Source of the DNA: Vermamoeba vermiformis
Taxonomy: Eukaryota
Assembly (NCBI GenBank): GCA_045837725.1
Contig: JBEWZL010000267.1
Location: 62,001 to 126,000 of the forward strand
Length of the DNA: 64,000 nucleotides
Reading direction: 5' to 3'
Shown: positions 1 to 64,000 of the stretch, piece after piece
Layout: the number at the start of each line of letters is the position of its first letter
How positions within the stretch are numbered: the first letter of the stretch is position 1
Made by a program: the position numbers and the translations under genes
Notes under the pieces: model-generated
Seen by the model: only the letters and a program-made list of their open reading frames with translations
The model's database searches: none
What the model was told of the DNA's origin: nothing

Positions 1-14300: not shown

Positions 14301-17163
14301 CGGAGAATTACTGATCTCAGTCGTCCCATAGGTCTTGCCCTTAATGAACTCGTAAAGGCTCCTCCCTTCAAGTTCGAGACAGTAGATGATGCCTGCGACA
14401 TCATTGCGGACAATGGCCACATCTTCTCTTCAAAATATGATCTAGTCTCGGCATATCGTCACTTGCCTGTGTGGCCTGATCACTGGGACCTGTGTGGCTT
14501 CATGTGGAATGACGTCTATTATGTGGACTTGCGAGTCTGCTTCGGCTATCGAAAGGCTCCATACGTGTTCTACAAAGTGTCTAATTTCATTAAGCGAATA
14601 GGGCAGAAGTACTACTCCGTGTGCTTAATTGTCCCGTACCTTGATGACTTCCTAGTTCTATCGCCTGGTCCAACAAAAGATCAAGCAAGGCAGAATGCAG
14701 TCCAAGATGCCGCTAATTTCCGGCGCTGTCTTCGAGAGATGGGCTGGGAAATTTCGGAGAAGAAGTGCGTAGAAGTCACACAGCTGGTCGTCTTCCTTGG
14801 CATCCAACTCGACTTGGTGGAGAAGACAGTGGTGTTGCCTGCAGACAAGTTGAAGAAGTTGATGGCTCAGCTCGAGAGCTTCGTGGTGCGAGAGCATGCG
14901 ACAAAGAGAGAGTTGCAGGAGCTGGTCGGTTGTCTCAACTTTGCTTGTTCAGTGATTAGAGGAGGACGTACCTTTTTACGTCGCGCTATTGATCTGATTA
15001 ATTCCGTTAGCGAAGACAGACGTCACATACCCGTGGCACTCAACAACAACTTCAAGATGGACATCAAGTGGTGGCTGAAATTTGCGCGCGACTGGAATGG
15101 CAAGGAGAAGATGCTGGACCCACGACCAATTGATGATCGCCATTTCACCGTGGACGCGTCTGGCACAGCAGTTTGCGCCGTATTCGACAAGCACTTCATT
15201 GTCCGCTATCACGACAGTCTGACGACAGAGTGGCATATTAACGAGAAAGAGTGCCTTGCAGTGTATCTGGCCGCACTGAAGTGGGGTCACCTATGGTCTG
15301 GCAGGAGAGTCGTGGTCAGTTCTGATAACTCTACCACTGTGGCTGCTTTAAACAAAGGATCGTCCAAAGCAGTGCATATAATGAAGATGCTACGCTCGTT
15401 GTTCTGGCTCTCAGCCAAGAACAACTTTCATCTTACTGCGGTTCATTTACCAGGTAATCGCAACATCCTGGCCGACGCTGGCTCTCGCGGTCGCTTCGGT
15501 CCGTTAGACAAAGCAGGCATTACCATGTCTCCGTGCCCAACTCTGGAATGGATAGATCTGTGAACGAGTACCTACAGCTGGCGTACGCACCATCTACAAA
15601 CCGCTCCCGAGAATCAGCAGTGGGTGCCTTCGAACGTTGGTGCCTTTCAACCCAGCGCACTGTGGAGACATCAGAGGATACACTGTGCGAATATATTGCG
15701 TATCTAGCGAATAAGAATGTGAAAGCGAGCTCTATCAAGGCATACGTGAGTTCAATTAATACTCACTTTAAATTGCTCGGGCAGAAGGACTGTCTGGCGG
15801 ACAAATTCAAGATCAAGACCATGATCCGTGGAGTCAAGCGAGCTCAGGCGCACGCACCTAGTGGAAAACACCCGCTCACTCCAGTGGAGCTAAGAAGAAT
15901 TAGGCAGTCGCTGGATTGGACTTCGTCGCGTGATCGTACCTTCTGGGCGTGCTTGGTGATTGGCTTTTGGACCTTCTTGCGAGGCAGTAATTTGGTCCCC
16001 AAGGCAGCGAACAAGTTTGACCCAAATCGTCATCTCTCTCCAGCAAATATGACGATTAAGAGCAACGTCGTATTCGCACTGATGAAAACGAAGACGATCC
16101 AATTTGCGGAGAGACTGCTGGTGCTTCCACTGGTTGCTTTACCGGGTAATGACTTGTGTCCGGTGGCTGCGTTGGTTGCGATGTGGGAGCTGTGCCCACT
16201 ACGCAAAGCTGGTCCGTTGTTTACCTTCAGTGATGGGCGAGGGGCAGTGGTGCCTCTTCTTCACTCGAAGCTGAACGAAAGTATGTGGTGCCAGTCGTGG
16301 GACTGGTCATACTTGGTTGCTTTTAGCTGATTAACTGACTCTTCTAGTGATAAGAGATGCGTGTCGTAAAATTGGCCTGGATCCATCGAACTACTCTGCT
16401 CACTCTTTGCGGAAGGGCGGAGCGACCATCGCCTTACTCTCCGGTGTGGATGTGACAATGGTCAAGGCACAAGGAGACTGGGTCTCAAACGCGTATGAAC
16501 GGTACATCTCATTCTCTATGGTCCAACGAGAGAGCGTTCCACGGAAGATAGCGGAGGCGATGAAGGAGGAGGATTTTGAAGAGCGCTGCACTTCCCTGGC
16601 CTTGGCGACTCAGGCAGCTCTCTATTGATAGTTTGGGGCTCGAACGCTTTCGGTTTGGGAGACTTCGTTGGCATTCGGCCCCAAGCGAGGGGGTATGAGA
16701 GTGCAGAAGTCCCTAACGCCGTGCGCTTCACCCCAGTTGACGAATGTCGAAGTAATCGAGGTTCTGGCAGCAACATTGCCGCAGGAGATTTGCGCGGGAA
16801 CGGAGATATGAAGAAAGTTCGGTTGCCCTGGGAGATTGACACGTGACGAGTTTCCTGGAAGTAATTGTTCGACGGTTGACACGACCAACACCACAGCTGT
16901 ACTATTTGTTATATAGCTCTGGTAATTTTGTTTTTTATTTTTATTTTTCTTTACGTATTACAAATAAAGCGGGAGACTTCGTTGGCATTCGGCCCCAAGC
17001 GAGGGGGTACGAGAGTGCAGAAGTCCCTAACGCCGTGCGCTTCACCCCAGTTGACGAATGTCGAAGTAATCGAGGTTCTAAAAAGATACGTTGATCTTGC
17101 AAGATTCGTACCACTTGTTAAAAGGACGAACAATACGACCCAAAGCACTCGGACTATCACCAT
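8309..17163 (-). CDS. Single-pass receptor tyrosine kinase (copy 2); intron 1 interrupted by the YR retrotransposon
   Basis: Paralog of 1790-5704 (HRDLAARN, near-identical TM). Exon 1 at 17163-17112 (MVIVRVLWVVLFVLLTS, donor G|GTACG) splices in phase 1 to the TAG acceptor at 12144 and continues in frame (DSSCTASQRPPMTRSF). Copy 1 has the same phase-1 first intron. Confidence 0.85.
12181..12351 (+). repeat. Split direct repeat A1 (171 bp)
   Basis: Identical by eye to 16765-16935. Confidence 0.97.
12379..13995 (+). CDS. gag: Gag-like ORF1 with C-terminal CCCH and C2HC zinc fingers
   Basis: First ATG after A1. Q/P/G/Y-rich middle, YEWESVMKLDEEFRR..W segment, CHQWNCGTCSYGPNCKFAH followed by CLWCAENHKAIQC. 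Confidence 0.85.
   Translation: MSRSQICSNHLQSLTSIGDVNTVEPKKIFEVLELVTTWSRLLREAKSDPDELPFLHALAVAVCLADDPSALDRSPVTSKSSLMKFYERVDQEANKDYLPLLKPLADRISELDSQNDDLLNLGEDRPSKVELNLDEFDELTSSADETTRKILQDFLRSPAVQKKKRKRVAPPPAPRQPPPNPASGSSQKNSASSRGAIEIDEEAMTAVRNLLDTAKETQGSAFNANQNPSTQPWQQASQQPYAPSAPPSAPSYYGQGQQGSQGQSMQNGYAGTGYHQPFYSSPIQGGGHTAYALVQNYYSQPYPPLQGANTYQPPVGPSQHQWGFAMPSFAYEKKQSDPSSRAVAAIPNSTLVLGESKAEVQLYLPRHCTDEGLVRGPKSKNEKPKDVTEYLLASQRIAVAMNLESYPVAFQDYSMYLTHMVGLSRVYEWESVMKLDEEFRRRQALGNLRWAPPPYEVASLILTTHTSDQPRALPGRPQDGKKKQGPCHQWNCGTCSYGPNCKFAHVCLWCAENHKAIQCPKANSAQTNSSGASGARSN
13923..15563 (+). CDS. pol: Reverse transcriptase - RNase H (pol)
   Basis: RT motifs YRRITDLS, KYDLVSAYRHLPV, CFG..AP, YLDDFL, FLGI. 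RNase H motifs TVDAS, HINEKE, SDNSTTV, N..ADAGSR of the DIRS/Ngaro type. Confidence 0.95.
   Translation, partial: GNPVPKSELRPDEFFGRVWGSEQLIRARYSSVTMAFSFWSKYLEDDEDKDLLTEVFAPGRGLRLVENDELVLPSELANYSIPDSSVHDLFTADIQAELEKGYIAVATSKPRKVNALGAVDKGDGRYRRITDLSRPIGLALNELVKAPPFKFETVDDACDIIADNGHIFSSKYDLVSAYRHLPVWPDHWDLCGFMWNDVYYVDLRVCFGYRKAPYVFYKVSNFIKRIGQKYYSVCLIVPYLDDFLVLSPGPTKDQARQNAVQDAANFRRCLREMGWEISEKKCVEVTQLVVFLGIQLDLVEKTVVLPADKLKKLMAQLESFVVREHATKRELQELVGCLNFACSVIRGGRTFLRRAIDLINSVSEDRRHIPVALNNNFKMDIKWWLKFARDWNGKEKMLDPRPIDDRHFTVDASGTAVCAVFDKHFIVRYHDSLTTEWHINEKECLAVYLAALKWGHLWSGRRVVVSSDNSTTVAALNKGSSKAVHIMKMLRSLFWLSAKNNFHLTAVHLPGNRNILADAGSRGRFGPLDKAGITMSPCPTLEWIDL
13935..13988 (+). promoter_or_regulatory. 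Predicted -1 programmed ribosomal frameshift signal (slippery heptamer + stem-loop)
   Basis: C CCA AAA in gag frame (13935-13941), 5-nt spacer, then stem CTCCG/CGGAG + CCCAGACG/CGTCTGGG. Pol is in the -1 frame and open from 13923. Confidence 0.7.
15548..16628 (+). CDS. Tyrosine recombinase, two exons (15548-16280 + 16348-16628; 337 aa)
   Basis: Catalytic R (FLRGSNL) is in exon 1. HSLR, GDW and the Tyr motif (AYERY) are in exon 2. Splicing gives ...KLNE-M-IRDACRKIG in frame. Confidence 0.9.
16281..16347 (+). other. Spliceosomal intron inside the YR gene (67 nt)
   Basis: Donor GTATGT, branch-like TTAACTGAC, pyrimidine tract and TTCTAG acceptor. Removal restores the reading frame. Confidence 0.85.
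16657..16765 (+). repeat. Split direct repeat B1 (109 bp)
   Basis: Matches 16971-17079 with one difference (T16696 vs C17010). Confidence 0.97.
16765..16935 (+). repeat. Split direct repeat A2 (171 bp)
   Basis: Identical to A1. It abuts B1, sharing one T. Confidence 0.97.
16971..17079 (+). repeat. Split direct repeat B2 (right terminus)
   Basis: Copy of B1, preceded by a 35-bp T-rich spacer containing AATAAA (16963-16968). Confidence 0.97.
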
Positions 17164-17942
17164 CGTGGCGTGATCTTTAATATATTGATCACCGCACTTT
17201 CGCCTTGCCTTGTGGGATTACACAGCTAATGTGAACGTGAATGGCAAGGAGCGGGTTATTCGCCGCTGACTGATTTAATGTGAGCCAGCAACTTTAAAAA
17301 AGAATGCGTTAATAATACATAAATATTAATACGGTTTTGCAACTAAAGCTGAAGCACGATATTAAACTAATCAAAAAATGCTAGCATTTTTAAAAATTAA
17401 TTAAATGGGCATTTACGTACAAATTTAACGTGCAAGTTAATATTACAACAGTTTTGCAGCCAATAAAAATTTTGAAACCGAGTTGCAAAATTGATCTTTG
17501 ATCTACTCACCAGCCATCGACAAACCCAGACCGCCTTCCTATTCAACGCATTCATACTTGAAATTGTCACGGATGGCGTATTCAAGAGAGTTGTGTGGTG
17601 ATTAACAATACAAAATCGAATTGTTCATAGTTTAATAGATCTTAAATTATTTCGGGCTTTGTATTTCCAAGATTAGATACTTTGTAATTATAGTACGTAT
17701 TAAAAACGATGCTTTCAAGAACGAAAAATTGGATTGACTAAATTCTGGATGTGCGATCGTGTTTCTTCCACAATCGAGCAATCGCTTAGTTAGCTGTTAA
17801 TATCAAGAACCTGAATACTTAAGGACAGAGCGTGGTGTTCCAGACAAAAATACTTTCATTTCACGTGCGGAATTTTTTGGGTAACTTTTACGCGAGCGAA
17901 AATTTATTGTCAGTTTTGTACGTTTCTTTCGCGAAGATCAAA

Positions 17943-19608
17943 CTATTTGCTCACTTTAGGCTTTTTTGTTCGCAATTCATCTATTTCATCCTGCGTATGT
18001 GCTTTACGCTTGTTGTTTTGATTAGAATTTGGTTGTTTTTCTCGTCTTTCAAGGGCGTTCTGTTCAAGACCAAACTGATTTGAATCAACACTAACATCTA
18101 GTGAACAGAGCTCTTTTGCATCCTCAGCAAACTTTTTGATAATCTTGTTGAGCATATCAACAGGAATAGTATCCATCTTAAGTGTCTCTTTAAACTGTTG
18201 CAATGTCTCATGTAGAAGTTGGATAGCCCTTGGAATACCCATACTCTTCTTCCACAAAGCATGCACAAGTGCCTGGGCAGATTTTGTCAGAGGCTCATTG
18301 ATGATTTGCTGGCAAATAGTCATGCAACTCTCTTGTGATAGTGGAGTCAAGGGCAAGCTAATATTTGTCATTATCTTGGCAGGCTCTTGGAGCTTGTTAA
18401 GATTGGTTGTGTATTTGCCAGCCTGAATGAATTAGTAAAAAACCTTGTTGACCATGAACATACCATCAACATGTGAACTTTGACCTTGTTGCAATACAAA
18501 AGTTGATAGTCATAGAAATGCACCATCACTCTATAAGCAAGAAGTTTATCTGAGGCACTTGTTTCAAGAAGTAGCTGCAAAAGTTAGTCAATGCTTTTGA
18601 ATTGAACAGGTTGTGCACTTACTGAGGCCTCATCAATGTTGACCAGCAATATTTTAGAGTCTAAGCTAAGCCCAATTGCAACATAACTTCTATCATTGTA
18701 CACCAGATGAACAAACAAATCAAGCAATGAGAAGAACACTGAATAGTTTTCTTTGTTGGGGGCTGTCTTGAGAAGTTCGTTGCTGATAAGCCACTCTTTG
18801 TCTTCATCTTTGTCTGGGTTCCATGTGATAGGAATATCAACCTCTGTAGTATTGATCTTGTGCTTGCCTGCAAATCTGCTGCAAATGTTGCTAATCACAA
18901 TTCTTCGACAAATCAAATCTGTCAAGAGAAATGCTTGTTGTTCATCTTGTAGATTGGTAAGTACTGCAGGTGCTACATCTAACTCAGCTATTGATGCTGA
19001 TATAATCAAAGACTTCTTTAAGGTCTCATGAAGACTGGACAAAAACCTGAGGCGTTGCTGCTGGTTTTTGGAGAGATTTGCATCAAATGCGCCGTTTTTG
19101 ATTTCTTCAGCAATGGTTTCAAAGGATTTATGGGCAGGCAAGGGCAGCGTTGAATTTTCAATGAATGCTTGCATTACTTCAGGATCGTGGAACACTCTAA
19201 TTGCCCACTCTAATAGCAGTCGCGTCTTTCCGTAGCCAGAAGACGCAGCAATTACAGCTGCATTCGGTTTCATTAGGCCAATGCCAGTTGCGTTTGCAAA
19301 GCAGTCTGAAAGTAGTTGTAGCATCGTTTGTTGCCGGTTTAGGAATGGCGGATCTCGTAAATTTGTCCATTTCGCAGGCGTTGTTCTTATGGCACCTCTT
19401 GGCAACATAAAGACGAAGTTGTTGTCGGAATGAGGGACGTAGTCATCATTGAGAATATTTTGGCACTCAGACATGATCAAAGATACGGCGCCACGAGACA
19501 GACGTTTGATAGCAGAAAGTATTTGCAGTATCTCGTCTTTTTCGCGGTTAGTTTTGTTCTGAGTGGATACGACTTACTTTGCTCTTCTGGCAGAGGTTCG
19601 CTCCTCAT
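17943..19608 (-). CDS. CRN-like P-loop NTPase protein (5' end uncertain)
   Basis: Walker A AASSGYGKT, Walker B LLVNIDEA, PLTPLS and GIPRA motifs. The three ORFs join in frame through short GT-AG introns. Confidence 0.7.
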
Positions 19609-20007
19609 TCTAGAAAAAATCAATATTTTATTAATTAATTTATTGATACGGAATTATTAAAGCAAAACATGTTAATTATATGGCTCGTACAAAATTATAA
19701 GAATTAAATAATCATGAATTATTTGAGAATACTTCATTTTAAAATAAATTTACGCATCCAACCTTTTGTTTACCTGGTGCTTCGTAACGCCGTGTTTACT
19801 TAATAAAGTGAACGTTTATTACGAGTATTGGATTAGTATTGCTGTTTCTCTTGCACGACTGAGACACATGTTCAACATAATTGCAAATCCGCGGGTTCGT
19901 GTTGATCAGACCTTCGCAGTTGATTCAAAAAAGGTTTTATCGGCCATCAAACGATCAATGAAACAATTCTTCGGTTATATTTATTCGTAGCTAAAAATAC
20001 AATTATT

Positions 20008-23000
20008 TTAAGATGATTGGTTGCTGTTGGAAGTAGACGATGACGAAGATCCGGATCCACTCGTTTGACTCGAGCTTGATTCTTGTTGACCTCGCGGGGT
20101 ATTATTAGCACTACTCAAGTCTATTCTAGGCGAAGTCACCGGCGTAATTAACGAAGTTTGACTAACAATGTTTTGGATGTTCGAACTATTCGCACGTAAC
20201 AGCGACGCTTGGCTCTGGTACGAAGAAGACGCAACAATTTCGCTGCTTGAACTCTCGCTGCTGGAAGAATCATCGTCTTCGGGGTAAACTTCTTCGGGCT
20301 CTTTCGGGGCAAGAGATCGCGCTGTTAGGGCAGTGACCGGCGCATCCGCAGTGGCAGTAGATCTAGTAGTAATTACGCCTGAAGGTACTCGCGTAACCTT
20401 CATTTCTTCTTCGGTAGTTTCGTTCTTGCTGGTCATGTCGCCCTACAAATAAATTATTAGATCTCGATAATTTTTGTTTCCGGAAAAGTTAGGTAGCGAC
20501 TTACTGAGTTAGGATAGACTTCCTTCGAGGCACTAGTACTAGTTCTATTGACTGATCGGCCAGTAGCGGATCCCGTAGTCGATCGAGAAAGTTTTTGCTT
20601 CGCATCGATCGTTCTAAGAATAGATACTACGGTAGCAATAGGGACCACTTCTACGGCAATCAATACCGCCATAGCAACAGTATTGTTACGGTATCCGGAG
20701 AATAGCAGACCTAGTAAGAAACCGCATTGTAACAACAATCCAATGGCGCAGATCGTCGCAGTCCAAAAGATCTAAAGAACCATTAATACGCATATCTTAT
20801 TAATAATTGTATATATAACGTACTCTCTTCTTAGTTCCGTGCCTGTCTGACGATCGAGCGGATTTCATGTCGGACTGGACCATGTTATGATACACTCTGA
20901 AGCCGTTGATTAAATAGCCTGCGCCGAGTGCAAACGACAAGATTGAGACGATTAAACGATAGACCATGGCAATAGATTGTCTAAATAAGGAAAAATTGGT
21001 CAATGAAAATTCGTTACGAGAAAAGTGATGTTCGATTTCTTACCTCGTTGAAAGATCGCGAGTAATCAATCTGCCGCCGCAGATCGCGTTATCTCCACTA
21101 GGCAATTTCTCGTATAATATAACAAGCACGATAAACACGCCGTACAAAACTCCGTTGAGAATTCCAACGACGCGAATAATTCTCTTGTTCATTACACTAC
21201 GAGAGATGCTAGGCTTGCGAATCAAACGCATAGTGAATACCCTAAGGATAAATTATTACTATAGTGCCTATAATTACGAAGTACATTTAATTCATACCAT
21301 AATACGACGAAGAAGCTTAGCGCGGAGAAATATAAGAACGAAGGCAATTCAACAAGAATATAAACTCCGTGTGCATTTTGCGTAGCAAAAACTCCTCCGA
21401 CTGATAGCAAATAGAACAGCAATCGAACTAAGAACATCATTAGTACTACGAAGACTAATATGAAAATAATGTTATGTACCTAAACAAAGAGCGCCTAAGA
21501 GCAAAATAACGGCAAAGTTCAGCTGTCGTTGCAATCTGAAGTGGAGAATGATGGCTGCCTTGACGAGACAATAGACGAAGCAAAATGCATAGCAAACGAT
21601 TGAAATGATCAATAGGGCCAATTCAGAGTCGGTAAGCGGCTAAGCAACATACGTTAGCGAAATTTCGATTGAAATTTCGGGGTAAATTTTTCGGTTTCTT
21701 ACCACTGAAGGTCTGTCAGTGCTCCAATTTTCTATGCGAACAACAGGGAAGTAGGCAATGTTGTTAGCAGCCTTAACGGTCACTGTGCCGCAATAGACCG
21801 TGTCGTTAACACTCACTTGAACGTTTAGTGGCTTGACGTCATTGGTCGTAACATCGCTGAGATAGTTTAGAATATGCATCGCTTAATTATACTTAAGTAT
21901 TGACTTACACTGTAGCAAAGTCGAGAACAGGATATTTGCTAAGTGCGAATGAGTCAGGGCCAGTAGCAATCGTGACGCAAATTTCAACGTTGCGAAGGGT
22001 TGCATCCGTGAACTAGCAAAGACATTAGGCCACTATTATTATAGAGATGTATTAACATACTCTGAAGCTAACTCCATCACCGATAAGTCGACCAACAATA
22101 GAGTCCAAATCGTTGGTGAACGCGTAAGCGTTATCTTGACTGAAATCTACCAAGAAACTTGACAACGCGTCCTACACGATGTTATTGCTAAATAAGGAAA
22201 GAAGGAGAGCAAGTACTTACGGGAGTGCTGTATCGGAACTCTCCGATGGCGACAGCGCCAATGCCGACAGTAATGCACGTGCTCGGTGCATCGAGCGTGT
22301 CAGCGGTGTAAAACGCATTCACGTTGTTAGCTCCGAGAGTGCCGTTGACACCTTGACAGACGACATTGACACCGTCAGTTGACGTCGGATCGTACGACGC
22401 GAAACATTGTTCTGACGCTTGTCCCGACGGATTGCAACTGCACGAGATGACGTTCAAGAGGTCCAGTTGCTGGCCGTAGAAACATTTTGATTGGGTCTTC
22501 AATTCAAATGCGTACTTGGACTCGATGGCCGTGCTAATTTGATCGTAGAGCGAGACAAAGTCGAGTGTTTTGTTCATTGAATAAGGTTGATAAAGACCGC
22601 GAGGGACCCATTCGAGATTCTTCGAGATACCTCCTTCCCAAGTACCCTACAACACTTAGCATATAATCTTATGACGATATATTATAAGGGTGGCTTACAG
22701 GTCTCCAGTTGAGTACGGGGACGTATTTGCCGCCAGTAGCAAGGCAATCAGCTTCGCCTTTGAACGTCAACATCCAGCCGTTGATGAATGCTTCGTCGAC
22801 AAATGTTTCGATGCAGCCGTAACCGTGAGCAGCGCATTCAGCTTCAGTTCTCGGGGCTAAGAAGACCATTAGGAAATTTCCATGAAGTATAAGCCACTTA
22901 CGTTTCATCCAAGTGCCGTTGAAAGAATTGCACGATGCTTCAGTTAGAATCGATTGATCGACGCATCCGAGCTACAAACACGTTAGTTATCATAATGATA

Positions 23001-26000
23001 ATTGCCTATTATGGTAAGTATTTTATTTCTTACGTTAGTCGGGACCGTCGGATTTTGGTTGAGTTTGTTCATTCCACAAGCAGGAATTTGGAACGGAGGC
23101 AGGACGAACACGCAAGCGCCGTTACTTATTACCATAATTAGTATAATAATATGTTTATGAATAAGACTTACGCTCCCAAGTACTCGTCGCCAATGCATTC
23201 GCCAGAGCTGGTGCATTCAGGCTCGCTGGCGCAGGCTCTTGGAGTACCGTTAGCGTTCCAACAAGTCGCGTTACATCGCATAGTTGTCGCGCAATTGGCA
23301 TCGACTGTCACGGTCTTATCGTGCAACAGACAACCAGCAGCAGTAGTGCACGTGGTGCTGTCAGTAATAGACGTGACTTCAATGTAATCGAGACCGTTCT
23401 CTGTAGCGCCGCAGAGCGACGTTGATAAAGTACCGTTCTCAGTGCACTCAGCGAGGCAGTCAATTGAAGCTACTGAGCACGCGCGCCAGTTGCACGCACG
23501 AACGCCATTACAGCTTGTGCTCGACGATTGAATCTCGGTCTGAAAAATAATCCTAAATTAGTTTTGACTTAATATGGCAAGTGAGACGTACCCAAACTTT
23601 GAAACAGTTCGAGTCAATGTATTTGTCGCATTCAACTGGGACTGTGCAGCGTTTGTCGAGGCACTCGAATGTTTCACAGAACGGGCAATTCACTGAAGCA
23701 AAGCCAGGTTGAAGAGACCAACGGCTTCGATAGTCCAATGCCAAGTCGTGTTGACCAGTGCAATCTGTTGTCGTAAACGCTGCCTTCCATTGCTGCAAAT
23801 TTGCATCGGCACCGACATCAGCGACGGGTTGGATGTTCTTTGCAGATTCGATGGTGGTAACGATGAACGGATCAGCTTCGTTCAAGAAGCAGTTGAAGAA
23901 TACGTCGAATTGGGTCTGCAAATCAATCAAACATCTGTTCTTGATTCGATCGCACTTGCGTCCACCGCAATCTTCATCACGCCAGCATTCAATGCCCTGA
24001 TCGGGATACACGCCAAAAGCAACATCTTTGCAGCGACCGTACGTCGTCAACAAGTTAACGCGATACGGCAGCTCACGTGGCGTATTAGAACTGCAGCCAA
24101 TAATGTTGTCACCAGCGACTGAACTCTTCGAGAAGTAGTTTTCAATGAAGATGGAGAGACATTGAGGCGCGTAACATTTCTCAGCTGCTGGTGTCGTTGC
24201 AATGAACGAGCCGACTTCGTACTCCTCGTCGCGTGTGAAGCAAGATGGACCGGTCCAAGATACGTTCAAGTTGCAGCACGGATCCGCTGTAAACTCGGAA
24301 GTGTTCTAGACTTAGATTAATACGATACTTATGGAATATAATACTTATGTACGTACCGCCGGTGCCAAGCAGAAGGAGGTATGAATAGTAGTATTTGCAA
24401 TCGTGGCGTCGTATAATTCTGTCACAAACTCACGACATCCGTACAAGTTGTCGTACATGGAAGTCACGTCAAGCTGCAAAACGTTAACAAATAAATATGA
24501 AATTTCCTTATTTGTACCTGATATCGAATGTCTGAAAGTCTTTGGCCGTGTTGGATCGTTTGTTGTTCCTCGAGCAAAACTTTCATGCCGCCGATGGTCG
24601 ATTCAAGCTTATTAGCGTCGCATTGAAGGTTCTTATCTTCAAATGTGATATTCATTTGCAAAGGCTACAAATAGAGTTATTAATAAGGGCGGCAATGCTT
24701 GAAAAGATTTTATGCGGATTCGCTTTTTTTGTTCTTACGATATGATTCTTATCCACTAATCGGCCAAGGAAATGCATGGTGACAGTTTCAATCTCGTGTT
24801 CGTTCGTAATTGTAATAGTCTTAAGGTCCAGAGTGTAATTCAGCATCACAACAGTCGCGAATTTGTTCGATCTCGCCGGAGCAGGTACATCCAGCAACCT
24901 AAGCGTTATTAGAATAAGCATGAATAATATAGATATGAGTCATACATCATTTGATTGAAGTCGGCAACACCAGCAGTGAATGAAGGACGAGGGAATAGCG
25001 GCACAACATCGTCAGTGGGCGAGACAGTCCAGTAGATCCTGCAATCGTTGTCGGTCGTGTAAAGACGATAAAAGCATCCAAATGATGATGTGCGCAGAGG
25101 AGTCGTGAGCATAGTAGTACCGTAGCTTTCAAATACGTATTGGAAAGGATCGTAACGAGTTAATGGCTCGTAGAAGATCCAACCCGGATTCGTTGAGACG
25201 GACAAATACGAAGTATTGAACGTCGTTTGCGATACTGCAACGTAGAGCTTTGTTATACCAAGGTTCTATATAATAAAATTAGAACAAGTTCGATGTTGAA
25301 AGAGGCGAATCCGCTACGCGTACCTGAGGACAAAGAATAAACGCGTCACGTTGTAATCCACCGCTAAGATCGATGCCACGATAAGATACAGATGCTACAT
25401 CGTCGTTTTGAGAAGGTTTAGAGTCCGTATACGAGAAGTACCTATTCAGAGTCAGATCGAACTTTTATGCGTTTGTGATTCGGGTACGTTCCCGTCTAAA
25501 TTTCGCCAAGACGGTTTTTGTAAATAGGAGAAGAAGATCTTATACTAAATAGGTATGAGAACCAGGTACTTACACCAATGTTCCGCGACTAGAAAAGAAG
25601 CTGATCGGAGTGCACTCCTGCGGCAAATCCATTTCGAAGTAGCGAACGCCGTTCGTATCATTATATGACCGTTCAAAATAAATGAACTCGTCGTCCGTCA
25701 AGCAAGTATGAAGAGGGCTAGTCGGGGTGCAAGGTAATGGCGATTGAACGGGAGCTGGAATATCTGGATGCACCAAAATTCAGTCGGATTTCGTTTGCAC
25801 GAATTTTTCAAGCATTATCGCATTGAAAATTTAATGTAATTGTATGTTATATTAACGTACCATGCACTGAGACTGTTAGAGTTATATTAGCGCCTACTCC
25901 TTGGGCGAAATACTCGCTCGGAAAAGAATAAACCAAAATAGCGATAGTTCCGAATTCGTAGTCGAAATCAGCAGGGCATAATATGGCAGTTTCAGGGCCA

Positions 26001-27077
26001 TATCGATCCGAAATCGCACGCGTATTATCAAATCCTTAATATTAAATATTAAAATCACATTTTGACGATATAAGCGCAATCAATGAGCAAAACATTAAAA
26101 TGGGACACAAATTCAATTATATTATATTGTACCTTCACTATTGTACGTTGAAGCTTTCGCGACGTATAAATCTGGATCTCCGAATTGAGTTTCAAGACGG
26201 ATGTAGGCGAATTTGCATGAGGAGTCGTTTCCTAAGCAAAATAGTGAGTATCTAATAGGGAAATAATAATAATTTTGGTGTCAAGCTATTTACCTAAGAA
26301 TACTTTGAATTCGTGGACCTCATCTGGACCTACGTAAACGTTGTACGGTTGATCCAATTGCAAAGTCTGATAACGCAAGAGTATTCATTAATTACTCCGT
26401 TGTATTGAATATATATATCAACTTACTGATGTAATATTACAAATCGGTCCTACTGGACACGCGCAAGGACCGGTAGCGCGAGATCCCGAACAAACAGCGG
26501 GATCTGTATAATCGCAAGGTGCGCAGCTATTGGCAGGAACGCACGTTCTATTTGTACATTGGCCTATTTAACGAATATATTATGCATAAATAAAGAAATG
26601 GTCCTATATGTGATTTCAAAACGAAAGATTGTGAGTCTAAAAAAACAGCTTACCATAGGTTTTAGTTACAGAGATATCTTCGTCAAATTCTACTTCGAAT
26701 ACGCCCTATTATTAATATTACGTATTAGTTTTTATTACGCGTTCAAATGTCAAAGCAAAAATCTTGGATGAAGTAAATGGGACGTAATAGCGGTCTAATT
26801 GCGAGATTTTTTGTCCCGTTGTTGCAATATTTAATGCTATTATACGTCATTTAGTTAATACGTACGACTGATACTGGCGCGCCAAGCAAGTTTCCAGATT
26901 TGACCTGCGGATCATCGTTAATGAGTTTTTGTAACGGATCTAGCTGTATTTTTTTTCTCGTGATTACGAACTACTTACTTGACGAGTAGCTGAAGTGACC
27001 GATATACTTTGCACATTTGATAATATCGCAAGCGATACGAATAATAAACACAGCGGAAAGTGTTGCATCTTGAACAT
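20008..27077 (-). CDS. Large signal-peptide membrane protein: Cys-rich ectodomain + THH1/TOM1/TOM3-like multi-pass domain + Ser-rich tail
   Basis: Signal peptide MQHFPLCLLFVSLAILSNVQS and many Cys-rich exons. TM block FLVRLLFYLL...ILVELPSFLYFSALSFFVVLW followed by further hydrophobic helices. Not every exon junction was verified. Confidence 0.7.
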
Positions 27078-28859
27078 AAGCCTCGCGAATACAATTAAAT
27101 CATTTAAATTAATAATTGGGAATTGTGAAAATGCCCGCGAGGTACGTTTCACGCTTTAGTTAATTAAGAACAACTGATTCGATAGGACAAAAAAGTGGTC
27201 TCTTGTGTCCGGTGAACATTGACGGATGTGACACCTTTTCCTTCGGAATCTCGATTCTACGAGCGAACGCGTAGTCCCGTGCAGCATATAATAATTTTTG
27301 CGCGTCATATTATCAAGCTATTGTGTTAGAATCAATCAATTTAGAATCAAATCAAAAACGAAATTTGAATTTTGAATTTAGTTTAGCCGGGCCAATAATA
27401 GAAAAAGTTTGTAGCGTTTCCATATAAGTAATTAACCCCAAAATACTAATATCTAGGATTCTATCTCGTTAACAATGAATACAATAATTACACAACCCGT
27501 TAAAATTTCGGATCTCGGTTATTGACTAACGTTGCAAATTCAATGGGGTATTCAAACAATCAACCGTTTGTATTTCTAACTTTTAAAGTATAATTATCAT
27601 TACACGTACCGGAATAATTCACCGAGCAGGTCAGTAACCGTTTTAATCGCATCCGCGCTGACTGTACGGGTTGTTCATTTAATGATTCCAACCTCAATGT
27701 ATCTTCAAGTTAACGTACTGTTAGAGTAGTAGTATTAATACATTATCTGCCATGCATAGTCTTACGTTTCAAAGTCTCATCCAGCGTCGCATTTGTCACG
27801 GAAGGCAAGCGTATACTAAATTTTAAATTTAGGAACTTTTGATATCGAGCCGATCAGACGCGCTTTGAAGAGCAATACTATTGTATTGTTGTATTCCAAA
27901 TACGATACTGCTGCGTGGAAGTTCCAAACCGGATCTATCGATTGAATTGCCTTCGATCAGCAAGATCTGGTTCGCAGAGTGTCAAAATAGTATTATACGA
28001 GTACGAACATACCCAAGAGTATTAATAGATATTCTGAAATGTGCTTAGCAAGGCCATTGATAGTGGGACAGCGAATGGGTCCAGATGTGTCCCGTTATGG
28101 TACATTTCAGTTTGTTTACAGTCACCTTCGCAGAGCTCTAAAAATAGAAATCAATATGTTGTTTCATAAATTTAAAATTTACCTGTAGTATTTAGCGTCC
28201 ATAGTATCGAGTTGCATTGTTGTACGTGGATGGAGCACGTGCACTGCGGCGACTCTCCTTTTGCTGTCTACAAATGGATGGAGTAGGCATCCCTGTGTTG
28301 CTACATAAAAGAATAACACCTCGTTTCGTTATAATCAGGTCTAATAATAAGATAGCCGTTGAGGTACGCAGCTGTATCTGAGCAGGCACGTGAAAAGAAG
28401 ATTTATGCTTGTAATAACGTTCATCAAATGCTAGCGTAAATTTATAAATTAATCTATATCGCAAATTCGAATTATCAAACAGGTTGTTTTTTTCAAAACC
28501 CAATCCAGAAAAAATTAAAAAAGAGGCCTGCTAAAATAAATTGCTGTGGCTTTCAAAGAAAATTCGATAAAGTTAGTACTATATTAAGGACGAATATGTT
28601 AGCTTACGATTAATAAATATCCAAAATTGGTCGGAGATGTGGGCTCCGCCTGTAGGTGCGGAGTTAAACTTATGCAAACTTGTTCAGGTTCTAAAAAGAT
28701 GATCATAATTTGTAATAATTTGTCTTATTACTTGTTGTTGAATATAGAAACTGGTTGAAGAATTGACTTTTGAACGTCAGGATCCGTTTTTTAGGTTTGT
28801 TTGGTTTATTATTTACATTCGTGGCTTAACAATGTACAAATTAATACTATATTATATTA

Positions 28860-31800
28860 TTACTGCAAATCAGCTCTGTTGCAGTCTTGTGGTTCGCGCA
28901 ACTGCGAGACTTCGAACAACTCTACTTCGTTCAATTGTGGCAACGATAAGAACTGTTCTTGCATCGTATCGTTTGTTTCGACGTCATATGGCACCTTTTG
29001 GAAGTATTCAATCTTCGAAATCACCTGGTACAACATGCGACACTTGCGCCAGTTGATCAGACCTTCAGTGAAATCTAAATTGCCTTCTTCAATGAACGTA
29101 AGCTCCATAAGATGTGCTCCCCTAATAAAACGAACATATAAGTATATATTCAACTGTAGTTTTAGCAGAAAATGAATTTTCAAAAAAATTTGGATCTCGG
29201 ATCCATCCAGATCGGCACTACTTGCTAACGCAAGTAATAACCGTATTCAATGGATAGCTTACATATAAGGTATGCACGGCGGGACGATTTGACCGACGCA
29301 TTGTTGATAGTTTCTAAAGCCTCCTTCCATAGACATCGTGCTCTCAAGATCCTTCTGCACCTCGCGATACGATTTGGTCATTTTCTTCGTGTGAGTCATT
29401 CGCGCGACAGCGGAATTATTCAATCCCGATAATACTGCCATCAACGTATGATAATTCTTGAGATCCTTCAAGTGCTACAGGAAGAAATAAAGTTAAATTT
29501 AAAAAAAATAAAATTGATAAAATTTTTCGTTACAAACCTTTGCGAGCTTAACGAATTTCTTGTAAAGCTTCCGTCGCGTTTTTAATTTGACTTCGAGGAC
29601 TAACGCGCTGGCAATGACACTTGAAACTGTATTGAAGTGCTTAACGGTCGCTACAATATTTGGAGCCAATAAGTGCTGCAAAGGATTATTCCACACTTGA
29701 CCGAGCAATTCGTGCGACTAATAAAATATCAGTACTATTTCCAAAAAAGGAAATTATCTTCATTACTAACCTTTATGCGCAAAAAGTGTTTGCTGATCAT
29801 GAGCGTTAATTGCTGAGCTAAGGCCAGTTCGTCCCAAGTCAACAAAATATTAACGGTCGATGACTGCGAATCGAGTTCTGATCGCGGGGAGAATGGAATT
29901 CGCGCGGCCAACGAATCAGATCTGGAACTTTCAAGACCGTATTCCATCTCTTTTTCCTACAATAACCGAACGTTAATATAATTTTGATTATGAACGAAAG
30001 TGTTATTTTCGAAACGGCCAAGTTTCCGCATTAAATGTTAGCAAAAAAAATAAATCACGGTGACCACAAACAATAGTATTTTTTCCTAATTTGGTAATGT
30101 CACGTGGTACTTACTCTTTGTGCGATTGCTTTCAACAAAATGTCAACGGTGTCTTTGTACTTCGTATCAGTCTGTTGTGCGTCGAAAATAAATCGTTTCA
30201 ATCGCTCGAGGAAGCGTGGATTGTCCAAGTGATCGAAATTCCGCTGGACCCAGTAGTTAATGAACACCAACACGCGCAACTTGATCGATGCGATCACGTG
30301 ATCATCAGCGACACTTCGCGGAACGTGCCACCGTTCTATCAACTTGTTCAACAATTGATCCGGCGTTGCAAAACTTCGGTACGTTAACAAGAACGTGTCG
30401 CAGTCGGTTTTGTCTAAAAAAGGAAAAATTAACAATAAAATTCATATAAAATTATTAGATAACGTACTGTAATCTTTTTCAGAAGTCAAAATTTCAACGA
30501 GATAATCCAACGACGCTGCTTCTAATGTTCCGCTTGAAATGTCAATCATCGACTGTGACATGCCTCGAGCACGTGACTCCAAGAATTCTAAATTAGGAAA
30601 GTCAGAATCGGTGGTCCAAAAATTCGATATTTACAATTTTACCTTTTTTGGAATTCTCGACGAGTTCGAAGTATCCAGTGTCGGAATAAATAATTCCTTG
30701 GCCGCGCAAAGTGCTGCTGATATTGAGAATTTTTCCTTTAGCCATATCCTTCTCGTAATACAGTAACACCCATTGGTCACTGTCGCTAGTAATTCCGCTG
30801 TCATCAGGATCGTATCGGAGCGATGCTTGAGTACAAATTTGGTAAATGACTGCGCGGAGTGGATGCGTGAAATAAATGTCCATGTAACGACTCAAACCGC
30901 TCGGCAACTTGATCTTTGTTCGACGAGGTCTGATCGTCAATCGCAACAATTTCTAAAAAAGGAAATGTTAGAACTTAGTGAATTATTGCAAAAATTTTCG
31001 TACCTTCAGCGCTGCACTTGGTTCAGTGAAATAAATTCCGATTTTGACCGAGTCTTTCAAGAAAAAGCCATCAGATCCACCAGCAGTTTCCAAAATTAGA
31101 CCGTAATCTTCATTATGCCATATTTGCAGCTGATCTTCGTTGAGAATCTTCTGCGCAATTTGTTCTTTGATTTTAACGACGGTCGTTTCAACGTCAATCG
31201 TCATCATTTCATACGTGTCAATAAATGATTTGACTTTGAGTTGAATAGGTTTTTGTCGCAGTTCAATTATGAAATCTCGTTTGTCGAGATGATAATCCGT
31301 TAATAACCTCGTCGTATCAAGCCAAAACTCCGCGACTGGCTTAACGCGGATAATTTCTTCGTCGTCGCTGCCGTAGCTTCCCGTGAGGCTCAACGAGACT
31401 GACGGAGAAATTCGTTCCATGCTGCGCGACTTGTCTCTCCTTTTTGAGTAGTCTTTTTTCACGATGCAGTACAGCGCGTAGTCTGATTCGTGATAGGTCG
31501 ATATGTGTTGTTCGTCCATCATCGCTAATTTGTTCAAAACTGCCTTGAGGAGATCATCTGCAAATAATTCAATAAGTCACGTGTTGAAAAATTTATCGTA
31601 AATTTCATTTTCAAATCGCAAAGATTCACGCTAAAATAATATTTCCTAATAAGGAAGGTATAGTACGTACTGACAGTGAGTGCGCCTTCGTTCAATTTCT
31701 TTTGCAAAGAACTGCTTCGAGAGCGTTCTAACGGTGAGGAAGTTGAAGGACTGTGATTGGTATTGTTGCCAGTGTTGCTATTTTCTTCAGACGAAATGTT

Positions 31801-34800
31801 CTCGCCCGATTTGTTCGTGATCATAAACCTGGATCCGCTATGACGCCGAGAGGCCTTCTTATTTTCTATAGAGAATAAGCCATACATTAATATCACCGGT
31901 GTTTTAAGTAAATTATAGTCGTACCTTCATTTGAGTCGGTATCGTTGGGAGATCTTGGTGAAGATCCGGATCTGCTCCTTGAACTATCGCTTCGCGACGA
32001 TGAAATAGGGTCTAATACTACAGTCACTTCTTTGTTCCTCTTCGGAATATACACGCGAATAGTCCATTGTCCTGACGGTGATCTTGGGCTATGAAGAATT
32101 TGCCTACGTGAAGCAGTTAGTTTCGGCAATAATATTTCCTTATATAGTAATGCTTACTTTAATAAAGGCTCGTCAACGGGATCGTATTCTCGGGTAGATT
32201 TCGTGGCTTCTCGATATACAGCAACAGCGTTTCTAATCTTGTCGACAATGCGTTCAGAACCATGTGACTGACACGCATTTTCAAAATCAAGGCGCAGTTG
32301 TCGTTCAAAAATATCGATTTCTTCGAGCACGTGTTGACCAATCTCCGATGATTTATTCTTTTCCGCTCTTTTTCGGAGTTTCTACAAAAAATATGAGATT
32401 TCATTCATTCATGAAAAAAACTTGTTTAAATTTACCTTTGTTGTTCGTAGAATTCCCATGCCGATCAGATGAGTTTCCATCTCGAATCGAGATTGCAAAG
32501 TTTCGCACTTCTCGAGCAAAATATTCAATAAAATCAACGAGCCTTTGATGTTCGCTTGCTCGTCGGGGTTGTCTCCGGCAATTTCCCGATATAGTAATGC
32601 TAAAACAATAGGACTACCGTACGAATTTACAATGTGCATAATAGCTTCAACAACGATCCTAGTAAAATTAAATTTAGACTGAGATCCACTTATGACCAAT
32701 GTAAGATCCGGAACTTACTTTTGATAGATGCCACCGACCGCTGATATTTTTAGCAATGCGTATAAGCAGCCTTTTCTTACGAGTTCATTGCGCGACATCA
32801 AATTCTCGACGATAGCTTTCAGCGAATCTGATAGCAGTAACATGGACTTTAAGTCACTTTTAAGGAGCACGTTAAATATTCGCAAAGCTTCAATACGCGC
32901 TCCTTCTTCCTCAGTAGTACTAAATAATATTCATTAGTACCGCACAAATTTTTTTAAATGAGTTCAAAGCTGCATCCGGATGCAGCTAATATTTGCATAA
33001 TTCAAGACTTACTCGTTCTCTAATGGCCTTGATAATACTTTAAATAACACGCCAACACCACCTTCGGTAACAAACTCGTGTAGCCACTCAGCAGAGGCGA
33101 GGGACAAAATTTTGATCCGTAATGAGAAAAGATCCTAAAAAGGAAATTTCAGTTAGTGTACTGCCGTAATTAAACCAAATTCGTACCTTTTGCGACGGAG
33201 ATTCGGATAATTTGTCAATCCAGAACTGCACCGCGTCATCAGGATTAAGGCTTTTTCTTTTGCTAGTCTGATCCGATGTACGAGATCGTTGGCGTGGAGC
33301 ACTAATCCTGTCACGTGTGTTTGCAGCGGATTTGCTAAAAATAGAAGTGTCAATTGTGAACTTGGGAAATGACATGGATTAAGGTGGAACAATAATAAAA
33401 ATTTTATCAGCTAATTATGCAACAGGAATTTAAATCTTACCCAGCACTTATTGAGCGTTCAGTGCCTGTAGAATTCATCGGGGAAATTCGTCGCTCAGAT
33501 GAAGATGAACGGCTATCGGTTGGCGAATCCGTCGGAGTTGCATCCGAACTCGAGTCTTGGCGGTTGTGCAGTACTGTCACTTGCTTCGTTGGCGATTTGC
33601 GCGACGATCTATCGGCAATTTGTTTCATGCTACTAACGCGCTGCAACATTTTTGGAGGACTTTTGCCACGCTTAGGCTAAAATTGAATCACATTAGTAAA
33701 CTTGAATAATGCCAAAAGTCTAAAAAAGAAATTTTGTGCTGCTAATAATTGAATGCATGATGATAAATAGCTATATAAGGCTATACGTACTGATTTCGGA
33801 GTTTTGATGGATCTGCTGGGACTCTTATCTTTTAGATCGATATTATCTTTTTCTTTATCTTCGTCTTTCTTCTCTTCTCTAAGTGTAACGAGAGTTCTAT
33901 TGCTTTTAGCGTTCTTTAATTTCCCAGGACTGTTTGGAGTTTGCGGATCGTTTCTCTAAAAAAAGCACATCCAATTAACGCTAAGTATCTCTAATGAAAT
34001 TTCTTTACTTACCATTAGATTCAAGCTGCTACCTGCATATTGATTTAAGAACTCCCATTTCTTTTTGAATTCCAAGTCGTTCAAGTACTGGATCGTCTTC
34101 TCCGTAAAATCATGGCGTTTCTTTAAATGAACATTAGTAACGTAGATTATAAGGAGGATAACGTACTAATAATCCATTAAATGAGTTTCTAAAGGCCTCT
34201 TCGTCTATTGGCGCTGCGAGCTGCATGCTTGGTGACGCAGTAAATCTCGGCAGTCTTCCGGCGGATGCGACACGAGTAAATAAATTCTTCTTGGAATCAA
34301 TAGGCAGCTTTGTCTGCTCACTGTAGAATTGAAAATAATAATTAAAAATTATAGTGTTGCGATTTTAGTTTTTTGGCTTGATTGCCATTATTACGAATTC
34401 CAAAAAAGGAAATTTAAATGCAAGATAATGAACTGGAATAAAAAATGGATAGTGGCGGGCATTCAAATTCCCACAGAACTGATTTTTTCGACGAATCAGC
34501 ATCAGATCTCCGGTGCGATCCATCGGAAAAAAGTCCTAGAAAGTTGAATGCCCTGCCACCTGAGAAATAATAGTAGTAAAATAAATAAAAACATTACCTT
34601 TTAGAACTCGATGCTAGTTTTTGCAGATGATTCAAAGCGCCTTGCGCTAAATTATTTTGAAGCAGCGGTTCAAATTTGTTGCTGGATAAACTGAGCGCGA
34701 TCAGGTTCTGCAAAAATCTATAATTCTTCAATGGCTTTGGAATAGAGCTCATGCGATTATGATGCAAGAACAACCAATGAAGTTTTTCCAACTGATCGAA

Positions 34801-35884
34801 TCCATCCGGTAACGTCTCCAACTCGTTGAACTCGACTAAGTATATCAATGTTAAAACAGCGATAATATTAATATCAAAAATCGCTAGTAATCCTAAATCT
34901 GGCGATAACTTACGAAACAGCTTTTTTAGGGATTTGAGCTCCGAGAATGAGGCTGGAAGAGCGGATAATTTGTTCTCGTGTAAATAAAGCTCTTCTAATT
35001 TGGTCAATACGCCAAAATTGTCGGGTAAGCTCGTAATCTTATTGCATTGGAGTTTCAGAACTTCGAGTTGCAACAGATTCGCTACAAAGATCGATCAGTT
35101 TACGATCATTACCAATCGCCAATTAAATATACTACGTACTGATATGAGATGCCTCATCAAAGCTATTATGTTGTAATTCTAGCACGCGTAATGTGGTTAA
35201 TTTAGATAAAACCGCGCCGGATTTCGAAATAAAATTCATGCTGAGGTTTAGGTGCTCCAAAGAATATAATCGTGTCAATACTATCGGTAAATCTTCGAAA
35301 TAATTCCTCTGCAAATTCAACATCTTCAACAGGGTCAGATTCGTAAAGTTCTGCGGGAGTTCTTTTAGCTGATTCATGCTGAGATCGAGGCTGGTAAGAG
35401 AATACAACTCCGCAATTGGTTCCATAAAATTCTTGATGCCATTTCCTTGCAAATTTAACGTTTGTAAGCTTGGTAGGGATCTTGCCAACTTGAAATTAAT
35501 TTTTGTAACGGAATTGAAAGACAGATCGAGGCTATGAAGCTGCAAGAATTCCAAAATGACTACTGGAAATGTTTCTATTTGATTCTTCGATAAATCTAAC
35601 GTTTTGAGGTTGGTCAGGTCTTTCATCTTCAGCGGCAAATCTGGTAGCAGATTTCCTTCCAATTCCAAATGCATTAAATTCGTCAATAAATATACATCCT
35701 TTGGTAATCTTGTTAATCCACAATTTTTGATGCTAACGCTTCTTAATTTTGGCAGTTGTGAAATTATCTCGTCGATCTTGGGTAGTTTCTTCGCTGATCT
35801 GCTAGCAGCAACATTTTCTACGACGAGTTTCTCTCCACCGTGCAGCTTCGCAATATCTATTGCATGCGAAAGCGCGCTGCCCAT
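28860..35884 (-). CDS. LRR - GBD/FH3 - REM - RasGEF protein (Dictyostelium RasGEF-L-like architecture)
   Basis: The LRR exons start MGSALS. The donor at 34597 splices in frame to the acceptor at 34321 (SKSEQTKLP...). Formin-GBD-like motifs follow (FNGLL..KKWEFLNQY, WLHEFVTEGG), then REM (FLLTYRSF) and CDC25 motifs (LAQQLTL, NYHTLMAVLSGL, PPCIPY, EEGN..LINWRK). Confidence 0.8.
34452..34559. repeat. Imperfect inverted repeat (MITE-like) inside a RasGEF intron
   Basis: GTGGCGGGCATTCAAATT at 34452 is complementary to AAGTTGAATGCCCTGCCAC ending at 34559. An inner GATTTTTTCGA / TCGGAAAAAAGTC pair is also present. Confidence 0.5.
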
Positions 35885-36425
35885 GGTAATTTAAAAATTA
35901 TTTGATCTTCGGAGCTCGAAAAGAGTTTGATCTACTCGTCAAATAACTTCGGTGACCAATTGTACACGAGTTTTCTGGTTATACATAATATTTTTAGAGC
36001 ATAAAATGACCTGTTTCACAACCGCCATTTAAAAACGTCATTTTTCAATGCGGAGATTTACGCTGAGATTTTTAATAAATTGCTAGTTTGTGCGAAGCTG
36101 GTATACGCCAGAAGTGTTATTTAATACTGCGGGAATACCCACCAGCGCTATACTATTGTTACATTGGTTTTACGTGGAACAATTGTCAAAGCAATGGCAA
36201 AGCCCGCCAAAATGTAATTTATTCGTTGTGCGCTGAATATTTTTGATTGATTTCATTTATTTTTTTTATATTAATAGCAACAACTTAGATGCTTGATCCC
36301 TGCCCGATCCGGTGTTATAGTGGAATTTGTCTTTGCAAATAAATACCGCTGATCAACAGGTACCCTTTGCGAGATAAACGATAAAATCATTTACGTTTTT
36401 ATTAAAAGTTTATTGAGATAGAAAA

Positions 36426-39217
36426 ATGACAGAGCTGGAAGATCAAATCCAACACTGCGAGGGCTTAAAAATTCCTTTTTGGCAAGGAGTCTACCTTCAA
36501 AGCGTTAAATCCAACGAGAAAGATTGTAATTCGTAAGTAAAGCGAAAATGTAAGTAGCTAACGCGGATCTAGGGTGCAAGAATTGTTTGCGCGCTTCAAA
36601 ATACTCCCTAAATATTGGAATTTACAACAACTTTTGGAAAACAGAGTGGAGGTAAGTTTGGATATTTTTATAGCCTTTATAACAACTTGTTCAGGACGCA
36701 ACAAAACCCGCGTTTCTCGTTAACAAAGATCTTCTCAACGCTGTTACCCCCTTTTTAGCTACTATAGGCACTGTAAGTGATTGAAATCTTTCTAGCGTAA
36801 TTAATTAATCTTTTTAACGATCCTTCAGAAATTAGAGGAGGTAGACACGAGCACAACAGAACACAAAAAAAACAATAAACGCGAGATACTTGCCTCTGAA
36901 TTTTTAAAGATTGTACGTATTGCTTCTTATGTATCATATTCTTAACATTGTATTATATGTTAGAGCAAATCAGCGCGCCTTTTATTTTTTCCGTCAGATG
37001 CAGTTTTCAAGTTGCAAAGCATCTTAACAGCGTTGAATGGCCGTTCTGATAGAACAAAATGGAGCAAACGGACGTTTGATAATGTATTATACTCTGCTAT
37101 ATTTCAGCGCTATCTTATCGACAATTTTGCCACGCTCGGGTAACATCAGTGTTTAATTATTGGGAAGTAATTAATTATTAAATTAGGGATCAAAGCATCA
37201 AAGAATATTTGCCTGCGCAAGTACAACATACAGTAGATCCAGATTTAGTAGTGTTTAAAGAAGACTCTCCTTTTCTGATCTGCAAGTACTGCGAAAACGA
37301 ACACGAAAGTAATAACAAAGACTTGATTAAATTAATCGAGACTATGCAACAAGTTATTACAACGCGCTATGAACGGTTCAAAGTCGTCACCAGCTACATC
37401 TACGGCGTTCTTTGCTGCGGATCCAAGTTGACCTTGCTCTATATGGAACGTGATTGTGATACCAGAGATTTCCCGTGCTATTTCATTGCTAACTCACCGA
37501 ACGACTTGCATTCGATCACATTGGAGGCCAAGAATATCGCTGACATCTTCAAAATGAACATCGCCATTTTCAACGGGGGTTCAGATCAACGTGTTCGAAA
37601 ACCTAGACCTGGCCGCGAGACTGCAGGAACTACAACGCCGGCAAAAATCGATAACAGCAAAGTGTTAAGCGTTCACCAAACGAACAAAAAAACGAAGATT
37701 AAAGGCGACAAGAGCGACAGCAGTTCAACAAACACTGCTGCGCGTCGTTTAGAACACGAGTTTGAAGACAAGGAATTGGAAAAAGAGGTGCCAAGCTTGA
37801 TCTCTGGTGTCAAAAAGATGCAGATAAGCAGCAAAAAAAGCTCGCACTCGAGGTCCTCTTCCAAAAGCACTCACGTATCGAAGAAGAGCAGTTCCAAGTC
37901 TTCAACGTCAAACGCTGATGGGTGTACGTCGTCGACTTCAGAACAAAAGAAGAGCAACGATCCTGATTACGATAATTCTGCGGGCGGTGAGGCTCAGCAG
38001 CGCCAAGGCACAAATGTAAAACCAGCACAAACCACCACGAACAACAACAATAATAATAACAATAAAACTGGAAACAGCAATACGAAGAAAGAAGGGGATG
38101 GTAAAGAGAGGCGCAAAGCGATTTTAGCGCAGTTTACTCAGGTCAACGCGAAGATCGGTTTCAGCGGCAATTATTATCGCATCAGAGGACGAATAACTGA
38201 TATGGTGCACTTTGTTGACCAAAAAAATTTCACTTATGTAGCTAAGGTAAGTATTATATCCAATCATATTGTCTTTACTAACATACTTCTCAGTTCAAGT
38301 TCGTGGATCGGCTAAATTTCGAAGAAGAGATTCTGAGTCAACTCAGCGACAAGTTTATCAAGCCAGTGGACTCGTTCAATATTATAGATGAGTTGCGATG
38401 CTTAATCTTGCCGTACGAGCAACCTGTGCCTTGGAAGACTGAACGAGAATTTCGTACGAGCGCGTACCAGGTTCTATGTGCCATTGCCGAGCTTCATGAG
38501 CGTAATATTATGCATGGAGATATCAAGTATGCCAATGTCATTCGTGGCTATGACAGGACTTACTTGATCGATCTTGATCTTGCGTTGCAACATCCAGGTA
38601 CGTTACGAATCTCTAAAACTTTCTGCAATTTACCGTATCAAGAAATTAAAAATCACCTATATAATAATATATATTATATAATAATAATAATATTCTTGTA
38701 GAGACGTATACGACGAAGTATCATGGTACTTTTGGCTATCGCGCGCCAGAGTCGATCAAGAACGGAACTCTTTCGCTCAAAATGGATATCTATTCATACG
38801 GAATATATCTATACGAGCTGTTGCATAATCAGAAAATATCCAGAATATTAGGTGTTCGCGAAGAAGACGAAGAAGATCAAGTCGTAATGAAACTGAAAGA
38901 AGCGATCAAAAGGTACCTTGTAGTTTTAAAATGTATCAAGCAACCTACTAATATGCTATATTAGGTTGCTTATTGAATCAAAGAGAAGTCCAAAGCTATT
39001 CAATTTGATTACCAGATGCATGACGGAAGATCCGGAACTTCGTCCAACAGCGAAAGAATTGATGATGGATCCGTTCTTTGACAGGATTCGACCAAAGAAT
39101 ATGCGTGACGATGAAAATACTGAGCCAGTACGATCTCCTACGAAGGTACCTCGATCTCCCTTAAAGAACAAAATTGCCAGCTCGCCATTGCGCGATATTA
39201 CGAACACTCACTCATGA
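36426..39217 (+). CDS. CRN-like degenerate REase-like domain + protein kinase (start uncertain)
   Basis: DPDLVVF..PFLI and YIYGVLCCG segment, then a low-complexity linker. Kinase motifs HGDIKYAN, LIDLDLA, GTFGYRAPE, DIYSYG, DPELRPTA. Confidence 0.7.
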
Positions 39218-39393
39218 AATGGCTAATGTATAAGTGTAAATATAATATTATGTAAATAGTTTCGAAACCTAGACACCCTAGAAATAGTTGTTGTGATCCA
39301 AATTCTCGGTCAACGTTGGTCAAACATAAAATCTGGCTAACAGCTCGTTAGGACTCATAAACACAATTTATTACAATAATAGACACAGTAGTC

Positions 39394-40862
39394 ATGGCAG
39401 ATAAATACGGAAAACGAAAGCGTGAAGATGACGGAGCAGATTCGACTCCAAACAAACACCAAAAGACAGAAGCTACTGTAGATTATAGTACACATACATA
39501 TGCTGAAGTAGACCCGAATGCATATTATGATTATTCGGTAAGTAACTTGCTAAACTAATTTTCGAATCTGTCAATTTGCAATAATCGCACTGAAAAATCG
39601 TTTAAATATTTGTATAGTGCCCTAATATATTCTATTAATTTTTTCTACGATAATTATCAATATTTGAATTGTTATTAATTTTTTTGGCTCGATCACTAAT
39701 TTTTTCATTTTTTTTTCAGGCTTACTACGCTCAAGCTGCTGCAGGTAAATACTTTTATGATTTTATATAAACAAGTGATATATATAGAGGGTTTATTTTG
39801 CTTTAGATCCTCTTTGCAAATTCTTTCCTTTTTCTTCGTTCAAATCCAGAACTCGAACAGTAATTTATTATTTTATTTAGACGGTACATATGACCCGAAC
39901 GCCTATTGGACAGCAGAACAATATGCAAATTATCAATGGCCGGCAAATTATTATCAAGCACCAACTGCACCGCAAGGGTACAACCCTGCGACAGCAATTG
40001 CAGCGAACACTGCAGCCAAAGCTAACAAAAACATTACACCAGCTGTTAAGCAGAAAGGGTACGGTATATGTATCTATATTATAAGACTATATGCGATATG
40101 GCAAGAGTTGAAAGTGGATCGAGATCCGCCGTTACACGCTCGATCTAAATTTCGCTAAAAATTATTCCTATTCAATATTTAATCCTTTTATATCATATTA
40201 ATGCTTAAATGAATTATATATATCTAATATAATGATATAGTTTACTTCGTAAAGCCGGAGATGAAGTTTGGGAAGATCCAACTTTAGCCGATTGGGGAGA
40301 AAGTAAGTAAATATGCGATATATTATAAATAGTATAACATTACCTTATTTATCATTAATATACTAATATATCGATCAGATGATTACAGAATTTTTGTTGG
40401 AGATCTCGGCAATGATGTTTCAGATAATTCGCTTTATCAAGCTTTTTCACAATACAAATCCATTAATAGAGCTCGAGTAGTTAGAGGTAAGCGTAAGGTG
40501 ACCCATATAATATAATACTTTAAATATACAAGTTGTTTTTATTTGGATCTGGATGTGGCCACATCTACAACAGTTTGCAAATTCGCTATTCGAATATCAT
40601 CAATGTATATTAAATTATTTGTTAATTTTAATTTTTATTGTTAATAGATAAGAGAACGACAAAGACAAAAGGCTACGGTTTCGTCTCGTTTACAGATCCG
40701 AAAGATTTTCTGCGGGCGTTGAAAGAAATGAACGGCAAATACATTGGCAACAGACCGTGTAGAGTACGACGCAGTGAATGGAAAGACCGCGCTGTGGAGG
40801 GTGAAGAGGCGAAAGTACTGTCGAAAGAACTGTCTAAGAAACAGAGCAAGAAAAAGAAGTAA
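39394..40862 (+). CDS. RBM42: RNA-binding protein 42 (U4/U6.U5-associated RRM protein)
   Basis: Spliced exons give LRKAGDEVWEDPTLADW, DYRIFVGDLGNDV and DKRTTKTKGYGFVSF..EMNGKYIGNRP, the RBM42 signature. Confidence 0.92.
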
Positions 40863-41135
40863 AATGTCGATAGTTCGATAAAAATTAGCTGTTAAAACTT
40901 ATGAGCCATTTTAGTCATTATAAAGGAAAAATATGCAGCGGAAAAACTTCCGGAATATGCATGCAATTGTTTATCCACAAACAGGGCTGTCTCGAGTGAG
41001 TGCGCTTATTAAATTCAAATTTGTTTTTGGCGGCTTTTCTTTTTGAAACGCAAATATTTATTTAGCTACCACGAGGCAATAATGGTTGCCTGTATTTGAC
41101 AGTTTTATGCATTATAGCAAATAAAACCATTATAA

Positions 41136-43187
41136 ATGGCGGATACAGGTAAAAAACGAATGAAATATAAATTCGGATGTGAAGATTTTGTGCTACTCAC
41201 GGTTATTTCTTATTATAACCGCAATTAAAATAATTTAGGAATCGCTAATTTCGATAAATGGCAAAGGCCCGAGATCAGCGCGTGGTTAGGGAGTTTTGGC
41301 GTCCCGATCGAAATTATTGAATTATTTTTCAAAGCTGGCATGGAGTCAGGAATGCTGTTATTAGACGAAACGCTCATTCCTAATAAGAAAGAATTATTTT
41401 GTTATTTAAACGACGTAAATATGCCGGAGACTTGGAGTGACGAGATCTGGTCAAAACTACAACAGATTCGCCAACAGTTTCACGATAGCAGTACGATATA
41501 TCTTGTAAATGGGTGTAAAATTAATATAACATCATTTCTTAGGCTTTATACTGCAGCGCTGTGCTTGGTTAGAGATTCAAAATTCGACCAATGCTTTTGA
41601 CTGTTTGGATCGCGCTGGCAAAATAATGATTTCGAGCTTATCAAATATCAATACAATATCTACATCTCAGAGCATTACAACAAGGCCAACTCTGCCAAAA
41701 ATCAATGAAAGTGACTCAGATCCAGATCTCGAATCGAAAGTTACAACAGTGCTTGACTTATTAACGAGTTGTTACCCGAAATTTCGATATTATATTGATA
41801 GATCAAATCAACTATATGAAAGACCAAGCGTTGAAAGCGAAAAAGAGATCCCGGAGGCAAATCCAGATCCCGACTGGATCTGCCCATTTTTCATAACACG
41901 AGTCATCAACACCAACGAATTGGCGATCAAGTCAGATAAAATTACAATAGAGGCACTACGGAGTCCTACAATATCGCTAAACATTGGACGAGTGATGACG
42001 AGCATGATGAAGAATTTGACCAGCACGAAAGTTCGGCACGTCTTTGGCGCTGTGACTTGTTATTCGCATTTGTTGTTCATGAAAGGCGAGAAATCTGCAA
42101 ATGACGGCAAAGACCTGCGATTCACAATTCATGAAAAGATGTTGAAATTAAACGATGGAGCCCCGTCAGCTTTGGATCTGCTTCATGAAATTGCGCCAAT
42201 ATATTCCCCAATGATGGTAAATAATACGCGATATCGATAACAGCTCAATACTAACGATGTAATTATAGATTGACTCAAGCGAACCTTCGTTCATATTTTT
42301 TCAGCGTGATAATGGCGATGATATTGCATTCTGGACCGAGACTATTGCGCGTACTGGCCATTCAATAATTTTGAAAGCGTTTTGGAAACCGACCAATCAG
42401 ATCGTTTGCATTAAATGTAATCAAGGTGCTAAACGTCTTTTTGCTAATGAAATCAAAATCCACAAACGACTAAACGACGCTTTGGTTCCAAATATTCCAA
42501 GAATAATTACTACAGGAACGATATATAGAGCAGGAGATAATTACAGAGCAGTCGTAACGGATCTGGTAACGAATTAATTATTGTTAAATTTTTTAGTTAA
42601 TTGCGTTCCGTAGGTCGGCGAATCAGTCCAAAATGTGATACCACTACGCTATAACGAGGCTTGCCATATGGTTTCGGATATTTTAGAGGTCCTGACGAAG
42701 ATCCACCAAAACAACATCGTTCACTCGGACGTTAAACCTGGAAATATCATACGAAAGTGGGACGAAGCGCTTAATCGCTACAAATACTATCTCATTGACT
42801 TCGGATTCTCATTTGAACTCGGAACAATGACAGAGAATGATTGGGGAACGAGTATACTCTACGCATCCATAGAAATGCTTCGCGGAAATATTCCGGTAAT
42901 TAATTTCAATATTAACAAGAACGAGAAGCTTACTGAATTATTTTTAGACGATTAAGGATGATTTAAAAATGTTATGGTACACTTTCATGCACACACTTAT
43001 TGGACACTTGCCGTGGCAAGAATTAGGCTCAAATAGAGAATTAACTTTATGGCGCAAAGAAGGCTGGAACGAAGATCTATTAGAGCTAGAGCGCGAGCCT
43101 TATACGCGATTAGCAAAATTATATAATGATATAGAATTAACGATGCACGAAGCGTGGCAAAAATTTCTTAGTGATCCGACATTCTAG
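41136..43187 (+). CDS. CRN-like protein: SAM-like header, degenerate REase-like domain, protein kinase
   Basis: Header KWQRPEISAWLGSFG; NPDPDWICPFF..VFGAVTCY segment; kinase motifs HSDVKPGN, LIDFG, LPW. Confidence 0.7.
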
Positions 43188-43315
43188 CAAAATAAAACGC
43201 TCCAAAATAACTGAAAATTAAAGTTTATAATTTCTTTTTTATATCCACATTACTACCCGGTAGTTTGAATTGTGGATGTAGCTAAAAAATTACAATGAGG
43301 TCTTAAACTCGAATA

Positions 43316-44337
43316 TTAAGCGAGATTTAAGGCAGTAAGCTTCAAATTAAGTGCTTCGTCTTCTAATTGACGCCGTTTAGCCAATTCTTCGTCTTCTTTA
43401 GCGCGTTTAGCTTTGACCAGATCGTCTTCTTTTTTTCGCTTCAATAAAACTTCTTCGTCTTCGCGAGCGCGCTTTTCTTTCAACTCACGAACATAATTGT
43501 CAGCATCTTCTTTCGTTTTAAACTGTTGTTCTTCATCTTTCGGCTTGGATTTGCCGGTTTCCGCAGTTTGAATTAAAGATTGAAGAGCGCTCGATTGACC
43601 GCTTACATTTGATGAGCTTGTAGACTTTGGTAAATATGATTCAAATTGCGCTAAGAATTTTTGATCGGTAACTTTGCTAGTGGTTCGTTTTGCGGCCAAA
43701 AGTCGATCTTGCTCCTGGATGCGGAATTATTTTTAGATTTTTAAATCGTTACGAAATTAAATTAGGAACAAATAATGTATTTATACCAATTCTTTACATA
43801 AGTTTGCTTAATATACCGGTTGAAGAAATATGAAGTGAAATTTACGTGTGATTTTGTTGCAGATCGAAAATCTTTACGAATATTGTAAATAGAAAATCTT
43901 ATTTGGTTCAAATATAATGATTAATATACTCACCTGTTGTTTTTTTCTTTCTTCTTCGAGTTGCTTTTCTCGTTCAATGGCTTGTTTAACAGTTTCAGCA
44001 TTAATTTGCGATGATCTACGGTTAGACGTCTCCTAAAGATTCGAAATTAGCGTTGATATTACTTTATATATTTAGTAATATTAATTAGAATATTTTTCAA
44101 GCTTACATTCAACGAAGTTGACGAAGAACTTTTTGAAACTGTTCCATCCGTGGCAGCGCCGTTCAATCTCGAAGAAGAATTCTGAGGAGTTAATACTTTA
44201 TTGGCAGCTGGTGCTTGGGTAGTAGCGGAGACCGAAGTAGTTGAAGTAGACGGCTTAATTTGAACAGATTTGCGACTGCCGGATTTAATAATACGATTTA
44301 ATCGTTCTTCTTCCTTTAGCAATGCTTCGTCGGCCAT
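43316..44337 (-). CDS. Small coiled-coil / low-complexity protein
   Basis: ORFs 44059-44337 and 43316-43699 plus an intervening exon with GT-AG ends. E/K/R-rich helical sequence with no recognised domain. Confidence 0.6.
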
Positions 44338-44637
44338 TTTAATATCTTACTTGTGCTTACAAACGTAATTGTGCAAGTAAATTGAGTGATTGACAGGACA
44401 AAAAGTACTCTGTCGACAAAAAAATCACAAAGCCCAGCTCAAAGTCGACTTTGGAGTAATACCGACATATTACTATTATTACTGTAACAACTTATACTTG
44501 ACACGAATATTGCGAACACGCTTCTCGGGGTTATTGGACGAAGGACAATCCACGTCACCGAGATAAAGACTTAAAGATTCGCTCTGAACAAATTATTTAA
44601 TTACATTAATTACATACTGAGGTGCCCAATAAATAGA

Positions 44638-47526
44638 TTAATTATACGGCTTCATTTCTTCGCCGCCAAATGGCGCATCTAGCAGCAATTCTTTGAACGC
44701 CTTATGCTTCAACAATTGCGACGCTGAAGGTCGTTCTACGAGTATATGTTAATCTGGCAGAACTTATTTAGGTAAATGCATTAATTACCAGTACGTGGTG
44801 CGATCATTTGCCGAACCAACGACTTCAAATGCTTGTTACCATTTACCCAGCCAATTCTCCTTGAAATTTCTTCGTGAGCGCCAAAATCACGCACAGCATA
44901 GTCACAAATCTAAGCACGTGTTAGTTCAATTAACATCAAACAACTTACCAGTTGTCCAATAATGATTCCTGCACTATAAATATCGTCGCTTAGTGCCAAC
45001 GTGCCTGTGCCAAATAGCTCACGTGATGAATAGCCATGTGAATAGCCACGAATTTCTTTTTTTAATCTATAAGTTAAGCAGTCAATTCAATGTTCTAGTT
45101 TGGGCTTGTTGACATACAATCCTTCATCAAGCATTTGTGCAAAGCCAAAGTCAATCAGTTTGATATTAGACAAGTCACATGGGCTGTGATTATTGCGGCA
45201 ATAGACAATATTGCTTGGTTTGATGTCACCGTGAGCCACATTCAGTGCATGAAGTCCTTCAAGTACCTGGAAAAGTTACAACATGCATTAATAGGAGTTG
45301 CTATCACTGACTTGAATGGCTTGCCTTCAAGAGCTTATATGCATACAAAGTCACCTCCAGCTTGTTTGACAAATACTCAATGTGCTCACCATTAACTTTT
45401 TCAATTAAAATAACATCATAAGCTTCACATGTGTAACTTCCAAGCATCTTAGAGATGTGAGGAAATCCTTTTCCTGTATAAACAAGGTTAAGCACAATGC
45501 ATGTAAAGAGCTTTGTGTTTACCTTGAAGGTATGAGTATATTGACCTTTCATTTGCAACATCACTTGTACCAATATTGGCCTTCAAATACACTTCAACTC
45601 CGTTGACTTTACCACACCACAACTCAGCACACATGTTCTAAATCAATGTATTGGCAATTATTCAAATGGTTGCTGAAAGCACCTTACCTGTCTTAACCGC
45701 TGCAGGACCACAAAGTTGAGTTGGGCAAATGAATCTTCAACTTTTGGATCTTCCTCTTCATTTGTACCAGTGTTGATGTTAGTGTTGCTATTATCTGTCA
45801 TGACACTGCTGTTTCTTGTGTTGGTATTCACATGTAGAACACTGTTTTGCAGCAACACAGGCTTCTTCAATGCAAAGATATCAAAATCAGGCTGTGCTTG
45901 ATTGAGTGTAGCTGCCCACAAATCAAATTGTTTTCGTCTAAAAGAACTTTAAAAACTGATCATCTGATACCATTAATAAAACATACCTAAACTGTTTCAT
46001 TCTCCATAAGAACATTGAAAATTGTAAGAATGAGTCAATGTCAACAATTTTCAATGAAAACAAGTTTTGAATGACAAACTTGACAGCTGGAGATGGAGAT
46101 TGTTCAATCTGTCCTTCAGTTTGAGCTGTGTTGGCTACAGAATAGAATCTGACATCAAGCTGGTTGCATGTGCCACAGAAAATTACAGGCTTGGCCTGAA
46201 AGTCTTTGTTGAAGCACAGTAAGCTTCCAATAGCTTCCAACCACACCTCATACCTGTGATAGAAATCAATTGATTTGTTAAATTTAAAGCAACACTTACT
46301 TATCAGCATCCTTGTCTTGCTTTTTAAGCTCAACAAGCAAGTCTATGCCCATAAACTTATCTTCACCAAATAGACCTTGCAGCATAGGACCTGTTCTTCC
46401 TTCAATAAGCTTCTCATGTGGTCCAACTAACCGCCAGATTTGATTCTCATTGATTGAATGTTTGAGGAGCCAGCCATCACAAAGATCTGGTTTAAGTCCA
46501 TCGCTGAATTTACTCTTGCCCTCTGAAGTTGCCATTTCAATACCAGCATGAATGCTCAACTTTTGGCCTCTACAAAGACTAGTCAGCAGAAGAGTAGCAG
46601 ATCTGCAAATAGAATTACCCGGAAATTCCTGCTCGTTTGTGCAGCCCAGCAAGAGTGAACAAAGGCTCATATAAGTCTGATCGAATATTTCTTTCATTTC
46701 GATTTGTTTGGTGTGCAAAAATCAGCTAAAAAAATTTTAGTCGATCAGATTAAGATTTGATACCGTACCGAATCGCAGTACTTACCTTTTCAAAGATCTT
46801 TAGTGAGTCTCTCATAAATTCAATGTATTCTTCTCCTAGTAAGTCCGTCCAAATTAAATGCGACGAGCTCCGAAGTACGGGTTGCCCAACTGTCAAAACT
46901 CGTGCATTTGGCAGTGCTTGAGCTCCATACTCAGTTTGCAACCGCTATATTCCAGTTGTTAGCTATTGGTGCAATTGAATGAAGACCTACTAGCAACAAA
47001 TCTTCGGGCAAATAATACTGCGCATCTGCTAAGGCTTGCAAGGTCAGATTTGGTGAGTCTTCGTCAAAATAAGCCCCTTCGCCGTTGATAACAGCCTTCA
47101 TATCGGATCGCTTTTCGGAGTCATCATCCGAAAGCTCACTCGAAGAAACCGGATTCAAAATTTCGAGCTGCTGAACCTGTTCAGGATCTGCAAGATAGCG
47201 TCAATTATTTTTAAAAAAATACGGAACAGTTATTATAATTACCTAGCAACAATAATTCGCTTCCGCAAGTCAACTCTAAGCGTTTGTTGGTAGATTCGCG
47301 CTTCTCGCATTTCTCATAGCGTTGCAAAATCAGTATTCCTTCGGGCAATTCCGGAATACTCTGTTCAACCACTTTTAAAAATCTTCTACGCGAACAATTC
47401 TCCCTTAGGATAACTTCATGTCGCTGATCTTGATAGCAGATCGGGACCAAAAACTTGCCGGTGCCTATTAACGGATTAGATACTGCTATGGCAAATAGAA
47501 ATCGTACCTGCTACGTGTGTAGCCAT
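44638..47526 (-). CDS. CRN-like protein: ubiquitin/PB1-like header, PD-(D/E)XK-like nuclease, protein kinase
   Basis: Exon 1 MATHVA joins to GTGKFLVPICYQDQRHEV. Nuclease-like KPDLCDG...LLVELKK. Kinase motifs HGDIKPSN, LIDFG, DDIYSAG, ERPSASQLL. Confidence 0.7.
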
Positions 47527-47656
47527 GTGGTGCACATGCACGATAATTTAAATAAATTTGCATAATGGCGGCCTAAAATTTTTTGTCAGAAAAGAACAAG
47601 TAGCTCGAATATTTAAATAGTATTTATATTACATCGATAGGCATGACCAACAAATC

Positions 47657-50600
47657 TTAGTTGGTAATCTCGCTAGTCTTCTTGATTTTCGCCAAACGTT
47701 CCCGCAGTCCTTGCACGGTAGTGGTAGTTCCCGCGCTCATACTGCTCGTGGATGTGGGCACAGTGACGGCAGGGGTGACGACAGGCGCACTCACAACGGG
47801 TGTTGGTGTCACTGTTGCTGCTGAAGGTGTCACTGTTGGGGCAGCACCGGTAGTCACAGCACGCAATCTGTCGCGCAAACTTTGCACGGTTGCAGAAGGT
47901 ACGCGTGTTGACGTCGACAAAGTGCTTGTAGACGAGACAGCAGGTGTAATGGTGGGTTGGATGACTGTTGGTGTGATGGTCAACGCGCTGGGTTGAGCAT
48001 GCGCGTCAAGACCAACAGGTGTAGCGAAAGAAGGTCCGTTCGCTGCGCTCGGAGCAGTGCTACCAGCGCCAAGTCCCAATCGTCCGCGCAGCTGTCGCAG
48101 TCTGTCCAAAGCAGCAGAAGCAACGTCACTGGGAGCCAAGGCATTGAAAGCAGCGTCGCGGTTCGGATCTTCGTTCTCGTAGCCTTCGCTGCTGTTGCGG
48201 AGATTGGCCAAACCGCGTTCAACGTAATCACGGAACAATCTGTTCATGCGCTTCAACCAGGGCTCAATGTCCAAATCGGGGTTGTCCTTCAAGGCCCAGT
48301 AGAGGTCAACAATGCCTTGCTTGGACGACTCGCTAACTTCGATCTTCTTGAAGATGGCAGACAAGATCATGTTGGTCTGCTCAAAGTCAGCATTGCTCAA
48401 CTTGATCTCGGGAGGAGGCACGACGCGAACGGGTCTAAGACCGGCCATAATGGACTCCTTAGTGTGCATGACAGGAGGCAAGCCACCGTTCGTTTGCTCG
48501 GGATCGGTTAAAGCAGCAGATGCCAAATTAGGCAACTCGAAGAGAGCGTCCGGATGATTAGATTTGAGCATCAACTTGATGTACGCCAAGATGACTGGCG
48601 GAGGATAGATGCCAGTGGGAATCATGCCGAGGTGCTTGGAGATGTTCTCGCCCTTGAGACGAACAATCTCGTTCAACAAGGTCTTGACGGCACTCAAAGG
48701 CAAGTGGTCCTTGTCCTTCCACTTGTGAGGGTCGTGTGTGCTCAAGAACAGGTGAATTTCACGCAACAACGCATCGCAGTTGACTTCGTTGATAGTGGCA
48801 CTGAGCACCTTGGTGATCTTCAACAAGCACTTGACGATCATGTCGGTGACTTTAGGGTACACTGACGAGCCATCGGGATTGCTGTTGGGCAAGGTCTCGA
48901 GAGGAGGAATGCTCTCCTTCAATTGCGAGATCAACACGCTGAAGCAAGCGGTCTTGTCGGTGTTCTCCAAGAGCTTAATGATCAGCAAGTTGAGTGCCTT
49001 CAATATGTTCTTGCCTTCTTCCATCTCGCCGACGCTATCGTCAGACAAGAGCTGCAACAGAGATCGCATCAAGTGACCCAAGACTTGTTGCGAGACAGAG
49101 TGAGCCATTGATTTCTTGGCAAACATGAGCATCAAAGTGTTGATCAAGTACTTGCTCAAGCGAGTCAGTTGTTGCACGTCGGGTTCAGGTTCACTGAACG
49201 AGTCAGACAATTGCTTCGAAATGGCGCCAACAATAGGATCAGCGTAGAAGTTGAGGGCAGCTTCGTCTTCCTTGAGTTGAATGCAGATAGACTTCAACGC
49301 CTCAATAGTTCGATTAGAGTCGTTCGAGCTCATCTCACGGATCCAAGTGCTGGCTTGTTGTGAAAGATTTGAGCCTTTAAAGTCAGACTTCAATTCGGCA
49401 GTGCGTGATTGTTGCTTGCCAGGCAAGAAAGGAGTAGGCTCGGCAAGGTAGCTGGGCAAGGCAGTGGGAGCCAAGCTAGGCAATTGTGGCACGGTGTTGA
49501 CGTCAATCTTCACCGATGACTCGATCTTGTCAATCTCCAATTGGAAGGTAGTTTGAGGCACGCCCAAAACAGGGTCCAAGACTGGTCCTTGCTTCACGGG
49601 TTCCTTCTTGACGGCAGGCTCGGCCTTAACAACTGGCTTCTCAGCTGGTTGAGGCTTGATGACCGGTGCTTTCTTCTCCTCAGGCGCCTTACGTGGCTCT
49701 TCAGCAGGTTTCTCAGCGGGCTTGGGAGCTTCCACTGGCTTAGCCTCAGGCTTAGGAGCTTCTTTCTTGGGCTCTTGAGGACGAGCAATCTTCGTGGCCA
49801 TGTAGTCTTGGGCGATACGGTTAGACGCAACCAACTTCCAAATCTCATCGCCGACAAGAGTGTGGATCTCAGCTAACAGAGTCAAAGCGGCTTCACGAAC
49901 GCGCATGTTGGTGTCATCAACACTATCGTCAGTGCTCTCGGATAAGACACGAGCGATGGCAGGAACAACGACTTCAGGGCTTGAGACTGACATGCCTTGC
50001 GAACGGATCATCGTGTACAATTGAGGCAAGGTCTCGAGTCTAGCTTCGCTGTTCTGAGTGTTGAGAGTCTGCAACAAAAGCGTGAAGAGCTTGCTGGCAG
50101 GGTAGATCTTGTTGAATTGACCAAACACTGATCGCATGGTCTGTCGCGAAGATTCTTCGAGAATGAAACCAATTCTGCTGACGAAGATTGGAACGATGCA
50201 ATTGGCTTCATAGTCATTCAAATGGTATCCGCCAATAAGCAAGGTCGAGATGATCTTCTTAGTCAGCTCCAAGGCCTTGTCCAAGAGGGTTTGATCGGAC
50301 TCGAAGTATCGCAAAGTCAACCAACGGAAGATAATGTCCAAGTTGTCAATGACAGCGTCTTTGTGCTTGACCAAGAATCCGTCCAACTCGGTGATAACGT
50401 CACCGTAAGTGACAAAGTTGAACATCTTCTCGTGGAAGTCGGGCGAGAAAGATTGTGCTGATTGTTCCTTGAGCATGTTCACGTGCTCTTCGGTAGGCTC
50501 TTCGAAGAACCACGAACCAGCTGCCTTAGCACGAGCGTCCTTCTTGCCAGTCTTCAAGATTGGTGGGCCAGCAGGGGCAGCAGGACGAGGTGAAGTTGAC

Positions 50601-53600
50601 CCTGAAGCAGTCGGTGACTTTGAGCCCGCTGAAGGTGTCTTGAGTCCTGACTTAGGCGCGCCAGAAACAGATCCGGATCTAGCAGGCGTCGTGGGAGTCT
50701 CCTTAGCGAGCTTAGGCAACAACGCCTTGACGCTAGTAGCAAAGGCGGGCTTGAGGCCAGAAGTCTCTTGTTCGATAACTTTAGCACCGCATCGCTTCAC
50801 GGTCTCGCCCAAAAGAGTCTCGGAGACTTGACGCACTTCCGCAGCCTTGTCTTGCAAGCAGTTCAAGATGGGCTTGATCAACGGCTTCATGTCGTTTCCT
50901 TTCTTCTTGGATGAAGGCAAATGCTTAGCAATCCAGGTCAAGAGCTCTTTACGGCCGTTTGCAGCAGCCATAGCGTTAGGCAAGTAGACCAAGAACGCGT
51001 CAATGCCGCACACTTCGACCCACTTGTCCAAGCAGCTCGAGACAGCTACACGCACGGGGATCTTGTTGTCAGTGTAGTTGTTGAGAATGCTGCTCATAAT
51101 CAGCTTCATGTTGGGCTCAATGGCGGGACCAATCGCAGTCGCGAGGTCGCCGAGAATGTTCAATGCAGCGACAGTAATGCTCTTGTTGGTATCGACCAAT
51201 CGTTTCTTCAACGAAGTCATGAGGTTGCCCAATTTAGGTTGGATCTTCTTGTTGGCCTCGTTGAGAATTTCTTCGAGCTGAGTCAAACCTTCTTGACGCT
51301 TCTTCCAATCATTATCGTCAATCATAGCGATCAATTGCGGAGTCAATTTGCCGGAAATATCGACACGTGGCAAATCGTCGTTTGCAGCAGCATTGTTGTT
51401 GCTGGATCCGCTTGCGCTAGCAGTAGCCGAAGCAGCAGGAACGACAGCTGAAGCGCGCAACTTCTTTGCAGGCGTCATTGGCTTCAAGTTGGACAACTTT
51501 TCAAACTCTTGCTCGATCGTGACTAACAAGGCAGGCTTGACTTCTTTCAACTGTTCGCGCAATGCAGGGCCCATGTACTTGAACATTTCAGCGAGCAAAA
51601 GCACGGCAGATTGCTTCACGACGGGGTTAGGATTCTCCAAGACTTGTTTGACGCAGTCTACGAGCGGCTTAAGCTCGACAGTGTTGAGGCCAAAGTCGAT
51701 GAGCGCACTAGCCATGAACAACAACGCCTCGCTGATGACTTTGGGGGTCTTGTGGTTGACGCAAATCTTGTAGATTAAGCCAAAAACAGTTTGCGGGCCC
51801 AATACCTCGCAAAATACGGCGAGACATTCAACTCCAGTCTTCTTGATCTTGTTGTCTGTAAGCTTCTCGACAATGCCTTCCATGCCGTAAGCAGCGTGAC
51901 GGCGTGCAAATGCCTTGGACAAAGAAGCAATGCGTTGAACGATTTGAATGACGCGGATCATGATCTGGAAGTTGGTGTCGGAGAAACCAGGACGGTAGTA
52001 GAGCAAGCTCATTAATACTTCAGTATTATCTGTAATAGCATTTTCGTCCATCTTGTTCACCAAATCGCCCAAAGCATTAATGGCTAAAATAAATTGTTAG
52101 ATTCGATCCGTTACAAAACAATAGCTAATTAGTAAAATATGTGTATATTATGTTAGATCATATAGTTGAGTCTTACCTTCTAAACGTTGCTTCCAAACCT
52201 TCTTTTCAGCGAGTTGGTTGATGATATCCATGGAGATCAAAGCGCCAGCCTTCGCAACGACTTCTTCTTGGTTCATTGAAGGTGTAGTCGAGTTATCTTC
52301 GGCTGCTGGCTTGGCAACAGGGGCAGGAGCGGCAACATTAGTATTGCTGGCAATCGTGCCTGGCTTAGGAATGCCCGACTTCTTTGTAGCAGCAGGTGCA
52401 ACAGCAGTGCCTTTAGCTGCTGCTTTAGGTGGTGCAGCAGTAGGTTCTTCTGCGACAGCAGCAGCCTTTGGAGCTGCCTTTTTAGGTGTACCCTTAGCAC
52501 CAGCCCTAAATCAAAAACTTAGGATCTCGATCTCGTTACAAAAAATTTTTGAAGGCGCTGAATTTGCACCGTATTATTTAAGCAAGCATATGTTAATCAT
52601 TTGTATCGTACAACTTACTTAGGAGCGCCCTTCTTTGGAGCAGGAGCATCGTCGTTCAGATCGTCGAGATCGAGTTGAATAGGAGTAGTCATTGGAGGAG
52701 GTGCAGCAGCTACTGCCGTTTGAGGAGGAGGTGTAGCAGGAATAAATTCGCGCAATTTCTTCTCCTTGATCTTATCCAACTTGGCTAAGAAACCTTGTAC
52801 GGCCTTTTCACCGACGAACGAGATCATGGTACCGAATGATTCGTAAGCAGTGTCACGAACTACAGGATCACTATCTTCGAGCAGCTGAAACGATGCATTA
52901 GTATATTAACGCTGAATGATAATTTCAAGCGAGATTTCTATTGGGGCACGGATTCGGATGTGGTTTTAAACTTACGTTCATGTAGATTGTAGCCAAGGGC
53001 TTGACTTGCTTAGTCAATATGGCTCTATTAGTAGCTTTAACGAGCTTAGTCAAGAAGACCAATAATTCTTTCTTTTGCGCGGGTACTTTGCTTTCGGATG
53101 TCGTCTTAATGTCTTCCATAATATCAGCCAAACTGAAGCAATGAGGGATCATATTCTCAAACGACTCTTGGAAGGCTTGGACGGTCGATGCCTTCTTTTC
53201 TTTGAATTTCTCGAAGAAGATCGGCACCAAAACTTTAGCTTGGCCAGCAAAAGCTGCTCGAAGACCCTTGCCTAGCAAACCAAGAGCTTTAGCGCACGAT
53301 TCGACGACTCTGACGTTTGAATCGCTTGTAATTAACTGAAATAACGAGTTAGAATTGAAATCATACTCGAGCAGACAAATCCAGTACAAAACTCGAAAAT
53401 TTGTTGCACTAAGCGCGTAAATACTACCATTCTAATATTAATTCTAAATAGTCGTCTATAGTTACCTTTTTCAAAGCAGCAACGACTTGAGTGAAGTCGC
53501 CGTTCTCGATCTTCGGTGTATCCGCCAAAGTAATCAAGTTATCAATCTGTTCTTTACGCAAGTTCCATTTTTTCTCAGCCAAGCCCTCGTAGAACGCAGG

Positions 53601-54960
53601 TCCAATCTTAGCGAGGACATTAACTGGCTCGAGCAGATCGTACGGATCGACGCCTTGAGGTTGAGCACCTGCGTCACCAGGAGCTGCGCCAGGAGCACCA
53701 CCTGCTGCAGTGGGTACTGAACCAGGCTGAGGAGCGTCTTTACGCAAGTATTTCAAGGCAGCTGGTGGTTCTTTAGGAGCCTTTTCGAGAGCGGTGTCGA
53801 TCTCTTTCAATTGCGCTGGTCTCAATTTTTCTGTTTGCTTCTTCATGACCTATATGCCATATACGATAAGTGTACTGTCGATCATATAATATTCATAGCA
53901 TTTCAAGCAAAAGTAACTGCGTGTAACGACGAATTGAAAAAGAAGCAGGATCTCGAAAGCTTGCACTCATAGTGCTATTATTTGCATATAATATTCTCTG
54001 TATATGTACTTACGGGCTCTCCAAGCCATCTGTAAAGTTCTACAGTCAAGTTTTGAGCTTCGTCACGGATTAACTTGTTGGTATTCTCGAACCAAGGCAA
54101 GAACACCTTCAATACTGGTTTAACTGGGAATGCACGAACACCAAAAGTCCTATTATAGCATTGGTTTAATACTGGTTTTTGAAGGAGACGTTCGAAAGAG
54201 ATCTAGATCTAGATTCGAAAATTCCATTGTGACTTACTTGAGTCCTTCAGTAATCACGGCAATACTGGCAGCAGCAACTTTTGGTACTTTGTTACCAGCT
54301 CCTTCAATTAGAGCAGCCTAATGTTCGATAAAAATGTCATGATTAGCGAATCTGCCTTCGATATCGAACGCCGAGCACTATTTGCATTTGCTTATTGATC
54401 TTACCACTACGGGGTCGGGGACATCAATCTCCATAATTAATAATAACAGCTGAGTGCCCTTATCCTTTGTTTTTTGTTTGGCAGATCCGAGTGTCTTTTC
54501 AACAATAATTGGAGCCAATTCAGCAGCTTTCCTATAATTAATAATATTAATAAAATATTATTGGGCGGCGTAATATACGAAAATTTCGTTTAAATGTTCG
54601 TAAACTGTATGGTATAATTATTAAAATTCAAAACTTACTTTGGAGCGTGTTCATATCGATCAGCCCACGCAAGAACAACGTCTAAACCCTTTTCCAACGA
54701 TACTACGTTCTTATCGTTTAAAATCTTTTTCATAAACGGCTCTAAACAGATTTACATTAAAAATTAGTAAAATAGCAAAAATAAATAATAGAATAATCTC
54801 AATAATTACCAAACTCTTTAAATACTGGTGCTACGCCGTCTTCAGCCTCGTTGAATTTTTTCTCCAAGACTTCGTAAGCATTTTGGCGGACTTTCCAGTT
54901 GGAATGATCCAATCTCTCTGCTAACGGCAGCTTTTCCGCTTCTTCCACAGGGTCACTCAT
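47657..54960 (-). CDS. CKAP5: XMAP215/Dis1/ch-TOG microtubule polymerase (CP224-like)
   Basis: N-terminus LPLAERLDHSNWKVRQNAY; repeated TOG WK/WN..R motifs (KKWNLRKE, VWKQRLE, DWKKRQEG); FKEKK; DTNFQ; C-terminal LRERLAKIK. The last exon is about 4.4 kb. Confidence 0.95.
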
Positions 54961-55161
54961 TATTTACACTTTATACAAACCCAAGTAACGAGAAAATGAT
55001 AGCCGTGTTCTTCACTTCCTCTCGATCCAATAAAAAGAACCAAAACGCAGCCGCCATAAATAATCAAAAAAAGAGCGGGAAAGGAGCCCGCGCAAAAATA
55101 AACGGTTACACAATCTCAAATCTTTATAGTTTCCATGTACAAAACGTTAAATTGATGGTGC

Positions 55162-56783
55162 TTACGCACGAATCAATTTAATAGGGAACTTTTCGGTGAT
55201 CAAACGGCCATCTGGGAACATGACGACCAAGTTAACTTCAAAATCGACTTTAAACGTTCTAGCTACTAAAGAAGGGCAAGTGAATTGTCGTGGGAATATC
55301 ATGTTCATAGGCACTTCGAAATTGCGGTGAATATCGCCTTCAGCTATTTGGATGTTCTGAATCTCCGTTGCTACACGAGGCAAAAAAATTAGTAAATGAG
55401 TTGAATAGCGCTATAATGCAATGTTAGCATAAGGTAATCGATGAAGACGTTGCAATTTTCGCATAGAAATATAAAAGAAAAAAAATGTACCTTCTTTAGC
55501 AAATCCATCTGCGCATCCTACAAAAACAATGAGTTAGCACCTGCAAGACCACTCAATGATTAATATATATTCATACCTATTGTTTCAACGCGGACTAACT
55601 GCAATTCAATAGTTTTAATGGGTGCATCGCATTCTTCAACGATCAGCGAGCCAGTGAATGGCTTATTAATATAACAGGCTGTAGTGTCGATCTTGCCTTT
55701 AATACGGAACTTGGGAATATTATTCATTGCTCCCTATGAATAGCAACGATCATAGTTAGTGTCTGAAGCTAAAAAAAAGACGCGCGATCCAGGCCAAATC
55801 CGCGACGCGCTCGTCCTAACATATATCTTGTCATGCAGTTTAAACATATGATTACCTTTCTGACGTTTTCTAGTGATTCGGGAGTAAGTAAGAAATCTTC
55901 TGGGGTTGGTTTGACGTTGGGATTTTTGCCCTAAAGACGCGTGTCAGCATTGATCCATAAATGCAAAACCACGACTTAGTTTAATAATATATTATCGTGC
56001 ACTATATTAACATACTTATATATGATTATATTATATAATCAATCAATTATTTTGAAGATGATTAATGGTCAGAAACGGCTCGGAAAAAAACATCCGATAA
56101 AAATTTCATTTGTGTTGATTAATAGAATAATATTGTGATATTATATAGATACTATATACACTTACGGGTAGATGAACGATAAATTCCAAATTCTTTTGCA
56201 AGTTCTTGCCGAAGAAAGTCTTCGCTGCTTCGCATTTCAAATTGTACGCAATATTGACGTAAACGCCGTGATAAGTCTCAAAAAGTTCTTGTCCGCTCAA
56301 TGGTTCTAATTTAAATTCGAATGGCAGCTCTGTAGCTCCGTCTTTGAGTTTGCCTGGCTTTTGGATTTCGACGGTGTAGTCCATTAGCGTGATCGGCTTC
56401 AATGAGTTGTAAAATGCTTCAAATAATCCAACACTTTTTGCGCTTAATTGTAACGATACTTGGCCTGAGATTTGCATCGTAATTCCGTTGTGTGAAAAGC
56501 CTCCAGATGCGGTAACGACTACATGACCAGAGACCATTTCCTAAAATTATTTAATTTATATATAAATATGATGAACGTAATATAAATTGATTTTAATAAT
56601 AAGTGAGATATTGACCCAATTATTTTTGCGATAATTTGAGTTTGCAATCAAACGGATCCTTTATGCTATTCCAAGGCCGAAATTTGCTCAGCAAATAATT
56701 TATTAAATTATGGTAGTATTATCTATACTTACTCCAGGCTTATAAATTCGATCAGCTCTATCCAACACAATTTCCAGCGACAT
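55162..56783 (-). CDS. VPS26C: Vacuolar protein sorting 26C (DSCR3), Retriever subunit
   Basis: MSLEIVLDRADRIYKPG, LQLSAKSVGLFEAFYNS, ETYHGVYVNI, ATEIQNIQIAEGDI, FPRQFTCP. Confidence 0.95.
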
Positions 56784-56996
56784 TTCCAATCAATTGGATA
56801 ACGATCGTATCTTATTGAATAATATACAAATAATAAATATAACGACCTTAGGTACTCGTTGGTCGTGTTTGAAACAAATGAAAGTCTCCCGCATCCAATT
56901 TTTGCCTGAACCAGCGAACTATGGGTCCGAACTATGCCAAACAACGATGAGATTACTACAAAGAAAATGATAATAATTACGAGTATAGGATTGTGT

Positions 56997-57279
56997 TTAT
57001 CGCCGATTTTTATAGTTACAGTGCAGTTCTTTTTTACAATTAATTGTTGTTTCCTCGTAGCTACGTGGTACAATACGGCACCTGAATTATTGATACAATA
57101 CGTTAGTTTTATATAATACGATAACCTATACGAATAGGTGCGTACCCTAATAATCCTACTCCGTGCCACTTCTTTGGAGTCAATCTCAAGTGAAGTACAT
57201 CCGCTTTGCGACGCACGTAAACATCGATGGTTTTGCTCTCGTTCTTTGTAACTAAATCTTTGATAAGCATTAAATGATG
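56997..57279 (-). pseudogene. Partial duplicate of PSMD9 (C-terminal PDZ half + last exon)
   Basis: HLMLIKDLVTKNESKTIDVYVRRKADVLHLRLTPKKWHGVGLLG|CRIVPRS matches the PSMD9 C-terminus at 59159-59370. The intron position is kept; the original stop is changed to TAC. Confidence 0.8.
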
Positions 57280-57288
57280 CTTGTAGGC

Positions 57289-58933
57289 TTAATTGTTCGT
57301 CTTGAGCCACGGTTTAACAAATAAGGAAGGTCTATCTCCATGCAGCCGACAATTAATTGAGAACGACGCAAGCAGATCGAACAATGCTCGCAGATCACCA
57401 ATTTTGAGCATATTGAATGCGCCACCAGAAGGGGATGCTACTTCACGAATGATGAACTTGTCAGGTTTGGTATGACTTTGCGAGCCATTCAAAACTGCAT
57501 CAATAAATTGTAGCGGAATTTCAGCTCGATAAATGGAGACTTGGTAACCTGTCACGCGGATCGCAGTGGAGAAAAACATTTTGCCTTCCCTTACTGTACG
57601 TAATATTATTACTGTGCAAAGTGTATCGTTTATGCTCTACTTACTGTCTTTAGGGTAGATTAGGTGAGTTGGCTCTTCACGCTCCGAGGCGAGAGATTCG
57701 AAGTTCAACGAGATCTGATAATTGTACACGGCTTGAACCACCATCTCTGCAATTAATTGTCCGTCGACACCGTGAGCTCTCTTTGCTATTTTGTCTTCAA
57801 TAACAAAGGCCACCAAGTGATTCATTGGTGCGATGAGCCACGATTGATCGCTAATTCTCCGCATGTATGACTGAGATGTAATTGCATGGTCGTATATTGC
57901 TGTTAGTGGTGCGTATCCACCATTTTGGTTGCTTAATATCACCGCGACTGGGAGCTTAGGCCTGTAAGTTATTAGTTAAGTTGTATCGTGCAGGAACGCA
58001 ATGTCCATACCGAGACCTAAGCCAGCCCGAATCCATTCCTGTGAGGTGTAGAAGGACACCTGCAACGCGATCAACTTCTGCATCAAGGTCGGCCTCGAGA
58101 AGGGAATCCTGTAGAACGGCAAAAAATCGATGCAAAGAATCGTCAACATAGTCTTTTTTCTTGTGTTTCTGCAGTATCATTTGCACCTTCTTTGTCCACT
58201 CATTTGGAGTTTCGCAATTGCTAGCAAGGCAACGTTAGTCTAATTCAAGTGAACTCACTTACAGTTCGTCAAAGAGTGTGTCTTTCAATCGTATTGCGGG
58301 CAAAGCAATGCGTTCAATATCTTTCTCGGCATTGGGAGGTACTGTATATATTTAATAAATATACTTGGTTCTATTTTCACCTTACTTTGCAGATTTGGAA
58401 TGAATGTGTACGTGCGATCGTCCAAAATGGCTGATTGTGATGCTTGCGTAATTTTCCAGTCACTGCATGCGTTAGGAAAAAGGTCAGGAGGCGTCATACT
58501 CAGACTTTGTTGCTTCGTCATGTCAACACGAGGCAAGATCGAATCTTGATCGTTCCCGTCTTGATTGACCGCATCTGTTTGTGACTAAACTTTTTCAGAT
58601 TGCTAGTAAATTAGCGTTCATTACCATAATTTTAATTCGACCGCTGGCTACCAAAGTATCGAAGATGACACGGGCGGGCGAATTGGCAGGGGCCTGCAAA
58701 TTAAGTTAATTAATTTAAAAAAAAATAATAAATTATCAAAAATTACTTACATTAGCAAACTTCTCCAAAACTGTTTGCGTAACATTTTCTGCCTCTTCGA
58801 AGGCATAGTCATGAGCGGTATCAACTTTGTTTCGTTTTTGAAACAAGCTGGATGTGGCACGGCCAATTATTGTTTGGCGCTTGCAACCCAGACCCAAAGT
58901 TCTCTTTGTAATAACATTAAATAAACGAAGCAT
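57289..58933 (-). CDS. CRN-like PD-(D/E)XK-type nuclease-fold protein with presequence-like N-terminus
   Basis: Multi-exon. Motifs SDQSW...AFVIEDK...GQLIAEMV and AIRVTG..VSIY resemble CRN/REase domains. N-terminus MLRLFNVITKRTLGLGCKR. Confidence 0.55.
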
Positions 58934-59158
58934 GTAATGATAATAAACAAATTTCTTGGTGTTTACGAAACGTTTGAGGCTGGAAGACAAAATTTTTGCG
59001 CATCGAGACTCTCTTTGCTAACGACCAAACCCAAGCACACATTAAGTTATAATAGTAGTACCATAGAAAGTTTATTATTTACATGCATCTTTTTTAGTTT
59101 GTTCATCAACTCTTCTTTGTACAAACGCTTCGTGTGGTTGAAAACCGGATGTAGGCCT

Positions 59159-59992
59159 TTAGCTACGTGGTACGATACGACATCTTATTACAAAGGTTAG
59201 GACGTTGGTTTAAAATAATGAATACTATGCTAACGTACCCTAATAATCCTACACCGTGCCACTTCTTTGGTGTCAGCTTCAAGTGAAGTACATCCGCTTT
59301 GCGACGCACGTAAACATCGATGGTTTTGTTCTCGTTCTTTGTTACCAAATCTTTGATAAGCAGTAAATGGTTATTGTTAGTGTTGTCTACTCCTCCGAAA
59401 TCGAGTATCAAGTCGCCAACTTGCAATTTGGCCTGCAGAAAATTAGATCAGATCCACCGTTGAACATTAAAAAAATTAAAGGAGTCCTTACCTCGTACGC
59501 TGGCGACATTGGTGCAATTTCAGTAACAGAGGCAAAGTGTTCTTTTGTTTTAATATTATCGGGTACTGGCAGTATTTCTTCGTCCTGGTGGGTTGTATCC
59601 GCTTTGGATTGCGATCCGCTTTGAGATTGAGTAGCAGCTGGTGGCGGGTTTTGCTTTAATTGTGAGTGATATTCGATAAGGCCTTCCTCAATTTGCTTCA
59701 TTAATTCTTTGTAATCATTCTGTTTCCCTGATCCGTAATAATTAGTCAAATTTCTTTAAATTAAAATTAATTATGAAATTTAATCTAATCGATCATATAA
59801 CGTACTTATCAATAAATTACGCGATTCTCGGACCGCTAATATTTTTTCCACGTCACTGATCGGAAATCCGTCTTTGTCAACTAAGCCCCCGTGAAGACCT
59901 GGGTTTCCAGGGGTATTTAAATAGTTTGTAAGTGCTTCTATTTCAGACTCGAGGTCGTCTTTTTGCTTAATTAACTTTTGTAAGTCTGCCAT
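59159..59992 (-). CDS. PSMD9: 26S proteasome assembly chaperone p27/Nas2
   Basis: LVDKDGFP, LQ/KQNDYKELMKQIEEGL coiled coil, PDZ motifs SPAYEA..GDLILDFG and LTPKKWHGVGLLGCRIVP. Confidence 0.93.
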
Positions 59993-60085
59993 AGTGTTGA
60001 TCAATAGAAAGTTCGAAACTGAAACCAGAAAACAAATTGGCGGCATTTTTCGTAATTTTTTGCATCATGGTAACATAGAACAACC

Positions 60086-63000
60086 ATGATTTCCTTAGAA
60101 GACGCAATTGCAGGTATTGAGAACTTCGATACTGTAATTTCTAAATCCGCTTAAAGGATCGCGTTATTTTTCAACCAGTAATAATACAAATAACAGGACG
60201 AATTTATTAACGTTATTTTAGGGATTGCAAATAATTTTGGCGGAACACTGCAACAAACTGACCTCATCCTGAGATTGCAGATGTCTCCTTTTAAGTTTAA
60301 CGAAGCTGCTACGCAAATAATTACTACAGAAAAATTAGACGGTATTGCGCTGGCATTAATGAGCGAAAAGGAGCTTGATCAATGCGGATTCAAAGGCGGT
60401 CATTTCATCAAATTACGTAAACTACGAAAGGCTTTACGCGGGAAATTATTATCATTGATAGGTTGGTTTTACTTATATAATTTTAACGTTACTAATTATA
60501 TATAATTCGAAGTTCCCGATCTGCCGGATCAATTTGAACACAAATCTGCGGAGGAGGTCGCTTTGTGGTCTAAAAGCGATTCTGTATTGAATTTTGACGA
60601 AGAAGAAGCGAGCATATTCACGAGAGAACAATATGATGGCTACGCATTGCTCGGTTTTGAAAGCATTGACGACACTTGTCGGTGTGGCGGCTGGAAAAGA
60701 GCATCTGTTGTGAAACTGTGGTACCGTTTGAAAGGACCTGTACTTATAGAGGACGATACGAAAGATAATAATCACGATCTTGAGCTGCCTAAAAACAAAA
60801 AGCGAAAACGTTCCATAAGCAGCGACGGTAGCTCACGTAATGCAAAAAAAGGTAATTAAGGGACAACGGTGATTAAAATATTTTTTGCTAACATTCAATG
60901 CGGAAAATTGGTCGAATTTCGACAAAAAACATTCGTTCCTTGCGAGCCCAATTGTATTGTTCTCAAGCTTTTGTTTCATAGCACGATTAACGAAGAACAC
61001 AATCAACGAAGAAATACAGCAAGTCATAGCTGTACGTACCTAATTATATGCTGTTGAGGCACAGTGCTGATCGTTATTTTTGAAGGCAAATCGTGAACTT
61101 CGGAAGACGAACACGGAACTGAGGACAAAATTGGAAGAACAGCTGCAAGTATACCGTGCACCTTCTGGTACAACGTTGAATGAGGAAAGTGATTTTGCCC
61201 AAGCTATTAGAGCATTTGATCATGTATGTTTTTTCTAGCATCATGCAATTAGTTTGTTAATCATTAGCAGGAAATTGCCACTCCAAAATTAGACAGCTAT
61301 GTCCAGCGGAACTTGCCTTGGACACCACGCAAATCATTTGGTGAGGATATCGTCGCAAAGATCTTTCATCAAATTCGACCAATACTTTCTGGCAAACAAG
61401 ACATGGATGTTCGTCAAGTACCTTTATTTACAGTAACTGGTGCAAGTGGATTAGGCAAGACACGTTTGGGTGTTGAATTGCTGGGTTTGTTGGAGCAGCA
61501 TGCTAACAAGCAACAAGAAGAGGAATTGGCTGCTTTATTTGGAACAAACTCTCGCTTAATCTTTTTAAATTTTGCTAATGGTGATCTTATTGGTGTGAAG
61601 AAGGGACTAACAAAGAAAGAATTGTATGGGCAGTTGGCTTTTAGAATTATTTATCCACATGCACCTTTTGAAGACCATGAATTTAAAAACATTGCAATAC
61701 CACAGTCTATCTTCATTCAGTTGATCAACAAGCTGCGAAAAGACCCAAAACAGAAGTTTTTTTTGCATATTCAAGTAGATGAGTTTCAAAAAGGATTTAC
61801 AGATGAAGATTTCAAAACAATTGCAAGGGGTGGCAAAAATGTTTTGTTCCGTACTTACCTATCAATGCTACTAAAAATTGCAAAGGCATTGCAAACTTTC
61901 AACATATTCACCATTATATCATGCACAGGCGTATTAAACACTGAATATCGAGGTGAGTCAACACATGTAAATATTAATACTTTAATTGACAAAGCTTGTA
62001 GGTCTCTTCCCTGCTACTGATTATAACATAGTTAACCTACCACTGCTCTTGCTACCTGAGAAAGCTGCTTTGGATCTTGTTGAACAAGCAGTGGGCAGAG
62101 AAAAAACTGCCATTCCATTTGTCAAAACTCTTGCTAAGGCAATGGTAAATTTATCAAAGTAATGCAAATATCAAACATTAACATGTAATCATCACTAGGG
62201 TGGGTTGCCCAAAGCTTTGAACGCACTTGTAGCACAACTCAAAAGATGGTCAGGAACTGAAATAGCATCACCTATCAATCAAATATGGTCTAAGACATGT
62301 GAGGAATTAGCCAAGAGTTACCGTTTTCCAAACAACTTAGATTTGCTTGGTCGACTAACATCAATGGCTCTATTGGACAAAGAATTGATAGCTGATCAAA
62401 AAATTGGAGATCATACTATCATTGAATTAGAAGAAGAAGGTAACTCTGTTTTTTAATTGTGTTGACATACTAATCTTTGACCAATTAGGCTATTTTTTTA
62501 TTCGAGAAAAAACTATTGAAAAAAAGTGCAAGATATCAATCCCTTATGTCCTGCTGTCTCTTTGGAAAGGAAGTAACAACTCATTTGACTTTGGAGATGT
62601 ATTTTCAAGAAAGCAGTTTCCACCACTTTTGGACAGCAGTGATTTTAGAGAAATTTGCACTTTATTTTCAAGCCTGGAAATACTACGAAGAGAGCAAGCT
62701 GGGCAATGCACTCACTTTTAAAGTACTGCACCATGGACAATGTCATACAAATGTTGAAAGAGTAACGTAAGAGTTCAGTTAATATGCAATTAAATGTGAT
62801 ACTAATTCACTGCAGAGTATTGCCAACTGAAACAAACTTTGGTGTGGTCTTTTCAAAGCTTGATAATATAACTGATGAAAACTTAAGCAGTGGAGAGCTT
62901 CCCCTTCTTAATGGTTCCATTAACCTCAAAGAACCCCCAGTTGCAGTTTGGTTTGGCCGAAATTGTGTTGGTTTAGATGCTATGTTACTATACAAGTCAG

Positions 63001-63284
63001 AAACACCTACTGCAATTTTATTAGAAGCAAAGCACACAATTCCAGGGCAACAAGCAAATGCAAAAGTGGAAAAGACTGAAATAGACAAAGAACGAGACGA
63101 CTTTGCCAAGCGAAGAGAGCAATTTGCAAAACATGGTAAAACAGCATACACAGCTTTTATTACAAACAAAGAGGTTGCTCTTCGAGCAGAACGGAAAAAA
63201 TATTTTGACATTTTTGTGGATCCTGAGAATTTCAGCATTTATTTTGGGCCAGCTTTTTCATTTTTGGTAGATGGTGGCCTATAA
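60086..63284 (+). CDS. CRN-like effector: SAM-like headers + P-loop NTPase + PD-(D/E)XK nuclease
   Basis: Two SAM-like repeats (LDGIALALMSEKELDQCGFKGG; YDGYALLG). Walker A GASGLGKT, Walker B LHIQVDE, GGLPKAL, then GLDAMLL...ILLEAKH. Confidence 0.8.
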
Positions 63285-63378
63285 TTACAAGTGGTTGTGT
63301 TTTAATAAAGAATAGATTAAGTTCATTGTACTTACAAAGGATTAAAGCCACCAATTACATAATGTACTACATTTATTG

Positions 63379-63988
63379 TTACAAATCAATCTTATTTGTT
63401 GTATAAGGAGCTGCACATGTAATATACAACACAGCTATGAGGCCACTTAAAAGATACAATGTATCAGACTTGTTAAGTTTGAGCACTGACCAGCTCCATG
63501 CCCAAGTTGAGAAAAGTTTACAACAAGCTGATATAAACATTGCATAAATTGCTATGAATATATGTTGCATAAGATTGTATGACAAAGAATGCCAAAAATG
63601 ACCAGATCTGACAGCATCCACTGTCAATTTCCAATCAATAATAGATACAACCAAACAAAACGTAATGAATAGCATTTGGTTCCTATTAGGATGCCTTTCT
63701 GTTACTAATCCAATCATAAATGCACCATAAATCAAACATCCAAGTTCTAGAAAGCCATGAAATCCCACTTCAATCATCCATTTGTAAAATATCAGTGCAA
63801 GCACTGAGACTATACTAACTCCAATATAATAATACCTCATTGCTCGTATTCGTCCAAGTCCATGCTGCATTTGCACATAATAAAGTACGGATGTTAGTGA
63901 CCAGACCATTACGGCAATGCACATGATTGCTGTGCATATCAAATTGATGTAGTATTTCGAGTAAGGTGATGCATTTGTCCATATGTCC
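63379..63988 (-). CDS. Multi-pass membrane protein, 3' part (5' end probably beyond window)
   Basis: About six hydrophobic helices and a His-containing HFWH..QHIF segment. The frame is open upstream of 63942 to a possible AG acceptor near 63988. Confidence 0.55.
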
Positions 63989-64000
63989 TTAATTATACAC

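Follow-up and report, generated by a model that had tools for sequence, protein, structure and literature searches.

Passage through RNA is expected to strip retrotransposons of their introns, and the presence of introns has served to distinguish DNA transposons from retrotransposons. The window analysed here, a stretch of 64,000 nucleotides of Vermamoeba vermiformis DNA, holds a retrotransposon whose tyrosine recombinase (YR) gene appears to be split by a spliceosomal intron within its catalytic domain. Is this interruption an intron, and if so, how can an element that is copied through RNA keep it?

Anatomy and age of the element

Judged from its sequence, the segment at 12181-17079 is a young 4.9-kb Ngaro-type YR retrotransposon that has split direct repeats and encodes gag, RT/RNase H and YR (Table 1). 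The repeats are arranged in the order A1-ORFs-B1-A2-35 nt-B2. The A repeats (171 nt) are 100% and the B repeats (109 nt) 99% identical to each other, which points to a young insertion. The B1-A2 junction corresponds to the two ends of the element joined together, and the DNA contig joint 12351>16657 has the same 35 letters as the spacer at 16936-16970. Only one copy of the element is found within the window.

The gag-like ORF matches PF00642 in the Pfam search (22.9 bits; cutoff 20.5), and its C-terminal part is 32% identical to L001, a related metagenomic DNA described below. The RT/RNase H ORF matches RVT_1 (34.4 bits; cutoff 29.6) and RT_RNaseH (28.4 bits; cutoff 24.8) and is 54% identical to L001 over 540 aa. 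The 64 residues that follow the RNase H match have no further Pfam match and are too few for a methyltransferase domain. Pfam matched no integrase or protease family in the element. From gag to RT to YR, each ORF lies in the -1 frame of the preceding one. Their stop-to-stop frames overlap; counted from ATG to stop, RT is clear of gag and the YR start overlaps the end of RT by 16 nt. All three ORFs and exon 2 of YR are open. Elsewhere in the window, ten host ORFs have Pfam matches only to LRR, kinase and TOG/HEAT domains.

Table 1. Features of the YR retrotransposon in the window
Feature	Position	Strand	Remarks
Split direct repeat A1, left end of the element	12181..12351	+	171/171 identical to A2 (16765-16935)
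gag-like ORF, CCCH zinc finger at the C-terminus	12379..13995	+	Stop-to-stop 12256-13995; ATG 12379
RT/RNase H ORF	13923..15563	+	-1 frame relative to gag; first ATG 14022
YR exon 1	15548..16280	+	N-terminal SAM-like DNA-binding domain; catalytic Arg (FLRGSNL) and Lys (KTKT); ATG 15548
Putative YR intron, phase 1, GT..AG, 67 nt	16281..16347	+	Donor GTATGT, acceptor TTCTAG
YR exon 2	16348..16628	+	HSLRKGG (His, Arg), GDW (Trp), RY (tyrosine nucleophile); stop 16626-16628
Split direct repeat B1	16657..16765	+	99% (99.083% over 109 nt) identical to B2
Split direct repeat A2	16765..16935	+	Copy of A1
Split direct repeat B2, right end of the element	16971..17079	+	Preceded by a 35-nt spacer (16936-16970)

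A candidate intron in the recombinase gene

As the initial annotation had reported, the YR frame, which contains the ATG of exon 1 and extends stop-to-stop over 15458-16330, ends at a TGA at 16328-16330. The frame that follows (16335-16628) lies at +1 relative to it. The proposal that the two halves can be joined also proved right: removing the 67 nt that start with GTATGT at 16281 and end with TTCTAG at 16347 yields a frame of 337 aa. The join is in phase 1, splits an ATG codon after its first letter and reads KLNE-M-IRD, with the TGA lying in frame inside the intron.

The signals of the candidate were compared with those of 38 host intron candidates, a heuristic set without RNA validation. 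Branch-like motifs occur at 16327 (CTGAT), 16331-16335 (TTAAC) and 16335-16339 (CTGAC); with the branch point defined as YTRAY within 5-40 nt of the 3' end, a motif of this kind was found in 30 of the 38. The description of the intron as host-sized is approximately correct (67 nt against a range of 46-95 nt and a median of 60 in the heuristic candidates), and one host joint of 65 nt was seen in 6 RNA reads. Its donor can be called host-like only in part: GTATGT does occur among the host candidates, but as a minor type (2 of 38, against 9 for GTACGT and 7 for GTAAGT). The G+C content of the intron is 46%, compared with 29.5% for the host candidates.

GT..AG removals that restore the frame are not rare. 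There are 31 of them between 16150 and 16470, so one candidate alone proves little. When the 31 were scored by alignment to seven natural uninterrupted relatives, 16281-16347 ranked first. The heuristic's first pick at the YR junction, 16212-16347 (donor GTCCGT), was ruled out by the alignment of homologues. GT..AG pairs at 13894-13988 (gag/RT) and 15441-15568 (RT/YR) have poor donors, GTTTGC and GTTCAT respectively, and were taken as chance. Folding of the window and L002 introns, with and without 20-nt flanks, gave z-scores of -0.1 to -1.2, and a donor-sequestering hairpin seen in the window was rejected as a signal because it is not conserved.

The interruption falls between the catalytic residues in the way that had been described (R-HxxR-W-Y), R and K lying in exon 1 and H-x-x-R, W and the tyrosine in exon 2. 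R144 and K181 are invariant in an alignment of 17 sequences, and none of R, K, H, R, W and Y varies among 15 uninterrupted relatives. A profile of these 15 matches Cre (E 1.1e-13); its exon 1 part aligns to Cre residues 40-183, and the H, R, W and Y of exon 2 align to HSARVG..GGW..Y of Cre. Exon 1 contains the whole of the N-terminal SAM-like domain. The Pfam scores of the window's own YR pieces fall under the curated cutoffs, PF00589 reaching 15.6 bits on exon 2 alone against a gathering score of 27.1; on the relatives it scores 18.8-27.6 bits, P0024 being the sole one above the cutoff.

Conservation of the interruption site

Of 16 close relatives (P0003-P0018; 46-78% identity), 14 have an interruption at the codon where the window YR is split, and 13 of the 14 are known as protein predictions alone, with donor, acceptor and length inferred. 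In all 14, homology breaks off exactly after LN followed by E, K or G; an S, C or R comes next, compatible with an NGT codon placing GT at codon positions 2-3. In ten of them the homology runs into short unrelated tails, some of which may be contig ends. The other four carry an unrelated in-frame insert of 18 residues, which would correspond to a 54-nt intron that is open in frame.

Related DNA was limited to L001 and L002 in the metagenome scan, and none was found in the scans of viral and prokaryote genomes. L001 and L002, which represent one lineage, are 99.4% identical to each other and their YR is 51% identical to that of the window. They have a 66-nt intron (GTAAGT..GGTTAG) at the same site and in the same phase; it contains an in-frame TAG and is without sequence likeness to the window intron. 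The position and phase of the intron are thus conserved while its sequence and length vary, and both flanking exons are conserved. Three sub-clades, at about 50% identity, have kept the intron. Exon 2 is intact and at least as well conserved as exon 1. It aligns gapless to exon 2 of P0008 (62% identity) and of L002 (59%), and it is 58-88% identical in four separately called ORFs of relatives.

Continuous relatives also exist, namely P0008, P0013 (63% identical to each other) and the more distant P0035. From these sequences, the intron is evidently dispensable for a lineage. The conceptually spliced window YR aligns gapless to 13 continuous YRs (P0008, P0013, P0019-P0027, P0029 and P0035, the last by eye). 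An intron unique to a single copy was the outcome that the initial annotation had set against its own reading; continuous relatives notwithstanding, the interruption is a common property of the close relatives.

This bears directly on the possibility that the window holds a dead copy, with the 67 nt being a private insertion or a frameshift scar bounded by GT and AG by chance. The many removals able to restore the frame would allow for such a scar, and in the source DNA run there appears to be a single copy of the element. However, relatives and the L001/L002 DNA share the interruption and so already contradict this view, and neither the near-identity of the repeats nor the open state of the three ORFs and exon 2 is what it would lead one to expect; we regard it as exceedingly unlikely. 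Alternatively, the two halves could be joined by translational recoding, through a frameshift or bypass, instead of by splicing. The successive -1 frames of gag, RT and YR do suggest that recoding may occur elsewhere in the element. At this site, however, the gap measures 67, 66 or 54 nt across relatives, with frame relations of +1, 0 and 0 and no relatedness in sequence; its first codons are always compatible with GT, it ends in AG wherever DNA was seen, and no stable RNA structure was found. The chance that recoding joins the halves is close to negligible.

Sequencing reads

Three RNA runs with the same species label, of about 13 million records each, gave 23, 24 and 43 aligned reads. They left the element almost without depth: most of the reads are 90-95% alike and lie on a neighbouring host gene, and none contains the 16280-16348 joint. 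The DNA contigs of run X2 carry the intron-bearing form with 0 differences, and the 16280>16348 joint is absent from them. A continuous YR form is absent from the source DNA contigs at a likeness of at least 92%. A search over sequencing runs had no RNA run among its matches and found three metagenome runs with word shares of 0.05-0.08.

The interrupted elements might be non-autonomous for integration, their exons never being joined and the recombinase being supplied in trans by continuous relatives. Such relatives exist, and the available text of PMC7192593 describes DIRS-1 proteins as able to act in trans, which counts in favour of such a supply. An unused exon 2 would, however, be expected to decay, whereas it is open, retains all four of its catalytic residues and is conserved like exon 1 in at least six sequences. 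The failure to find a continuous form in the source DNA contigs speaks against a supply in trans as well, and we consider it very unlikely.

Probable splicing and proposed fates of the RNA

The 67 nt are probably a genuine phase-1 spliceosomal intron in the YR of a recently inserted Ngaro-type element, with the spliced mRNA yielding the recombinase and the template normally remaining unspliced. Splicing of 16280^16348 would produce the mRNA for a 337-aa Cre-like recombinase, to which exon 1 would contribute the N-terminal DNA-binding domain and the catalytic Arg and Lys, and exon 2 the His-x-x-Arg, the Trp and the tyrosine nucleophile. The RNA that is reverse transcribed would normally be the unspliced form, and active recombinase would come from the spliced share of the transcripts alone. 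Inheritance of the intron at the same codon across a clade with protein identities down to about 50% argues that the copied RNA is unspliced and the YR mRNA spliced; it is from such comparisons that we infer both splicing itself and the partition of the RNA into template and mRNA, and the two RNA fates put forward in the initial annotation are a logical consequence. Persistence of the intron is most likely passive, a result of incomplete splicing and of full-length RNA serving as template, in which case a lowered output of recombinase would be a side effect. Continuous lineages, P0008 and P0013 for example, would probably have arisen through leakage of intron-free molecules.

It is possible, though doubtful, that the intron is instead under selection as a gate on dosage or timing, in keeping with the gating of integration by host splicing that the initial annotation proposed. 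Little splicing would keep the recombinase low relative to Gag and RT. The truncated product, made up of the N-terminal domain and half of the catalytic domain and seen by the initial annotation as a possible DNA-binding but catalytically dead protein, might bind DNA or the full-length YR and modulate integration. Retention of the intron in three diverged sub-clades would fit such a role, as would the presence of the whole SAM-like domain in exon 1. Moreover, the reading frame ends a few to about 22 codons past the donor in the window copy and in ten of the 14 interrupted relatives, so a truncated product would be the default translation of the unspliced RNA. But the tails encoded by the intron share neither sequence nor length, the intron is open in frame in four of the 14, where no truncation would result, and continuous relatives persist, with P0008 and P0013 at 63% identity to each other.

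Another view would have the intron kept so that the host treats the transcript as that of a normal gene, giving better export or expression, or escape from the surveillance of intronless or poorly spliced transposon RNA that exists in some eukaryotes. Conservation of the site together with freedom of the sequence is in line with this, since what is kept is an intron at this place and not a sequence signal. Intronless relatives nevertheless persist, and we think this view unlikely.

The observation is real and moderately surprising. With passive persistence of a spliced intron as the preferred reading, we tentatively suggest a broader one: a clade-wide YR intron may have been kept through many rounds of reverse transcription, the RNA of DIRS-order elements being sorted like that of retroviruses and host splicing setting the amount of integration-competent enzyme. 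If this is true and undescribed, no retrotransposon would previously have been known to have a conserved coding intron in its integration enzyme, and the rule by which a YR element with introns is taken for a DNA transposon would have an exception. A conserved YR intron implies that the template RNA escapes splicing, and the intron could serve as a natural marker for which RNA is copied in the poorly understood replication cycle of DIRS and Ngaro elements. It is also a warning for annotation. Gene callers that are blind to introns will report such recombinases as truncated, and among the 16 database relatives, at least 10 look like truncated calls of this kind.

Comparison with known systems

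The word "intron" is absent from the available text of the YR-element surveys PMC3783388, PMC3266345, PMC6681497 and PMC9210276. In the literature searched, so far as its text was available and with the founding papers outside the search, no description of an intron in a DIRS, Ngaro or PAT element was found; an earlier report is possible, perhaps as a mention of putative introns in certain YR retroelements.

The element resembles the Ngaro-type (and PAT-type) elements of the order DIRS in its order of gag, RT/RNase H and YR, in its A1..B1A2..B2 repeats with B1-A2 equal to the joined ends, and in having no methyltransferase. The available text of PMC13465315 and PMC3266345 gives the defining features of the Ngaro and PAT types and separates Ngaro from DIRS1 and PAT by the absence of the methyltransferase; in that of PMC3266345, Ngaro-type ORFs are usually non-overlapping. 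Placement of the element with Ngaro is by domain content and repeats, and it differs from that type by a clade-wide predicted spliceosomal intron within the YR catalytic domain.

Penelope-like elements are likewise retroelements that keep introns through retrotransposition. They differ in having a GIY-YIG endonuclease and target-primed synthesis, and the intron best studied in them sits in the 5' UTR, overlying the promoter. The Pfam search found no GIY-YIG domain in the present element, which has a YR and split direct repeats instead and is not a Penelope-like element.

Introns have served as an argument that Cryptons, which are YR DNA transposons, move as DNA. Cryptons, including the intron-rich Glomhopper variants, have YR genes with spliceosomal introns, as described in the available text of PMC13465315. 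They are without RT/RNase H and split direct repeats; the present element has both, so the argument from introns to a DNA transposon does not apply to it. Its recombinase is also like Cre of phage P1, from the N-terminal domain to the first catalytic Arg and in the HxxR..W..Y region, but the likeness is distant and this is the enzyme of a eukaryotic retroelement.

In retroviruses, copia and Ogre-type LTR elements, unspliced RNA is the template and spliced RNA the mRNA for a late protein. The likeness to the arrangement proposed here is one primary transcript with two fates. The difference is that splicing in those elements removes large parts of the RNA to give a subgenomic mRNA, whereas here it would remove a host-sized intron of 67 nt from the catalytic domain of a single enzyme.

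Structure and classification of the element

The mobile element is a single unit spanning 12181-17079 of the window. Its split direct repeats (see table) are ordered A1 .. B1 A2 .. B2, and joining both element ends yields the B1-A2 junction sequence. Three genes are enclosed by the repeats: a gag-like ORF encoding a CCCH zinc finger, a reverse transcriptase (RT)/RNase H ORF and a tyrosine recombinase (YR) gene. Only 64 residues separate the RNase H match from the ORF end, and the element therefore lacks a methyltransferase domain. By published structural criteria (PMC13465315, PMC3266345), the element is Ngaro-type. The near-identity of the repeat copies suggests, by analogy with LTRs, that it inserted recently.

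Positions of the candidate intron and the direct repeats in the window
Feature	Length	Position	Remark
Candidate intron	67 nt	16281 (GTATGT start) to 16347 (TTCTAG end)	read in the window sequence
Repeat A	171 nt	A1 12181-12351, A2 16765-16935	copies 100% identical
Repeat B	109 nt	B1 16657-16765, B2 16971-17079	copies 99% identical

In the window (12256-16330) each step from gag to RT/RNase H to YR is -1 relative to the preceding ORF. The related metagenome record L001 (2826-6741) is about 50% diverged, yet has the same arrangement, which might reflect -1 frameshifting or reinitiation.

The YR gene is interrupted within its active site

The upstream YR frame, stop-to-stop at 15458-16330, opens with the ATG at 15548 and runs into a TGA (16328-16330). 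The frame that continues downstream (16335-16628) lies at +1 relative to it. As the initial annotation had proposed, removing GTATGT..TTCTAG restores the frame, with a phase 1 join through the split codon A/TG and a 337-residue product. Since 31 different GT..AG removals between 16150 and 16470 give an open frame, frame restoration by itself is weak proof. When the products were aligned to seven natural uninterrupted relatives, this removal ranked first of the 31, and its product aligns without gaps to 13 continuous recombinases (12 by computed alignment, P0035 by eye).

Exon 2 is 62% identical, gapless, to the C-terminal end of P0008, a continuous relative, and 59% identical, again gapless, to exon 2 of L002, the companion record of L001. 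Searching with exon 2 returned four separately called ORFs (84-93 aa, 58-88% identical), all four with HSLRKGG, GDW and the tyrosine. The first codon of one is precisely the split codon, where a gene caller would begin if it read the final G of the acceptor and the following TG as a GTG start. Had exon 2 never been joined to exon 1, its frame would not have stayed open nor its sequence conserved. All 15 uninterrupted relatives share R, K, H-x-x-R, W and Y, and a profile built from them matches Cre recombinase (E 1.1e-13) over HxxR..W..Y and over the N-terminal domain as far as the first Arg. Because R144 and K181, invariant across 17 sequences, lie in exon 1 and HxxR..W..Y in exon 2, the intron parts the first two catalytic residues from the other four, and the active site is split as first described. 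Pfam scores of the window YR pieces fall under the cutoffs; of seven relatives only P0024 exceeds them.

Comparison with host introns

Host intron candidates were collected with our own heuristic (GT..AG bridging two open frames, each 50 codons or longer; iterated site model), giving 38 higher-scoring candidates, a set not validated by RNA. They measure 46-95 nt (median 60), a range that includes the 67 nt described initially as host-sized. GTACGT (9), GTAAGT (7) and GTAAGA (5) lead the donors, and GTATGT occurs twice. A YTRAY motif lies close to the 3' end in 30 of the 38. The further description as host-like is borne out by CTGAC and TTAAC close to the 3' end of the element intron, but not by its GC content (46% vs 29.5% in the candidates) or its minor donor type. 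Neither conserved sequence nor stable structure hinting at a packaging signal was found in the intron.

Two minus-strand genes of the window were also noted. A receptor-kinase-like host gene (8798-12153; cysteine-rich ectodomain, Tyr/Ser-Thr kinase domain) contains three adjoining stop-to-stop ORFs in one frame (10915-11178, 11179-11778, 11779-12153). The stop at 11179-11181 lies inside a candidate in-frame 51-nt GTACGT..AAG intron (11163-11213), and DNA contigs carry 1-nt indel variants at 10272, 10889, 10914, 11166, 11173 and 11183. A TOG/HEAT (XMAP215/CLASP-like) protein occupies one intron-free frame of 1479 codons (47657-52096), a length and lack of introns unusual for this intron-rich region, with GC of ~0.51 vs ~0.39 in its surroundings.

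Distribution and history of the intron

A search with YR exon 1 returned 29 proteins, 16 of them close (46-78% identity). In 14 of the 16, homology stops exactly past the residues LN[E/K/G]. All 14 continue with S, C or R, which fits an NGT codon with GT at codon positions 2-3, like A/GT in the window, and residues further on fit donors GTATG, GTAC, GTAAG or GTGAG; these donors are read from protein, and some short tails are possibly contig ends. Ten of the 14 carry short unrelated tails. In P0009, P0014, P0015 and P0016 homology resumes after an unrelated 18-residue insert, which fits a 54-nt intron open in frame by chance. DNA came from one lineage, L001/L002 (two records, 99.4% identical to each other), with 54% identity to the window in RT and 51% in YR exon 1. 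Its 66-nt intron, GTAAGT..GGTTAG, shares codon and phase with the window intron. The two do not resemble each other in sequence, and an in-frame TAG lies within the 66 nt.

An exhaustive profile search gave 13,994 proteins within E 0.001. Beyond 1e-80 there are just four cluster representatives (P0016, P0006, P0008 and P0035, the last a continuous YR), and the next match is at 2e-49; the clade is compact. In a 26-row tree (fragments P0028-P0031 left out), the 17 close sequences form one clade (support 97/96). The tree does not settle the position of the continuous pair P0008+P0013 (100/99) relative to the three interrupted sub-clades, so either the intron was gained once, following the divergence of this pair, or the pair lost it. 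Occasional reverse transcription of spliced RNA would lead to such a loss, and under either history a lineage is able to do without the intron.

Sequencing reads

Three RNA runs labelled with the same species (X7-X9) yielded 23, 24 and 43 mapped reads, most of them on the neighbouring host gene; depth on the element was essentially nil. As most reads are only 90-95% alike, with many fixed differences, the strain behind these runs is apparently a diverged one. The reads on the host gene lie at 9088-9154 and 10734-10852, where one joint skips 65 nt with 4 unmatched letters.

In the DNA run X2, a single contig (4365 nt) spans 12322-16686 and shows zero differences. Its depth of 260, vs 186-346 in neighbouring host contigs, suggests a single-copy element, such depth not being a copy number. 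The joint 16280>16348 occurs in none of the X2 DNA contigs. One contig has an A repeat preceded by 29 letters found nowhere in the window, and depth at A1 (670) is more than twice the internal value. Elsewhere in the X2 genome there is probably another A-bearing locus, whether a solo repeat, a relative or a further copy.

Proposed mechanism and comparison with known retroelements

The element, probably young, has an intact gene set and canonical splice signals, and sequence comparison shows that site and phase of the interruption are conserved, as are the exons on both sides. The spliceosome would cut out the 67 nt to give the recombinase mRNA, and, as the clade has inherited the intron, the RNA serving as template would normally be unspliced. 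A putative further role, in which splicing gates integration or the truncated product works as a regulator, is opposed by the lack of conservation of the intron-derived tails, the in-frame intron of four relatives and the persistence of intron-free ones. In those four, translation of unspliced RNA would still give a full-length recombinase, carrying 18 additional residues shortly before HxxR; their sub-clade sisters P0011, P0012, P0017 and P0018 end soon past the site, at a stop or a contig end.

In PMC8557442, Penelope-like elements are called 'highly unusual among retroelements' in intron retention, and an Ectocarpus transposon study handles retrotransposons as CDS only (PMC12477816). The word 'intron' is absent from four open surveys of YR retrotransposons, and full-text literature searches, with founding papers and supplements outside their reach, gave no description of such an intron. 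An earlier report is possible; with that proviso, we rate as new here a YR element with an intron inside its catalytic domain. In kind it is known: an intron-retaining retroelement for which spliced and unspliced RNA would both be needed.

Follow-up and report, generated by a model that had tools for sequence, protein, structure and literature searches.

A CpG-free segment inside an intact P-loop NTPase gene of Vermamoeba vermiformis looks like a local methylation scar

5-Methylcytosine (5mC) deaminates to thymine. Gene-body methylation in invertebrates and plants goes together with bimodal CpG observed/expected ratios (o/e), the depleted genes being broadly expressed housekeeping genes. Fungal RIP turns C into T within a favoured dinucleotide along a segment with sharp limits, and CpG-biased RIP-like mutation occurs in some fungi. 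Repressive CG methylation restricted to particular loci is described for Acanthamoeba castellanii, Cyanophora and Amoebidium, where it concerns genes that are silent, lineage-specific, rich in kinases or derived from viruses (PMC12344493, PMC11244446). In Acanthamoeba, it concerns silent, orphan, kinase-rich or foreign genes, and it extends over both promoter and body of genes that are silent (PMC12344493). For Rhizophagus irregularis, the excerpt of PMC8647823 gives 18% of genes as CG-methylated, most of them orphans; genes without a known domain make up 80.2% of the highly methylated genes and crinkler-domain genes 0.4%, methylation along such genes being transposon-like. The Crinkler (CR) effectors offer a further comparison (excerpts of PMC5289972 and PMC12957317): their C-termini commonly combine NTPase, HTH and REase, or REase and kinase, and they occur in free-living eukaryotes (Zhang et al. 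2016, as relayed in the excerpt of PMC5289972).

The window analysed here is the whole 64-kb (64,000-nucleotide) stretch of V. vermiformis DNA. The gene of interest, at 17943..19474 on the minus strand, encodes a P-loop NTPase of 480 aa in three exons (19474-18623, 18574-18464 and 18422-17943, stop included). In this model, predicted from sequence only, the two introns are both in phase 0 on the minus strand: intron 1 (18575..18622, 48 nt) reads GTAAGT...CAG, and intron 2 (18423..18463, 41 nt) GTATGT...CAG. The frame is open over 480 aa across both of them, with no stop or frameshift, as the first-pass annotation had stated. The start codon is uncertain: when homologue N-termini were compared, a conserved in-frame stretch without ATG was found at 19475-19573. 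Both NTPase motifs are present, Walker A (pattern GxxxxGK[ST]; SSGYGKT, 19223..19243, strand -) in the 5′ part of the gene, which is CpG-normal, and Walker B (hhhhDE; LLVNIDEA, 18626..18649, strand -) inside the CpG-free part; alignments A1 and A2 show little or no variation in their GYGKT and NIDE residues. A GIPRA-type motif in exon 3 (18213..18239, strand -), common to homologue P0005, may resemble the sensor/lid motifs of AAA+/STAND NTPases. Two AlphaFold2 models had low mean pLDDT (56.7 and 56.3), and a Foldseek search of the PDB from these low-pLDDT models gave no match at E ≤ 0.001. Rfam and tRNA scans gave no match either. No convincing inverted or direct repeats were seen in the flanks of the gene, and no second copy within the 64-kb window. 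Contig k-mer depth was ∼520–530 over the gene and ∼368–535 in the flanking bins; with a depth like that of its flanks, the gene has no recent additional copy of ≥95% identity. Three RNA runs bearing the same species label, whose strain may differ, gave 6, 5 and 9 reads on positions 6000-20600 (14.6 kb), and 19 of these 20 reads were only partly aligned.

The first-pass annotation had reported that 18058-18777 (720 bp, exons and introns) holds no CG, that only two more occur up to 19050, that TG and CA are abundant, and that the surroundings are richer in CG. A recount agreed on every point. The CGs bounding the CpG-free core (18058..18777, no strand assigned) are at 18056 and 18778, leaving a 722-bp gap which is the longest of the window, the runner-up being 497 bp. 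On the gene's 5′ side, the core is followed by a transition zone (18778..19050, no strand assigned) whose 2 CG are those at 18778 and 18906. The CG deficit of the core far exceeds chance. With 136 C and 141 G, an o/e of 1 predicts 26.6 CG and the background value of 1.24 predicts 33.1, for a Poisson probability of zero of ∼4×10−15; the lowest count among 20,000 mononucleotide shuffles was 12, and 2,699 background windows of 720 bp held 38.7 CG on average, with a minimum of 20. TG and CA were raised, with o/e values of 1.53 and 1.56, compared to 1.03 and 1.06 in the background. Their counts (67 TG, 65 CA) show an equal rise without strand asymmetry, and the combined surplus of ∼43 stands against ∼33 missing CG.

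Outside the desert, CpG is plentiful. The spared 5′ coding part (19052..19474, strand -, GC 0.449) has 20 CG in 423 nt (o/e 0.96), and the spared 3′ coding end (17943..18057, strand -), which encodes a basic tail, has 5 in 115 nt (o/e 1.24). Along the coding sequence, the count thus drops from 20 CG over the initial 423 nt to 2 over the following ∼900 nt. The o/e is 1.69 in the upstream flank, 1.49 in the downstream flank and 1.37 in the neighbouring ORF 20011-20442, in a genome whose background has a CpG excess (1.24, and up to 1.8 in intergenic DNA). Neither intron contains a CG, an absence of little weight at 48 and 41 nt, where we estimate that few would be expected at background frequencies. 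The compositional boundary falls within exon 1, between Walker A, which is outside the CpG-free part, and Walker B, which is inside, so that it splits one domain. Restoring ∼33–43 G/C would bring the GC content of the core from 0.385 to ∼0.43–0.44, compared to 0.449 in the 5′ part of the gene. The GC deficit is therefore about what CpG loss alone predicts, which counts against a foreign compositional origin.

At the codon level, the desert was compared to the XMAP215 ORF. NCG codons were absent (0/303, versus 58/1479; Fisher 2×10−5), C|G codon boundaries were rare (2/302, versus 158/1478; Fisher 3×10−11), and arginine was encoded by CGN and AGR in a 1:6 ratio, versus 48:7 (Fisher 2×10−4). The sole CGN left is a CGA, containing the CG at 18906, and its Arg is invariant in 8 of 8 aligned family members; the CG at 18778 sits on an AAC|GAA codon boundary. 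CpG was thus lost at synonymous and codon-boundary sites, and constrained CpGs were retained. Comparison of the Arg columns with homologues revealed no striking pattern of replacement by Cys, Trp, His or Gln. This codon pattern fits a decay of CpG into TpG or CpA filtered by purifying selection. The decay signature proposed at first pass was therefore recovered, with CG missing, TG and CA raised symmetrically, and changes mostly at silent sites.

Four CpG-poor islands are present in the 64 kb, three over Walker-motif NTPase genes, the desert included, and one over a protein-kinase gene. Island 1 (7000..8260, strand +, o/e 0.09–0.5) carries an NTPase (Walker A 7216-7239, Walker B 7520-7543, strand +) that has no Pfam match and no detectable similarity to the desert's gene. 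Island 3 (44900..46560, strand -, o/e 0.05–0.38) overlies a gene whose final part encodes a protein-kinase domain (HGDIKPSN 45233-45210, DFG 45155-45138, strand -, Pkinase E=1.7×10−9), with 5′ ORFs at 46750-47510 that are CpG-normal. Island 4 (61000..64000, no strand assigned, o/e 0.08–0.48) covers an NTPase gene of the plus strand (Walker A 61439-61462, Walker B 61766-61786, weak AAA_22 match with E=0.0033), and extends over the 3′ portion of a membrane-protein gene convergent with it (63382-63999, strand -). A D...EAK motif, spotted by eye at 63018-63038 in this NTPase gene, may be restriction-endonuclease-like, and the first exon of the gene has kept 9 CGN Arg codons and no NCG. In these three islands, missing CG and TG+CA excess amounted to 48 versus 67, 56 versus 96, and 81 versus 112. 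All four islands spare the 5′ end of their gene, with the same polarity, and depletion runs to the 3′ end or nearly so, reaching the convergent neighbour in islands 1 and 4, whose convergent pairs lie at 8276/8312 and 63284/63379; the gene model is firm for the desert and partial for the others. No sequence similarity was detectable among the four islands. When the profile of the desert's family was aligned to the island 1 and island 4 NTPases with hhalign, only the Walker A stretch matched, and no fused forms emerged when longer proteins were sought with the NTPase of island 4. Once CG, TG and CA were set aside, the islands had a mean dinucleotide difference of 0.108 from background coding sequence, versus 0.041 between halves of the background (noise range 0.04–0.06), and their GC content was 0.373, versus 0.454.

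Depletion is restricted to these loci. The desert's CpG o/e is clearly lower than that of the housekeeping genes Vps26 (1.36), Nas2 (1.51) and XMAP215 (0.92), a comparison which the first-pass annotation had set for its own reading, and neither the housekeeping genes nor the kinases outside island 3 nor a young retroelement (0.85) is depleted. Concerning the targeting that it had proposed, the locus-specific side stands, as housekeeping genes are spared, and the family-specific side is not supported: since island 4 takes in a neighbouring membrane-protein gene, the unit looks regional.

Tandem kinase duplicates, 79–85% identical and CpG-normal, lie a few kb away from the desert. Transitions between them affected 42 of 218 CpG-context sites (19.3%) and 120 of 786 other C/G sites (15.3%), so that CpG has no marked hypermutability outside the islands. 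Copy B adjoins island 1, and over its nearest 600 bp a CG in copy A faced a TG or CA in copy B 11 times, and the reverse was found twice. Farther from the island, such differences were 13 each way (binomial 0.022, Fisher 0.045). This asymmetry suggests that the decay domain spread after the duplication.

The first-pass annotation had called the gene a CRN-like NTPase. The NTPase part is supported by Walker A and B; the CRN-like part is not, as neither the PF20147 Crinkler header nor another family match was found. The header was absent from the ORFs of the gene, from upstream ORFs of the other island genes and from 17 family members, though an upstream exon of the gene may have been missed, and no LxLFLAK-type N-terminus was seen in the desert gene, the other island genes or the 17 family members. 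For the gene, its family and the other island ORFs, no match in Pfam, PADLOC or NCBIfam rose over the noise, except for weak ones to AAA_22 in island 4 and Pkinase in island 3. A HMMER search against 1.84 billion representatives returned 28 matches, none with a Pfam family apart from one weak ResIII. In a language-model Atlas, the nearest clusters of the NTPase family belong to Mucoromycota and Basidiomycota, and the rank-17 cluster (score 0.88, 173 of 256 features shared) is 79% PF20147 Crinkler; this link, the only one, makes Crinkler membership of the gene no more than a lead. As to CR-type C-terminal modules, we saw Walker A and B without a REase part in the desert gene, an NTPase with D...EAK, read by eye, in island 4 and a kinase in island 3. 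Through their Walker NTPases, of which one has a putative REase-like motif, and their kinase, the islands may resemble the Crinkler system; they differ from it in having no header domain and no family-profile match, and in the lack of a REase part in the desert's gene.

Relatives of the desert NTPase itself do exist. A protein present in public data, P0001, is 87% identical to it, and another homologue 75%. Five homologues obtained by sequence search are colinear over 84–99% of the exon-1 ORF, across the compositional boundary. Homologues 31–39% identical, from ten metagenome loci, had CpG o/e values of 0.65–0.97 over the matched part and are too distant for polarising substitutions; this reduction being mild, the desert is not a family property. 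Pattern-based scans of viral contigs, which find close relatives only, recovered no relative with any of five island queries (5/5).

Heritable CpG methylation, limited to the gene body and 3′ end and followed by deamination, is to us a rather probable origin of the desert. The body and 3′ part of the NTPase gene would have been CpG-methylated for long in the germ line or clonal lineage, and likewise the three other NTPase and kinase loci of the window. CpGs whose loss is tolerated would have become TpG or CpA by 5mC deamination, while purifying selection would have kept the frame and the few CpGs encoding essential residues. The promoter-proximal ∼0.4 kb and last ∼0.1 kb of coding sequence would lie outside the methylated domain, hence their normal CpG. 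The locus combines a local CpG deficit with a reciprocal TpG/CpA excess and retained constrained CpGs, from which we infer 5mC as the probable cause of the loss; the mark may serve to dampen or silence conflict-type, potentially toxic genes. On the other side, we counted against methylation the spared promoter-proximal part, the spared housekeeping genes, the residual dinucleotide difference, the mild CpG reduction of homologues and the loose tie between genome-wide CpG depletion and 5mC across eukaryotes.

Compared to Acanthamoeba, Cyanophora and Amoebidium, the window is similar in that a small minority of genes is affected, by kilobase-scale islands, in an otherwise unmethylated-looking genome, and in that the targets are of orphan, kinase or NTPase type rather than housekeeping. 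Unlike in Acanthamoeba, CpG is fully kept here in the DNA upstream of the gene and over the initial ∼0.4 kb of its coding sequence, as judged from the sequence alone. The idea of the first-pass annotation that such genes are treated as selfish DNA does not sit well with this sparing, as the silent Acanthamoeba genes of PMC12344493 are covered over their promoter. Unlike virus-derived protist targets, the island queries have no viral relatives in the close-relative scan. As with the methylated orphans of Rhizophagus, the island genes lack firm family matches, but the organism is near no named fungus: the best named match of its XMAP215, at 33%, is that of the dictyostelid Acytostelium, with plants equal. 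Depletion that starts downstream of the gene start, sparing the promoter-proximal part and affecting the body, is reminiscent of invertebrate and plant gene-body methylation; in contrast with the animal and plant situation, Vps26, Nas2 and XMAP215 are undepleted here and the depleted genes are orphans. A heritable methylation system confined, in a protist lineage without close annotated relatives, to the body and 3′ end of intact NTPase, nuclease and kinase genes of conflict type, with promoters and all housekeeping genes free, a dampening or reserve role for effector-like genes that may be self-toxic, and spread to convergent neighbours, is a tentative and, in our opinion, unlikely extension. 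Such body-and-3′-end marking would represent a third pattern, distinct both from gene-body methylation of the animal/plant kind and from silencing that includes the promoter.

Alternatively, a RIP-like, CpG-directed hypermutation could have struck a duplicated 3′ segment, only those copies with a surviving protein being kept. The loss is indeed dinucleotide-specific, CpG being the one affected, over a sharply bounded segment, the 87% identical P0001 could be a paralogue, and the nearest language-model neighbours of the family are fungal clusters. We nevertheless find this distinctly improbable. There is no duplicate in the window, and k-mer depth is like that of the flanking bins; the nearby kinase duplicate, 79–85% identical, is unaffected and keeps normal CpG, with 19.3% versus 15.3% transitions; and no stop or frameshift arose, though about half of the possible CpG transitions alter the protein. 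Decay at silent sites only argues for slow filtering and not for a burst, and the four islands show no detectable mutual similarity.

Still less credence goes to a cause without cytosine methylation, such as selection against CpG in these transcripts or in the DNA, or loci missing a CpG-enriching process of the genome. The general CpG excess (background 1.24, intergenic DNA up to 1.8) implies that a process favours CpG elsewhere. CpG depletion and 5mC are, besides, decoupled in some protists: according to PMC12695648, the CpG depletion of a whole genome predicts 5mC badly across eukaryotes, Naegleria being CpG-depleted with little 5mCG, and prasinophytes the reverse. However, missing enrichment would bring the o/e somewhat below 1, and not to 0 of ∼27 expected, and the loss is matched by a TG/CA gain, which is the specific product of C-to-T changes at CpG. 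Moreover, the two introns (48 and 41 nt) are also without CG and CpG has likewise been lost over the nearest 600 bp of an adjacent, unrelated gene, which argues against selection on one coding sequence.

Least probable is a different compositional origin, ranked as the alternative at first pass, by transfer, recombination or gene conversion from a CpG-poor donor (virus, mobile element or other organism): the islands do differ modestly outside CG, TG and CA and in GC content, and methylated genes of several protists are often viral in origin (PMC12344493), but a foreign origin is made unlikely by a boundary that cuts through a single exon and a single domain, separating Walker A from Walker B; five homologues are colinear across this boundary, the segment has host-type introns of 41–48 nt, the 5′ end of the gene is spared in each of the four islands with a common polarity, loss of CpG would by itself account for roughly the GC deficit seen, and no close viral-contig relative was found for 5/5 island queries.

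The desert thus resembles a scar left by lasting local DNA methylation, a process of a familiar type, in a lineage as yet unstudied. If methylation is confirmed, composition alone would map the targets of cytosine methylation in such a eukaryotic lineage, and these targets would be genes that are intact and under selection, namely Walker-motif NTPase orphans and one kinase, perhaps modules of Crinkler type, rather than transposons, viral inserts or housekeeping genes. CpG-poor islands would then provide a cheap annotation flag for genes of this kind in protist assemblies. The finding would then bear on the original role of 5mC in eukaryotes, be it silencing non-self or marking gene bodies, to which it would, if true, add the case of a spared promoter without housekeeping genes as targets.

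The 720 bp from 18058 to 18777 contain no CG dinucleotide, as the first-pass annotation had counted: the flanking CGs lie at 18056 and 18778, and before 19053 just two further ones are met (18778 and 18906). The gap, 722 bp, is the longest CG-free gap of the 64-kb window, the second longest being 497 bp. With 136 C and 141 G, this desert should hold 26.6 CG at an observed/expected ratio (o/e) of 1, and 33.1 at the 1.24 of the window background (Poisson P(0) ∼4×10−15). This background is itself unusual in its CpG excess, with values reaching 1.8 in AT-rich intergenic DNA. No shuffle of the desert, out of 20,000, yielded fewer than 12 CG, and none of 2,699 background windows of 720 bp had fewer than 20. 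The lack of CpG is real and highly non-random. The reported abundance of TG and CA was borne out as well (o/e 1.53 and 1.56, the background having 1.03 and 1.06); the two rises are symmetrical, and their summed excess, ∼43, is comparable in size to the CG deficit of ∼33.

The desert lies in a minus-strand P-loop NTPase gene (17943–19474), modelled as three exons (19474–18623, 18574–18464 and 18422–17943) encoding 480 amino acids, with Walker A at 19243–19223 and Walker B at 18649–18626. Both introns (48 and 41 nt, phase 0, GTAAGT/GTATGT...CAG) are free of CG. Ahead of the first ATG, the frame remains open over a further 33 codons (19475–19573), a stretch without ATG that is conserved with the N-termini of homologues; the start of the gene is placed tentatively, and a 5′ exon may precede it. 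Along the coding sequence, 20 CpGs fall in nucleotides 1–423, 2 in the next ∼900 and 5 in the last 115, so that composition changes within exon 1, at a point separating Walker A from Walker B of a single domain. The CG-rich 5′ part and neighbours described by the first-pass annotation were recovered, the o/e being 1.69 in the upstream flank, 1.49 in the downstream flank and 1.37 in the next ORF. Haplotype differences cluster in the intergenic DNA flanking the gene, and none is listed within it; just past the stop codon, at 17915, a contig from the DNA sequencing run X1 lacks 23 nt that the window has.

A sliding o/e profile revealed four CpG-poor islands, at ∼7.0–8.3, 18.0–19.0 (the desert region), 44.9–46.6 and 61–64 kb, all at or below ∼0.5 against a background of 1.2–1.8, with TG and CA o/e of ∼1.3–1.8 each. 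Island 1 spans a second Walker-motif NTPase gene, and island 3 a gene whose end is a protein-kinase domain. Island 4 spans a third Walker-motif NTPase gene, with a weak AAA_22 match and a D...EAK motif that is possibly restriction-endonuclease-like, and extends over the 3′ portion of a convergent gene for a membrane protein. The latter gene, a multi-pass ORF at 63382–63999 (minus strand, running off the window; CpG o/e 0.08–0.4), matched no family. Beyond the Walker A stretch, no similarity was detectable among the four island genes; in all four islands the 5′ part of the gene is CpG-normal and depletion sets in toward the 3′ end. In island 1, the X1 contig omits 292 bases (7080–7373) including Walker A, at a depth of 223 versus ∼450, so that one haplotype may carry a deleted copy of this NTPase gene.

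Housekeeping genes of the window are not depleted, the desert being well below Vps26 (1.36), Nas2 (1.51) and XMAP215 (0.92). The best named homologue of the last, from a dictyostelid, is 33% identical, plants being equal; four homologous proteins (P0039–P0042) are 89–100% identical, two of them JGI records of "cytoskeleton-associated protein 5". Two TKL kinase genes, two more kinase ORFs, RasGEF, LRR and F-box ORFs and a DIRS/PAT-like retroelement (0.85) are likewise spared.

The 303 desert codons were compared with the XMAP215 ORF by Fisher tests. NCG codons numbered 0/303 versus 58/1479 (P = 2×10−5), C|G codon boundaries 2/302 versus 158/1478 (P = 3×10−11), and arginine CGN:AGR codons 1:6 versus 48:7 (P = 2×10−4). 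Just one CGN codon survives, a CGA for an arginine that is invariant in 8/8 aligned family members, and the other remaining CG is at a codon boundary. In island 4, the first exon still has 9 CGN arginine codons but no NCG. The frames of the island genes are open, that of the desert NTPase having been correctly described as intact. Such a pattern is what slow CpG-to-TpG/CpA mutation pressure combined with purifying selection would produce. Neither an abrupt mutational burst nor the decay of a pseudogene would be expected to look like this. Loss of all ∼33 sites would imply more than ∼3.5 decay half-lives of exposure.

The best-supported reading, which we regard as probable, is that the island genes would carry a heritable CpG methylation limited to gene body and 3′ end, and that deamination of 5mC would have removed every tolerated CpG. 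Beyond the signature itself, three points support it: the TG/CA symmetry, the fact that restoring the lost G/C would lift the GC of the desert from 0.385 to ∼0.43–0.44 (0.449 in the gene's own 5′ part), and documented precedents. In Acanthamoeba, Cyanophora and Amoebidium, CG methylation is described as restricted to certain loci, where it marks silent, orphan, kinase-rich or foreign genes (PMC12344493; PMC11244446), and in Rhizophagus it is reported for 18% of the genes, most of them orphans (PMC8647823). Against methylation, global CpG depletion is reported to track 5mC poorly across eukaryotes (PMC12695648), distant homologues elsewhere have only a mild CpG reduction, and with CG, TG and CA set aside a modest difference in dinucleotide signature still separates the islands from background coding sequence (0.108, versus noise of 0.04–0.06).

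CpG-directed hypermutation of the RIP type is an unlikely alternative to methylation. A paralogue elsewhere in the genome is possible, the homologue P0001 being 87% identical; however, the window holds no copy of the NTPase gene, contig depth over it equals that of its neighbours, its ORF is intact and decay is confined to silent sites. Moreover, a real duplicate nearby is unaffected: the tandem TKL kinase genes, copies A (∼1790–4600) and B (8309–11164), ∼6.5 kb apart, are both CpG-normal (blastn blocks 79–85% identical, gap-free repeat blocks 72–96%). Transitions between them affect 42/218 CpG-context sites (19.3%) versus 120/786 other C/G sites (15.3%), indicating that background genes have no marked CpG hypermutability and that duplicates per se are not attacked. 

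The same kinase pair bears on locus specificity in a second way. Within the 600 bp of copy B adjoining island 1 (8300–8899), CG in A faced TG or CA in B 11 times and the reverse occurred twice, versus 13 and 13 beyond 8900 (binomial 0.022, Fisher 0.045). The 3′ end of copy B is convergent with the island 1 gene, 36 nt away; this modest evidence suggests that the decay domain may be regional and extended into the convergent neighbour after duplication. The retroelement (12181–17079; RT, RNase H and tyrosine-recombinase-like ORF) has split direct repeats of 171 nt (12181–12351 = 16765–16935, 100% identical) and 109 nt (16657–16765 = 16971–17079, 99%), and a DNA contig at about half depth links 12180 to 17079 without it. 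The identical 171-nt repeats and this empty site point to a very young, polymorphic insertion, which would lack depletion even if methylated.

A cause without methylation is very unlikely: it does not account for an o/e that drops to zero while TG and CA gain to match, and selection on a single coding sequence is argued against by introns devoid of CG and by the CpGs lost from a neighbour's 3′ end. Least probable of all is the compositional, or foreign, origin that the first-pass annotation offered as its alternative, given a boundary within one exon and one domain, colinear homologues, host-type tiny introns (41–49 nt with GTAAGT-like donors throughout the window), a 5′-spared polarity common to the islands, and 5/5 scans of viral contigs, sensitive to close relatives only, that found no relative.

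The label "CRN-like" (Crinkler-like) found no confirmation. Pfam, PADLOC and NCBIfam gave no match for the NTPase gene or 17 relatives, and no Crinkler header turned up in the window. A word-indexed search returned 5 homologues (87 to 37% identity), and a full HMMER profile search, run over 1.84 billion representatives, just 28 matches. Two AlphaFold2 models were poor (pLDDT ∼56), and Foldseek found no PDB match at E ≤ 0.001. In a language-model Atlas the nearest clusters were unnamed ones of Mucoromycota and Basidiomycota (0.97–0.92); a cluster 79% PF20147 Crinkler, at rank 17 (0.88), is a lead only. The resemblance in architecture is reasonable, since Crinkler/CR C-termini, which occur in free-living eukaryotes, are described as typically NTPase+HTH+REase or REase+kinase (PMC5289972), and the islands hold NTPases, a kinase and a possible REase-like motif. 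Among the papers listed by a literature search, none was seen to tie CpG depletion to Crinkler-type genes; crinkler genes are given as 0.4% of the highly methylated genes of Rhizophagus (PMC8647823). The Crinkler label is unproven, as is the suggestion that the host treats such genes as selfish DNA.

As a further point against methylation, the island pattern fits neither known model cleanly. Promoters are spared here, whereas those of silent methylated Acanthamoeba genes are reported not to be (PMC12344493), and housekeeping genes are spared, unlike in animal and plant gene-body methylation. Judged from sequence, a process of known type gives the best account of the islands: a methylation-linked CpG decay of a targeted subset of genes, which in Vermamoeba vermiformis would take an unusual promoter- and housekeeping-sparing form.
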